NCBI RefSeq assembly: GCF_032191835.1
Contig: NC_083229.1
Span: 76,632,001 to 76,696,000 of the forward strand
Direction: 5' to 3'
DNA length: 64,000 nt
From: Heteronotia binoei
Lineage: Eukaryota
Shown here: one piece after another, positions 1-64,000 of the stretch
Layout: each line of letters begins with the position of its first letter
Position numbering within the stretch: the stretch's first letter is position 1
Translations under genes and position numbers: made by a program
The notes under the pieces: generated by a model
Told to the model about the DNA's origin: nothing
Seen by the model: only the letters and a program-made list of their open reading frames with translations
Databases searched by the model: none

Positions 1-315
1 TAATTGTTTTCTCATTAAAGCCAGATGTTTCAACCCTTTTTGAACGTATGGACATGTGTCCACCAACGAGACTGGTACCAATAACATCTTCATAAAGTAG
101 GATCCAATTTGATGAGATGCGAGATTACTCATTCAATGTAAGTAAGCTGGCCAAAAGGGTATGAGTCCCACCCCTTCCAGGAAAGGCAAGTGTGGCTCAT
201 TTAACAGCACCCTATTGCACAGAGTTAAAGATGAGCTTTTGCTTCCATCTCACCTATAATTCAGAATGGCATTGATAACAACAGGTCTGTTTCATGGTTT
301 TGCAGATTGCAGATT

Positions 316-376
316 TGCAGCCCTGAGTCCGCTTGCGGAGAGGGCGGGATATAAGCTTAACGTAATAAATAAATAA
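316..376 (+). mobile_element. L2-type LINE 3' end remnant
   Basis: GCAGCCCTGAGTCCGCTTGCGGAGAGGGCGGGATATAAG followed by (AAAT)n; the same terminal motif closes the L2 at 28780-28840. Confidence 0.65.
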
Positions 377-1075
377 ATTCCCATATGTCCAGAATGAGAT
401 GTTTCGGGTGATTAATTGTTAGCTGGCAAATATCCCCTGAAGCACATGTTGCTACAAACATACAATCATTTCAACGGTATACATTAATTTCAGCTTAGTA
501 GTGCTTACAAAATTGCCCAAATAGTGATGTTCATATTTTATAACATATCCAGAGAGTTTTGCTAGAGCACTAACTTAAATGTAGGCTGCTGGCAGCTTTT
601 ATTAACATGTGAATTAGGAAAGAGAGCAGTTGTGAATGCTCCACCAAAGGCACTCATTCATCAGCGATCCAATGTACAAATCAGTAAAGGTGGAGTAGTT
701 TGTTAAATTAGTTCCCAGCAGCCAATACTTAATTTCTAAAATGAGAGGTGGAGAACCTCAGTGCTGCCCAGAAGTCACAGGGCTGGTGCACACCTTCTCT
801 ACATTGCCATGCATTTAGATACATGACTGCCTGGAGAAAGAAAAGTTTACATGACACTTGTCATGGGTGTAGGCACAGCCACTCTCATGACTGTAGGTGT
901 ACTTTTCAGGGTAGTTATTATTTTATTTATAGCAGGTATATTACCACTTAGAGCAGTTTAGTTAGGATTAGAGATGCTCAGTTCTTCATTGTTCCCTCAC
1001 AGCCAACATATTCCTGACTATATCACAATCTAATTGTGTGTGCTTTGAACATTAAGTTCTACTTCAAAACAGGCT

Positions 1076-1360
1076 AAAGGTAAAGGTAGTCCCCTGTCGT
1101 TTTTGACTCTGGGGTGACGTTGCTTTCACAACGTTTTCACGGCAGACTTTTTACGGGGTGGTTTGCCATTGCCTTCACCAGTCATCTACACTTCCCCCCG
1201 CCCATCAAGCTGGGTACACATTTTACCTACCTTGGAAGGATGGAAGACTGAGTCAACCTCAAGCCGGCTACCTGAATCAGCTTTTGCTGGGATCGAACTC
1301 AGGTCATGAGCAGAGGGCTCTGACTGCAGTACTGCAGCTTTACCACTCTTCGCCACGGAG
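1076..1360 (-). mobile_element. Sauria-type tRNA-derived SINE, near full length
   Basis: Minus strand begins CCGTGGCGAAGAGTGGTAAAG (A-box-like), contains GAGTTCGATCC (B-box-like) and ends in an (ACCTTT)n tail. Its 3' part matches the SINE piece at 8191-8253/19175-19232. Confidence 0.85.
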
Positions 1361-1524
1361 TTAACTGGGACTAAATATGAGGGACAGCATTTATTTACTG
1401 TGCAAAGACAACTGTCTGAGAGAAAGGGAACACAGGCCCATGTTCCAGAGACAATCACAAGAATGTAAGAATGCAAGAACATAAGAAGAGCCCTGCTGGA
1501 TCAGATCAGTAGTCTACATAGTCC

Positions 1525-1698
1525 ACATGAAGTTGTCTTCACTGAGTCAGACCCTTGGTCCGTCACAGTAAGTGAGGTCTACTTGCAGTAGCTCTCCAGA
1601 TTCTCAGGCAGAAGTCTTTTTCTGCCTATTGGCAGATCTTTCTACTAGAGATGCCAGGTACTACATCTGGGACTTTTTGCATTCCAAGCAGATATGAG
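1525..1698 (-). mobile_element. Older degraded copy of the tRNA-derived SINE found at 1699-1907
   Basis: Aligns by eye with 1699-1907 (TGAGTCAGACCCTTGGTCC ... GCTCTCCAG ... GAGATGCC ... TGGGAC ... CCAAGCAGATG). Confidence 0.6.
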
Positions 1699-1907
1699 CA
1701 TATGAAGCTTCCTTATACTGAATCAGACCCTCGGTCCATCAAAGTCAGTATTGTCTACTCAGACTGGCAGCGGCTCTCCAGGGTCTCAAGCTGAGGTTTT
1801 TCATGCCTACTTGCCTGGACCCTTTCTAGTTGGAGACGCTGGGGATTGAACCTGGGACCTTCTGCTTACCAAGCAGATGCTCTGCCACTGAGCCCTGTCC
1901 TCTCCCC
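1699..1907 (-). mobile_element. tRNA-derived SINE with a CR1-like 3' tail
   Basis: Minus strand has GGCTCAGTGGCAGAGCATCTGC (A box) and CCCAGGTTCAATCCCC (B box), and ends TCTGATTCAGTATAAGGAAGCTTCATATG. Confidence 0.8.
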
Positions 1908-2859
1908 ATCCTGTCTCAGTGGCCAACCAATTCTTCTGGAGGGCCAAAACAGGCCATAGAATCCAAGACTCTGCCTTGATGTTGCTTCCTGGCACTGGTA
2001 TTCAGAGGTATAACACTCCCTAGAGCTCTCAGATCAGGGGTCCCTATGAGTACATCAGGAATTCCCTCACTAGTTCCTCATTCAACACTAGTACACTCAA
2101 CTTATACAGCCCTACCCAGCCTAATGCTATTGCCACCTTAAACCCCAGTGCCTATTTCAGAGTTCCAACCTGCCAGCCAAATCCTGTCCTCTCATTGGTG
2201 GTGTCCTCTCAATCTAGGCTTGGAAGTTATTAATTCTGTCCAAGTCATGGGAAAACCCCAGCTTCTGACTAGGCCCACCAGGATCCCCCAACCTGTCACA
2301 AGAGATTTATTGCCGCAGAATGTAGAAGTTCCCTTTAGTCACCATGGCTAGTAGCCACTGATAGACCTGTCCTCCATGAATTTGCTAATCTCCTTTAAAG
2401 TTGTCTGTGCCTGTGGCCATCACTATATCCTCTGGCAGCAAATTTCACATTTTAATCACTTGTTGTGTAAAGAAGTTTTTCCTTCTGTCTGTCCTGAATC
2501 TACTGCCCATTAGCTTCATTGGATGCCCTCAAGTCCTAGTGTTTTGGGAGAGGAAGAAAAATTTCTCTTTGTCAATTTTCTCCCTAGTTTTATAAAACTC
2601 TACCATGTTCCCTCTAGGGATAGGTACAAACCAGGAAAATGTGGTTCAGTTTGTGGTTCATGGCAGGACCACAAGCAGAATGAAACCAGGATATTTGTTT
2701 GTAAACCAAAGCAGTTTATGGTTCATGGCCCTGCAAATCCCATTGAAAGTAACCTCAGCTCCTTTAAACAGTGTTTACAGAAAGTCTGCAAAACAGCTGA
2801 GCATCAGGGAGCAGTTTTCTCTCTGCTGCTCAGCTGTTTTGGGCTGTCTTCTGCAGTCC

Positions 2860-4210
2860 CATTACTGTAATTACAGTGGGACAGGTAACTCTGGGGAGCA
2901 GGGGGTTTGAGGAAGACCAAATTTGCAGGACTGCTTCTGGTGTCTCTCCCCGACAGAACCCCAAAGTTCCAACATGATTGGATTTTGGGGTTCAGTTCTG
3001 GGGGCACCCAAAATGGGCCCTTTCCCCTATGGTGGGAAAAAAGCAACCAGTCACTTTTCCCACTGTAATAACAGTGGGAAAAGTGACTCTGGGGAGGGGG
3101 GTTGAGAGAGTGGCCCCAAAATTGCAGGGCAGCTGAAAAGGCCTGACTCTCAATATTTTTTGGCATAATTACACTGCCACCAGATATGATACAAGGTTCC
3201 TTTCACCTTCCCGCATTTCCAGCATTTGTTAGAGTAGCTTGGATAGATCTTGGCCAGCCTCTCCGGGGTTAAGTACCATCTATAGGCCATTTTATACAGG
3301 TTTTCCTTTAATTCAGATGCTAAAGTTAATTGAAGATTTTGTTTCCAAATATTATCCCATTCTTTCAGCTCGATATTATATCTGAAATCATTCAGCCATC
3401 TAATTCAACTCTCTTTAACCAATTCATCTTGCATTTTATTCATTAACAACCAATTATATATTTGGTGCCAGAAAATCTTCAAAATAAGACTTCCACATAC
3501 ACCTGAATTCTACCTGTTAAGTATAGTAAAGGAAAATCTCCCCAAATTAGAGAAAAAACTGTTGGTACATATTGTTACCGTGGCTAGAATCCTATACGCC
3601 AGGTACTGGAAGGTTGCAAAAATCCCAGAAAGGGATGAATTTGTGCAAAAGCTATTAAGAGGCAGCAGAGCTAGATATGCTAACAATGAAATTAAGAGGA
3701 CAGTGTTACTCGGCTTGTAAAAAGATTTGGAATCCGCTGTATCTATGGATAAAAAGTATGGGAATTGAAATGAGGAATTTGAATCTATGTTTTGGTGGTT
3801 CCCCATAAGCTCTTGGTGGGGGGGGGGGAAATGGTGGTGAGGTGTTGAATGTGTTATATTGTTGTGATAATTTGTTATTGCAAGTATTTTTGTACTGCAA
3901 ACAAGATTTAATAAATTGTTTCATTTGAAAAAAAGAAAAGGCCTGACTCTCACAGAATCCCAAAGTTCCAGATAATTAGAACAAATTCTAGGGGCAGCCA
4001 AGGAGGGCCCTTTTCTCTATGATGGGAAACTGTCACTTTTCCCACTGTAATCACTGTGGGAAAAGTTACTATTGGGAGGAGGGGGTTTGAGGAAGAGGCA
4101 CCAAATTTTCAGGGCAGCTTCAGGTGCCTCTCCCCACCAGAAACTTCATGTTCCAGAAAGATTGGACCAGGGTCATTGTTCCCTACTGTAGGAAAAACTA
4201 CCCATTGTAG
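2860..4210. repeat. Interspersed non-coding repeat (probably a non-autonomous DNA transposon) interrupted by the L1 at 3153-3934
   Basis: Internally repeated blocks (CACTTTTCCCACTGTAAT...GTGGGAAAAG, CCAAAATTGCAGGGCAGC, CCCAAAGTTCCA) on both sides of the L1. Confidence 0.5.
3153..3934 (+). mobile_element. 5'-truncated, 5'-inverted L1 with 18-bp TSD
   Basis: TSD GAAAAGGCCTGACTCTCA at 3135-3152 and 3935-3952. About 3153-3465 encodes on minus ...KENLYKMAYRWYLTPERLAKIYPSYSNKCWKCGKVKGTLYHIWWQC; about 3468-3670 encodes on plus QKIFKIRLPHTPEFYLL...ARILYARYWK. These are consecutive parts of the ORF2 C-terminus seen at 15466-18900. AATAAA at 3910 and an A tail follow. Confidence 0.9.
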
Positions 4211-7200
4211 CAGTCAGATTCTTCTAGACAATCTACAATGAAAAGTCAACTGTGGTGAGGGTTCTTGTTGTTTTACTACCACTACATAACACTGAATTTT
4301 ACATTTATCATACGTCTTTATATTTTTCCAGTGAACTGCAGAAATGCAGTACAATAAATTTTAGAATGAGCAAGTCAATACATTTGTTAGATCTCATATC
4401 AAATCAAGAAAAGCTGCTGTTCTGCCACTTGCATCAGTACATTTGATGGCATTGCTTTCGTATTAAGAACAAATTCAGACTTTCATTTAGGATGAATAAC
4501 ATCAGTTCAGTAGTTATAAAATAAGAACAGATGGACAGTGAGGTAAGATTCTATATGTAATGCAGTGTGCTAAAGAATCCATCCCAAACTGTCTTGCAGT
4601 TGCCACATGACTCAATGACATTGCAGCAACATTCTATCATGTGAGCATGCATCTAATTGGTGGTTTGCATTAAAACTTTATCTCATCTTGGGTTTTGTTT
4701 TTGTTTTTTGGAAAAGGGAGGTTTGAAAGGAAAGAATTTGGACTGCTGTCCCACAAACATGGCATTGGTTTTTCTTCATTTTCAGAGAGTGAAGATGTCT
4801 TCTAAAAATGTTCCCATGGGAAGAACAAGTGTTATCCCGTTCTTTAAAATATCTGTGTACACTGTTTCTTTGCATAAGTTCAGCCCTGAAATCTTTCTTA
4901 TCAAAATCCAGTGTTAAACCACAGTAATACCCCTGTCCCTTTTTTATACAGCATCCTGTTGACTAATATCCAGGCTCTAATCCACCACAACTCATATCTT
5001 CTGCTATGACTACCCAGTTATCTTCCATTTTATATCTGTGCATTTAGATTTTTTTGCTCTCTATGGAAGAACTATGTGCTCAATGTCATAAGCTGCTTGC
5101 AGCCTTTTCTGACCTTTTACAGAGGTAAAAACTGACAAAGCTAAGAAGAAAACTTCATTTCTATTTCTACCACCCACACTGGCAAAAATCAAAACTGTAA
5201 GATGCTAGAAAATTATTATCTGTATCACTGCTTGTGCGCTCCCCTACCACCCCCAGATGACTGTACAGTCTAGGGTGGTTCAAAACTGGGTCATTCTCTG
5301 TAATCAAGTCATCAGTGTTCTGGCATCAGCAATGCAACAGTGGATCAACAAGGTAGTTAATATTGAGTTTTGGAGATAATTTACTTTTTGGATTTTTTTC
5401 ATTCACACAAGGGTTCTGTTCCATTATGATCACCAGTCTGCTTCCCACTCTTTACTGATATTGCCATAAGCATATTTCCTGTTCTTTATTCAGTTTTAAC
5501 TGTTATGTCATGACATCAGGAATATCACCAAATGGTAGAAAGAGAAATGGTACTAGTGCCTCCAAATAAGGATGTGGCGCACCAGTATGCAAATTAAATA
5601 GTTTATTAATAGCTGATCTACATCAGTTAATCATCTCTGAATTGGTGCAAGTTGCTGCTAACAAGCAGCATATAGGCTGGGGACAAAATTCACATTTGTT
5701 AGATAGTGTGATACCACCAATTTCAAACTTAAAAAAATGCAGGAAATAATTTGGAGATTTACAATGAACTATTTTCCAGTATGCACCAAAATGTACATCA
5801 ATCTGAGAGCATGGTAAAAAGTAGCAGAAAGATTGTCCACACACTATAGAAACTGGGCATCTATACCAGATATTAGGAAAAGAAAATCACAACAAAATAT
5901 CTGCAGTGCTGACACATGGGTCTCAGCTGTAGTCAAACTGTTGCCCTAAAATTGACTGTGGAGCATATGTATCACACTACAGATTCTATATACTTATGTC
6001 AATGTTTTAAATGTTACATTTTTGATAAAGTGAATAAGAAGCATGAGCAATTCTCTAATAATACATCTCAGGGTTAATTAACACATTATTGTACATCCCT
6101 GAATAGCTCATTAGTCATTAACTGACAGCACAGCAAGTGAACTACCACAACGAAAAGATGTGTCTGAAATTACATCAATCTGTTTTGTCTGCAGTACTTA
6201 ACAGCTGAAGTGAACACTGGAATAAACTACTAGTGTTTCAAATCATAGATGTAGAATATGGATGGGCTACCAGGAAAATGTAGTTCAGTTCATGATTCAT
6301 CGAGTGCCCAGTTTGTGAACCACAAGTTGTCATAAACTTGTTAGCCACCAAATGAACTGGTTTGCTTTGTGAGATTCATGATATGGTAGAATCTGTGGCC
6401 CCCTGCCTCAGAACAAAAAGGGAGACACAGTCTTTGTCTCAGGTGTATACTGTGCTAGTGTATGTGGAGACACACATAAATACAAACAGCAATTTGGTAT
6501 AACCATGGCACACACCTTGCAGAGATACAGAGTTTTAGCATATCGTGCATCATGTATCAATCCAGGCTTAATGGAACACTGCCAAGGTAGCACGCTTGGG
6601 ACTGAAGCCTTATTATATTTACAGTTTGAAGGAAGTGACAGATTTTAAAACATTGATCAAAAAGGCTAAGGTGGCAGAAGGGAATGCAACCATGATGAAG
6701 GGAATATGGACTTCCCCTATCATTTTTTTGAGTCTCAAATACCCAATCCCTATACAGAATCCATGCTGTATAGCAAGAAAAAAAATACTTGGAATACAAA
6801 CTGCCTCAATAATAATATCTTATTTTTTTTTTTACCTTTATTGATTCATGTGCTTTTACCCTGTATTTAAGGCACCCTAAGTGTCTTTCACCTGCATGTT
6901 GTTATATCTGCTTCCATCTTTTTAAATCTTTAATTGCAGGATGCTACAGCAGTCAGCAGTGACATGTAGGAATTTAGACCCTCTTTTTTAAAAAAAAAAA
7001 TAGCATATCTATTCTTAGCTATCTTTTGCACAAATCCTTTCAGGGATGCTACTATTCCTGTATTTTTGTAAGCTATTAATGTCAATAATTGTAATTTCAA
7101 GTAAGTGCAGTTGTTAAAACATACAGCAACAATACTGAAAATGAAGAAGGGTGTGACCTGAAATGAAAGCAATGAACCAGTGAACCAAAATAGACTTTCC

Positions 7201-7279
7201 TGTTGTTGCTTTTAAGCATGCTCTGCTATGATGCACAACATCCCCATTTCACCATGTCATTTTATGCAACTGCAGACAG

Positions 7280-7491
7280 ATCAAGATGGGTAGCTGTGTT
7301 AGCCTATCTGTAGCAGTAGAGAAGAGCAAGAGTCCAGCAGCACTTTAAAGGCTAACAAAATGTATGGTAGAGTATGAGCTTCCATGAGTCACCACTCACT
7401 TCTTTAGATATAGGGAAGTGACTAGTGACTTACAAAAACTCATACCCTACCACACATTTTGTTAGCTGCTACTGGACCCCTGCTCTTTTCT
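7280..7491. mobile_element. Penelope-like element remnant: two inverted termini forming an imperfect hairpin
   Basis: AGAGTCCAGCAGCACTTTAAAGGCTAACAAAATGTATGGTAGAGTATGAG is mirrored by CTCATACCCTACCACACATTTTGTTAG..GCTACTGGAC. Confidence 0.65.
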
Positions 7492-7859
7492 ATGCAATTG
7501 CAGTGTGGACTTATTGAACAATAAAAATAAAATCCCATCATTGGAGGTCACAAAAAAAGTAGATATATACCTTGTGGTACTTTTAAAATACTCTACCCAT
7601 ACAAAAGCTTCACGGGTAAAATGAGTCCTAATTAATCATCATTCATAGAAAAAGGAGATTATTTCCATATAACAGGTAGATTAAAAAGAACATAGAACTA
7701 CTTCACATGTGATGAAGTGTTCACAGATGGAATTTCTATGCAAGAAATAACACACAGACCATGACACCATCATTTATTGACAAGTAAGGAAGATTGGGCC
7801 CACTGAATTTCAGTGAAAGATTGATTTCTATATCCTATTTATGCCTATGAAAGTTAAAT

Positions 7860-8190
7860 CAGACAAACACATAATCCTTATGAACAATGCAAAGAGACAA
7901 CAGAAATAGTAGATAAGGCTGGGGAGGCATTTAGGTTGTTGGAAAAGGATTTCATGCAGCAAGATGAATAATTCAAAAGCCTTTCTGATGACTTTGAGAG
8001 AATTTAGAGTAAATTACGATGTGTTAATCTTAGTGTGTATGAATTAAAAGAAGATGCAGAAGGTTATAATCTGAAAAAATATTTTAAAGATTTAGTTACA
8101 GGTTTACTTGGATCAGATTTTCAAGAACAGGTTAAGATAGATGCAACTTTCTGCATAAATAAGAAAGATTTTCAAGAGTTGACCTAAGGA
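7860..8190 (+). pseudogene. Possible degraded L1 ORF1 (RRM region) fragment of an older family
   Basis: Translation RCVNLSVYELKEDAEGYNLKKYFKDLVTGLLGSDFQEQVKIDATF resembles the L1 ORF1 RRM start; stops are present. Confidence 0.4.
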
Positions 8191-8253
8191 TGTAGATGAC
8201 TGGAGAAGGCAATGGTAAAGGTAAAAAGTCTGCCATGAAAATGTCATGATGCG

Positions 8254-8960
8254 GCTTCCGGCAAGATGGCCGGGTGATGCGGAGCTCCTTTCCTTGCCTG
8301 AGGAGGGAACTCTGTTTGGGGGGTAACTGAGGGGGCTTCCCGGTTGGGAGGCACCTCTTAAGGAGCTGTCAGGAGACGCTCCGAAGCCTGGGGGGCTTCT
8401 GGACGTGAGTGAGGAACGGAGGTTCCTCATTCAGAGCCAGTTTCCTCCTGGCCATTACCCCACCAACACTTTGGTGCCTAACTGTGCCGCCGGAGAGGGA
8501 GATCGGAGAGATACCGTTAATCTCCTTTAACTATACTATACCCACTAGCCTTCTTTTTAGTAGGGTTGCCTTACCTTTCAAGTGTACTTGGAGAAGCGTG
8601 CAGCTTTGTTTGGGAACGGTCTGTCGGGTATGCAGTGGCGGCGCGGTTGCTGAGCGTCGCCGGAGGAGCGAGCGGCTGAGAGACGGTCGGGCGAGCGATC
8701 GAGGGGAAGCAAGCAGAGGCTGAGACTGAGTGGATTGACGTGGCTGAGGTGAAGCAAGGGCGTGAAGTGGCGAGAGAGCGAGGGGGGAAGAGGCGCTTCC
8801 TGCTTTTGAAGGACTGGCCTTTGCCGCCGTTGCAATCGTCGTCCCTACGGTGTGGGGGCTAGATTGGAGTGGGTGACCTGTAATGGCGGACGCGGCAGCG
8901 GCTTGAAGTAGTGGAAGACACCGGGAGCGTCTGAATTCTAAGGCTGTGTGAGACCCCTAC
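8254..8960 (+). promoter_or_regulatory. L1 internal promoter / CpG-rich 5' UTR with ETS-like and YY1-like motifs at the 5' end
   Basis: The element starts GCTTCCGGCAAGATGGCCG (CTTCCGG ETS-like; CAAGATGGCCG YY1-like); many CpGs up to about 8960. Confidence 0.7.
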
Positions 8961-9658
8961 GCTTTATTTCTGATCTGCTTCGTTTTTCTTTTTTCGGCTT
9001 CTGTGCTGTTTTGACTCTGTACTTGTTTATTCCTTATATTTTGTTGTGGAAGGGGTTTTGTTATTGAAGGGGATTGTTTTGTCTTTCGATTGGAGCACTT
9101 CCGGGATGATTATAACTTAAAGGGTAAAGCAGCAGTTCTGAGCGGCTTTGCTGCGGCTGCACTTTACTGAAGACTCTGGGTCCTAGTGCTATAACTATTA
9201 CCAATAGAGAACAGAGACATAGACTGGCAGTGTAATTGGTACTCAAACAGGAGTTAGACTTGTGGATTGTACTTGGACATTAAGACTGGGAATTGGAAGA
9301 AGAAAGAACTGGAGAAGGGAAGAGAGAAGAAGGAAGAGGAAGAGAGAAGAGGAAGTAAGATAAGACTGTGTACATAATTTTATTGGTTGTTTCTTGGACT
9401 CAGCAATTTGTCTCTTGTGATCTACCATACACTTTGATTGTTGTTAATTAATTGAAGTTGTTTGATCCCAATTAATTTTTGATGCCTTAAATTTAAGCGC
9501 TTAGTCTTACTGCTCTATGTTTATGTGGGGTGGGGAGTTTGAATTTTGGAATTGTTGATCTGATTTGTAGATTCACTGTCTTGATTGTGTATATTACTGT
9601 AGTACATACTGCCTAGGGTTGGCTACGATAATTTTGAAATTGAGTTAAAGGTACTGGG

Positions 9659-9923
9659 TGTAGTGTATCAAGAAATGTCATGCGACCAGACGGGGGGGGG
9701 GGGGCAACTGGGCAGTCCCAGGAGCCCCAGCGCCGGGAGCCAGTTCCCCGCCTATCTCCAGCTGTGGCGGGAAGTTCAACGGGGCAGGATTGGCCCGACC
9801 AACCCAGTAGGCTGTACCCGGGATTGTATATAAGCGGGACCCGGCCCGCGTGTTCTCTCTCTAGCTACGTGCTCCCAATAAACCATGTTGCCCTACTCTC
9901 GTCTCCGTTTTGAGTACGTTACA
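9659..9923 (+). repeat. Gypsy 5' LTR (265 bp)
   Basis: TGTAGTG...GTTACA; TATATAA at 9827-9833; AATAAA at 9877-9882. Differs from the 3' LTR only by G13 vs G8 and T9911 vs C14151. Confidence 0.97.
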
Positions 9924-9924
9924 C

Positions 9925-9942
9925 TGGCGACGAGGATGGGAT
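9925..9942 (+). promoter_or_regulatory. Primer-binding site for tRNA-Ser(GCT)
   Basis: TGGCGACGAGGATGGGAT is the 18-nt complement of the vertebrate tRNA-Ser(GCT) 3' end as I recall it (...ATCCCATCCTCGTCGCCA); it lies 1 nt after the LTR. Confidence 0.85.
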
Positions 9943-9998
9943 ACTAGCCTCAGCGGCTACGACGGAGATCTGGGCAACAAGCGACCGCCGCCGCCATC

Positions 9999-12900
9999 AT
10001 GGCCAACCAAGGAGGAATCACCGGCTACCTCGAGCCCTTCGACCCTACAAATCCAGAGGGATGGGAGTCCTACGCGGAGCGGGTCGAGTTCTACCTCCGG
10101 GCCAACAAGATCACTGACGCCGGAGCAAAGAGGGACGTTCTCATGAGCGTCTGCGGGCCTGCCACGTTCGAGATCGCCAAGGGTCTCTCGGCACCCGCCC
10201 GTCTGGCGGAGAAATCCTATGACGAGATCATCCGACTCCTCACGGGACACTTCTCACCACAGCCCTCGCGGGTGGCTCGCAGGTTCCTGTTCCACAAACG
10301 GGACCAGATCGCGGGCGAGTCCGCCGCGGACTACCTGGCGGCCCTCCGCAAACTCGCCGGGAACTGCAACCTCCCCCAACTGGAGGAAGCCCTGGCGGAC
10401 AGATTCACGTGGGGCCTCCGCGACGAAAGGCTCCAGCAAAAGCTCTTCGCCAAAGAAGAGCTTACCCTCCAGGCCGCCTTCAGCGAGGCGGTGGCGTGGG
10501 AACGAACCGCCCGAACGTTTCCCCGGGCCAAGATGGAAGCCGCCCACCACGAAGAGCTGGACCACGACGGCCCCGAGGAGGAGGAAGCCCATCAGCTACG
10601 CCGCCCAGCCGGGCCACCCAACAGAGCGACCCAACGCCCCCGAGCGACCGACCGACCACCAGCGTCGGAGAGAGCCCCGGCCACCAAGTGCGCCAGCTGC
10701 GGCGGCCCCCACGAGAGGAGAGACTGCCAGTACCGGACCTGGGACTGCAGGAGCTGCGGGAAGACCGGCCACATCGCCAGGGCTTGCCGAGCCAAGCCCA
10801 ACCGCAGGAAGCCGACCACGTACCACGAGTCCGCGGAGTCCCACGCGATAGACTCTACGTCCCTACAGGTACTGAACTTGCCCCACGATTCCCCCGATAA
10901 AATCAAAGTGACGGTCCTTATCGAGGGGAACCCCTGCCAAATGGAGGTGGACTCAGGGTCCTCCATTTCCCTCATAGCGGAGGAAACCCTAAGAGAACTG
11001 TGTCCCCGCCAGCGGCTGCAACTTCGGCCGGCAGACTTCATACTCCGGGACTTCCAGAAGAACCCGGTGCAAATTGCAGGGTGGGCGCGGGTACAAGTCG
11101 AGCGGGGGTCCTTCCACGGCCCGCTGGACATCCTGGTGGTAAAGCGCCAGCTGGCTACCCTGCTAGGTCTGGCCTGGTTCAAACCCATGGGAATCCGCGT
11201 GGAGGGGGTGGGGCAGACCTTAACGCCCCGTGGGTTCGGGGAGATTTGCAAGGAATTCCCCGAGGTATTCGATGGGTCCCTAGGAAGCTACCGGGGGCCG
11301 GCCATCTCCCTGCCCCTAGACCCCACAGTCAGGCCGATTCGGCTCAAGGCCAGGAGGGTCCCGTTCGCCTTGAAACCTAAGATTGAGGCAGAGCTAGACC
11401 GCCTCACGGCACAAGGCGTCCTTGAGCCGGTGGACTACGCCACTTGGGAAACCCCCATCGTTACCCCCATCAAACCAACCGGGGAGGTGCGGATATGTGC
11501 CGATTATAAATGCACCATAAATAAGGCTCTACAGGACAACCCCTATCCGGTGCCGGTAGTGAGCCACGTCCTAGCCGCCCTAGCGGGGGCTAGGATATTC
11601 GGGAAGCTAGACCTAGCCCAAGCCTACCAGCAGCTCCCAGTAGACAGCAAGACGGCAGAGGCCCAAACGATCGTGACACACAGAGGGGCCTTCCGCGTAA
11701 AGAGGCTGCAGTTTGGGGTGAGCGTCGCTCCGGGGATTTTCCAGAGCATAATGGACTCTCTCCTTAAAGGAATTCCCGGAGTCCAGCCGTTCTTCGATGA
11801 CGTTTTAGTCGCCGCCCCGGACCCCGAAGAATTTGGCAACCGCCTCCGAGAGGTGCTCCGCCGGTTCCAGACCGCGGGGCTCAAGGTCAAGAGGGAGAAA
11901 TGTTTGCTGGGGGTTCCACGGGTGGAGTTCCTAGGGTTCGCCGTAGACGCAACTGGAATCCACCCCACGGAAGAAAAGACCCGAGCCATCGTACAAGCCC
12001 CGACCCCCACGAGCAAAGCGGAGCTACAAAGCTTCTTGGGGGTGCTCAACTTTTACCATTCCTTCCTCCCCCACAAGGCTGCCCTCGCGGAGCCCCTTCA
12101 CCGGCTGCTGGACAAGAAAGCCCCTTGGGTTTGGGGCAAACGACAGGCCGCCGCGTTTCAGGCGGTCAAGGACGTCCTGGTGTCCAATGCGGTGCTCCAC
12201 CATTTTGACGAGGCCCTCCCCGTCATCCTGGCATGCGATGCGTCGCCGTATGGGGTGGGGGCAGTCCTGGGGCATCAGCTGCCAGATGGGAGGGAGGTAC
12301 CGGTCGCATACTACTCCCGCACGCTCACCCCAGCCGAGCGCAACTACGCGCAGATCGACAAAGAGGCCTTGGCAATCGTGGCGGGGGTCCGCAAGTTCCA
12401 TGAGTACCTATATGGGAGACGGTTCACAATTGCCACGGACCACAAGCCCCTTTTAGGTCTACTAGCCCCAGACAGACAGACCCCCCAAATACTCTCACAG
12501 CGCGTGTTGAGGTGGAACCAATTCCTCAACTCATACACGTACACACTGGTTCATAGGGCCGGCAAGACTATGGGTCACGCGGATGCGCTCAGCCGCTTGC
12601 CGCTCCCGGAGACGGGTCCGGACCCCGCACCCGCACACCAGGTCATGATGATAGAGAGCCTCCCGGAGCCGCCACTCCACGCCGCGGAGGTGGCCAAGGC
12701 CACTCAGAAACACAAGACACTGGCACGGGTGCTCGACTGGGTGGTGAGGGGGTGGCCAGAGGGAAACATGGGTGAGGAATTCAGGCCTTACAAGGCGAGG
12801 AGGGAGGAATTAGCCGCACACAAGGGCTGCATACTATGGGGCAGTAGGGTAGTGATTCCGCCCCCGCTCCAAAGGCGTGTTTTAGAATCCCTACACGAGA

Positions 12901-14963
12901 CTCACCCCGGCATAGTGCGAATGAAGGCTCTGGCCAGGAGCTACGTCTGGTGGCCGGGAATGGACGGGGAGATCGAGGGCTGGGTCCGCAGATGCCAGAC
13001 CTGCCAGGAATCGCGGCCCGAGCCGCCCAGCGCCCCCGTCACTAGGTGGGAGTCCACCCGGAAACCATGGTCGAGATTCCACATCGACTTTGCGGGCCCT
13101 TTCCAGGGGCAAACCTTCATCATAATAGTGGACTCCTACACCAAATGGCTGGAGGTCATCCCCGTAGGGTCCCCCTCGTCCACAGCCGCGGTCAGAGCTC
13201 TGCGCAGGGTCCTATGCACACACGGCATCCCGGACACCATAGTCTCTGATAACGGGGCCGCCTTCACCTCAGCCGACTTCCAGGCGTTCCTGCAAAGATA
13301 TCTGATCAGGCACATAAGGTCGGCTCCCTTCCACCCGGCCACCAACGGCCAGGCAGAGCGGATGGTCCGCACAACAAAGGAGGCCCTCGGCCGAATTGTA
13401 CAGGGGGACTGGGACCACAGGCTGGCCGCGTTCCTCTTCGATAATCGGATCACACCCAACCCGGTCACAGGAGTCAGCCCGGCTGAGCTCCTCATGGGAC
13501 GCAAACTCATAACCAGGCTGGACCGGCTGCATCCCGACCGAGCTTCAGACACCCGCGGGAGTCCCGAAGTCCGAGACACCGTCCGGGGCTTCTTCGTGGG
13601 CGACCCAGTCTACGCCCGAAACTATGCAAGGGGCCCCGATTGGGTGGCGGGGCGGGTACTGAGGGTAACCGGGTCCCGCCACTACGACATATCGACTGAG
13701 GGGGGCCAGGTGCTACGGCGGCACATTGACCAGTTGAGGCGCCGCACTCTCCCGGAGGCACCCGCAGACACACTCCAGGACCCCCCGAAGCACCATCCCC
13801 GGCGGCCGCGCCGCCTCCACCCGAAACCCCCAGACGGTCCACCCGGGAGCGCCGGCCCCCCGCATATTTACAGGACTTTGTACATTAACCAGGGGGGGAG
13901 GGGTGTAGTGTATCAAGAAATGTCATGCGACCAGACGGGGGGGGCAACTGGGCAGTCCCAGGAGCCCCAGCGCCGGGAGCCAGTTCCCCGCCTATCTCCA
14001 GCTGTGGCGGGAAGTTCAACGGGGCAGGATTGGCCCGACCAACCCAGTAGGCTGTACCCGGGATTGTATATAAGCGGGACCCGGCCCGCGTGTTCTCTCT
14101 CTAGCTACGTGCTCCCAATAAACCATGTTGCCCTACTCTCGTCTCCGTTTCGAGTACGTTACACTGGGACGTGGCAGTATACTAGCATGACAGAAACTAA
14201 GGTAAAAAAGTATGTGCAGGGTACTCCCCCGGCAGGGGGAGGTAAAGTAGTCCCTGGTGCCACCGATCATGATGCTTTGGAAAAATTGCAGAATACTGTT
14301 ACAGCTGGTTTTAAAAAGAACCAAGAAGCTCTTAACGAGATGAAAATAGACTTGATGTTCCAGATTAAGAAAACCAATGACCAGCTGGCAGACTTTCAAA
14401 AACAAGTATTGGCTAACACGCAACAAGTCCATGACTTAACTGCCAAGGTTGAGAGAATGGAAGATCGAGATAAGAGAACTTCTAATATAGTGAGAGAAAA
14501 CCAAACAGAATTGATGGAGCTGGAGGATCATGTGATGAGGCTTGAAATGGAAAAAGCTGCAACTATTCTTCGATTTCAAAATTTACCAGAAGAGAAGGAG
14601 GAAGATTTGATTAGTAAGATTATATATATCCTGATAGTGGATGACGAAGACTTACTGGAAGAAGGACCCAAGGACATCCTTTGGGCCAAAAGAGTGTCCT
14701 CAAGCTATATAAGGAAATTTAAACTTCCCAGGGAAGTCCAAGTAAAGTTCATCCGCCATGAAACCACGGAGAGAATTTTGCGGAAAGCAAGAGAGTGTGA
14801 CATGAATTGGAAGGGAACCAAGATCAAAATTTTGAAAGAGATACCCTGGAGTGTGCGACAACGGAGATTTAAATTTAAGAAACTGTCCACTTGGCTGATT
14901 AAACATGAAGTCCAATTTAGATGGCTTATTCCTCAAGGCCTTTTTTTTTACATACCAAGCTAA
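9999..14963 (+). CDS. 1654-aa ORF: Gypsy gag-pol read through the PPT and 3' LTR into L1 ORF1
   Basis: Zn knuckles CASCGGPHERRDC and CRSCGKTGHIARAC; protease VDSG; RT FFDD; RNase H CDAS; integrase HHCC and core (HIDFAGP, SDNG, AERMV). Then LTR-encoded sequence, then L1 ORF1 from ATG 14187. Confidence 0.85.
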   Translation: MANQGGITGYLEPFDPTNPEGWESYAERVEFYLRANKITDAGAKRDVLMSVCGPATFEIAKGLSAPARLAEKSYDEIIRLLTGHFSPQPSRVARRFLFHKRDQIAGESAADYLAALRKLAGNCNLPQLEEALADRFTWGLRDERLQQKLFAKEELTLQAAFSEAVAWERTARTFPRAKMEAAHHEELDHDGPEEEEAHQLRRPAGPPNRATQRPRATDRPPASERAPATKCASCGGPHERRDCQYRTWDCRSCGKTGHIARACRAKPNRRKPTTYHESAESHAIDSTSLQVLNLPHDSPDKIKVTVLIEGNPCQMEVDSGSSISLIAEETLRELCPRQRLQLRPADFILRDFQKNPVQIAGWARVQVERGSFHGPLDILVVKRQLATLLGLAWFKPMGIRVEGVGQTLTPRGFGEICKEFPEVFDGSLGSYRGPAISLPLDPTVRPIRLKARRVPFALKPKIEAELDRLTAQGVLEPVDYATWETPIVTPIKPTGEVRICADYKCTINKALQDNPYPVPVVSHVLAALAGARIFGKLDLAQAYQQLPVDSKTAEAQTIVTHRGAFRVKRLQFGVSVAPGIFQSIMDSLLKGIPGVQPFFDDVLVAAPDPEEFGNRLREVLRRFQTAGLKVKREKCLLGVPRVEFLGFAVDATGIHPTEEKTRAIVQAPTPTSKAELQSFLGVLNFYHSFLPHKAALAEPLHRLLDKKAPWVWGKRQAAAFQAVKDVLVSNAVLHHFDEALPVILACDASPYGVGAVLGHQLPDGREVPVAYYSRTLTPAERNYAQIDKEALAIVAGVRKFHEYLYGRRFTIATDHKPLLGLLAPDRQTPQILSQRVLRWNQFLNSYTYTLVHRAGKTMGHADALSRLPLPETGPDPAPAHQVMMIESLPEPPLHAAEVAKATQKHKTLARVLDWVVRGWPEGNMGEEFRPYKARREELAAHKGCILWGSRVVIPPPLQRRVLESLHETHPGIVRMKALARSYVWWPGMDGEIEGWVRRCQTCQESRPEPPSAPVTRWESTRKPWSRFHIDFAGPFQGQTFIIIVDSYTKWLEVIPVGSPSSTAAVRALRRVLCTHGIPDTIVSDNGAAFTSADFQAFLQRYLIRHIRSAPFHPATNGQAERMVRTTKEALGRIVQGDWDHRLAAFLFDNRITPNPVTGVSPAELLMGRKLITRLDRLHPDRASDTRGSPEVRDTVRGFFVGDPVYARNYARGPDWVAGRVLRVTGSRHYDISTEGGQVLRRHIDQLRRRTLPEAPADTLQDPPKHHPRRPRRLHPKPPDGPPGSAGPPHIYRTLYINQGGRGVVYQEMSCDQTGGATGQSQEPQRREPVPRLSPAVAGSSTGQDWPDQPSRLYPGLYISGTRPACSLSSYVLPINHVALLSSPFRVRYTGTWQYTSMTETKVKKYVQGTPPAGGGKVVPGATDHDALEKLQNTVTAGFKKNQEALNEMKIDLMFQIKKTNDQLADFQKQVLANTQQVHDLTAKVERMEDRDKRTSNIVRENQTELMELEDHVMRLEMEKAATILRFQNLPEEKEEDLISKIIYILIVDDEDLLEEGPKDILWAKRVSSSYIRKFKLPREVQVKFIRHETTERILRKARECDMNWKGTKIKILKEIPWSVRQRRFKFKKLSTWLIKHEVQFRWLIPQGLFFYIPS
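13891..13903 (+). promoter_or_regulatory. Polypurine tract of the Gypsy element
   Basis: AGGGGGGGAGGGG directly before the 3' LTR. Confidence 0.9.
13904..14163 (+). repeat. Gypsy 3' LTR (260 bp)
   Basis: Copy of 9659-9923; TATATAA at 14067-14073; AATAAA at 14117-14122. Confidence 0.97.
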
Positions 14964-15168
14964 GAGATACAACATCACCACTGAGGCAAAGATGGAAGAA
15001 TTTTGGGAAGAATGGGTGGAGCGATCTGATTCAGGAGAAGAACAAGAAGGTGCTAAGAAACCTCTTGACGAGGAGTCCCCCAAAAAACAACGTGAGAAAG
15101 TTAAAACCAGACTTCAGAGCAAGAAAGACTTAGCTAAGATACCTGATAGTATTGACCAAGAAAAATGA
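14187..15168 (+). CDS. L1 ORF1p (coiled coil, RRM, CTD) with an apparent +1 frameshift in the T9 run at 14941-14949
   Basis: MTETKVKK, heptad-rich region, ILRFQNLPEEKEEDL, PREVQVKF, WLIPQGLFF. The natural-looking continuation TYQAKRYNITTE...QEK* is in another frame and ends at TGA 15166-15168. Confidence 0.85.
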
Positions 15169-18100
15169 ATTCTAAGGTGGGAACTAAGATACTTTCCCTG
15201 AACGTTAATGGCTTAAATGAACCTGGAAAAAGAAAGAGGACTTTCCAACAATTAATTAAATCTGGTGCGCAAATTATTTGTTTACAAGAAACCCATATTA
15301 GGACAGATGACGTGAAGTATTTGAAAAACAAGAAGTTGGGTACTTTATATTCATCATGTGATCCTCTTAAAAAGAAGAAGGGGGTAGCTATATATATATA
15401 TATATCACCACATTAAGTCAAACTGTTTATATTCGGATAAACAAGGAAGAACTATCATTGTTGAATTGGAATTAAATGGCCTCAAAACAATTGTTGGGAA
15501 CATTTACGCTCCTAATGAAAACCAGGACAAATTTTACCAAGATCTGTATCTAAAATTTAGAGAATTTAATTCGGACAGGTACTGCATTGTTGGGGACTTT
15601 AATGCAATATTTGACATCAAAATGGACAAAAAATATGATGACCCCCGAAAAAAGAAGAAGAATCGGAATTTATTACCTGGTTCTTTTTTGAAAATGGTAG
15701 AAGAACTAAATTTAGTAGATGCCTGGAGAACAAAAAATCCGACTACAATGGACTTTACCTTCTATTCCCATGCACACAAATCTTGGTCAAGAATAGATAT
15801 GTTCTGGATATCTATGAGTATGATATTGTCAGTTAATCAAGCTGATATTCTTCCTCAGTCTTATGCAGATCATAACCCAATTGTCTTGACATTACAGGAA
15901 CAGCAAAGAAGTCCTCGGTGGTCCTTAAATTTACAAATTTTAAAAGAGACTAAATTCTTGGAGGTGGCTAAAAAAGAGATTCAGGAATTTTTTAAACTCA
16001 ATGTTGAAAAAGATACGAAAATCCCAATTATCTGGGACGCATTTAAGGCCTTTTTCAGAGGAGTTGCGATTAGATATTCATCAGAGAGAAAGAGAGAACA
16101 AAGGAAAGCCTACAATGAACTTATAACAAAACTGAAGCATTGCGAGAAACAACAGAAAACCGGAAACTCCAGCCAAAGGAAGACCAGAATCATGTTTTTT
16201 CAACATCAAATAAATGCTCTCTTGGCGGAAGAAATTGAGAAAAAACTGAAGTGGGCAAGACAAAACTATTTTGAAAATGCTAACAAAGTGAGTAGATGGC
16301 TGGCTTATAGGCTGCGAAAGGAGAAGGAGAAAAAGATTATAAAAATGTTGAAAAATCAAGCCAAGGAAGAAGTGTTTCAAAACTCCCAGTTGAAAGAAAT
16401 TATTCAAGATTTCTACCGGAATCTTTATAAAAAGCAGAGGATTGATTTGCCAAAACAAGAAGATTACATAAAGGGGGTAGAAATGAAGCAATTAACAAGG
16501 GAACAGAAAGCAAGTTTGGAGAATCCCATCTCAATACAGGAGATTGTGGACGTAATCAGAATTCAAAAAAGTAACAAGACTCCAGGTCCGGATGGTCTTC
16601 CGATTGAGTTTTTTAGAGCCTTTGAAGATTCATTATTGCTACCCTTCAAAAAAGTAGTTGAGAATGCCTATAACACAGCTGAGATTCCAGACTCTTGGAA
16701 AGAAGCTTTAATTACGCTTATTCATAAGGAAGGTACAGATCCTTCAGAAATCAAAAATTATAGACCAATTTCGCTTTTGAACAGTGATTACAAGGTATAC
16801 GCAGCCATATTGGCAAATAGGTTGAAGAAAGTAATTGCTGGCTTAATTCATGAAGATCAGACTGGTTTTGTTCCAGGTCGATTAATGAACCAGAACGTGA
16901 GGCTATTGTTGAATGCGTTTGAATATTATAGAGAACATCCTGACAAAGAACTTGCTGCCATATTTGTGGACGCAGAGAAGGCCTTTGATAATGTTAACTG
17001 GAACTTTATTAAAGCGACATTGTCTGCAGTCGGCTGTGGTGAGAGATATTCCAGAATGGTTGAAGCGGTTTACTCAAAGCAGGCTGCAAAAGTGAGCTTT
17101 AATGGAGTAATGACTGACTCAATTGAGATAGAACAAGGTACCAGACAGGGATGTCCGTTATCCCCTTTGCTCTTCATTCTGACTCTAGAACCGTTGATTA
17201 AGAAGATCAGGGAAGACTCTCAAATACGAGGAACTAGAATAAATAACATAGAGTTTAAGACTATGGCGTTTGCGGATGATCTTGTGTTTACCTTGGAACA
17301 ACCCTCTTCCTCGATAGTTCCTTTAAAGCAAAGATTAAGAGAGTTTGGAGAAGTATCCGGATTCAAATTGAATGTCGCTAAGACCAAAATTCTAACGAAA
17401 AATATGGGGAAAGACCAAATCGAAATATTAGAGCAGCTTTCAGGCTTTAAGCATGAAAAAAAGATAAAATATTTGGGGATTCAGCTTACAAGCGACTTAA
17501 AGTCTTTATATAGAGACAATTATGAAAAAATATTGAAAGAAATCCGCAATGACTTAACCAACTGGAAAGACTTACAAATCTCACTACTAGGCAGGATTGC
17601 CACAATAAAAATGAACATCCTCCCAAGAATTTTGTTTTTGTTTCAAACAATCCCAATTATCTTACCTAAATCATTCTTCCAGCAACTCAACTCTATGACC
17701 AAGACCTTCATTTGGCAAGGCAAGAAAGCTAGAATCAAATTGAAAGTTTTACAAGATAGTAAACTAAGAGGTGGTCTAGCCTTACCTGACTGGAACTTGT
17801 ATTATAAAGCTTGTTGTATTGCTTGGCTGAGAGCCTGGTGTAAGTTAGACAATAAAAAATTATTGACTATTGAGGGTGCTGGCCTGGGTGAAGGCTGGCA
17901 CAGTTATATCTGGTATCATGCTCTTAGCAAAACTGGCCGATTTCTTAGACATGAAATAAGAAGATCTCTGTACAAGACCTGGGAAGAAATTAAAGTACAT
18001 TATACTTATACTCCAAGATGGCTATCTCCGGTAGAAGCTCTGACCCATCCAAACTTGTACAACTGGGACATCTTACAAGACTATGCCTTCTTGTTAAACA

Positions 18101-18900
18101 GCCAGAATGAGCTGATTGAGGAGGAACTTTCTAAGTTAAGTTGGTGGCTCCAGTGCCAACTTAAGTCAAGATTTCGCAAAGATAAAGAAAAGGGCTTTAC
18201 GAACACTCCACTTGATCTAGATCTCATACTAGAATCTAAACAGAAGATAATTTCTAAAGTATATGACTGGCTACTTCAAATTAAGATGCAGGACGAGGTT
18301 GTGAAAGAAGCATGGATACGTTGGTTGAAGGACTTTGGTTACAATATAGATTTGGAGGAATGGGAACAACTATGGAAGCGTAACATAAAACTGATGAAAC
18401 CAGCAGAACTGAAAGAGAATTTATATAAAATGGTCTATAGATGGTACCTTACGCCTGATAGGTTGGCAAAAATCTATCCTACATACTCTAACAAATGTTG
18501 GAAATGTCTAGAAGCCAAAGGCTCCCTGTTTCATATATGGTGGAAATGTAAACATGCTAAAAAATATTGGTCACAGGTTAATATTTGGATCCAAAAAATT
18601 TTAAAAATGCAAATTAACCATGTGCCGGAATTGTATTTGTTAAATATCTGTAGACAAAGCTTGCCTCTTTCTAAATTGAAACTGTTATTGTATATAGTTA
18701 CCACAGCTAGAATTTTGTATGCTAAATATTGGAAAAATGGGAAAACTCCCAATAGAGAGGAATTTATCAACAAATTGTTGGCAGCCGCAGAATCTGACTT
18801 AATGTCCACAAGATTAAGAAATGGCAATGTGCAAAAATGTCAAGAGGAATGGGACCCTATTTATAAATGGGTTAAAAGCAGAGGTGTCGGATCGGAGTAA
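15165..18900 (+). CDS. L1 ORF2p (APE endonuclease, RT, C-terminal Cys-rich domain) with one frameshift at the (TA)n tract 15390-15405
   Basis: SLNVNGLN, CLQETH, GDFN, SRID, DHNP, PGPDG, YRPISLLN, DAEKAFD, QGCPLSP, AFADD, KYLGI, CWKC..HIWWKC. Confidence 0.93.
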
Positions 18901-20449
18901 CCATGGGGTTTTTCCCCCTTTGCCTTTTTTGATGCTTAACTCTCTCCATCTCCCAGTGTGTATGCTTGGGTAGATGTCAGTTGTTAGATGTTAGATGTTA
19001 GTTTGTAGTTGATTGTTTGTATCTATCTTGTTTGTGGTTTGTGAGAGATGATTGTTTATGTATTCTCTGTCTATTTTTATTTTATTTCTTTGTCTTTTCC
19101 TTTATTTGTATTATTTCTTCTTAATAAAACTTTAAAAAATTTTTTAAAAAAAAGAAAGAAAATGTCATGATGCGACATCACCCCAGAGTTGGAAACGACT
19201 GGTGCTTGCACAGGGGACTACCTTTTACCTTTAAAGATGTGCTGGTCAAATTCCACAAGATTGCAATGTGAAAACAGATCTTTAGAGAATTTTGAGACAA
19301 TTCTCAAATTACTGGCAGAAGGGCAGGAGGTGTAGATTTTCTAAGATTTCTAGAGTCATCCCATATAACTTTCAAGTTTTCTCTGGAAGTGATGGAGAAA
19401 CACTAATGTTGTGCTCCGCACCCCCAATGTCCCAGCCCCCAAACTTTCTGCTGGTTGCCAAGCCTGGCTAATCTGAGTAAGTGTAAAGGCTTATTACTGA
19501 GCTGTACAGCATAATCCTTTATTTTCATTGTAGACCACTACATTTCTTTCATTTCCCCATCAATAGTGGCAATAAATGTCTTCTTTTGTCAAAACATTCC
19601 AATTTAACACATATATTTCTATACAAGAAAGATAAGATGCAATGAATTTGATACAAAAATGATCTTTGCTGAAGGATTTTTGTCATTTCCAAAGAATGAG
19701 CACTACAGGAAGGTAGATGTTCTCCATTTTTTTTTACAGCCTGAACCTAACATGCTCTTTAACTGCAGCAAAATAGAGAGATAAGTTTTGTATGCTGAAC
19801 AAAAGACATATGAACATGATCCATGCATTCTTAATTTGCAATTTTAAAAATGCAGATCACCCATAACATGATCTGTCAGCCTCTTAAACTGTATTTGGGG
19901 CTCTTACTATTACACAGCTGTGGTGTATGGAAATAAACACTGGTTGCATACATGGGCTGGGGTAGATTCTATTGTCAGTATAACTGTACACTTGCACTAA
20001 CAGCAGGGTCATATCCTCCAATTTCTTTAATGTGCATCAGAACAGAGAATTAAAAAAAATGTATATGCTGAGTTCAATGAACAGACCCCAGCACAGAAGG
20101 AATCTGAACACATTTACATCTCAAGAAATCAGAAGAAATGCACTGAGAGTTGGTGTAACATAGTGGCTAAGTTAGAGAGGTGTGAGCTTGGCTGCAAGTT
20201 CAAATTGACTTCCTTTATGAACTAACTGGTAGTCCTGGGTTCTTGTAATGATTGCTGAGATTATGTGAAGAAGGTTGTGGTATAACCACACCCACAGTGC
20301 TAAAAGCTTCCATGGAACGCAAAGGACAAAGTCAGTAGTATCATGACTCTCTGTTGAGCCAGGGTCAGACTCATCAGAGGAAGAATCAGATGAGATGGAA
20401 GAAGAGATAAAAAACTGTCTGATAAAGGTCCCAGGAAACCCTTAACTCC

Positions 20450-22350
20450 AGATCCCCTGGTTCCCAAGGCCATGATCCCAAGAACCTGCAGTCAAGACCT
20501 TACTATCAAGACATTGAGTAGATTTTTCCAGGCCCAGTGAAAGCCATCCCTTGGACAGGTCCAAAACCACTAGCCCTGTAGGCTATGCAGGAACAATGGA
20601 AACAGTGGGCCCTTATGGAGCAACCAAGCAGAGATGCAGTACCAAGCATCCCACATTCCAGTTTTTAATTCAGACCATCATTGCAGCAGATTTTGCAGGA
20701 TTCTAGGTCCAGAAGTACTCTTCAAATAGGTGGGGCTGTTTGCTTCTCAGACTAGTTAAGCATTGAACTGGAAATTGAATCTCATGGGATCAACCAATTT
20801 GCAAAGCTCCAAGTCTTGTGCTCCAGCTCTTGGGCTGCAGATAACAAAGGAAAACCCTTCCTGCCATGGTACTTGGAGTAAGAACACAATAAAAAATGAC
20901 CTTTTGAGAATAGAGAAGATAGTTTATGGAAGTTTAGTGAATCTACAACATCCACAGTGACCACATAACACTTGTGGGGATGAACTTCCAAAATGTATTA
21001 GTTTTCCTTCGAGAATTCACTATCATTGCTATTGTCTACTACTATGATGACCAAGACTGAAGGCCATATACCTGCCCAAAACAAGGAGGAAATGCCACTG
21101 CCCTTTTTATCTTTAGTAAGGAGTGCTTCAGATCCCATGTGACTATAGCCGTGTTGAAGTTTGACAGAGTTGCTGAGGCCTGAATGGCCAGTGAAATAGC
21201 CTCATGTGCCTTCTTTAATGCTGCCTAGTTTTTTCCTGTCTATGGCATTTTCAGGGTGTTCTCACCATCCTTTAGGAGCACAGCTCCTGAGTGCACCACC
21301 ACTTAGGGGCTTCAAGTCCTCCATCACTTCCTCTGCCAGTGCATACAGCTTCTTAGCTAGTGACAATAAAGAGTTTCCATTGCTTGACTGTGCCCATTCT
21401 GCTTTCATGATGTCATCAAAGTATTCTGGGAAGGGGGAAACTGACAGGACATTTACAGGCTTTTTAAATTCCCCAGTGTCCAGTTTTGCTGTTACTGCAG
21501 ACCTAGGTTTCTCTGCCACCTCAGTCTGGTAATTCAAAGTAGTGATCACTTTGTTCAACAACCTCTGGAAATGTTCAACATGAAAGATCCTGGATGAAGA
21601 TTCCTGCATCCTCATCTTCCCTCTTGACAATATTTTTCACAGAAGCTACTACAGAATCTCCCTTGGTATATTCAGATCCAGGGGAGAGGCCTTCCCAGCC
21701 CTCCCTGGTTATGGGAGCTGCCATGTTCCTCCCTTCTTCCCAGTTCAATGTTGCTGGTGCCATGAGCCTCATCCTCTCCTGAGGCTTCCAAGGCCAACTG
21801 AACAGTCTCATCTTTGCATGCTTGGGGTGGGGGGATTCTGGAATGAGTGAGGGATGCCTCCCCCTTCCTGTTTTATCACCTGACTGTCTCTCTAGCCCTA
21901 TGAGACCCCTACTGAGGCATTTGATCCAACCCTTCCAACTGCTGAAGGGGGGCTCCACACCATTGCAACTGCCTAAGCTCCTGTCATCACCAGACACCAC
22001 CAGTTCAGGCTATGTAGTGCTGGAGGGAAAGGGCCCTGTGCCATGCCAGATACTATGTTAGGTCCAAGCTGGAGACCCTGAAAACCTGTTGGAAGGACCT
22101 GTCTGTTCCCAGGGATGACCAAATCCAATTGCCCCTGAACTCCATCTGCCATGCCTGGTGGTGGGGCAAACATGTTTCCTGGGACCTGCTCTGGCAAAGG
22201 TTTTATCTCACCAGGAGGGCACACCAGCCTGAGGTTGCTCTATGGTGTTTCACTGGCTTCTCTCTGCCAGCTCCTGTCTTGTTGGTCCCTTTCCTCTTGC
22301 TACACTGGGCAGGGGAGCTTTTGCTCAGAAAAGTGCCCCATTTTACTGCT
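20450..22350 (-). pseudogene. Decayed DIRS1-type retrotransposon gag (LAP2alpha-like domain)
   Basis: Minus-strand translation RIFHVEHFQRLLNKVITTL...PFPEYFDDIMKAEWAQ...AKKLYAL (21262-21630), then DRK.*AALKKAHEAISLAIQAS, fits the LAP2alpha/DIRS1 gag pattern; stops and frameshifts. Outer boundaries are approximate. Confidence 0.65.
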
Positions 22351-23698
22351 TTTGGGTAGAAAGAGGCTCGGTAGTGGCACCTTCCCATTGCGCTAGCTGG
22401 AGCTGAAGATTTCCAGGGGGGTGCTGAGTATTTTCTTTTTCTGAAAAGGGGGATTAGGCCAAAAAAGTTTGGGAACCTCTGTGTTAGACTGAGGAATGAA
22501 TGTTGCAAGGCAGCAGGGTAAAATAGGAAGGAGACAATCATTTTATGCTCATCAAGCAATGGTAGGAAAAACTGGGGTTTTGATTGGTACAAATTAGTCT
22601 CTTGTGAGCCTTTTAAGTCTACAGCAAAGACTCTGCCTGCTATTAAAGCAAATATTTGGTTTTTGAAAGAAAATGTTTTTAAAATGCTGCACACATGTAG
22701 ATACAGTATGAACTTGTTTATTTAATATGTGACTATACTGAAAATAGCCCATATTCAATACAAACTCTTGTTTTGACTCCTGATAAGCAGTTTTAAATAT
22801 TTCTAATTTGTTTATACTTGACTTGTTGCTGGACAGACATAATATTATCTTACCAAGCTCAAAGCAATCTCCACACCTCTGTGTTATTAATGAGCCAAAT
22901 AATGTTAATATAATGGAGGGGGGAGAGAGAGATACACCGCTTTGCTGTTGTTGCTATTACCAAGAAATTTTAACAATTAATGCTCTAATGTTTTGCTTTT
23001 CCCTCCAGTACTACTAATAAATCTAAGCATAGTCAACATCAGACTATTTTTACCCCTCATATATTACAAATCTTAAGGTAGGTGGCTAATTCTAACTAAA
23101 AGGCAGCCAGGCTGTGCTTTTAGTGAATTCAGAGCAAACACTGGTTTGCCTAGAGGATAGTACTGTTTAAGCTCTTGCTATTTACACTCTCTCACACACA
23201 CATATACACAAGGAAACCACATGGTCACAGCAGGAGCCAAATAAAGCTGTTGACATCAACATAAGGGGCAGACAAGTCTTAATTATGTGCATGCTGCTAC
23301 TCTGATTGAATTGTGGCAATGGGAAGACTTAAAATGTATTCTAAAATTGAGAAAGCAAAGGTGGGCTCTTCTGCCCAGAAGTTGCTGTCACGGTGACCTC
23401 CAGAACAGGGTTTCCCAAACTTTTCTTTCCCATGGTCTGGTTATTTTTACACTTCTCCTTCGTGGCCCACTAAAATTTGGGGATGGAGCCAGGAGACTTT
23501 GGGGGTGGAGCTGGGAGACAGGAATTATGTCATTTTCTGTGTTGTCAAGGGCCAAGTGATGTCACTTCTGGGGCACACTGAACCAAAACTCCACCTTTCC
23601 TGTGATATCACTTCCAGAATGTCCACCAGTGAGGCCAGGGCACTAGAAGCCCTCCCACTGTTGCTTCCCTCGCTCCTCCCAGCACTAAGAATACAGAC

Positions 23699-23827
23699 NN
23701 NNNNNNNNNNNNNNNNNNNNNNNNNNNNNNNNNNNNNNNNNNNNNNNNNNNNNNNNNNNNNNNNNNNNNNNNNNNNNNNNNNNNNNNNNNNNNNNNNNNN
23801 NNNNNNNNNNNNNNNNNNNNNNNNNNN
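23699..23827. other. Assembly gap (129 N)
   Basis: Run of N. Confidence 1.
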
Positions 23828-23899
23828 AAAAAGCCTCGCTCACCATCAGATGACCTCAGTCAGCAACAATTCTGCCCAGGGGTCATTTGGTAAAAAAAA

Positions 23900-24220
23900 A
23901 AATAGCTACTGGAATGCCCACTCCCCACCCCTCCCAGCTGAAAAAAAAACACACACATCCTTCTTTGCCGTCCAGGCCTCCTGGGGAAATCTCCCCAAAA
24001 GAACATACTGCAAGGCACAGGAAAGCTCATACCATGAAGAACACTTCATGGGTCTTGTAGGCCAGCCCCTCACCACCCAGTCGAGGACCCGCGTGAGTAC
24101 TCTGTCTCGCCCCTTGGCTTTCGCTACCTCAGTTGCGGTAGGGGAAGTCCCGTCGCTCGTGTTGGTCTCCACAGCTGGCACACTTGGTGGCAGCTGGTCA
24201 GGTCTAAAGTGCCAGTGGAC
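23900..24220 (-). pseudogene. Gypsy pol fragment (RNase H-integrase linker)
   Basis: ATEVAKAKGRDRVLTRVLDWVVRGWP matches AAEVAKATQKHKTLARVLDWVVRGWP in the intact Gypsy. Confidence 0.75.
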
Positions 24221-24276
24221 ACCAGCTTTTCTCTCAAACACTGGGAGGGGGGAGAAGGAAGGAGAGACAGCCCAGC

Positions 24277-24492
24277 TCCTCTCTGCACAACACAGAGACA
24301 GGGGAAGGAAGGAAGCCAAATGGAGCGCAGACTTTGCAGCCTGTGTCAGTCTTCAAGGCTAGCTTTTATCTGCACAACAGAGAGATGCGGGAAGGAAGGA
24401 AGCCAAATGGAGTGCAGGCTTTGCAGCCTGTGTCAGTCTTCAAGGCTAGCTTTTCTCTGCACAACAGAGAGATGGGGAAAGGAAGGAAGCAG
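24277..24492. repeat. Tandem repeat, 87-bp unit, about 2.4 copies
   Basis: GCACAAC recurs at 24285, 24372 and 24459 with near-identical sequence between. Confidence 0.85.
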
Positions 24493-24649
24493 AGCAGAGG
24501 TCATGCTTTTCGGGGAGCGGGGCTAGCTTTGCTGGGGGTGGGGCTAACTTTGGCTTTTCTTGTGAAAAGTTAGGAAAGCTAAAGCTCAGTATGAGCTTAG
24601 GCTGGCCAAAGATGCTAAAAACAACAAAAAACAGTTCTTTTCTTATATT

Positions 24650-25507
24650 AGAATCATAAAGTTGGAAGGGACCTCCAGGATCGTCTAGTCCAAACCCCTG
24701 CACAATGCAGGAAACTCAAAAATACCTCCCCCAAAATTCACAGGATCTTCATTGCTGTCAGGTGGCTAACTAGCCTCTGTTTTGTACAATCTGAACAAAA
24801 TACACTGTGTAAATTGCCGGACAAGTACTTAAATTTTGCTTTATATTAGAACAACACTATGCTTGGCATGTTTAGTAATGTGATGGCTCATGGATAGACT
24901 CTATGTTTGTTAGTGTTATAGTTGATGTTTGTTAAATGTTATATATGTTATTATTCTAATAAAAATTTAAAATTGAAAAAAAAAAACATCCAAGGAAGAG
25001 GAGCCCACCACCTCCCGAGGAACCCTGTTCCATTGAGGAATCGCTCTAACTGTCAGAAAGTTCTTCCTAATGTTGAACCGGAAACTCTTCTGATTTAATT
25101 TCAACCCATTGGTTCTGGTCCTACCTTCTGGGGCCACAGAAAACAATTCCACACCATCCTATATATGACAGCCCTTCAAGGACTTGAAGATGGTGATCAT
25201 ATCACCTCTCAGCCTCCTCTTCTCCAGGCAAAACATCCCCAGCTCCTTCAACCTTTGCTCATAGGATTTGGTCTCCAGACCCCTCACCATCTTCATCACC
25301 CTCCTCTGGACCCGTTTTAGCTTGTCTATATCCTTCTTAAAATGTGGTGAGGTCTTACCAGAGCAGAATAAAGCAATACGATCACATCACGTGATCTGGA
25401 CACTACACTTCTGTTGATACAGCCCAAAATTGCATTTGCCTTTTTAGCCACCACATCACACTGTTGACTCATGTTCAGCGTATGATCCACTAAGACCCCT
25501 AGATCCT
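24650..25507 (-). mobile_element. CR1 3' fragment interrupted by a poly(A)-tailed insert (about 24791-24985)
   Basis: TAGAATCAT tail; ELFSVAPEGRTRTNGLKL ORF2 end; same family as 29050-30206. Confidence 0.9.
24791..24985 (+). mobile_element. Short poly(A)-tailed insertion, probably an L1 3' UTR end
   Basis: GT-rich, AATAAA then an A run; inserted at a TT/AAAA-like site in the CR1; no clear TSD. Confidence 0.45.
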
Positions 25508-28500
25508 ATGCAAATGATACCAAGACCACGGTGGCTCCTCTGTTGCACAAGGGACAAGCTGGGGTGTTGCCGCCGATCGGGCCGGCATGGAGACGAGACG
25601 CGGCCGCGGGCTAGAGTGCGCGGAACGGCCGGAGAGAGCGGGGGACCGCTGGCTGGAGTGCGCGGAGTGGCTGTGGAGAGCGGGAAGCGCCGTGCATGGC
25701 GACGGAAACGAGGACAAGGCACAGCTCCTGGCACACTTCAGACAGAGCTACAGACGGAGCCGACGAAGGTGGCGGGGACGATGTGACTGCGGCCATCCTG
25801 ACGGTGGCAGGTAGTGGGGCTAAGAGGGAAAGCCCGTCTCCGTCATTGGTGTTATGTAATGCCAGGTCCATAAATAATAAGACCTCGATCCTCAGGGAAT
25901 TCCTGCTTGAACAGGATATGGACCTGGCTTGCGTGACCGAGACCTGGGTGCGTGATGGAGAGATGGTGGCTCTCTTCCAGATGGTGCCCCCGGGCTACTC
26001 GGTCTTTCACCAATTATGGACAAACGGGCGGGGGGGGTGGCGCTATTCATATGGGAGGGTTACGCCTTCAGGGCTCTCCCAGCCCCAAGGATCGATGGTC
26101 TGGAATGCGCCGGTCTGGCATGGGATGTGGGGGAGGGGTTGGCGATCTGGCTGGTGTACCGTCCACCTAACGCACCGGCCAGTGCCTTACCGGCCCTGAT
26201 GGGGGCCATGGCAGGGTGGGCATTGGAGTTCCCAAGGCTTATGGTCTTGGGTGACTTCAATGTCCATGCAGATGACATGGCCTCAAATCAGGCACTGGAC
26301 CTAGTGTCTTCCATGGCAACACTGGAACTCTCCCAATTTGTTACCACTCCCACGCATCAGGCCGGCCATACGTTAGACCTGACCTTTGCGTCCGGGATTC
26401 TGGTGGACGATATCGCTGTAGAAGCGGTACCATGGTCGGATCACCTGGCCCTCAAGGCTCATGTGGGTGCGCCGCCCCGACCCTGTATGGGCGGCGAGCC
26501 TATTTTGGCTCGCCCGCGGAGCCTGATGGACCCGGAGCGGTTCCAAATGGCTCTGTGGGATCGCTGGCCCCCTAGCGATTCCCTTGATGACCTGGTAGAG
26601 GCCTGGCATGACAGGCTATCCAGGGCCATCAACGAAATCGCTCCCCGGCGTCCTCTGCACCCCCATAATAGGCTGGCTCCGTGGTACACCTCGGAGTTAC
26701 ACCAGCTGAAACAGGGACTCAGACGACTAGAGAGGCGGTGGCGGCATACTCGTGATGAAGCGACGAGAACATCCTACAGAACGTTTATGAAGTCTTATGA
26801 GATGGCAGTCAAATTGCCATCTAGGATTGCGTCTGCAAATTCGCGCCCGGCACAATTATTTAAGATAGTTGAGAATTTGACCACTCTGCCTCAAGGCAGA
26901 CCAAATATGAGGGAATTGGAAATAGGCTGTGAGGCTTTTGTGAAATTTTTTGCAGATAAAATCTCATCGCTCCGCCAGGATCTTCCCGCCACATTAGATG
27001 CAGTACAAGAACCCGAGGCTCCGTGCCTGTCCTCTGATCTTACCTTGGACCACTTTGACACACTTAGCCTAGGGGAAGTCGACGGAATTCTCTCTACTGT
27101 GCGCCCTACAACTTGCGATCTTGACCCGTGTCCCTCCTGGCTAATTAAATCTTGCCAGAGGGAACTTAGATATCCTGTACGGGATATCATAAATAGATCC
27201 CTCTTGGAAGGGCAATTTCCAACATCATTGAAAGAGTCTATGGTCCGCCCCCTCCTAAAAAAAGTACAGCAGACCCGGCCGAATTGGCGAATTACCGACC
27301 AGTCTCGAACTTACCATTTTTAGGTAAAGTTATTGAGAGGGCAGTGGCGCTACAGCTACAAAGTTTTTTGGATGACACTTCCGCCTTAGACCCCTGCCAG
27401 TCCGGCTTTCGTCCAGGCCATGGGACGGAGACAGTGCTGGTCGCCTTGGTGGATGACCTCCAGCGGCATCTGGATCGAGGCGGCGTGGCGGTGCTGATGC
27501 TGCTAGACCTGTCGGCTGCGTTCAACACGGTCGACCGTCGGTTACTGGCCCGCCAGCTCGCCGACGCAGGGATTAGGGGGTCGGCCTTACAGTGGCTCTC
27601 CTCCTTCCTTGATGGTCGGGGACAAAGGGTGGCAATTGGGGGAGAGCTGTCCCGGAGGCACCCACTAGTGTGTGGAGTGCCACAAGGGGCAGTTCTCTCT
27701 CCGATGTTGTTTAACATCAACATGCGCCCCCTTGCTCAGATCGCTCGGAGGTTTGGGCTTGGGTGCCATCAATATGCAGATGACACCCAGCTCTATCTAT
27801 TAATGGATGGCCGACCTGACTGTGTCCCAGAAAACCTGGACCTTGCATTGCAGGCCGTGGCTGGTTGGCTCAGGCTGAGTGGGCTGAAGCTGAATCCAGC
27901 GAAGACGGAGGTCCTTTGCTTGGGTCACGGTGCCCCGGGAAGGGAAATCCCCTTGCCAGCTCTTGACGGTGTGCCGCTGAAAGCGGCCCACAGGGTCAGG
28001 AGCTTGAAGGTTCTTCTGGAGCCTTCATTATCAATGGAGGCACAGATAGCGGCCACTGCCAAGTCCGTGTTTTTTCATCTCCGTCGGGCAAAGCAGTTGG
28101 CCCCCTTCCTGGCAATGGTGATTCATGCTACGGTCACCTCGAGACTGGATTACTGCAATGCCCTCTACATGGGGCTGCCCTTGTGCCGAACTCGGCGGTT
28201 GCAGCTGGTGCAGAACGCGGCGGCTAGGTTGCTATTGGGGCTCCCAAGATGGGAGCACATGCAGCCAGGGCTGCGCGGACTGCACTGGCTGCCAGTGGTG
28301 TACCGAGTCCGTTACAAGGTGCTGGTCATGACCTTTAAAGCCCTATATGGCCGAGGGCCCACCTACCTGAGGGACCGTCTCTCCCCATATGAGCCCCAGT
28401 GAGCGCTGAGGTCAGCTGGAAAGCACCAGCTAAATATCCCTGGGCCACGGGAGGGCAGATTAAAGACCACCCGGGATCGGGCCTTCTCCATTGCGGCCCC

Positions 28501-28840
28501 ACTGCTGTGGAATCAACTCCCGGAGGAGGTACGGGCCCTGCGATGTTTAGACGAATTCTGCAGGGCCTGTAAGACCTACCTCTTCAAAATAGCCTTCACC
28601 CATACCGAGTCAAGATAGTGTCGCTGTCTATGTTTTTTCCTACTGAACTTTTCCTACTAACTTATGAAAGATCTATTTTAGCACCTTAATGTTAATTTTA
28701 ATGTAACCTGTAAATTGATTTATGATGATTTTATTGCTATGTATGATTTTATTGTATTGCACTTATATGTTGTGAGCAGCCCTGAGCCTGCTTGTGTGGG
28801 GAGGGCGGGATATAAATAAAAGGTATTATTATTATTATTA
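25508..28840 (+). mobile_element. L2 LINE, long copy with frameshifted APE-RT ORF
   Basis: LVLCNARSINNK, CVTETW, GDFNVH, GHTLDL, SDH; NYRPVSNLPFLGKVIE, DLSAAF, VPQGAVLSP, YADDTQLY, SRLDYCN; 3' GCCCTGAGCC...GGGCGGGATATAAAT followed by (ATT)n. Confidence 0.93.
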
Positions 28841-28963
28841 TGGGCTAAAATCAATAAAATGAATTTTAACAGGGAGAAATGTAAAGTTCAGCATTTAGGT
28901 AGGAAAAATCCAATGCATGGTTATAGGATGGGGGAAACATATCTTAGCAGTAGCATGTGTGAA

Positions 28964-28965
<2 letters not shown>
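28841..28965 (+). mobile_element. 125-bp CR1 fragment, the inverted continuation of 24650-25507
   Basis: Ends ...ATGTGTGAAAA, which in the copy at 29383-29520 is followed by AGGATCTAGGGGTC, the point where the minus-strand copy stops (25507). Confidence 0.8.

Positions 28966-29049
<84 letters not shown>
28964..29049. repeat. (AAT)n microsatellite, about 28 units
   Basis: Read directly. Confidence 0.98.
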
Positions 29050-29052
<3 letters not shown>

Positions 29053-30206
29053 TGTGGTTTGGATCCTGTTACCGTTAGGTGGATCTGTAACTGGTTGACA
29101 GAATGCACCCAAAGAGTGCTTGTGAATGGTTCCTCATCCTCTTGGAGAGGAGTGACAAGTGGAGTGCCTCAAGGACCTGCCCCGGACCTTTTTTGTTCAA
29201 CATCTTTATAAATGATTTGGATGAAGGAATAGATTTGCAGATGATACTAAATTGGGAGGGGTTGCAAACTATTAAACTATGCAAACTATTAAATTTGCAG
29301 GTTATACTAAAGTTGGGAGGGGTTGCAAGCACAGAAGAAGATAGAAACAGGATACAGGATTACCTTGACAGGCTGGGAAACTGGGCTAAAACCAATAAAA
29401 TGAATTTTAACAGGGAGAAATGTAAAGTTCTGCATTTAGGTAGGAAAAATCCAATGCATGGTTATAGAATCGGGGAGACTTGTCTTAGCAGTAGTATGTG
29501 CAAAAAGGATCTAGGGGTCTTAGTGGATCATATGCTGAACATGAGTCAACAGTGTGATGTGGTGGCTAAAAAGGCAAATGCAATTTTGGGCTGTATCAAC
29601 AGAAGTATAGTGTCCAGATCGCGTGATGTGATGGTATTGCTTTACTCTGCTCAGGTAAGTTCTCATCTGGAGTATTGTGTTCAGTTTTGGGCACCACAGT
29701 TTAATAATGATATAGACAAGCTGGAACGGGTCCCAAGGAGGGCAACGAAGATGGTTAGGGGTCTGGAGACCAAGTCCTATGAAGAAAGGTTGAAGGAGCT
29801 GGGGATGTTTAGCCTGGAGAGGAGGCAGCTGAGAGGTGATATTATCACCATCTTCAAGTACTTGAAAGGCTGTCATATAGAGGATGGTGTGGAATTGTTT
29901 TCTGTGGCCCCAGAAGGTAGGACCAGAACCAATGGGTTGAAATTAAATCAAAATAGTTTCTGGCTCAACATTAGGAAGAACTTCCTGACCATTAGACCGA
30001 TTCCTCACTGAAACAGGTTTTCTCAGGAGGTGGTGAGAAACCTTGGAGGTTTTTAAACAGAGGCTTGATGGCCATCTGACAGCAATGAAGATCCTGTGAA
30101 TTTAGGGGGAGCTGTTTGTGAATTTCCTGCATTGTGTAGGGGGTTGGACTAGATGATCCTAGAGGTCCCTTCCAACTCTATGATTCTATAATTCTATGAT
30201 TCTATG
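29050..30206 (+). mobile_element. 5'-truncated CR1 LINE (ORF2 RT C-terminal half)
   Basis: LFNIFINDLD, a locally duplicated FADD region (about 29236-29328), KCKVLHLGRKN, LEYCVQFWAP, ELGMFSL; (ATTCTATG)n tail. Confidence 0.93.
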
Positions 30207-31281
30207 ATGTAGAGGAAGAGGCTGGAAAAAGCCTGGATGGGGGTTACTGTTCCCAGTTCCACTGATGAAGGTGGGGTATCCACTGTTCTGAGTCCCTACC
30301 TCCCTGCGACTAATCAGCTGGCCAGAAGGAAAGAACTCATCCAGAAAAGAGAGATCCAGCATCATTACCCAGATGACCTGCAGCATTTCAGCAGCCAAAC
30401 AGGGCTGGCTCGTCCACTAAGCAAATTAGGCATTTGCCTAGAGCACCAGGTGGGCGTGTGCCGAATTGGGCTCTCTCTCCCCTCTCCCGGCACCCAGGAC
30501 AAATGCCTAATTGCTGTGAGGCAGTTAGGTAGCAGCGGGCAAGCCACCGCCCACCTGGCACTCTCAGACACCAGCCTCATGAATAATGCTGTCTCTTAAT
30601 AGAGAGCAGAACAAGGCTTTGCTCATTCTACTTGCCATTGAGAGTGCTATTCTGATGCCCGCCAAAGCGGAGGTAAGCATGAGGCTGGCATCTGAGCGCT
30701 TGGGGGGTGTCATGAGCCCTGATGAGGAGGAGCTGAAAGGGTTAACAGACCTGGAAGAGTTGCCAGGCAGTTCCTCAGCTGAACAAATAGCAACTGGCCC
30801 ATCAATTACTCTCCAGGCACCAGTGTCAGCTGCTGAAGATCAATCTCCTCCAAACTCTCCTCCTCCCATCTCAAGAGTTTGAAGCAGGCTCCAGAAAGAA
30901 CTTTCAGAGCGAAGACAAGAAGCATGCCAATGCTTCAGATCTCTCGGCCCTGAGTTCTAGCAGGGTCACTGCCACCCAGGGAGCAGGCTGATTGAGACTC
31001 CCATATAGCTCCCACCCAGGACCTGGTAACCTTGTGGAAGCAACAAGTCTATTCTCTGGCTTTCATCCACGCTCCTTCCTGATCCTGACCTGCTTGATTT
31101 CCTTGGCACCCTGACCTTTTGGCTTTTGGACATTGACTTCTGATTCCGGTTTGTGATTCTGCATTGGTGACTTGTCTCCTGTTTGACTTCCTTGACTTTG
31201 ACCTTGGACTGGCTTTGGACTCCTGCCTGCCTGCACCCTGAGAACTTGACAGATTGCTTTCACCTACACTCACTCCACAAG

Positions 31282-32140
31282 ATGGATGAAGAGGCAAGCG
31301 GAGGCTCTGGGCAGCTAGCAGCTTTGCTCACTCAGGTACAGCACCTCACTCAAATAGTAGCTCACCTGCAACAGCAGCAGCAAGCCACTGTCGCTGCCCC
31401 ACCCAAGTGACCGGTGCTTCCACCAGAGAAGTTCACTGGGAAGGTGGAGGAGTTTCCTGCATTCCTGGCACAGTGCAGACTGTATATTGAATTACGTGCC
31501 AGAGACTTCCCCAAGGACAAGAGCAAGGTATGCTTCATTGTCAGCCTCTTAAAGAGGCAGGAAGCTAAATGGACTACCCCCTTGCTTCTAACCCCATCTC
31601 CCCTGCTGACTGACTACCAGGGCTTTCTGGATCATATGGCGGTAGGCTTTGCTAATCCCCAGCAAGCAGCCACTGCCAATCGGAAGATCCGAACCATGAA
31701 GCAGGGTAGCGACTCGATTTCCCAGTACTCCACCGAGTTCAAGCTTCTGGCCCAAGACCTGGCCTGGCATGAGGCTGCCCTCATGGTCCAGTATCCGGAG
31801 GGACTGGCTGATGAAGTCCTTAATGAGCTTGCACGAGCAGACCAACCGGCCACACTGCAAAGCCTAATCATGCTGTGTTTCCACATCAATGGCCGCCTGG
31901 AAAGCCGCCGCCAAGTGCGAAGCAGCACCCATCCCTCTCAGTTGCCCCACCGCCTAGCGACGGTGACAACCCCAATGCACACCAGCCCTGAGACTGACGA
32001 CCCCAAGCCCATGCAACTTGGGGCTGCACGGCCGTGGCTCACCCCTAGGAAAAAGCCTGCACTGTGGAGGGATGGGGCAGTTCTCCTCTGGCTGCCCCGC
32101 CAAGCGCACCCAGCCCAGTACCGTGCCACTGCCGCCAGTA
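31282..32140 (+). pseudogene. Sushi/PEG10-like gag (premature TGA at 31408-31410; frameshifted Zn knuckle CLHCGGMGQFSSGC)
   Basis: Translations of ORFs 31183-31410 and 31414-32715. Confidence 0.85.
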
Positions 32141-32269
32141 AAAGACCAGCCCCAAGTCTGAGTGGACCCCCTGACTTGGGGCACCTAGCCATGTCCCCTG
32201 GACCCTTGTACTTACCAGGCTCAGTCGGCCATCCTGGCCGCCGCCGCTCGGCTGCTGGTCCTCTACTTT

Positions 32270-35030
32270 CCCCGGCCTACACAGATTTTGCAAATGTCTT
32301 CGAGGAAAAGGGGACCGACCAGCTTCCCCTGCACCGGCCTTATGACTGCAACATCAATTTGGTACCAGGGGCACCCCTGCCTATGGGACGGCTCTACCCT
32401 ATTCCTGAACCAGAGCTAGCAGCCCTGTGGGACTTCCTTGCCAAAAACCTGGAACAGGGTTTCATCCAGCCATCCACGTCCCCACTGTCTGCCCCTGTTC
32501 TCTTTGTCAAGAAAAAAGGCGACAAGCTCCAGCCCTGCAATGACTACCAGGCCCTGAACAAAATCACCGTCTGGGACCACTACCCTTTGCCACTGATCCC
32601 AGAACTACTGGATCGCCTTAAGGGGGCCCGGGTCTATACCAAGCTGGACCTCCAGGGCACATTCAACTTGGTGCGGATCTGCACAGGAGACGAATGGAAG
32701 ACGAATGGAAGATGACTTTCGGGATCTGCTATGGCCAGTACAAGTATCTTGTGATGCCCTTCGGCCTGACCAACACTCCCGCTGTCTTCCAAAGGCTGGT
32801 GAATGACATCTTCCGTGACCTGCTCAACCGCTGTGTGATCATTTAATTAGATGGCATTTTAATTTATTCCCAAAGCCCAACCCAGAACGCAGGGCACATC
32901 CGCCAGGTCCTGCAATGCCTGCGCGAGCATGGTCTCTACGCCAAGCTAGAGAAAGGGTGTGCCTTCGACTTAACAGTCGTCGAGTTCCTTGGCCACATCA
33001 TCATCACATCAAGGCAGTCCTGATCTGGCAGACACCGCAGAACTGCAAGGATGTACAGCGGTTCCTTGGCTTTTCCAATTATTACCGCCAGTTCATCCCT
33101 GCCTATGCCAATGTAACCACGCCTCTGACCCAGCTCCTCCTGCCCAAAGAGCCATTTCACTGGACTCCAGAGACAGACCATGCCTTCACCACCCTGAAAA
33201 CCTGCTTCACCACTGAGCTGCTCCTGCGTTACCCAGACCCGCAGTTGCCATTCACAGTAGAGACCGATGTCTCCAGCATGGCCCTCAGCGCAGTGCTATC
33301 CCAGCGGAAGGACCCTTCCCAGCCGCTACAACCCTGCGCATGCTACTCACGGCAGCTGAGTGCAACTACATCATCTGGGAGCTGGAACTCCTGGCCATCA
33401 AGATCGCCTTCGAGGTTTGGAGGCATCACCTTGAAGGGGTCCGCCACCCCGTCCAGGTCCTGACTTACCACTGGAACTTGGAGCATCTACAGAGTGCTCG
33501 ATGCCTCACCCAGCATCAGATCTGGTGGTCCCTCTTCTTTTCCCGGTTTGACTTCTGGATTACCTATATCCGCAGAACCAGAACCGGAAAGCGGACGCCC
33601 TCTCCCAAAAACCAGAGTATGCTGTGCCTCTTACGGAGGAGACCCCAACTGGGCTCATCTTCACTGCCACCACAACTCACCCAACCTTGGCTGCAGACAT
33701 CCAGACCAGCCATGCCCAAGACCCCTGGGCTCAGCAATGCCTCCTGGAAGTGCAAGACGGCCCAGCTGGGGACCTCTCTACCCGCCAAGGTCTTTTCCTC
33801 ACCGTGGGCGCCTATACGTGCCTCTGGGGCCCCTCTGGGCTGACATGCTCCACCTGACCCACGACTCCCCTCCTTCAGGGCACTTCAGCCAACACAAGAC
33901 CCTGCTCCTGCTCACACAGGAGTTCTGGTGACTTTGCTTCCATGCCAACGTGGCCCGCTATGTCAGTTCCTGTGAGATTTGCTGGTGGGCCAAGGATGTA
34001 CCGGCCAAGCCCCCAGGGCTTTTGCATCCCCTACCTACGCCTGCAGGAACCCGGAACACCGTCTTCCTGGGACTTTATCACTGAGCTCCCCAGGTCCAAG
34101 GGGCACATCCTGGTGATGGTGGACCTCTTCAGCAAGATGGCTCACTTTGTTCCATGTCCCAAGCCGCCCATGGCTCCTGAAACAGCTTGGCTCTACCTCC
34201 AACAAGTCTTTCGCCTGCATGGGCTCCCGGCACACTTGATCTCAGACCGAGGCCCTCAGTTCACCTCCTGATTCTGGCAAGCCCTGCACTCCAGCTTAGC
34301 ATCCAGGTGCATTTGTCCTCAGCGTATCATCCCCAAATGGATGGGCAGACCGAACGTACCAATGCCACACGGGAACAATACCTGCGTTGTCACACCAGCT
34401 ACCAGCAGGATGATTGGGCTGCCTTGCTACCCCGGCCGAGTTTGCCTACAACAACGCCATACATGCATCCATGCAACAGACCCCATTTGCTGCCACCTAT
34501 GGGTTCCACCCTCGCTTCTTTTTTCTGCAGTCCTGCGCCCCACAGCAGTTCCTGCTGCTGATGTGCATCTGCAGGAACTCTGGGCTCTCCAGGACTTGCT
34601 CCGAGAACAGGTCCAACAGGCTAAAGAGGCCTACAAGACAGCCGCTGACCGAAAGCGACAGTGGGGGTCTGAAGCTTGGGGACCACGTCTGGCTCTCCAC
34701 CAATTACCTGCATCGGCCTGGCCGGTCTTGCAAGCTGGACCCTTGCTTTGCAGGACCTTACCTGATAACAGACCAAATCAACCTCGGTACCTCCTTGTTC
34801 CTGCTACACCACCGGATCCCATCTGACCGCCACCTCCAGCACTGCCTCCTCCTGTCCTGGTTGATGATGAGGAAAAATACAAGGTCCACCAGCTCCTGGA
34901 CTCCCGAATCCAGTACTTCATGGACTGGGAAAGCTATGGCCCCAAGGACCGTTCATGGGAACCCGCAGACAACCTACACGCCCCTGACTTTGTGCAGCCG
35001 TTCCACATGGACTACCTTGACCGGCCTGGC
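32270..35030 (+). pseudogene. pol remnant: RT, RNase H, integrase, chromodomain; protease apparently deleted
   Basis: HRPYDC.I.L.PG, SPLSAPVLFVKKK, TKLDL, degenerate *LDG at the YxDD site; chromodomain EKYKVHQLLDSR..QYFMDWESYGPKDRSWEP at about 34870-34970. Confidence 0.85.
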
Positions 35031-37808
35031 CTGTCTGTGGGGGGGGGGGGTCCTGCAGGGGGGAGGATAGTGTCATGAGCCCTGACGAGGAGAAGCTGGA
35101 AGGGTTAACAGACCTGGAAGTGTTGCCAGCCAGTTCCTCAGCTGAACAAACAGCAGCTGGCCCATCAATCACTCTCCAGGCACCAGTGTCAGCTGCTGAA
35201 GATCAGTCTCCTCCAAGCTTTCCTCCTCCCATCTCAAGAGTTTGAAGCAGGCTCCAGAAAGAACTTTCAGAGCGAAGACAAGAGGCATGCTGATGCTTCA
35301 GATCTCTCAGCCCTGAGTTCTAGCAGAGTCACTGCCACCCAGGGAGCAGGCTGATTGAGACCCTCATATAGCTCCCACCCAGGACCGGGTAACCTTGTGG
35401 AAGCAACAAGTCTATTCTCTGCCTTTCATCCACACTTCTTCCTGATCCTGACCTGCTTGATTTCCTTGGCACCCTGACCTTTTGGCTTTTGGAAATTGAC
35501 TTCTGATTCCAGTTTGTGATTCTGCATTGGTGACTTGTCTCCTGCTTGACTTCCTGGACTTTGACCTTGGACTGCCTTTGGACTCCTGTCTGCCTGCACC
35601 CTGAGAACGTGATAGGAGGGCAGAGTGGAGTGGGGCATGGTGCTGCATTGTGGCACCACAGGGAAAAGGGGAGGGGTCAGCCTAGAAGCACATAGGCAGT
35701 AAGTCTGCCTAGGGTGCCGCATGCCCTGCAGCCAAACTAGAGACATGGACCATTCATGCTGGCCAAGAATATTGTTTTCAGCCAGACTTGATTCAGTCTG
35801 GGGTCGATGTGCCATTCTTTCCTAGATTATTCATTTAATCACACACAAAGCCTTCTTGCCAACTGAAGCATTAAAACATTTCAACAAAGAGAGAAACAGT
35901 TTTAGGAAATGGTGATGGCGCCATCACCACACATAGAGATAAACAGAGGGAAAGGGAGAGAGAAATCACATGAAACTATAAGTAATAAAACATTGTTTTA
36001 ACTGTGTTAAAATAATAGGCAAATAAAGGCAGAATCACTACACTATTAAATGTTCTATGGTGGAAAATAAATTATGTTTCACAGTATTACAGGATTGTAG
36101 GGGGGGTTTCTTTTTGGGGGGAAGGAATATAATAGGTGCTTAATTGTCAGGCTAACACATTCTACCAGAAAGTAGATATTCACTTGGGTAAATAATTCTT
36201 CATGCTACAGAGGATTTTAACAATTGCAATTTAAAAAAATATTAATAAAAGCTGTGAAGTTTTATGGGGTGGAATTCAAAGTATACAGTATAACCAATGA
36301 TAAAATGTCCAGTGACTCTAGTGGAGACAGATTGACCCAGTACCACAGAGAAGAGATTAATATCCCATAGCTGCTGTCATGGTCTGGCTGAGCAACATGA
36401 AGGCTTTATTTGTGGCAGCCCCACAGGTTTGGAACAACTACTTGTTGGTATCCATTTTGTAGTTGTGGCTCTGCTATTATTACCTAGTCCCTGTCCTAGT
36501 CTCTACGGTCAATCTCGTTTGGCTCCACCAAGGCACTACACAGAAAAGGTTGAAAGAACTCAAAAGGATGTCCAAGCTGAAAGATGAATTTGAGTTTGGA
36601 AAGGGGTCATAATAACTACAGGAGGGAAAAAAACATGGATGAGATTAGGAAATAACTGCAAATGTACCACAGCTTCAGAGACTAAGGGTAAAATTAGAAG
36701 ACAAAGGAGAGGCAAAGGTGGGGATTATAAAAATGAATTACTCATGAAATAACTTTACTTGCCAGTCTTATATAAGTATACTTGAGCACTTGTCAGTTCA
36801 GTTGATTTCCATTTGCCAGTGGCAATCAGGCAGTCAATTAATCCACAAGATGATCAACAGTTCACATGTGTATTCACAGGACAGACTACTTGCAGCCATC
36901 AAATGCTGACTCACTCAACTGAAGAAGGATCAGCTGGGACTTTCTTTGTATCCAGTATTTTTTTGTGGGGGGGGGGGAGATAGATAAGCAGCTTACTCCC
37001 AGCTGGTCAGTTGAAAGTCAGGTTTTCTTAATTCCCCATTCTAGAAACTTTGTTGCCTTCCACACTTGCTGAATTGCAGCAAATTTAGAGGGAGGAGATG
37101 ACTAACCCAACTGATTCCTCTTTCTTCTCTTCAGCCCAAGCTATCAGCTTAGACTGTAGAGAAAAAGAGAGAAACTAAATCTTTCTCCTCTCCTTTTTGC
37201 AATGTAGTGATTAAAAACATTGCATCTATGCCTGCCAAGCTGGAGGTAAGGGACAGAAACAAATGCTTTCTGCTTCAAAATTTAGGTATTAAAACATTGC
37301 ATCTGTTCCTATTCAGCTTGGAAGGGCAGAAGAATCTTCATTTTGCAGCTCCTCTATGCAGCTATTTGACTAAAGGGATGGGATAGATAAGAATTAAATT
37401 CTAAGCTGACCCCATGATTCCCTGGGTGTCTGTTTCTGACCAGCAGGTAGCTACAGACTTAGTGCTTGACAGTTGTTCAAGTTGCTTGACACAGTCTGAA
37501 TATATCTCTGATCAGCTCATAGTCTGATAATGTCAAGCAAAGCATGTTAATCTGTTGAACACATTCTCTGAGAAATTATCAGTAGCCCTAGTCTCACACC
37601 TTTTCCCACTTTTTTCAATATAAATACTCCTCAAGGAAGCATCAGACCCCATCACATCACTGAATCAAACATGAATGACATTTTATAAGAGGAGGAAGTT
37701 ATGTCAGTTCTTTTTCTAATTTTAAAAACTAGAACTGGTTTCTGTAATAACGGAATCAAATATTACTATATTATTATTCACAGTTTTTAAACTGGAAACA
37801 ATAACTAT

Positions 37809-37955
37809 TAGGGATGGTCATGAACCAGCTCACAAACATAAGTTCATGATGAATTCTGGCTGGTTCGTGGTTTGCGAACTGAAATTCATGAACTGAAGAA
37901 CTGCCACAAACTTCCATGAATTTTATGGTGGTTTGTGTTTGTTTGTGAAGAGTGA
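37809..37955. repeat. MITE-like repeat fragment (TAGGGATGG..GAAC family; related pieces near 2615-2760 and 6260-6390)
   Basis: Shared TAGGGAT start and GAACC/GGTTC-rich short inverted motifs. Confidence 0.4.
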
Positions 37956-37964
37956 GCAATGACT

Positions 37965-38160
37965 CTTCCTAATAGATCTTTCTGTAGTTCTTCACAATCC
38001 GCTCTGGGTTTCAGCATTCTGAATAATCTCTTATGATCTGCAAACTTGGCCACTATACTGCTCATCCCCCATTCCAAATCATTTATTAATAAAATAAATA
38101 CCGCTGATCCCAATACCAATCTCCATGGGACCCCACTGTTTACTTCCTGCCATTCTAAGG
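37965..38160 (-). mobile_element. CR1 RT fragment
   Basis: VLGSAVFILLINDLEWGMSSIVAKFADH..LF...DCEELQKDL. Confidence 0.8.
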
Positions 38161-39728
38161 GTTCTCCCTGCTTTCCAAGGATTCTCCAATGGGGTATGTG
38201 GGTGTCTTCTTTTAGACAAAATAAAGTATGCAGTCAAAAGAAACTAAAATATGCTGTAACAACCTAACTCCCCTCTGGCTTGAGGCAGAGCAAGGCGTTT
38301 TCTTTACAGTGACAGACAAGGCAGCACAACCCAAAGATAAGCAAAAATATTACTTTATTGAGCTGGCAGGTAGTTTAAAACAGACTGGTGCAAGGAAAAC
38401 AATAACGTTCTAAAATATAACTAACTAATAAGACTTACATCATACCCTAATCACCAGCCAGGAAGCAGGACGGCTTCTTGCCAAAAAGACAGTGTATAAA
38501 ACAAACGGTTTGGGGAACAGTATAAATCCCCTTCAGCTGGCTAATGACAAACCAAAAATGGGCATTCTGGAAGAACCAATCAAGGCAGCTGAGGGTAACC
38601 ATTAATTAAAAGGAGATTAGAACAACTCCTTCCAAGGTCACACATAACCAAAACACTGCTGGAAGAATAAAAATTGGCAAGCAGCCCAGAAATCAAAACT
38701 ACTATATATATATATATAAATCCACAATATCCTTTAAGAGAGGTTTTCATTACATATGCCCCATTTCCATCCATTATCTCACTGTGCTTCATTTCTTCAG
38801 CATTTTTTCTCCACCCCAGCTGACTTCTGATATCACATAATGGGTGACAGAAAATATTTATAGAAGAAATAGTGGTAACCCTAGCAGACTTAACTGGCCT
38901 TGAGTATATGCCCAAATTTTGTTTAAAAAATAGACACATGCACCTAGGCTCTATATAAGAATGCATATGAGGCCTATCCATAGCTGCTTTCTCACATTAT
39001 CAGAGGCTTACAGCTTTTACCTGGGAAGTGGGGAAAAATCGAGTATGGGTACCATAATCTAGGTACCGTATTTGTATTAAGCTTTGTGACCCTATTAATC
39101 ATTTCATAACAACTCACCCTGCTCTTTAATGGCAGCTTAGATTTAATAATCATTCAAGTAAGTGAAATTTAACAACCAGGAGATAGAAGACTGGCTTCCA
39201 GAAATATCATAAAACATAGAATCTCATTATTTGACAGGACTTTTCAAAAATATCCCTTTAAAAGAAACTGCTGCTTCTGCCTTTTTTATATCTGCTTGAA
39301 AAAAGTATGTTCAGTTTCCATGAATCAGTCTGCTAAAATATTGATTTCTATTTATAAAATGTCTAGCAACAGCTCAACCTCACATCTTTTAAATGTAGAT
39401 TTATGTTTGGTGACTCCTAATTCTAATGGTCTGTTGGTATCTTTTACATGTGGCAAAACACAGGGCATTTGAGCTTATAAAATGTTGTCATGTGTTCAAG
39501 AAAAATTGTTTCATCTGTTAATGGATGACTAAAGCAGACACTATTAATTATATTTTACAGTGGGTATGGAGTTCCATTTACTCTGAATTTTCTTTGTGCT
39601 TCTAATCTTCCCCAACGTTCAGATCACATGGTATATGTGGGAAATCTCAAGCAAATCACATATATTCTAGTTACATAAAGCCAAAATATGTCTGTAATCA
39701 GAAATTATTAACAATTTCATTGTTCAGC

Positions 39729-40611
39729 TGTCATGGATCTGGTGTGTCTGTATGTGAAAGTTTGTGAGGGAGTTCTCCACCCCACACACACACACCACCA
39801 AGCATTTATTTGTTGAGCAGTATTTGGTGAACTGCATTGTCACCCATTCAACTGTTCTTGGCCTTAGAAATTCCTAATGTACAAACAGCACTCCCCCACT
39901 TGGAAAGGTAGTCTATGACAGACTGTGCTTTAAAAACTCATAAGTGCTCTATAAACATGTGATAGACTGTGAAGAGCTAATGCCAGGGAATGACAGGCTG
40001 CTCAAACTGATTTCATTGGATAGTGTCAGGTGAGGGAGAAAGAGCTGAGAACTGACTGCTAAAGAGAGTTTTAGTTTAGCACTGACTGAGGGGAAGGGAG
40101 CAAGGAGAAGTGGAAGGATAGCTGAAGACCTCCATTCAAGTCAGAAATGAGGACAGAGCTTCTAGTTCAGAGAAATAATTTCCTGCCCAGTAAAAAAGGG
40201 GGATAGCTCTAAAGAGGGGAGAGATCCCTAGTGTATTTAGAAAAGGATTTTGAGAACCCTGTCTTCTGAAACTTTAACAGGCAGTTAAATTCAAGAACAT
40301 ATACTGGAGTATCTGAAATCAAAGCCTCTCACTTCAAAGATTGTAAGACCTTTATGAAAAGCTTACAACTCTCACTTGCTGGAAGCATACTAACAGATAT
40401 TTGTGAATTTACTAAGTTACCTCAGAGTTATTATTGATTCACCTCAGACACTTTACCCGATTCCACCTGACCTTTTCCCCCTCTACATTGAATAAAATAT
40501 TTTGTTTATTTTTGGACTTTCAAAAGCCCCTAGTGTACCATTTTCAGAAGTATAAATTAAGGAGGTGATCTTGTCTCTTCCCTCAAGCCAGCATCAAAGT
40601 ATAAAATGACA
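39729..40611 (+). repeat. Putative solo LTR (883 bp)
   Basis: TGTCAT...ATGACA terminal inverted repeat and AATAAA at about 40491; no clean TSD. Confidence 0.5.
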
Positions 40612-41529
40612 GGGCAGGACAACTATAAACTGTCAAACAAGAAGAAAATAGATAAAAGGGGCTGCTCAGTCAGAAAGGGATGGAAACAGAGGGAAAATCA
40701 TGTGTGTGGGAGAGAGGAGAGGGTGAGTTCACCACACTGTCTTATACATGTCAGTGAAAAAAATGAATATAGATGAAAATTATCTGATAATAGTAACCTT
40801 CTGAAGCTAAGCAAGCTAGGGCCAGTTTGGACGGAATATCTCATAGAAACTCTATGTATGCTCTCTTGAGTTTTATGACAGAAAAAGTGGTATATATGTG
40901 CAATCTATAAATAACATATGTACGTTCCTCTGCAAGTATGAATGTGTTACATTCATTGAAATTATGCGGGCATCCCATGCATACGGGAAACCTTTGCATG
41001 GGGCTCTGGATCAGAGTAAATGCTTTCAAAGTAACTTCAAAGATTTCATGTAGCATATTCATCATCAAGAAGATCTTGAAGGCCTATTAAATCCTTTTAT
41101 TAATTTTTATGTTTTTGAATGAATCAAACATATACCACTTAAAGACAAACATTAATGCAAATAGCATACAGTGCACATCATCATCACAGAATTAGTGTTA
41201 TAAAAATGTTGTATTCCAACTCCCATAAAGTTCATGACATTTATTTTAGCTCATTATCCTCTATGTTTAGTCAAAGTGCTATAATATTACCATTTCACAT
41301 TATACGTAAGTGACAATAGTGTGGTCCCAACCAACTTATCTCCTGATGAAAAAAAGAGGAAGGGTTCCCTTTGACCACCCAAAATATGTTATACTAGGGA
41401 TCATGAGACCTGCATGGACCAAAGGCATTGAAGACAAACTGTGATAAAGAAAAGAGTTGTGCAAAATTGATTGGAAAACCTAGTTGTATCAATTCCAATG
41501 AAAACAAAATAATACAGTGGGCCATGGTC

Positions 41530-41755
41530 AAGGATAAATGCTTGGGGCTCTTTAGCTTGGAGAATCGTCGACTGAGGGGTGATATGGAAGAGGTTTACAA
41601 GATTATGCATGGGATAGAGAAAATAGAGAAAGAAGTACTTTTCTCCCTTTCTCACAATACGAGAATTTGTGGACATTCAATGAAATTGCTGAGCAGTCAG
41701 GTTAGAACTGATAAAGGGAAGTACTTCTTCACCCAAAGGGTGATTAACACATGGT
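41530..41755 (+). mobile_element. CR1 ORF2 3' fragment
   Basis: LGLFSLENRRLRGDM.EVYKIMHG...GHSMKL...YFFTQRVINTW. Confidence 0.8.
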
Positions 41756-44099
41756 CCAAGTTATACTCATGTATTTTAGCAGTAGTCCATATTGTATTTT
41801 AGTAGTCCATATTGCAGAGCATCAGAGTATTCTCTGCTATGCTTATGGGCATTGTGAAAAATGAGAAGAGTCACATGATCTCATAATATGGGGAAATATG
41901 TTGAGTGTACAGAGTACGTGGTAGAACCCACTGATGTTGGCATTGCAAGCTGTGATTTTTGGCAAAATGTGTGTGCGTATGTGTGCATTTCTGTAAAGTC
42001 AACTGCAACCCTACCATGCAATTCGAATGAGGGAGGAGTCCCCGGGCAGAAGCTCTGGAGACCTTTTTTAGTCTTGCCCTACTATTTTTTTAAGGACAGT
42101 ATTTTGCCAGTGTCCTAGAGGAGATGTATAGTAATGCTAATTTATTGCCCTTTCTTGCAAATTTGCATGATTTTCTCTTTGTGATTCTCTAATTTGATCC
42201 TGCACACTAAAGTATGAAAGGGAAAAAATGTTTTCAAAGCCTTAAGCTTCCTGTCCCAGTGTCTGTCTCTCTTTACATCTCATGTCAATTTCATTCTGCA
42301 TTGATGAGCCTCCTGTTTATTTTGTTTGCATGAATCACTGAAATCTCTCTTTTTTGCACTGGGGATGCTGCTCTTTACCTCCTCTCCAATCTTCCTTTCA
42401 AGTCAATACCAGCAGGGGACTGAACCTTGTGTATCTCTCTTTAAACTCCCCCCCCTCTTTAAACTCCCCCCCTCCGTTGTTTTAATTTTTTTTTCATTCA
42501 GTGATCCGAGACTAGTGATAATCTTATAAACTCATGCTGCTTGTAAAAAAAAAAAAATCAAAAAAATTAAAATGAGGGGGAAATGGAGCTTGTACACCAA
42601 CGAAGGGGGGAGGATGGTGGAAGGTGCAGAGTGGCCTAAACAGCTTTGATGTGGATGGGGGAGTGACCTTTGAGGGGCAGCAAAAGTGCTGGGGGAAAAT
42701 CCAAGGGAATTGGTACAATTTTGAATTACCTTTTGTTTGGAAGGAAAATAAGGGGGAAAATCAGCACAAAAGCACTCTCAGAAAACTGAAGGAAACAGCA
42801 ATGAGAAAGCATACTGAGAGCCGAAGGGAGGTAAATCAATGCAGAATACACACACACACACACACCTCAATGGGCATGCATAGTAAGAGTGAGGGAAAAC
42901 ACCTGTGCATAATAGGCCTCAATTATTAAAATTGTTATCTTTTACAATGACAATTTACATACAGTTTAGCCATTCATTGCATTGGTAAAGAAAAATGAGA
43001 GGACATCGCTTTGCATCATGGTATAATAGCTGACCTCTGATGGACCAGACCTTCCTCTGGCATAACATGCTTTATCTCCTACAGGCAGACTCCTCACTTA
43101 GTGGAAGGGAGTCATACGGTTCATTCTAATGTTTCCATTGTTTTAATAATTGAATATGGGTTATTAATATGTTCATTATATATGTTCATTCATGTTCCCG
43201 TACAGGTACTTTTCAGTGTGCTTTTAATGACAAAAATATATTCTCATATAGTTAAACCAAACCAGCTGCTGGTGGTCTTTGCTGCCTTCACCACTGCCCT
43301 ACTGATATGCACTTTCTCATCACTCAATCCAAAGAGAGGAGTAATAGAAGTTTGGGAACATAATTTTCCTTTTAACCAAAAGGACAAATTATGAATAAAT
43401 ATTTTACTAATGCACTGAATGTGAAAGAAATTTTCCTTAGGATCACGTTTGTATCACAAGCAAATGTTATTTTTTTTTATAGAACAAGAAAACTCAGACA
43501 TTTATGAATCTGAAAATGAAAACCCTCCTGAATTTGAAACAATATGCTTAGTCATTTCTACTTGAAGAAGCTTATCCTTTTATCCCTGCGTTTAGTTATA
43601 ATTGCCTTACTTCAGTAGAATACCATTTTTCTGCACTAATACTATTAGATATTTTGTTATTAAATCTCATTTTTACAAAGCACTTTGTTCTAATTTAATA
43701 TAAAACCCTTCCAAATAATTAGAAAGAGAATGAATACATTTTTTATCAGCTGTGGTATTTTATATTTATTATGTGCAAGGGGATCATTCTCATAAAAATC
43801 TGTTAGCCTCTCCAAAAAGGCAAATAATATATTTATGACTATTTTCTTAATTTCAGATTTCCGAACTTCTGCAACTATTCAGATGCTGAAGGAAAATATG
43901 CCAACTGAATAATAAGGATGCTCCTAGATTTCTTAAGTCCTTCATGCACTGATTCAGTACACTTGAAAGCTGGTAACACTGGTGCTGTACTGGTGTGATA
44001 TGCCAAATGCCCATCCAGCAAAACACAGGTGGAAAGTTTTTCAAGGCATGCAGAGGCCACCATGGTCACTGGCTTGACTCATGAAGCAGTGAATACCAC

Positions 44100-44320
44100 T
44101 ATGGAGTTGTAGTTAAGATGCTGAACTAGTATTCAGGAGACATCAGTTCAAATCTATGTCTTGCCATAGAAATTCACTGGGTAGCCTGGGGCTAATCACA
44201 TGCTCCCAGTCTCACCTATTTCAAAGAATTGTTGTAAAAATAAAATGGAGAGGAGAAAGATGTTGTAAGGCACTCTGCAACTCCACTGGGCAGAAGGGTG
44301 GGTAGAAATAAATTGTATTT
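44100..44320 (+). mobile_element. Old MIR/Squam3-like SINE
   Basis: Degenerate tRNA head (GTAGTTAAGATGCTGAAC..AGTTCAAATC) and core-like CAGTCTCACCTATTTCAAAGAATTGTTGT. Confidence 0.5.
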
Positions 44321-44644
44321 TTCCTGCTACCAGGAACCCAAACAATTCAAAACCACTACAACAGAGCCACACCCTTCTAAGCTTTTTCAATGGATTTATA
44401 GGAGTGTAAATCTGTTTGGGACTGCCATGTAATTGATGTAAATACAAATTCTGCAATTTCAAAAAGCACTGAAATAGGGACTATGAGTGGATCACATGGC
44501 CTTTTTAATAGTTTTTTCTATAATATCTATGAAGTTAAGCATTTTCCACTTCTGAGCTGGGAGTACACATAAATGTGTAAGCTCTACTTTCAGAAATTAT
44601 AGCACGAAGTAAAAATGCTACCTATTTTAGTAATAGTTAAAATC

Positions 44645-45020
44645 AGTTTTGGGCACCACAATTTAGAAGGATATAGACAAAGCTGAAATGTATCCAGAGG
44701 AGGGCAATGAAGATGGTGAGGGGTCTGCAGACCAAGTCCTATGAAAAACTGTTGAAGAAGCTGGGTATGTTTAGCCTGGAGAAGAGATGATTGAGAGGTG
44801 ATATGAAAACCACCTTCAAGTACCTAAAGGGCTATCATATAGACTAGAAGAGGATAGTGCAGAACTGTTTTCTGTTGCACAAGAACTGAGTTGAAATTAA
44901 ATCAAAAGAATTTTTGGCTAAACATTAGGAAGAACTTCCAGACAGAATGGTTCCTCAGTGAAATAGGCTTCCTTGGGGTGTGGGGGGGTTCCCCTTCTTT
45001 GGTGGTTTTTAAACAGAGAC
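44645..45020 (+). mobile_element. CR1 ORF2 3' fragment
   Basis: Aligns by eye with 29680-30065. Confidence 0.85.
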
Positions 45021-46799
45021 TAAGAGTACAATCCTAAGGGGTGGTGAAGTCTTTTAGGATCAGACAATCCACTATGTGGGTGCTAGAAGCATTTGCGCCT
45101 ACATACAGCTGGCGCTGCCACAGTGGAGGGGAGTTATGTGCATGTGGGGCCGCCAGAGTGCTGCTCTGCCCAAGAGCAGCAGTGCCTGAGAGTTGCGCCC
45201 AAGCATTGGCGGAAGTGAGTCAGAGCGCAGCGCTCAGGTGCAGGAGGGGGTGGAGTTGGGGGTTCGGCCAGGCTTAGGCAGCTCCCTGAGTAGTTTGGGT
45301 CATGACACTCCCCCCTCAAGAGGCACAACGTTACGTCTGCAAAAACAGTGGCGTGTCCCATAGGCACTAGTTGAAACCAAAAACAAAGGTCACTGCTGCT
45401 GCGGAAACTTGCAAACCCCTTAGGGAGCAGTGTGATTGCCTCACCAATCCCCTCGCACCTCGGGCTGATGAGCCCCCTCCCTAGCACCCAATCGCATTCC
45501 CCCCTTCCTAGAAACACTTCCGCTCTGGCCTCGCACAACTCAGTTGTTAGGGACAGCTTTGCATGGTGGGAAGCTCTGCATGGCGGGAAGCTCCCTGCCA
45601 TGCGGACTTAGAGTGAGGAACAGGCAGGCACGTTGGTGATGGGATTTGCACTGTGTGGTTGCTTTGAAAGTATCTTTGACTTGCTAGGGGGAGAGCGAGG
45701 TCTCTTCCCTGGGGCTAACTGCTCTTGTTTCCAGGTCTCCACAGGTTCCAGGCTCCTGGAGGCTCTGTATTCGAGGACTGTCACCCATGGCTGGGTAAGT
45801 TCCACTGTGCCCCCCCACTGTCCTCCCCCTCCCCTCGCTCTCAACTGCTCTGGCACTTGAACCAAGCAGTGGGCTCTGGCAGGGGGCATTTGCTAACCCC
45901 GCTCCCCTGTGCTGCTGCCTGCTCCCTTCCCTTGGTCTGCCCTCTGCTGCGTTCCCAACCCCTGGCAGGGCATGGGGGGTGAGGCAGCTGCCCCGATGCA
46001 GGGAGGTGGGTCAGAGATTGTCCCTTTAAGAGAGCACCCAGATGAAACGCAGCCTGCTCCTCCAGCTGCCGTCCCTGCAGGTGCTCTTGATTTCTGTCTC
46101 CGTTAACAGGTGGGAATCCAACACAGAGGATTCCGCATGTGTCACTCCACCCCCCCCCACTCCCTCAGCTGTTTCTGCCCACTGCTCTGAATGGAGCCCC
46201 GCCCACAGTGAGACTGCCCAGCATGCACCAGAGAAACTGTTGCACTCTGTTCTGGAAAAATAAAGTCTGATCTGTGCCCTCTGTTGTCTCTCCTGCTTGG
46301 CATCTGCTGCACGTTCCCTGGGCAACCCCCCCCCCACTCTGACAGTGGCCTCTTCGAGGGAATGCCTGGGAGGGTGGGCAGACTTGGTTCTTGGGGGGGA
46401 GAGTGGGCCCACTGAGTTGCCATGCTGCCCCCGTGTGGCTGGACTGGGGAGGGGGAGTGCCGCCCCTCAGCCTGCCCAGCCTGATGGCCTACCTGATCCC
46501 ACAGGGCTGTTGTGCTCAGGGCACAAAGGGGGGGCTGATGAAGTGGATGCATGCCCAGCGGCTCGCACTCTGAGTTCTGCGGCTTCCAGGGGAGGTGTTC
46601 CTTGCACTTAGCAGGGGGTGGCAGCAGGGCAACACCAGGGGGCGGCTCCAAGTGGGGTTGTCTTTTGGACTTAGTGGTGTGCCCGCTCCCAGACACATTC
46701 CAGCCACTGTTTAGTGCAGTGAACCCCTGCACTTTGTGGTTCTTGTTTGCACTAGCACTTTTAAAAATTAACTAATTTAATTTTAAAGCTTAACCAGAT

Positions 46800-47135
46800 T
46801 TTATTTTATTTATTTATTTATTTATTTATTTATTTCATTTATATCCCGCCCTCCCCCACCTTGGCAGGCTCAGGGCGGCTAACAGCAATCCATAAAAACA
46901 CACCATAATAAATAAAACATTAGAATTACATTATAGAACAATAAAACATTAAAACATTAAATTAAAAACCAGTCTAGTAGATACAACTAAATGCTGTAGT
47001 AGATTTTAACTAAATGCTGATAATGTTTAATGTAGTTTTATTCACTTGTATAATTTAACTCTGAACCATGTTGATAGCCGCCCTGAGCCTGCTCCAGCGG
47101 GGAGGGCGGGATACAAATAAAATTTGTTGTTGTTG
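46800..47135. mobile_element. Two L2 3' ends in opposite orientation (about 46800-46995 minus, 46996-47135 plus)
   Basis: ATATCCCGCCCTCCCC..GGCTCAGGGCGGCTAACA on the left; GCCGCCCTGAGCC..GGAGGGCGGGATAC on the right; simple-repeat tails face outward. Confidence 0.75.
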
Positions 47136-47610
47136 TTGTTTGTCTGTGCATGCCTCTGCCCTTCTGTCTGCCATTGGCAGAGTCTCTGACAGCAGGAGGG
47201 TGTGAGAGGATTGATGGCCTCTCCAGTGTGGGCTTTGCACCCCCTCTCCCGGTCACATACAACAGGCTGGCCAATCCTGTGGTCCTGCATGAGCCTGTGA
47301 CTCCCCCACCCCTACCTCAGCAGCGAGTCAATGGTGTGCGCATGGGCAGAATTACCATGGTGACAGGTTCTCTCTCGCTCATTGGGCCCGTGCTCCCCCT
47401 CCACTCGTAGCTTAACGTCTTCCCTTTGGGAGCTGACTGCGTCTGCCTACGCTAATTCTGCATTTGAGTGCAGTTACAGGGCAGTTCTCTGGATTGGACT
47501 GTCCATGGCCTTCTGACATTAATGCTGACTCTGTGAACTTAGGCAGATCATGAGAGGGAAGGCAGGAATGGTTGCATCAATGCTTGGTTCTTGTGGTTCT
47601 TTCTTACCTG

Positions 47611-47815
47611 CCAGGGAAATGTTGACCACCACTTTGGGGTCAAAATGGAAACAATTTCTCTCCAGGTCAGTTTGACCAGGGATTCTGGAGGTTTTTTGCC
47701 ATCTTCTAGGTATGGAACAAAGGTTACTGAGGAGGAGGGAAATATTTGTACATTTCCTGCATTGTGCAAGGGGCTGGATCTTAGAGGTCCTTTCCAACGT
47801 TATGATTCTATGATT
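47611..47815 (+). mobile_element. CR1 3' UTR remnant (long-UTR type)
   Basis: Ends ATTTCCTGCATTGTGCAAGGGGCTGGA..GAGGTCCTTTCCAAC.TTATGATTCTATGATT, like the terminus at 30120-30206. Confidence 0.75.
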
Positions 47816-48006
47816 GTAGTACTTGTGATTTGAGGAAGCATCCAGAATTTTATGCTTGATGGAGCCAGATATAAACTAATAGAAATTTCTATGCTTCATT
47901 TTTTTTTATTAAGATAGGCTCAGAACAAATGGCAGTAGCTACTCTGTTAAAACATTATTATAACTGACAGCGATTTTGGTACTTCATATGATAACTTTCT
48001 ATGCCA

Positions 48007-49282
48007 ATAAGTAAGTAAGTAAGTTAAGTAATTTTTTTATTTATACCCCGCCTTCCTCGCCAAGGCAGGCTCAGGGCGGCTTACAGAACATGATACAAAA
48101 TCATGATATCACAATAACAGATAAAATCAATAACAATATAAATACAAATATAAATTAGTTTTAAAAAGTTAAAACAGTACAGTGGTGCTACAGTCTCTAT
48201 TTATCCGGCAGCGTAATATTTATTCTGGTTACATCTTAAAGGCTTCTTGGAAGAGGGCAGTTTTGCAGGCCCTGCGGAACTGATTGAGGTCCCGCAGGGC
48301 CCGCACCTCCTCCGGCAGCTGATTCCACCATTGGGGGGCTTTTATAGAGAAGGCCAGTTCCCTGGTTGTTTTAAGTTTGGCCTCCTTAGGCCCAGGGATT
48401 TCCAAGAGATTTTGTGAGCTGGAGCGCAGTGCTCTCTGGGGAACATATGGAGAGAGGCGGTCCCTAAGGTAGGCAGGTCCTCGGCCATATAGGGCTTTAT
48501 AGGTGATAACCAGCACCTTGTAACGAACCCGGTATACAATTGGCAGCCAGTGCAGTTCCCACAGCCTAGGCCACACGTGTTCCCACCGAGGTAGTCCCAC
48601 TAGTAGCCTGGCTGCTGCGTTCTGCACTAGCTGCAGTTTCCGCGTTCGGTACAGGGGCAGCCCCATGTAGAGGGCATTACAGTAGTCCAATCTCGAGGTG
48701 ACCGTCGCATGGATCACTGTTGCCAGGTCGCCTCGCTCCAAGAAGGGGGCCAAGTGCCTCGCCTGTCTAAGATGAAAAAAGGCGGATTTGGCAGTGGCCG
48801 CTATCTGGGCCTCCATTATCAAGTAGGACTCCAGTAGCACTCCCAAGCTCCTGACTTCCTGCACTGGTACCAGTGGCATCCCGTCAAAAGCTAGGAGGGG
48901 AATCCCCCCTTCTGGGGTGCTGCGGCCTAGGCAAAGGACCTCTGTCTTCGCTGGATTCAATTTCAACCCGCTCAGCTCGATCCAATCAGCAATGGCTTGC
49001 ATTGCCCGGTCCAGATCTATAGGAGCATCGGTGGCTCAGCCTCCCATCAATAGATAGAGCTGGGTGTCATCAGCATACTGGTGACAACCCAGCCCATGTC
49101 CCCGGGCAATCTGGGCAAGGGGGCGCATAAAGATGTTAAATAGTATTGGAGAGAGAACCGCCCCCTGAGGCACTCCACAATTAAGTGGGTGCCTCTGAGA
49201 CAGCTCTCCCCCAATCGCCACCCTTTGTCCCCGACCTTCAAGGAAAGAGGAAAGCCACTGTAAGGCTAACCCCTGAATCTCT
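48007..49282 (-). mobile_element. 5'-truncated L2 LINE (RT C-terminal part)
   Basis: VPQGAVLSP, YADDTQLY, LKLNPAKTE, SRLDYCN, VQNAAARL; 3' terminal motif at about 48035-48085. Confidence 0.92.
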
Positions 49283-50325
49283 TCCAGTGAAACAGCTTTC
49301 TGGAGAGACAGCCATGTTAGCATGAGAAGTCACAATGGAAGCAAACCAAAGCAGGTTTACTCAAAAATAAGTCTTAATTTATTCAGTAGAAAGTGGTTTT
49401 AGTACTACAGCCTATATGAGGAACCTGAGCCATCGTGGTCACAATACAGCCCTGGTGTGGAACTGCCTCCACATCGCCTGTCTGTCCACAAACTGTTTGC
49501 ACTTCGTAGTGCTTTTCAGTTTCAAACAAACCTTGGTCAAGACACCTTGGTCAAGTGGTCTTCCTTTAAGATTTCAGCTAGGCCTCGACTGAAAAAAAAA
49601 ACCTCCTTTGCAAGGCCTAATTGGAATGGTATGCGGCCTTCAACTATAGTGACAGCACCTGCAGATAGTTGGTACCATTTACCAACTCCCTTACAACCAC
49701 TAATTAAAACATTCCTTACAGATGAAGGTATCTCTGAAGCCTGGTACTCAATGACAAATTTGTTATCACATGACTCCTTGGTCTCCTTGGCAATGGGGAG
49801 GGAGAGCACATTCCCCCATAGACTCTGATTGATTCCTAAGGACCTAGGAGGAATCAGACTCTATGCTATAAGATATGCCATATCTTTCTCAGAGGTTAGG
49901 CTCCTTGCTCTTTGACACTCTGTCAACATGTTAGAGTAAGCTTACAGCTCTCACCCCATGCAGGTTACTCAGCCTCTGGCAATTTACAATGTCAGTGCCG
50001 CTTAGCAGCTCTCATGCTGCACCTGGCTGAAGGCTTTGCCTATCTTGTGAAGTGTCCTACTTGCTTGCTTGGAACCTTGGTAACTATATGTCTATGTTTT
50101 AGCTAGTCTGGAAAAGAATAAATAGCCTTTTTTATTTTATCTTTCTTTCATGGTTGCTATCTTTAAATATATATTTTCATTTAAATCATTTATTTTATTA
50201 ACTTTGCATAGAATCTTGTCTCTCTGGTCTCAAAGCTTAAGTTCAGAAAGCCTTGGCTTGCTTGCCTGTATTAAAGCTACATTTGAGACTCAGTGTTGCA
50301 AGACTACCTTGCAGGGTTGATTGTT

Positions 50326-50568
50326 AGAGCCAGTTTGGTGTAGTGGTTGACTCTTATCTGGGAGAACCAGGTTTGATTCCCCACTCCTCCACTTGCACCT
50401 GCTGGAATGGCCTTGGGTCAGCCATAGCTCTGGCAGAGGTTGTCCTTGAAAGGGCAGCTGCTGTAAGAGCCCTCTCAGCCCCACCCACCTCACAGGGGGT
50501 CTGTTGTGGGGGGAGGAGATTGTAAGCCACTCTGAGGGTGGGGTATAAATCTGCAATTCTTCTTCTTA
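50326..50568 (+). mobile_element. Squam3-like (MIR/Ther1-derived) SINE with small internal deletions
   Basis: AGCCAGTTTGGTGTAGTGGTT (A box), GGTTTGATTCCCC (B box), (TTC)n tail; matches 61479-61723. Confidence 0.85.
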
Positions 50569-51769
50569 GAATAACTTCCTGGAAAAGGCTCAAGGGTTGG
50601 CTCTGCCTTTGAGTACTTGGGAATAGTCTCAGAGCCTGTTGGCAGTTTACTGTTTTACCCTACAGAGAAGGCATAGCCTCCTTGCAGGACTTTGATCAAT
50701 TGTTTTGCTGTAACCCAGAGTGCTCCCTTCCCTGAGCTTGTGAAGGTGGTAACCAGTACACACTTCATTTGAGTTTTCTTCTGATAAAATAAAAGCCATA
50801 GCAAGACTTATGCAACTGAATAACTGCAGTGGTTTGGACTATGAGCTATAAGTATTTGTCACCATTTCAGATAATTCCTAGATCAATAATAGCAAAACAT
50901 TTAGCACTGTACTTCCTGTATCTTTTAATTGCAAGGAAGCCTGCTGAAATTCATTCTTCTATTCAACTGTTAAAGGTACGGGAGCCAAATGTTAAGAGTT
51001 TGTTGTGTACCTATGCAATGGAAGCATTGGGTGTGGTGTGGCACTGCCAAACCAACTCAAACTCATAACATTTACCATCTGTTTGGTCAAGGAAGGGCAA
51101 GTCAGTGTCAATTCATTCAAAATGCACTACAAACTATTTGACTCTATATAGGCACAGTAGGTGTGCAGATCCCACCCCTCTCCCACAAGAACATTGTTCT
51201 TGGCAGCCAATTATATAAACAGTGAACAAATCAGTCAGCAAGCCCACAATTTTAAATAAACCCTATGTTGTTATTTTTTAAGTTGTAGTTGTTTTAGTCT
51301 GTATTTTCAAAGTTATTTCATGCACAAGTATTTCCACACAGTCTTATGGCAGCAGTAGCCTTACATCATTTAGTTATCTGACCTGGCCATCCATGATCCC
51401 AGGGAAGAGTCAATTTCACCTGCTTCACACATGCAAATGCACCCATAACACACAAGGAGATGATGTTCAACTACCACAAGTACTGTGTAGTCACAAAACG
51501 TTCAGCAGTTGTTTGAGTTGAATGGAGGTAAGGTGAGCAGATCCAAAGTTTGGCTTGTGAGTGATCTGCAATATTCCACTATAGATATGACTAAGGTGTG
51601 GATCACTGTGGCTAGATTGGACTGATCCAGAAGTGGCCACAACTGGTGCACCAGTCAAAGTTGGGTAAAAGCACTCTGAACTACAGAAGTCACCCAATTT
51701 TCTAATGTAATCACTGTGTTGAGCTCCCAAACTGCTAATCTGACTTTTCAAGTGAAGTGTAACCCATAC

Positions 51770-51990
51770 AAGACAGGGCAGATCTCAACTTGCTGGTCTG
51801 CCTTTCTACTAACCTAGAGCACCCCTATCTGTTCAGGATTAACTTTCAGCTTGTTCACCCTCATTCAACTCATCTCTGACTTCAAGCATCAGTTTAAACA
51901 TCAACAACTTCCTCAGAATTAGGTGGAAAGGAAAGATAGAGCTGGGCATCATCTGCCTACTGGTGACACTGCAGACCAAACCTCCTGATT
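51770..51990 (-). mobile_element. Old L2-type RT fragment
   Basis: Minus-strand QCHQ*ADDAQLYLS motif. Confidence 0.6.
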
Positions 51991-52432
51991 AATATCCCCC
52001 CTCCCCCTAAAAAAATGGGATAAAGAAGCAATAAAACATGAAGGGGAAGTATAAATTCATCAATAACTTTCAAATATTATATACAGTTACATATAAGTAA
52101 ACTCAAGTAAATTGAGTAAAAATGCGTATCTCATGTGAGAGCAGATAGTAAAACATTGTTATTACAGTATTTTGAGTTGAATTATCTCTAACAGACCAAG
52201 CCTTCTGATTTATTGCCATACACAGTATTCTCCTAGCTTTCCTGAGTGAGTTCTACATTTTGAAGCTCCTAGAAACTCCTATCCACTGTGTTCTATAAGG
52301 ATGTGTCTCAAAATTGCAAAAATCACCACAGCAACCACCATTTCTTTTATATGTGATCATCTTCTTCAAGGGTTCTCAAACTGAGAGGCACTATCCACAA
52401 AACCTTGATGCTGTGCAACTTTCACTGTGAGC

Positions 52433-53278
52433 CAGGCCCGTAGCCATGAGGGGGCCTCACGGGGCACAGCCCCCTGACCTGTTTGCAAGCCCCTCTGACT
52501 TACAAGCCTTACCCAGCCCCCCCAACTTGCCCCCCGACTTCTTTGCCACTGCCTGGTTCCGTAGCTCCAGGCGCGTTGCCTCGTGCTGCCAGCAGAGGCC
52601 AGGCAGGCTCTGAGTGAGCCGCAGAGTCTCCCACCCCCAGGGTGTGTGCATGTGTGTGGCCTCTGCCCTCCCAATTTGCTCCTGGCTGGGCTTCCCCCTA
52701 TGCCTGCAGCACATCTAAGGCACAGAAGCCTTAGAAGATCCTGCAAATAGAATAATAGAATCATAGAGTTGGAAGGGACTTCCAAAGTCATCTAGTCCAA
52801 CCTCCAGCAACAGAAACAGTCAGGGCCCTTTAACTCGCGCCGGGTGCTTGGGGTTGCTTCTGCCACCTGCTGGAATTGGCGGGGAAGAGAGGGCAGCGGC
52901 AAAAGCAGCAGGGAGAGCTGCATTCTCTGCTGGCCTTCCTTCCTTGCTGCTAAAATAGCATTCAGGGCAGCCCCCAGATGATCTGCAGGCCCTTTAACTA
53001 GCGCGGGGGGCGGGGGCTGGGGGCTGCTTCTGGCCCCATGTGGTATTTTAGTGGCAGTAAGGGAGAGAAGGTGAGAGCAGCTCTTCCCTACCACTAAAAT
53101 AGTGATGGAGGCTGGAGGCAGAAGCAGCCCCCAGCCTTCAGAGGGTGGCGGCCAGAGCAGCAGGGAGAGAGGGTGGAAGGAGTGAGGAGAGGGAAGGTTG
53201 TGTGGGGCACTGGGGATGTGACTGCCCCCCGAAAAATTTAAATGCCCCCTGACCGTCCAAATCCTGGCTACGGCCCTG
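52433..53278. mobile_element. Non-autonomous hAT-type transposon with a nested CR1 3' end (about 52748-52806)
   Basis: TIRs CAGG(C/G)CCGTAGCCA; perfect 8-bp TSD CTGTGAGC at 52425-52432 and 53279-53286. Confidence 0.88.
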
Positions 53279-55407
53279 CTGTGAGCCTCCCATGCTCTAC
53301 AGTGCATGCCAGATGAACTGCCTGGATCAATGACAGCCTTTGAATGTGACCAGAAAGCAAATGTGGAACCACCTCAAAGTCAACAAATGCAAACTACAAA
53401 CGCAACAGCTGAGATCCCTAAACATAAAAGAGGACTATTGAATCTACTGCTTGTGATTTCAGGAGTAGTTACATTTGCCACTCGGGCTGTGGTCAGATGC
53501 ACCATTTAACCCATCGGCGAGGTGCTCCTGTTTTTGTCTGCCCTTACTTGAAATGCAGTTGCCTGAACAGACATCCTGACCATAATCCACCTTGCCGAGT
53601 GCCTGTCCTGTAACTGACCAATCAGACAGCTTGATCTTTGTTCATGCACATAAACAATGCTGCTGATTGGCTCACCCACATAGGGACTATTTTCTAGGAG
53701 CGTGGACTAAACAATGATTGTGTTACTCACAAATCTCAGCCTAAAAACCCCCTCAAAACAAGTGTTTGCAGTTGCTCAGACTATGTCTCTTGCAGTGCTT
53801 GAGGCATCTATAGGCTCCAGCCACCTTTTGCTGACTATGTGGTTAAGCGTGTATCGCTAACATTGAAAAAATGGTGCTGAACCAGGATTAATGGGGATGG
53901 AAGTTGTGATGGCTTGATGACGCTGGAGCTATCAGACAGGGAAAATCCATTCATAGCTTGTCATCAAGTGTTTAGGACTGGACTTTACACACTGTCAAAT
54001 AAGTTTGGAACTGTGTTGGGTCAGGACGGTTTGCCCACAAGTCACAGACCATTCCCGATGTTGCTGTCTGGATGTGCACTTTAAATCCAACAGGCATCCA
54101 TGGCTATGTCAGATATAAATGCACATCCGACCGCAGCCTTGCACTGATGAATAGTGCCACAGCTCGAGAATCATACAGCCTCTCTTCTTGCTCAAAAATA
54201 ATACATACAAAGCCTCTGTTAACTGAGGAATCAGAGACCCTTGAATTTCTCCTAATCTGAACAATCTTCCCAGGTGTGTGACTAATGCAAGGTGGAGACA
54301 GACAGTGTTAGAGTTGAAACACAGGAATGTATACTATCCAAATATATGTAGTTAAAGAGATACTTTTATCCCCAAGATTTATTCCCACTCATAATCAGAA
54401 ACAACTTTCAGTCTCGTTGGCTTAAGTTTGTTCAGAACTTGGTTTGTTCAGAAATTGGTTTGTTCAGAAATTGGTTTCTTTCCTCATGCTTTCCTGTCCT
54501 GTGGCTACAATCAGGCAAAAAGATTAGTTAAACAGAGGACTGAGGACATAGAATGCCAAACTGATATTGCCAGTCTACAAAACATGTATGTGTGGTTAAA
54601 CTTTCAAAATATTGTGACATCTTTAGAAATAAATAGACATCTTATTTGATATCTTTAGAAATAAATGGATTCAGAAAGGCATTTACCCTGGCAAGGTGCC
54701 TAGCCCTCCTTTCTGCAGTATTGGAAGGCAGATATAACAAAACGTGGAAAGACTCTGCTCCTGTCTGCTAAGAGAGGTTAAAACCACTAAGCACATTTTT
54801 AGCTGCCTGTTTTATAAGGAAGCACGTGATGAGATTATTATTCTGTTGTTTGATAGAATCTCTTGTTTCACTTAAAAAGTTAGACTTGATTATTTTCTAT
54901 CAGATAAGAATGCTAAGATTACTCATCAAGTAGCCAGATTCTATTTGGTAATTTTTAGGTCTTGGAAATTGTATTGTAATTAGATCTTAATTTTAAATTG
55001 TTTTATCTAGTTGTTTATGCCTTGAATTTTTTACATGTAAAAATGTATTTCTCTTTTATAATAGTGTATCAGAATAATGTTTTATATTGACATACTCAAA
55101 TAAGGGATATTGACTATTTATCTCATTACATATACTTAACCCATTTTCATTTTATGTATTCTTGTTTTCTAATGGCAGACTAGAATGATGTTTATAATGT
55201 ATAGATTGATGTTGATAAGTAAATTAGGTGGTCTACAACTAGGAAATACATGTCCTTTTGTGATTTACCTAGATTTGCAGAAACACCAACTGGCAGGAAA
55301 CTTGATTACCTTTTATGGCTATCCAGACCAAATGGGCAAGCCACACTGTTTTACCATGTGATCACAGTCAGTTTGCCCTCTTAATCAACAAACTGCATGT
55401 ATTTCAG

Positions 55408-55510
55408 CCCACTATACCCGATCCCCCCTCGTCTGATGAAGTGTGCTTAGAGAGCACATGAAAGCTTATGTTCTGAATAAAAACTTGGTTGGTTTTAAAG
55501 GTGAGACTTG
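55408..55510 (+). mobile_element. Penelope-like terminal repeat remnant carrying a minimal hammerhead motif
   Basis: CTGATGA-A-GTGTGC-ttagaga-GCACAT-GAAA-GCTT, followed by AATAAAACTTGGTTGG..TAAAGGTG. Confidence 0.7.
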
Positions 55511-56538
55511 CTTTGTTCAATTGATTGGTCAAATGACTAATAATTTTTTTACATGTAAATGTGTTATATCGATTGGTCAAATGCCTGTAATAAAGACTGA
55601 TTGAATGACTGAAGCATCTTTTGTCTGAACCTCCTCAAATAAACCTCATTCATTCTTCATACTGCAACTGTAGCTTGTATAGTTCAAGAATGCGTAACAC
55701 TCACTTCTTAACAAGCCCGGCCTTTGTTACTGTTTGTTACTTCATGCCTTTGTTACTCTTGCTGATGCTTAGGAGGCAGTGAGACTTACAGCATTTACTG
55801 CCCAAAACACAAGCAGATTCAATAAACCATAGCTGTGGGAACTCAATGCATATGTTTTTAATATTTCCTTGGAAACTCATTAGAGTTAATCTTGGCCATA
55901 TACAACAAGAACATTTCTTACATATTCCTGTTTCATAAGACTGTATTAATTATGTCTGAAGTTCTGAAGAGTTGTCATATTATGGAAGTGGGTTGCAATT
56001 GCAATTTTTTTTTAACACATGACATTCCAGTAATGCTAAAATCTGCACTTTCAGTTTTGGAATTAATATTAACTAAATGTAGGATACATATGCCTACTGT
56101 TACTCAGGTGTGAGTCCACTGCTCTTGTTTTATGATTGAGTTCCCCAACCATTCAGCCTCTGTATAGTATGAATATTTCAGCAGTGCAAGGTCATTTCCA
56201 CACAAGTTATCTGCCCCAAGTTAAATGCTTTTGGGAAGTGGGTTTTTTATCCTGATTCCTGACAGCATCCTGGTGTATTTGTGCAATTTTAGGGATTCCC
56301 ATGGTTTTTCCTCTAATATTTCCAAATCTGCTTTAGCCCAAAGTGTTGGGAAATATCTCAGTAAAGTCAAAACAGCTACTGTGTGGGTGGAAAAAATCAG
56401 TTTTTCCAGCCCACATGGCAACTGCTTTTTCTTACTCTGTCCTCATGGCAGCCATCTCCTTCCCTTGCACTGGGGAGCATTTTGTTTTTAAAGAAATCAA
56501 TATACTATTGTATCAATAGGTGTAGCAGGTTCTCTAAA

Positions 56539-56945
56539 TTGCCCCCCCAGTCGGAATGAAGACGCAGACACAAGTGTTGGGTTTTAAACCGGGCCGCTTT
56601 ATTAAACCATTAATTAACTGTAACTGGCAGGGGGGGGTGAAAACCTGAACCAGACAAGCCCTGGGGTCAACACCTGGACCCCGCCTTGTCCAAAGGGCGA
56701 GCCACCCTGCCCCCAGCACAAGCCCGCCGTATTCGGGTTGTAGCTGAGCGGCCAGGCCTCCAGCCATCACCATCTGGGCTGGCATCAATCCCCATGGAAA
56801 GATCCACCCAGGTGAGGCTCCCTGTGATCTGCATTCCCCGCACTGAGCCGTGTAGCCCATCTACGGTTCCTGCAGACCACCGCACCAACGGTGCTAGGCC
56901 ATAGGTGCTCCCCTGGAAAACCCTGTGGCCAAACCTCCTCCAGCC
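56539..56945 (-). repeat. Ngaro repeat B2 (copy B1 at 57298-57703)
   Basis: About 3 substitutions and 1 G-run indel between copies; AATAAA on minus at 56603-56598. Confidence 0.95.
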
Positions 56946-56984
56946 TGCGACCATAGCAAATACCACTAAAATCCTAACCTAGTA

Positions 56985-57095
56985 GGCAGTACAAGGTAGG
57001 CGAAAAAAACACCCCCACATGGGCCAATTGTGTGGAAGTGAAAAAAAATTCCTACCTGGCCCCTAATAAGGCGACCAGCATACGCCTGTACTGCC
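56985..57095 (-). ncRNA. Putative structured cis-RNA element, ENE-like U-rich internal loop
   Basis: GGCAGUACA/UGUACUGCC closing stem; CUGGUCGCC/GGGGCCAG hairpin; AGGUAGG/CCUACCU lower stem; U8 and U7 loop strands; CACUUCCACA/UGUGGGGGUG upper stem. Manual fold only. Confidence 0.6.
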
Positions 57096-57116
57096 AAAAG
57101 GGAAGGGTGGGCGGGC

Positions 57117-57299
57117 AGAGAGCCAAAAGGAACTGCGTGCTGAGGGGGCGGGGGCCAAGGCTTATATAGCCCCGACTCCACGCCCCAGCAAACACCCGTA
57201 TATCGGGTGATTCTGCATCTCCCTCCTTCCGGAGGGGGCAAAGACGGCCCCCAGCCTGAACGCCGGCAAGCCGGCTTGGCTGGGGAGGGGCCGGACCTT
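57117..57299 (-). repeat. Ngaro repeat A2 (copy A1 at 62120-62302), contains a TATA box
   Basis: 183-bp copies with about 4 differences; minus-strand GGGGCTATATAAGCC. Confidence 0.95.
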
Positions 57300-57799
57300 G
57301 CCCCCCCAGTCGGAATGAAGACGCAGACACAAGTGTTGGGTTTTAAACCGGGCCGCTTTATTAAACCATTAATTAACTGTAACTGGCAGGGGGGGTGAAA
57401 ACCTGAACCAGACAAGCCCTGGGGTCAACACCTGGACCCCGCCTTGTCCAAAGGGCGAGCCACCCTGCCCCCAGCACAAGCCCGCCGTATTCGGGTTGTA
57501 GCTGAGTGGCCAGGCCTCCAGCCATCACCATCTGGGCTGGCATCAATCCCCATGGAAAGATCCACCCAGGTGAGGCTCCCTGTGATCTGCATTCCCCGCA
57601 CTGAGCCGTGTAGCCCATCTACGGTTCCTGCAGACCACAGCACCAACGGTGCTAGGCCATAGGTGCTCCCCTGGAAAACCCTGTGGCCAAACCTCTTCCA
57701 GCCACCGCCAATGCCAAGCCTCTGCTTAGGCATTAGCGCCCCACCGGGTGGCCCAGAGCCAACCGAACCCCCCGCCGTAGCTAATCTAAACAGGCCCGG

Positions 57800-58330
57800 T
57801 TGCCCAACTCAGGGGGAAAAAAAAAAAAAAGAACACCATCTGGCCGATGCGGGTCAGCCTGTTCGACCCGTATGGTCGGATGCGGGAAAAGGATTCCTTA
57901 CATAGCTTACTGAATGGCGCTATTGACCTTGCGCCTGGCACGCTCAACACCACCGGCGAAATGGCATGCCTCCCCACCCTGCGCGGCAAGATTGCCGACT
58001 AGCCAAAATAACCCCAGGCCACCTCTGCTGAATTTCACGGAGGTAAGCCAACGCCTGCTGGGAGAAAGCTTTCCCACACAGCAACACCAAGTCGTTCCCT
58101 CCTAAGAACGACAAGACTGTGTGGAGGTGGTGCCTTCAGCTCCCTGAACAGCAGGGGTATGATCCCGGGCCAGCGCAGCCCCCGACGACCCAGCCAATCC
58201 ACGGCAGCCCCTGCACGGAGGCCGAGCTGGGTGCCCACTGGAGACCGTCTGGCGCAAAGGGGCAGCCCAGAAAACCATGCTGTGCCCACAGATGAGAATG
58301 CAACGTCTCTCACCACGAGCCCCAGCACCT
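57800..58330 (-). pseudogene. SGNH hydrolase-like ORF remnant of the Ngaro element
   Basis: ILICGHSMVFWA, QLGL...WLGRRGLRW, LGGNDL, PHP.I.....RPDGV across frameshifts. Confidence 0.75.
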
Positions 58331-58399
58331 GAAAAGACAAACAACTGTCATCATATAATAACAACAATACAACCCAAGGAGCCCACCACCTACCCATTA

Positions 58400-59065
58400 G
58401 GTGACCAAAGGGCTCACCCAAGATTGGTAGGCGGCAGACCACCATCTGCCAATGTGCCAGATGGAGGAGAGCATGTAACCCATTGAAACAGCTGTGGAGG
58501 CCGCCCCAATCCGGAGGAATGCGTCCAACATTTGACGCCCTTTAGACCCCCACTTGGCTAGGGCCCTACTTGTAACCATCCAGAACTAATATTTTGTGAG
58601 GGGGGGGCATCATTGCACCAGAGAAAAAAGGGGGGGCCCCCAACGTCACCCCTAAACTGGACGCAGCGACAAACCGTCCTAACCGGACATAATTCTTGTA
58701 TGGAACACTTACAGATCGCAATGACGGATCCCCTCTGCCCCTGGTCGGCCAGACCAGCGAATTGTCAGAACAAGCTGCCTATTAATAATTTAACATCCTC
58801 AGACTGGAGTGCCATCCTAGAATTATCAGCCATAGACTGAACTACCAGCTCGCTTACACTCAAGGCCCCCCCCAAAGGGCTAATGATGGGGCAGCGTGAA
58901 ACAAGGCCCCTCAACAGGAAAGGAACAAACACAGGGCCAACCCCCAAACAACTCGCGAAGGACAGACGGGGACATAGGTTGTCTGTCATCCGCCCACTGG
59001 GCCCGGTCCCAGCCCTCGAGCATCTTCCTAACCCCAACGCCCCGTATACTCAGAACGTCAGCCTT
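58400..59065 (-). pseudogene. Tyrosine recombinase C-terminal remnant
   Basis: VRKMLEGW...RQPMSPSVL; degenerate HSxRIGAAS (AFLRIGAASTA); IGRWWSAAYQ. Confidence 0.8.
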
Positions 59066-59086
59066 CACGGGTATATGCTCCACAGC

Positions 59087-60618
59087 CTATTGAGTGCCGT
59101 CGGGCGAATGGGGCTGGGCCCCCTTTCCCGGTGGCTGCTGCCCGCCACCGCTGCCCCTGGGGCCTTTGCTGCCTGATCTGGAAGTAGATCTGCTGCAGGC
59201 AGAAAGTGTGTGGGCCCCGCTGCAAAGCGGGCACTCATGTCGGAACTTACAAGGTTTCCTGGGGCACGCACCCTTAGATGCGAACTCCCAGCATAACAGC
59301 CGGGTCTGAACTGACTGGCCCGCGGTATCGCGGGCCCCCGAAGAAGACTGTTGTTGCTGCAACCTCTGCACTAGATGGCCGCTGTCAGACCTGTCTCCGG
59401 CATTTGGTTTTGCTGGGGACATCAGCTGTAGCCACAGCTTCTGGTTTATTTGGTCCCACGGCATCCCCGGGTTGACGGCGGCCCTCATACGGAAAGCCTC
59501 GTCGTATTGCAGCCACACTGCACCGACAAAGTCCGTATACGCCCGATAGATGATATCTATATACTGAAAGAGGGCAGACGCCCGAGTCGGCTGCGCTCTC
59601 GCAATGACCCCTGCGTAGATCAACATTCCGGGCAACCAATTTGCCCAGGACCTATCAATCTTTCTATGCTTCAGTTTCTCCTTCTCCTTGTCATCGAGCT
59701 CGTCTTTACTTTTCTTTTCGAGCTCTCTGAAAAGGAGACCGAACACATCCACATACTCCCCGCGGAGAATTTTCTCCCGCGTAGCGGCTGTCAAATGATC
59801 CCCCAAAGGCAAGGAGGTATCGCCATAGGGGAGGATGTGGAAAGGGATGCTAGCATAAGGGTTGGGGGGGTAGAACCACCCACTACCCTGGGCCGCCGGC
59901 CACGCCCCCTGCAAATGAGCCAACTGCTGACCTCCCAAAGGCAAAATGCCTGGAGTAGGCGGGGCAGAAGGGGCCGCGGGCGGTGCCGCAGCGCCCGCCA
60001 ACTGTCCACTTGGAGAAAAAACCTGACTGGGGAGCGGGCTAGCCCCATGAAAGCCCCAAGCCCACGGCTGTACAGGACTCGACTGCTCCATGACTCCCAG
60101 CTGCCCTACACCCCATGCCGCCCCGCCAGGCGCCGCTGGGGGGGGGGAGGAAGTTGAATGGGACCCCACGGCCACCCTTGAACTGGCAGAAGAGGGGGCT
60201 TACCACCATCACCCGAAAAGACACCAGGGCCTCCAGGAGTCTGCTGCACGCCGCTACCAGATGCACCAGCGCCGCCTGCCGCACCAGATGGACCCTCCTC
60301 CGGATCCTCCTCCTGCTCCGGTTCACGTGGTGATTCAGGCTCGGGTGGCCCGCCCTGTAAGGCAGATAAACGTGCGAGCACTTCTGCCTCAAAAGTCAGC
60401 CGTGCCGACCGGCCGGAGGCACGGCGACGCCCCTCCCAAATGGGAGCACCCCTTGCAACCCTGTCTTGTTCCAAGGCGTCCAGTTGACTCATAATGGCGA
60501 GCCTCACCCTCTCACCTTGCCCAGGTTCCTGGACTGGAGTACCCTGCTGACCACGCCCCCGGGGTGGACGGGCGGGCTGTTTACCCTTTGACTTGCCTTG
60601 CCCTTTTTTAGGAGCCAT
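59087..60618 (-). CDS. Ngaro gag-like ORF1 with one frameshift near the G-run at 60138-60147
   Basis: MAPKK start at 60618; PLGDHL...EKILRGEYVD, WLQYDEAFR; CWEFASKGACPRKPCKFRHECPLCSGAHTLSAC. Confidence 0.82.
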
Positions 60619-61347
60619 TATGTGTGCTTCAAACAGCACAGGTCACAAAATTAGCAGTGCTTGCTGCACCAGACACTCAAGGTTCCCTCTGAACTTCCAC
60701 ACCACCAGAGGTGAATGTTAGCAAAAAAAAGGGGGGGTGCCCAATGGAGCATCCCACAATACCCTCAGTCCCAGGCTGAGAGCCTAGCCCAGCCCAAAGT
60801 GGTGTGTGTGTGTGTGGGGGGGCGCCCTAGGAACCACAAACTCCCTGCACCCAAGGGTGTAGAGGAAGGGAGAAGGTGGATGCCTGATGACACCAACCTC
60901 TGTGCCTAGCCACCACCAAGTACCAAAAAGAAGGGAAGGGTCCTGTGGCAGCTCAGGCTGCCTGACCTATTTTATAGTGGAGAATGGCAGAAGGGCTGCA
61001 CTGCAGTAATGCCCCCACCAAACCCTCACCACCAGAAGGCTGAAGGCCTGGCACAGCCCAACGTGGGGTGGGGGTAGGGGCTTAGAAACCACTAACTCCC
61101 TATACCCAGGAGGTGCAGGAAAGGGGAGGGGTGAATAGCTGACTGAAGACACCAGCCTGTACTAAGCCACCACCAGCGCCCAGGAAGAAGGGGGGGGGAG
61201 GCCCTGAGGTAAGGCAGGCTGCCTGTCCCGAGAGGGAGTGGTGGTGGGGGGGGGGGGACAGGAAGCTTATCCGACTCCCAAAATATCCCTCCAAGGCCAG
61301 CCGAACACCAGGGCGCAACACCCCTATCCAGGTGCACTAAATTTTGA

Positions 61348-61478
61348 NNNNNNNNNNNNNNNNNNNNNNNNNNNNNNNNNNNNNNNNNNNNNNNNNNNNN
61401 NNNNNNNNNNNNNNNNNNNNNNNNNNNNNNNNNNNNNNNNNNNNNNNNNNNNNNNNNNNNNNNNNNNNNNNNNNNNNN
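61348..61478. other. Assembly gap (131 N)
   Basis: Run of N. Confidence 1.
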
Positions 61479-61750
61479 CGCCCTCCACTCCGAAGAGTCT
61501 CAGAGCGGCTCACAATCTCCTTTACCTTCCTCCCCCACAACAGACACCCTGTGAGGTGGGTGGGGCTGAGAGGGCTCTCACAGCAGCTGCCCTTTCAAGG
61601 ACAACCTCTGCCAGAGCTATGGCTGACCCAAGGCCATGCCAGCAGGTGCAAGTGGAGGAGTGGGGAATCAAACCTGGTTCTCCCAGATAAGAGTCCGCAC
61701 ACTTAACCACTACACCAAACTGGGCCACTACACTTAACCACTACACCAAA
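61479..61750 (-). mobile_element. Squam3-like SINE inside the Ngaro element, with a duplicated A-box end (61731-61750)
   Basis: Reverse complement of 50326-50568; the 3' end runs into the gap. Confidence 0.88.
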
Positions 61751-62397
61751 GGGGCCTAGGAGTTAACAACGAGGCAACAGCCTCACTGCCGGCCGCCTGC
61801 GAACCGCCCGGTACGCGGGACCGCCGCGCTCTCCCCTCGACTTGAGGGGAAAAAAGGGAAGCTGCTGCAGTCAAGCGAGCCCCACTACCAGAGGCCCAGG
61901 TCTCCTCAGCCGCACGCGCGCTCCTGCCCCGGCCTCCCGGCCACCAACCGCCCCAGGCAAACCAGACTTCCCAACGCTGCTCTGCCTCGCCGGCGCAACA
62001 AAAAAGCTGCCGCTCGCGCCAAACGCCGCCGCATGCGATCAGGAGCCGCACGCGCCCACACAGTCCCCCAGCGTCAATCAGGCCTCGTCTCGGACCCGAT
62101 CAGCACGCGGCTCTCGTCTAGAGAGCCAAAAGGAACTGCATGCTGAGGGGGCGGGGGCCGGGGCTTATATAGCCCCGACTCCACGCCCCAGCAAACACCC
62201 GTATATCGGGTGATTCTGCATCTCCCTCCTTCCGGAGGGGGCAAAGACGGCCCCCAGCCTGAACGCCAGCAAGCCGGCTTGGCTGGGGAGGGGCCGGACC
62301 TTTTCAGCTTTTATTTTTTTAAAAAATAAGTCTTTAGCTTTTCCCCTTGCATAGGTGTAAGGGACAAAGCATATCTTTGCAAGGGAAAGAGCTAGAG

Positions 62398-62896
62398 TAG
62401 GGTTGCCAATCCCCAGGTGGGGGTAGGGGATCCCCCGGTTTGGAGGCCCTTCCCCCACTTCAGGGTCATCAGAAAGTAGGGGGAGGGGAGGGAAATGTCT
62501 GCTGGGAACTCTTATTCCCTATGGGGACTTATTCCCACAGGAAATAATGGAGAATTGATCCGTGGGTATCTGGGGCTCTGGGAGAGCTGTCGTTTGAGGT
62601 AAAGGCACCAAATTTTCAGTATAGCATCCAGTGCCTCCCCCCAAAATAATCTCCAAGTTTCAAAAGGATTGGACTAGAGGGTCCAATTCTATGAGCCCCC
62701 CAAAAAGGTGCCCCTCTCCATTATTTCCTATGGAAGGTGGGCATTCAAAAAGATGTGCGGTCCCTTTAAATGTGATAGCCAGAACTTTGGAGTTCAATGA
62801 TGCTTGTCACACCCTTGCTCCTGGCTCCGCCCCAATGTCTTCTGGCTCCACCCCAAAAGTCCCCAGATGTTTCTTGAATAGGACTTGGCAACTCTA
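62398..62896. mobile_element. Non-autonomous hAT-like element (TAGGGTTGCCA TIR family)
   Basis: TAGGGTTGCCAA...TTGGCAACTCTA; 8-bp flanks AGCTAGAG/TGCTAGAG. Confidence 0.8.
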
Positions 62897-63499
62897 TGCT
62901 AGAGGCTTTTTAAAAAATAAGGAAAACTGGTAATTCAAAGAACCAGCTATGCCTATAGTTTTAATAGTGTATTCTAATGCTGATTTTTAAAACCGTAAAA
63001 GCCCTGGTGGCCAGAGGAGGGAGGTCAGCCACTACTGGAGGACTGGTGCAGAGAAACTGGGGGGAATCTTGCCATGTGGATGTTCTGCTGCTGCTGTACT
63101 CTATCTATCTGCAGCTGCACCAGCAATGGGAAAACTACAAGCCACTGAAGTATTTTTTGCCTACCCTAAGCCAAGCCACTGGTTCATGTTATCTAATACT
63201 ATCTGCTGTACCTAGCTCCCCAGGACTCTTTTTCCAGCCCTTCAGTCCCTTCTAATCAGAGATGCCTGGGACCTCTTACATGCAGATCCTGTGTTCCAAG
63301 TGCACTGTGTATCTCTGTCTTCATAGGTTTGCATGGGAATCACTAAAGAAAAAGTAAAGGGAAAGCATAGTGTGGCATTTCATGCACCAGTATTTTTATC
63401 TTCTTCACACCCAAATGGTCTACACTATAAACATGGTATTTTAGATTCCCCCTATCTGCAGAATAGATGAGCAAGGGTCATACCAAGCTGTACAGAAAC

Positions 63500-63658
63500 C
63501 AGGCCTCAGATTCAGCAGGAGCTCACAGGAGCACAGCTCCTGAACCTTTCTGAGGGTTCCCCCTCCTCCTTCCCACCTTGTCCACTGAATAGTAGGTGCA
63601 GCTGCATAACAATCCCTGGATGAACTCCACCACCTATTTTTCTACAAAACGACCCCTG
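63500..63658. mobile_element. Short hAT-like MITE
   Basis: CAGG...CCTG ends; 8-bp flanks ACAGAAAC/GCAGAAAC. Confidence 0.7.
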
Positions 63659-63922
63659 GCAGAAACATTCACTGCATGGCCTGTAGGCCTTAGGGGTGAT
63701 GAATGAGTGCATGCCAAACCACAACATGACTATTTATTTGCTATCCTGGTAAGCATGCTACAAACAAAAAAAAAAAACCAAAAATGGTTCCCTTCATTTT
63801 CAAAGCTCTGTGTTATTTCCTATTTTCTTCTTTATTCCCCCCTTTCCTTTTTTTAACCTAACCTGAATCTACACTTGGTTGGATATCATGATACTGTTGT
63901 ACTGTAGAAGTGATTTGCAACA

Positions 63923-64000
63923 AGGGTTGCCAAGTCCAATTCAAGAAATATCTGGGGACTTTGGGGGTGGAGCCAGGAGACATTGGGGCGGAGCCAAGAA
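63923..64000. mobile_element. Second copy of the 62398-62896 family, opposite orientation, cut off by the window end
   Basis: AGGGTTGCCAAGTCCAATTCAAGAAA..TCTGGGGACTTTGGGGGTGGAGCCAG is the reverse complement of about 62830-62893. Confidence 0.8.

Follow-up and report, generated by a model that had tools for sequence, protein, structure and literature searches.

Near the 3' end of a retrotransposon in the genome of the gecko Heteronotia binoei lies a segment of 111 nt in whose RNA two U tracts are predicted to face each other between helices, which raises the question of whether a mobile element of an amniote may clamp its own poly(A) tail in the manner of an ENE. ENEs are the best-understood natural RNA triple helices. 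The ENEs known from animals are those of MALAT1/MEN-beta, of viruses and, as the only one among transposable elements (TEs), of a stickleback element, and the RNA biology of tyrosine-recombinase retroelements is almost unknown. The criteria applied here were taken from reviews and from the study of the Arabidopsis element Evade (PMC7583470, PMC13541005, PMC12501189): an ENE contains a U-rich internal loop between helices, with adjacent G-C pairs, is located in the 3' part of a polyadenylated RNA, and binds poly(A) as U-A-U triples, thereby protecting the tail. Such a structure had been proposed for this locus in an initial annotation of the window, i.e. the whole stretch of 64,000 nt that was analysed, to which all positions below refer.

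The element that hosts the segment extends from 62302 to 56539 on the minus strand of the window. Its repeats follow the order A1...B1-A2-spacer-B2, and in its relatives genes for RT, a tyrosine recombinase (YR) and a GDSL hydrolase accompany a gag-like ORF, features that bear out the original assignment to a squamate Ngaro tyrosine-recombinase retroelement. The copy in the window is internally deleted and non-autonomous: about 1.8 kb, which in the relatives encodes the RT and most of the YR, is gone, and a frameshifted gag-like ORF and a remnant of the hydrolase, the last ORF, are retained. It also holds an assembly gap (61348-61478), located beside an unrelated high-copy repeat. Relatives of the gag-like ORF were found in Eublepharis macularius, Pogona vitticeps and H. 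binoei, and a Logan contig (L003) shows the order gag-like ORF, RT, a 224-aa ORF and GDSL hydrolase. In Eublepharis, one element (L007) is full length, and consists of A1, a gag-like ORF of 516 aa, RT, tyrosine recombinase, GDSL hydrolase, B1, A2, the spacer and B2, with domain scores of 42.8 bits for RVT_1, 31.1 for Phage_integrase (cutoff 27.1) and 35 for Lipase_GDSL_2 (cutoff 32.9). For membership in Ngaro, we looked for RT/RNase H, a tyrosine recombinase, the lack of a methyltransferase and, as is often present, an SGNH/GDSL hydrolase ORF; L007 has split direct repeats together with gag-like, RT, tyrosine recombinase and GDSL hydrolase ORFs, and this layout of four ORFs and split direct repeats is the published organisation of Ngaro elements (PMC9210276, PMC4157794). 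Since L007 is full length and of this layout, its A and B repeat pairs are each 100% identical, and near-identical copies occur on other chromosomes, the segment belongs to an apparently active Ngaro family.

Within the window element, similarity breaks off directly behind A1 and A2, and the spacer is therefore unique to the 3' end. The comparison of the repeats puts 56985-57095 inside 57116-56931, i.e. in the spacer between A2 and B2, where the segment had been placed from the outset. The corresponding spacer of L007 is 174 nt long and also carries the motif, which occupies this spacer in seven further distinct elements, and the terminal GGGGGCAA of the window element is kept in the relatives. 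The distance from the motif to the AAUAAA at 56603-56598, originally given as about 390 nt, was measured as 382 nt; as had also been claimed, no A tract is encoded in between, the interval being free of runs of six or more A's. In six of the seven elements checked, an AAUAAA with a GU-rich element follows the motif at 382-432 nt. The sense strand of L007 is poor in A (17%), and contains neither a run of at least six A's nor an A-rich 9-mer, so that the poly(A) tail would be the only A-rich partner in cis. An encoded A tract of the MALAT1 type was sought as well, and none is present in the elements. An identical poly(A) signal precedes the motif in B1, so that many transcripts may stop short of it, and an RNA that contains the motif must have read through the B1 signal.

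Table 1. Features of the Ngaro element and of its 3' RNA motif in the window (RNA letters are given in element sense)
Feature	Positions	Strand	Details and basis
Repeat A1	62120-62302	-	TATA box 62171-62164; 98% identical to A2
Gag-like ORF1	59087-60639	-	CCCH zinc finger; two overlapping ORFs, frameshifted
Repeat B1	57298-57688	-	99-100% identical to B2; AAUAAA 57362-57357
AAUAAA in B1, upstream of the motif	57357-57362	-	Identical to that in B2; followed by CA and a GU-rich element
Repeat A2	57117-57299	-	Copy of A1; TATA box 57168-57161
A2-B2 spacer	56931-57116	-	Unique, 186 nt, not present after A1; repeat comparison
ENE-like three-way-junction RNA motif, whole	56985-57095	-	111 nt; MFE fold, covariance model, covariation
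Closing stem P1, 5' strand	57087-57095	-	GGCAGUACA; partner 56993-56985
Side hairpin P2	57058-57078	-	Junction register ambiguous; MFE fold
Lower stem P3, 5' strand	57051-57057	-	AGGUAGG; nearly invariant
Internal loop, 5' strand	57041-57050	-	Invariant AA, then U8 (U5-U6 in relatives)
Upper stem P4, 5' strand	57031-57040	-	CACUUCCACA; C-G pair adjoining the 5' U tract
Apical loop	57020-57030	-	Conserved AUUGGC; CCAAT on the plus strand; alignment
Upper stem P4, 3' strand	57010-57019	-	UGUGGGGGUG; two G-U pairs; fold
Internal loop, 3' strand	57001-57009	-	U7, then CG (U5CG or U5-6G in relatives)
Lower stem P3, 3' strand	56994-57000	-	CCUACCU; fold and homolog pairing
Closing stem P1, 3' strand	56985-56993	-	UGUACUGCC; fold and homolog pairing
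Repeat B2, 3' end of the element	56539-56930	-	Copy of B1; terminal GGGGGCAA
AAUAAA poly(A) signal in B2	56598-56603	-	Followed by CA and a GU-rich element (UUGUGUCUGCGUCUU)

Folding of 57095-56985 (minus strand) reproduced the initially described shape as the MFE structure, and the letters of the RNA were found as they had been written. In the predicted fold, the closing stem has 9 bp, the lower stem 7 bp and the upper stem 10 bp; there is a side hairpin, the apical loop measures 11 nt, and in the internal loop 10 nt (AA and U8) face 9 nt (U7 and CG). The free energy of the fold is -47.7 kcal/mol (z = -4.86), none of 200 dinucleotide shuffles being as stable, and the plus strand of the motif folds more weakly (-38.9 kcal/mol). 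The sole ambiguity of the fold concerns the register of the three-way junction, at which C101-U102 are paired with G10-G11 in the MFE structure and with A39-G40 in the consensus. To describe the architecture in general terms, we used a descriptor that demands U>=5 on each strand, >=6 bp of upper stem directly against the two tracts, and >=5 bp of lower stem no more than 2 nt away. Run over squamate sequence that totals about 600 kb with both strands counted, it returned seven matches from five distinct sequences, all of which are this motif, against a mean of 0.05 matches in 20 dinucleotide shuffles of the ~600 kb. The architecture of the motif is thus well beyond chance.

A covariance model was built from four sequences, to which the window motif matches with 116 bits. 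The model found the motif in four Eublepharis subfamilies (L001, L002, L011 and that represented alike by L005, L006 and L007), in two copies of Heteronotia (L010) and in one copy of the amphisbaenian Rhineura floridana (L009; 40 bits, E about 2e-6), in which the AAUAAA of the family and the terminal GGGGGCAA are located 425 nt downstream of the motif. All copies found in this way share one orientation relative to their element, and each of the eight distinct sequences folds individually to the common architecture (z from -3.5 to -5.9). Between the window element and the Eublepharis elements, the motif in the spacer is 77-81% identical over 115-136 nt, the highest value of all segments; the DNA of ORF1 is 68% identical, and most of the other non-coding sequence cannot be aligned. 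A second match in the window (47606-47711, plus strand, 26.6 bits) was rejected, having neither Ngaro context, nor a poly(A) signal, nor the architecture. The Gekko japonicus locus (L004) is uninformative, its 3' region being broken by an insertion with inverted termini and then by an assembly gap; a cluster of T/A tracts there is part of the insertion. Metagenome and viral contigs were scanned as well for the two-part core, with no match.

The initial annotation had named a lack of covariation in the stems as a refuting outcome; instead, the stems covary across geckos and an amphisbaenian. In a model-guided alignment of the eight distinct sequences, several of which come from one genome, standard pairs make up 93.1% of the pair cells, compared with 78.8% in shuffles, and double-sided changes occur in 22 of the 37 pairs, compared with 10.1 in shuffles, none of 500 of which reaches 22. 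When the partners were slid by 1-3 columns as a control, only 7-11 pairs showed a double-sided change. Furthermore, a plain MAFFT alignment followed by de novo RNAalifold recovered the closing stem, the side hairpin and the lower stem, with 16 of 28 pairs compensatory, so the covariation is not a product of fitting to the model. The changes are spread over the helices as follows. In the closing stem, five of the nine pairs have double-sided changes across the homologs, including a series of A-U, G-U and G-C, and in the side hairpin four of seven do. In the lower stem, the two uppermost G-C pairs are invariant in all eight sequences, and one pair shows a compensatory change from G-C to A-U in Rhineura. 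The upper stem differs in sequence from subfamily to subfamily (CACUUCCACA, CACCCCUCAC, CGCCCUUCGCC, CCUCCGG, CUCC-UCCCC and others) yet pairs in each, with double-sided changes in 10 of its 11 model pairs. The helices hold 33 G-U cells versus 3 A-C cells, which indicates that the sense strand is the one that folds; the paired share is 94% for this strand and would be 82% for its antisense. Taken together, the motif is a conserved RNA structure of the sense strand, located in the 3' untranslated part of the Ngaro RNA.

Conservation of the unpaired positions is concentrated in the internal loop. Both U tracts, which had been expected to be conserved among copies were the proposal right, and the AA and G that flank them are the best-conserved unpaired columns (86-100%). 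The 5' loop strand AAUUUUU is 100% conserved in seven of seven sequences, the C/U position before the invariant G is 57% conserved, and the other loops reach 43-71%. In the six gecko sequences other than the window copy, tracts of five to six U's oppose each other on the two strands, and the tracts are kept while the upper stem between them is rewritten in every subfamily. In addition, the two loop strands always change length together in the eight sequences, the lengths of the 5' and 3' strands being (8,7) in six of them, (10,9) in the window and (7,6) in one copy of Heteronotia. Such coupling would be required by a third strand sandwiched between the tracts. On the upper side of the loop, a C-G pair abuts both U tracts in seven of the eight sequences; below the loop, the two invariant G-C pairs are set apart from the tracts by a step in which an invariant AA faces (C/U)G. 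The single Rhineura copy has a 5' tract of U6 and a broken 3' strand (UGGUUUG). In the apical loop, UUGGC is invariant in all seven gecko sequences and is replaced by UUUAAC in Rhineura. A kissing loop formed through the apical AUUGGC was considered and dropped, there being no consistently placed GCCAAU complement elsewhere in the elements.

With U tracts of at least about five U's on both strands of the loop and helices on both sides, the motif has the internal loop and the flanking helices of an ENE. As these are present, and the adjacent G-C pairs and the 3' position in a probably polyadenylated RNA are so in part, a putative ENE-like poly(A) clamp is the reading that we rank first, and we give it nearly an even chance of being right. 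According to this model, the tail added after cleavage and polyadenylation about 400 nt downstream would fold back into the internal loop, where the 3' U tract would form Watson-Crick pairs with it and the 5' U tract would add Hoogsteen pairs, so that five or more U-A-U triples would form. One side of the triplex would be capped by the closing C-G pair of the upper stem, and the other by the invariant AA/(Y)G step together with the two invariant G-C pairs of the lower stem. The clamp would thereby hide the tail from deadenylases and stabilise the intronless RNA of the element, and it would act specifically on transcripts that have read through B1 and carry the full B1-A2-spacer-B2 information needed for replication. 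We infer the binding of the tail, the triplex, the stabilisation and the selectivity for read-through RNA from the architecture and position of the motif. In a TE ENE tested before, that of Evade, the G-C pairs beside the U tracts were essential (PMC12501189). It counts against the clamp that the G-C pairs on the lower side do not abut the U tracts, being set off by the AA/(C/U)G step, that the tail would be about 400-450 nt away, that transcripts may already end at the B1 signal, that no Rfam family corresponds to the motif (see below), and that the 3' tract is broken in the only Rhineura copy. Moreover, an ENE needs neither the invariant apical AUUGGC nor the conserved side hairpin, which suggests an additional or another ligand. 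Overall, the structure of the motif is solid, and its putative function as an ENE is plausible.

Among the known systems, the ENE of KSHV PAN RNA likewise is a stem-loop whose internal loop, flanked by helices, bears a U-rich tract on each strand, with at least five opposed U's as in the Ngaro motif, and it is found ahead of the poly(A) site in a polyadenylated RNA that lacks introns, a position that the Ngaro motif is predicted to share. The distance to that site is roughly 120 nt in PAN, as opposed to ~400 nt for the Ngaro motif, and the two share no similarity in sequence or model. The Ngaro motif further differs by its three-way junction and side hairpin, the AA/(Y)G step and the conserved apical loop, and by its host RNA, that of a cellular retroelement for which the function is putative, the PAN RNA being a viral lncRNA. 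Five U-A-U triples were seen in the crystal structure of the PAN ENE (PMC7583470). The ENEs of plant and fungal TEs, e.g. the rice TWIFB1 dENE and the ENE of Arabidopsis Evade/Copia93, share with the Ngaro motif a U-rich internal loop in the 3' part of the element RNA, and the role proposed for them, protection of the tail from deadenylation and raised mobility, could be common to both. The Evade ENE is located between the last ORF and the terminal repeat, in a spacer that is unusual (PMC12501189), and is thus a precedent for a position in a spacer upstream of a terminal repeat. In most plant elements, two U-loop domains are combined with a conserved adenosine triad and a pocket for the 3' end (PMC13541005), whereas the Ngaro motif has a single U loop, and its host is an amniote tyrosine-recombinase retroelement rather than a plant or fungal LTR element or DNA transposon. 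The only known TE ENE of a vertebrate is that of the stickleback (PMC7583470). As for the blunt-ended ENE+A triple helix of MALAT1 and MEN-beta, it resembles the motif in belonging to vertebrate RNAs and in its U-rich loop strands, the clamping of an A-rich 3' end being putative in Ngaro. MALAT1, however, has an encoded A-rich tract, processing by RNase P and U tracts interrupted by C/G, while in the Ngaro elements an encoded A tract is missing and a canonical AAUAAA is present. Finally, the 3' stem-loops of stringent-type LINEs are likewise conserved in the 3' UTR and kept in non-autonomous derivatives, but they are simple hairpins with no opposed U tracts, whose loop is read by the RT, whereas the Ngaro motif is defined by a symmetric U-rich internal loop.

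A cmscan comparison of a 3-kb stretch, and of the motif by itself, with all 4227 models of Rfam 15 (E<=10) brought up neither an ENE nor any further structured family, and the lone match, to an unstructured lncRNA model, was spurious. This result argues against homology with the described families, not against analogy. Our literature search, which covered material other than the primary ENE survey, found nothing that connects an ENE or a triple helix with Ngaro or DIRS elements, and no description of a conserved hairpin in the 3' region of Ngaro/DIRS elements. By sequence and predicted fold, the motif is outside every described ENE family, though ENE-like on paper. It is possible, although we consider it doubtful as a whole, that the motif would be the first ENE-type clamp in an amniote transposon and in any DIRS/Ngaro element, evolved independently of the viral, lncRNA and plant/fungal ENEs and set in a three-way junction, and that it would stabilise the read-through genomic RNA in preference to the shorter mRNA; the last point follows from the location of the motif beyond the first poly(A) signal of the element. 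If so, the ENE mechanism would extend to the mobile DNA of amniotes and to tyrosine-recombinase retroelements, in an independent and differently framed solution with a single U loop, a three-way junction and an AA/YG step, and a retroelement would have a means of favouring its replication template over its shorter mRNA. With its 111 nt, the motif would also be a compact candidate from which structural studies and RNA-stabilising cassettes could start. Should its U loop not bind poly(A), it is still the most conserved non-coding segment of these Ngaro elements, and offers a handle on how their RNA is selected, stabilised or copied.

The strongest competitor of the clamp, which we hold to be rather unlikely but to deserve serious weight, is a cis signal for replication or packaging, in which the three-way junction would be recognised by the RT of the element or by its Gag-like protein with the CCCH zinc finger. 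Such a signal might select the read-through genomic RNA, or position the initiation of first-strand cDNA synthesis or template switching near the B1-A2 bridge, and the U tracts would then be a protein-binding surface or a flexible hinge. The location of the motif fits well, since it is found only in read-through RNAs and directly after the B1-A2 junction, the template for restoring the ends of the element, and it is kept in the deleted non-autonomous copy of the window, as would be expected of a cis signal mobilised in trans. Sequence-specific recognition beyond what an ENE needs is likewise indicated by the apical AUUGGC, which is invariant, and by the lower stem, which is nearly so. It has been noted that the replication and priming of tyrosine-recombinase retroelements are poorly known (PMC7192593), and recognition of a 3' stem-loop by the RT is established for stringent-type LINEs (mentioned in PMC5135761). 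Nevertheless, this explanation predicts neither the opposed U tracts, nor their joint changes in length, nor the lack of another A-rich partner, and the apical loop is without a conserved complement. The two readings are compatible and do not exclude each other.

The same U tracts, conserved and single-stranded in every predicted fold, could instead serve within the 3' UTR as a platform for RNA-binding proteins of the host, recruiting factors for export, stability or translation with no triple helix involved. Many proteins that bind U tracts exist. Such proteins, however, would rarely need two equal antiparallel tracts between helices with coordinated lengths, and the architecture fits the ENE descriptor by which functional elements were found (PMC7583470); we therefore regard this explanation as improbable. 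A signal at the level of DNA, either a site for the tyrosine recombinase, with the inverted repeats as binding arms, or a promoter element with an inverted CCAAT box, is more improbable by far. The CCAAT of the plus strand is conserved in seven of the eight sequences, the inverted repeats are conserved as well, and in the window a TATA box is located 73 nt upstream of the motif. The position of the TATA box relative to the motif is not conserved among the elements, though, the arms are 50-90 bp apart, unlike the core sites of recombinases, and the integration junction is the B|A boundary, outside the spacer; besides, compensatory changes through G-U intermediates, with the excess of G-U over A-C cells counted above, fit a single-stranded molecule of the sense strand. 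As for a chance hairpin kept only through the recent kinship of the copies, it is scarcely credible, for although several of the sequences share a genome and parts of the family are young, with repeats that are 100% identical, the motif is preserved where the flanking non-coding sequence barely aligns between subfamilies, its double-sided changes exceed all shuffles and slid controls, its architecture is expected at the minute rate given by the descriptor, and it is found in both Gekkota and an amphisbaenian.

Returning to the read-through RNA on which a poly(A) clamp would act, we searched sequencing runs for sequences related to the element. With the 186-nt spacer as the query no runs were listed, and a query of 9.9 kb returned four RNA-library runs (Logan contigs) with relatives that are 85-99% identical. 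The contigs of these four libraries cover the 3' repeats and the motif; one of 263 nt spans 56916-57184, and another spans 57143-57362, across the predicted cleavage site of B1 and into A2. These contigs, which show neither strand, ends, level nor polyadenylation and may stem from DNA carry-over, are compatible with read-through transcripts that carry the motif. Most of them are 2 nt shorter than the window at 57041-57050, i.e. in the 5' strand of the internal loop, and in one run (X1) the two contigs that are short of 2 nt in the 5' tract are also short of 2 nt in the 3' tract.

In the Ngaro element carrying the ENE-like motif, the poly(A) signals of repeats B1 (57357-57362) and B2 (56598-56603) are identical, and that of B1 lies upstream of both repeat A2 and the motif; therefore, a full-length, replication-competent RNA must read through the B1 signal. 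One contig from the RNA libraries, in which DNA carry-over is possible, covers 57143-57362 and runs across the predicted B1 cleavage site. Repeat A2 has the same TATA box as repeat A1 (see table), which, if active, would drive a short RNA of ~560 nt, starting ~45 nt ahead of the motif and ending at the B2 poly(A) site, at 56575. Such a product would be a small non-coding RNA consisting almost entirely of the spacer motif and B2. A T14 run on the minus strand at 57817-57830, i.e. a 14-nt U run in element sense, was also observed immediately upstream of B1, close to where the remnant of the hydrolase ORF ends; this position was flagged as a site of apparent read cuts when the RNA-library sequences were placed on the window.

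The AUUGGC of the motif's apical loop is kept while the stem beneath it is rewritten, with UUGGC being invariant in all seven gecko sequences (7/7). On the plus strand, the loop sequence AUUGGC reads as a CCAAT box, and no complement to it was found at a consistent position within the elements.

Coordinates of features in and around the Ngaro elements
Feature	Sequence	Position	Strand	Remarks
Repeat A2	window	57117-57299	(-)	TATA box at 57168-57161
Apical loop	window	57020-57030	(-)	AUUGGC; same loop in gecko loci L001, L002, L005, L010 and L011
High-copy repeat	window	61375-61768		within Ngaro element, adjoining assembly gap 61348-61478
Further copy of high-copy repeat	window	50330-50536		89% identical
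Weak covariance-model match	window	47606-47711	(+)	26.6 bits, E 0.003
Insertion, ~620 bp	L004 (Gekko japonicus)	1148-1768		inverted termini TAGAGATGT...ACATCTCTA

The weak covariance-model match shows a 3' U6 tract and a side hairpin similar to that of the motif. It lacks both a Ngaro context and a poly(A) signal and does not form the motif architecture on folding; it could be a match by chance or an ancient relic. Summed contig depth in the RNA libraries is higher on the high-copy repeat than on the remainder of the element by a factor of 10^4-10^5; this repeat probably represents a SINE-like insertion without relation to the motif.

In the Gekko japonicus locus, the insertion, densely rich in T7/A7 tracts, lies directly behind the hydrolase ORF of the Ngaro element, with an assembly gap after it, and hides the 3' region of that element. 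Ngaro ORFs are labelled as host genes in public assemblies of Eublepharis (L005, L006, L007 and L011) and Heteronotia (L010), including as 'uncharacterized protein LOC...'; the GDSL ORF bears a '1-alkyl-2-acetylglycerophosphocholine esterase'-like name, and a 'semaphorin-6A-like' gene model incorporates a piece of the Ngaro gag.
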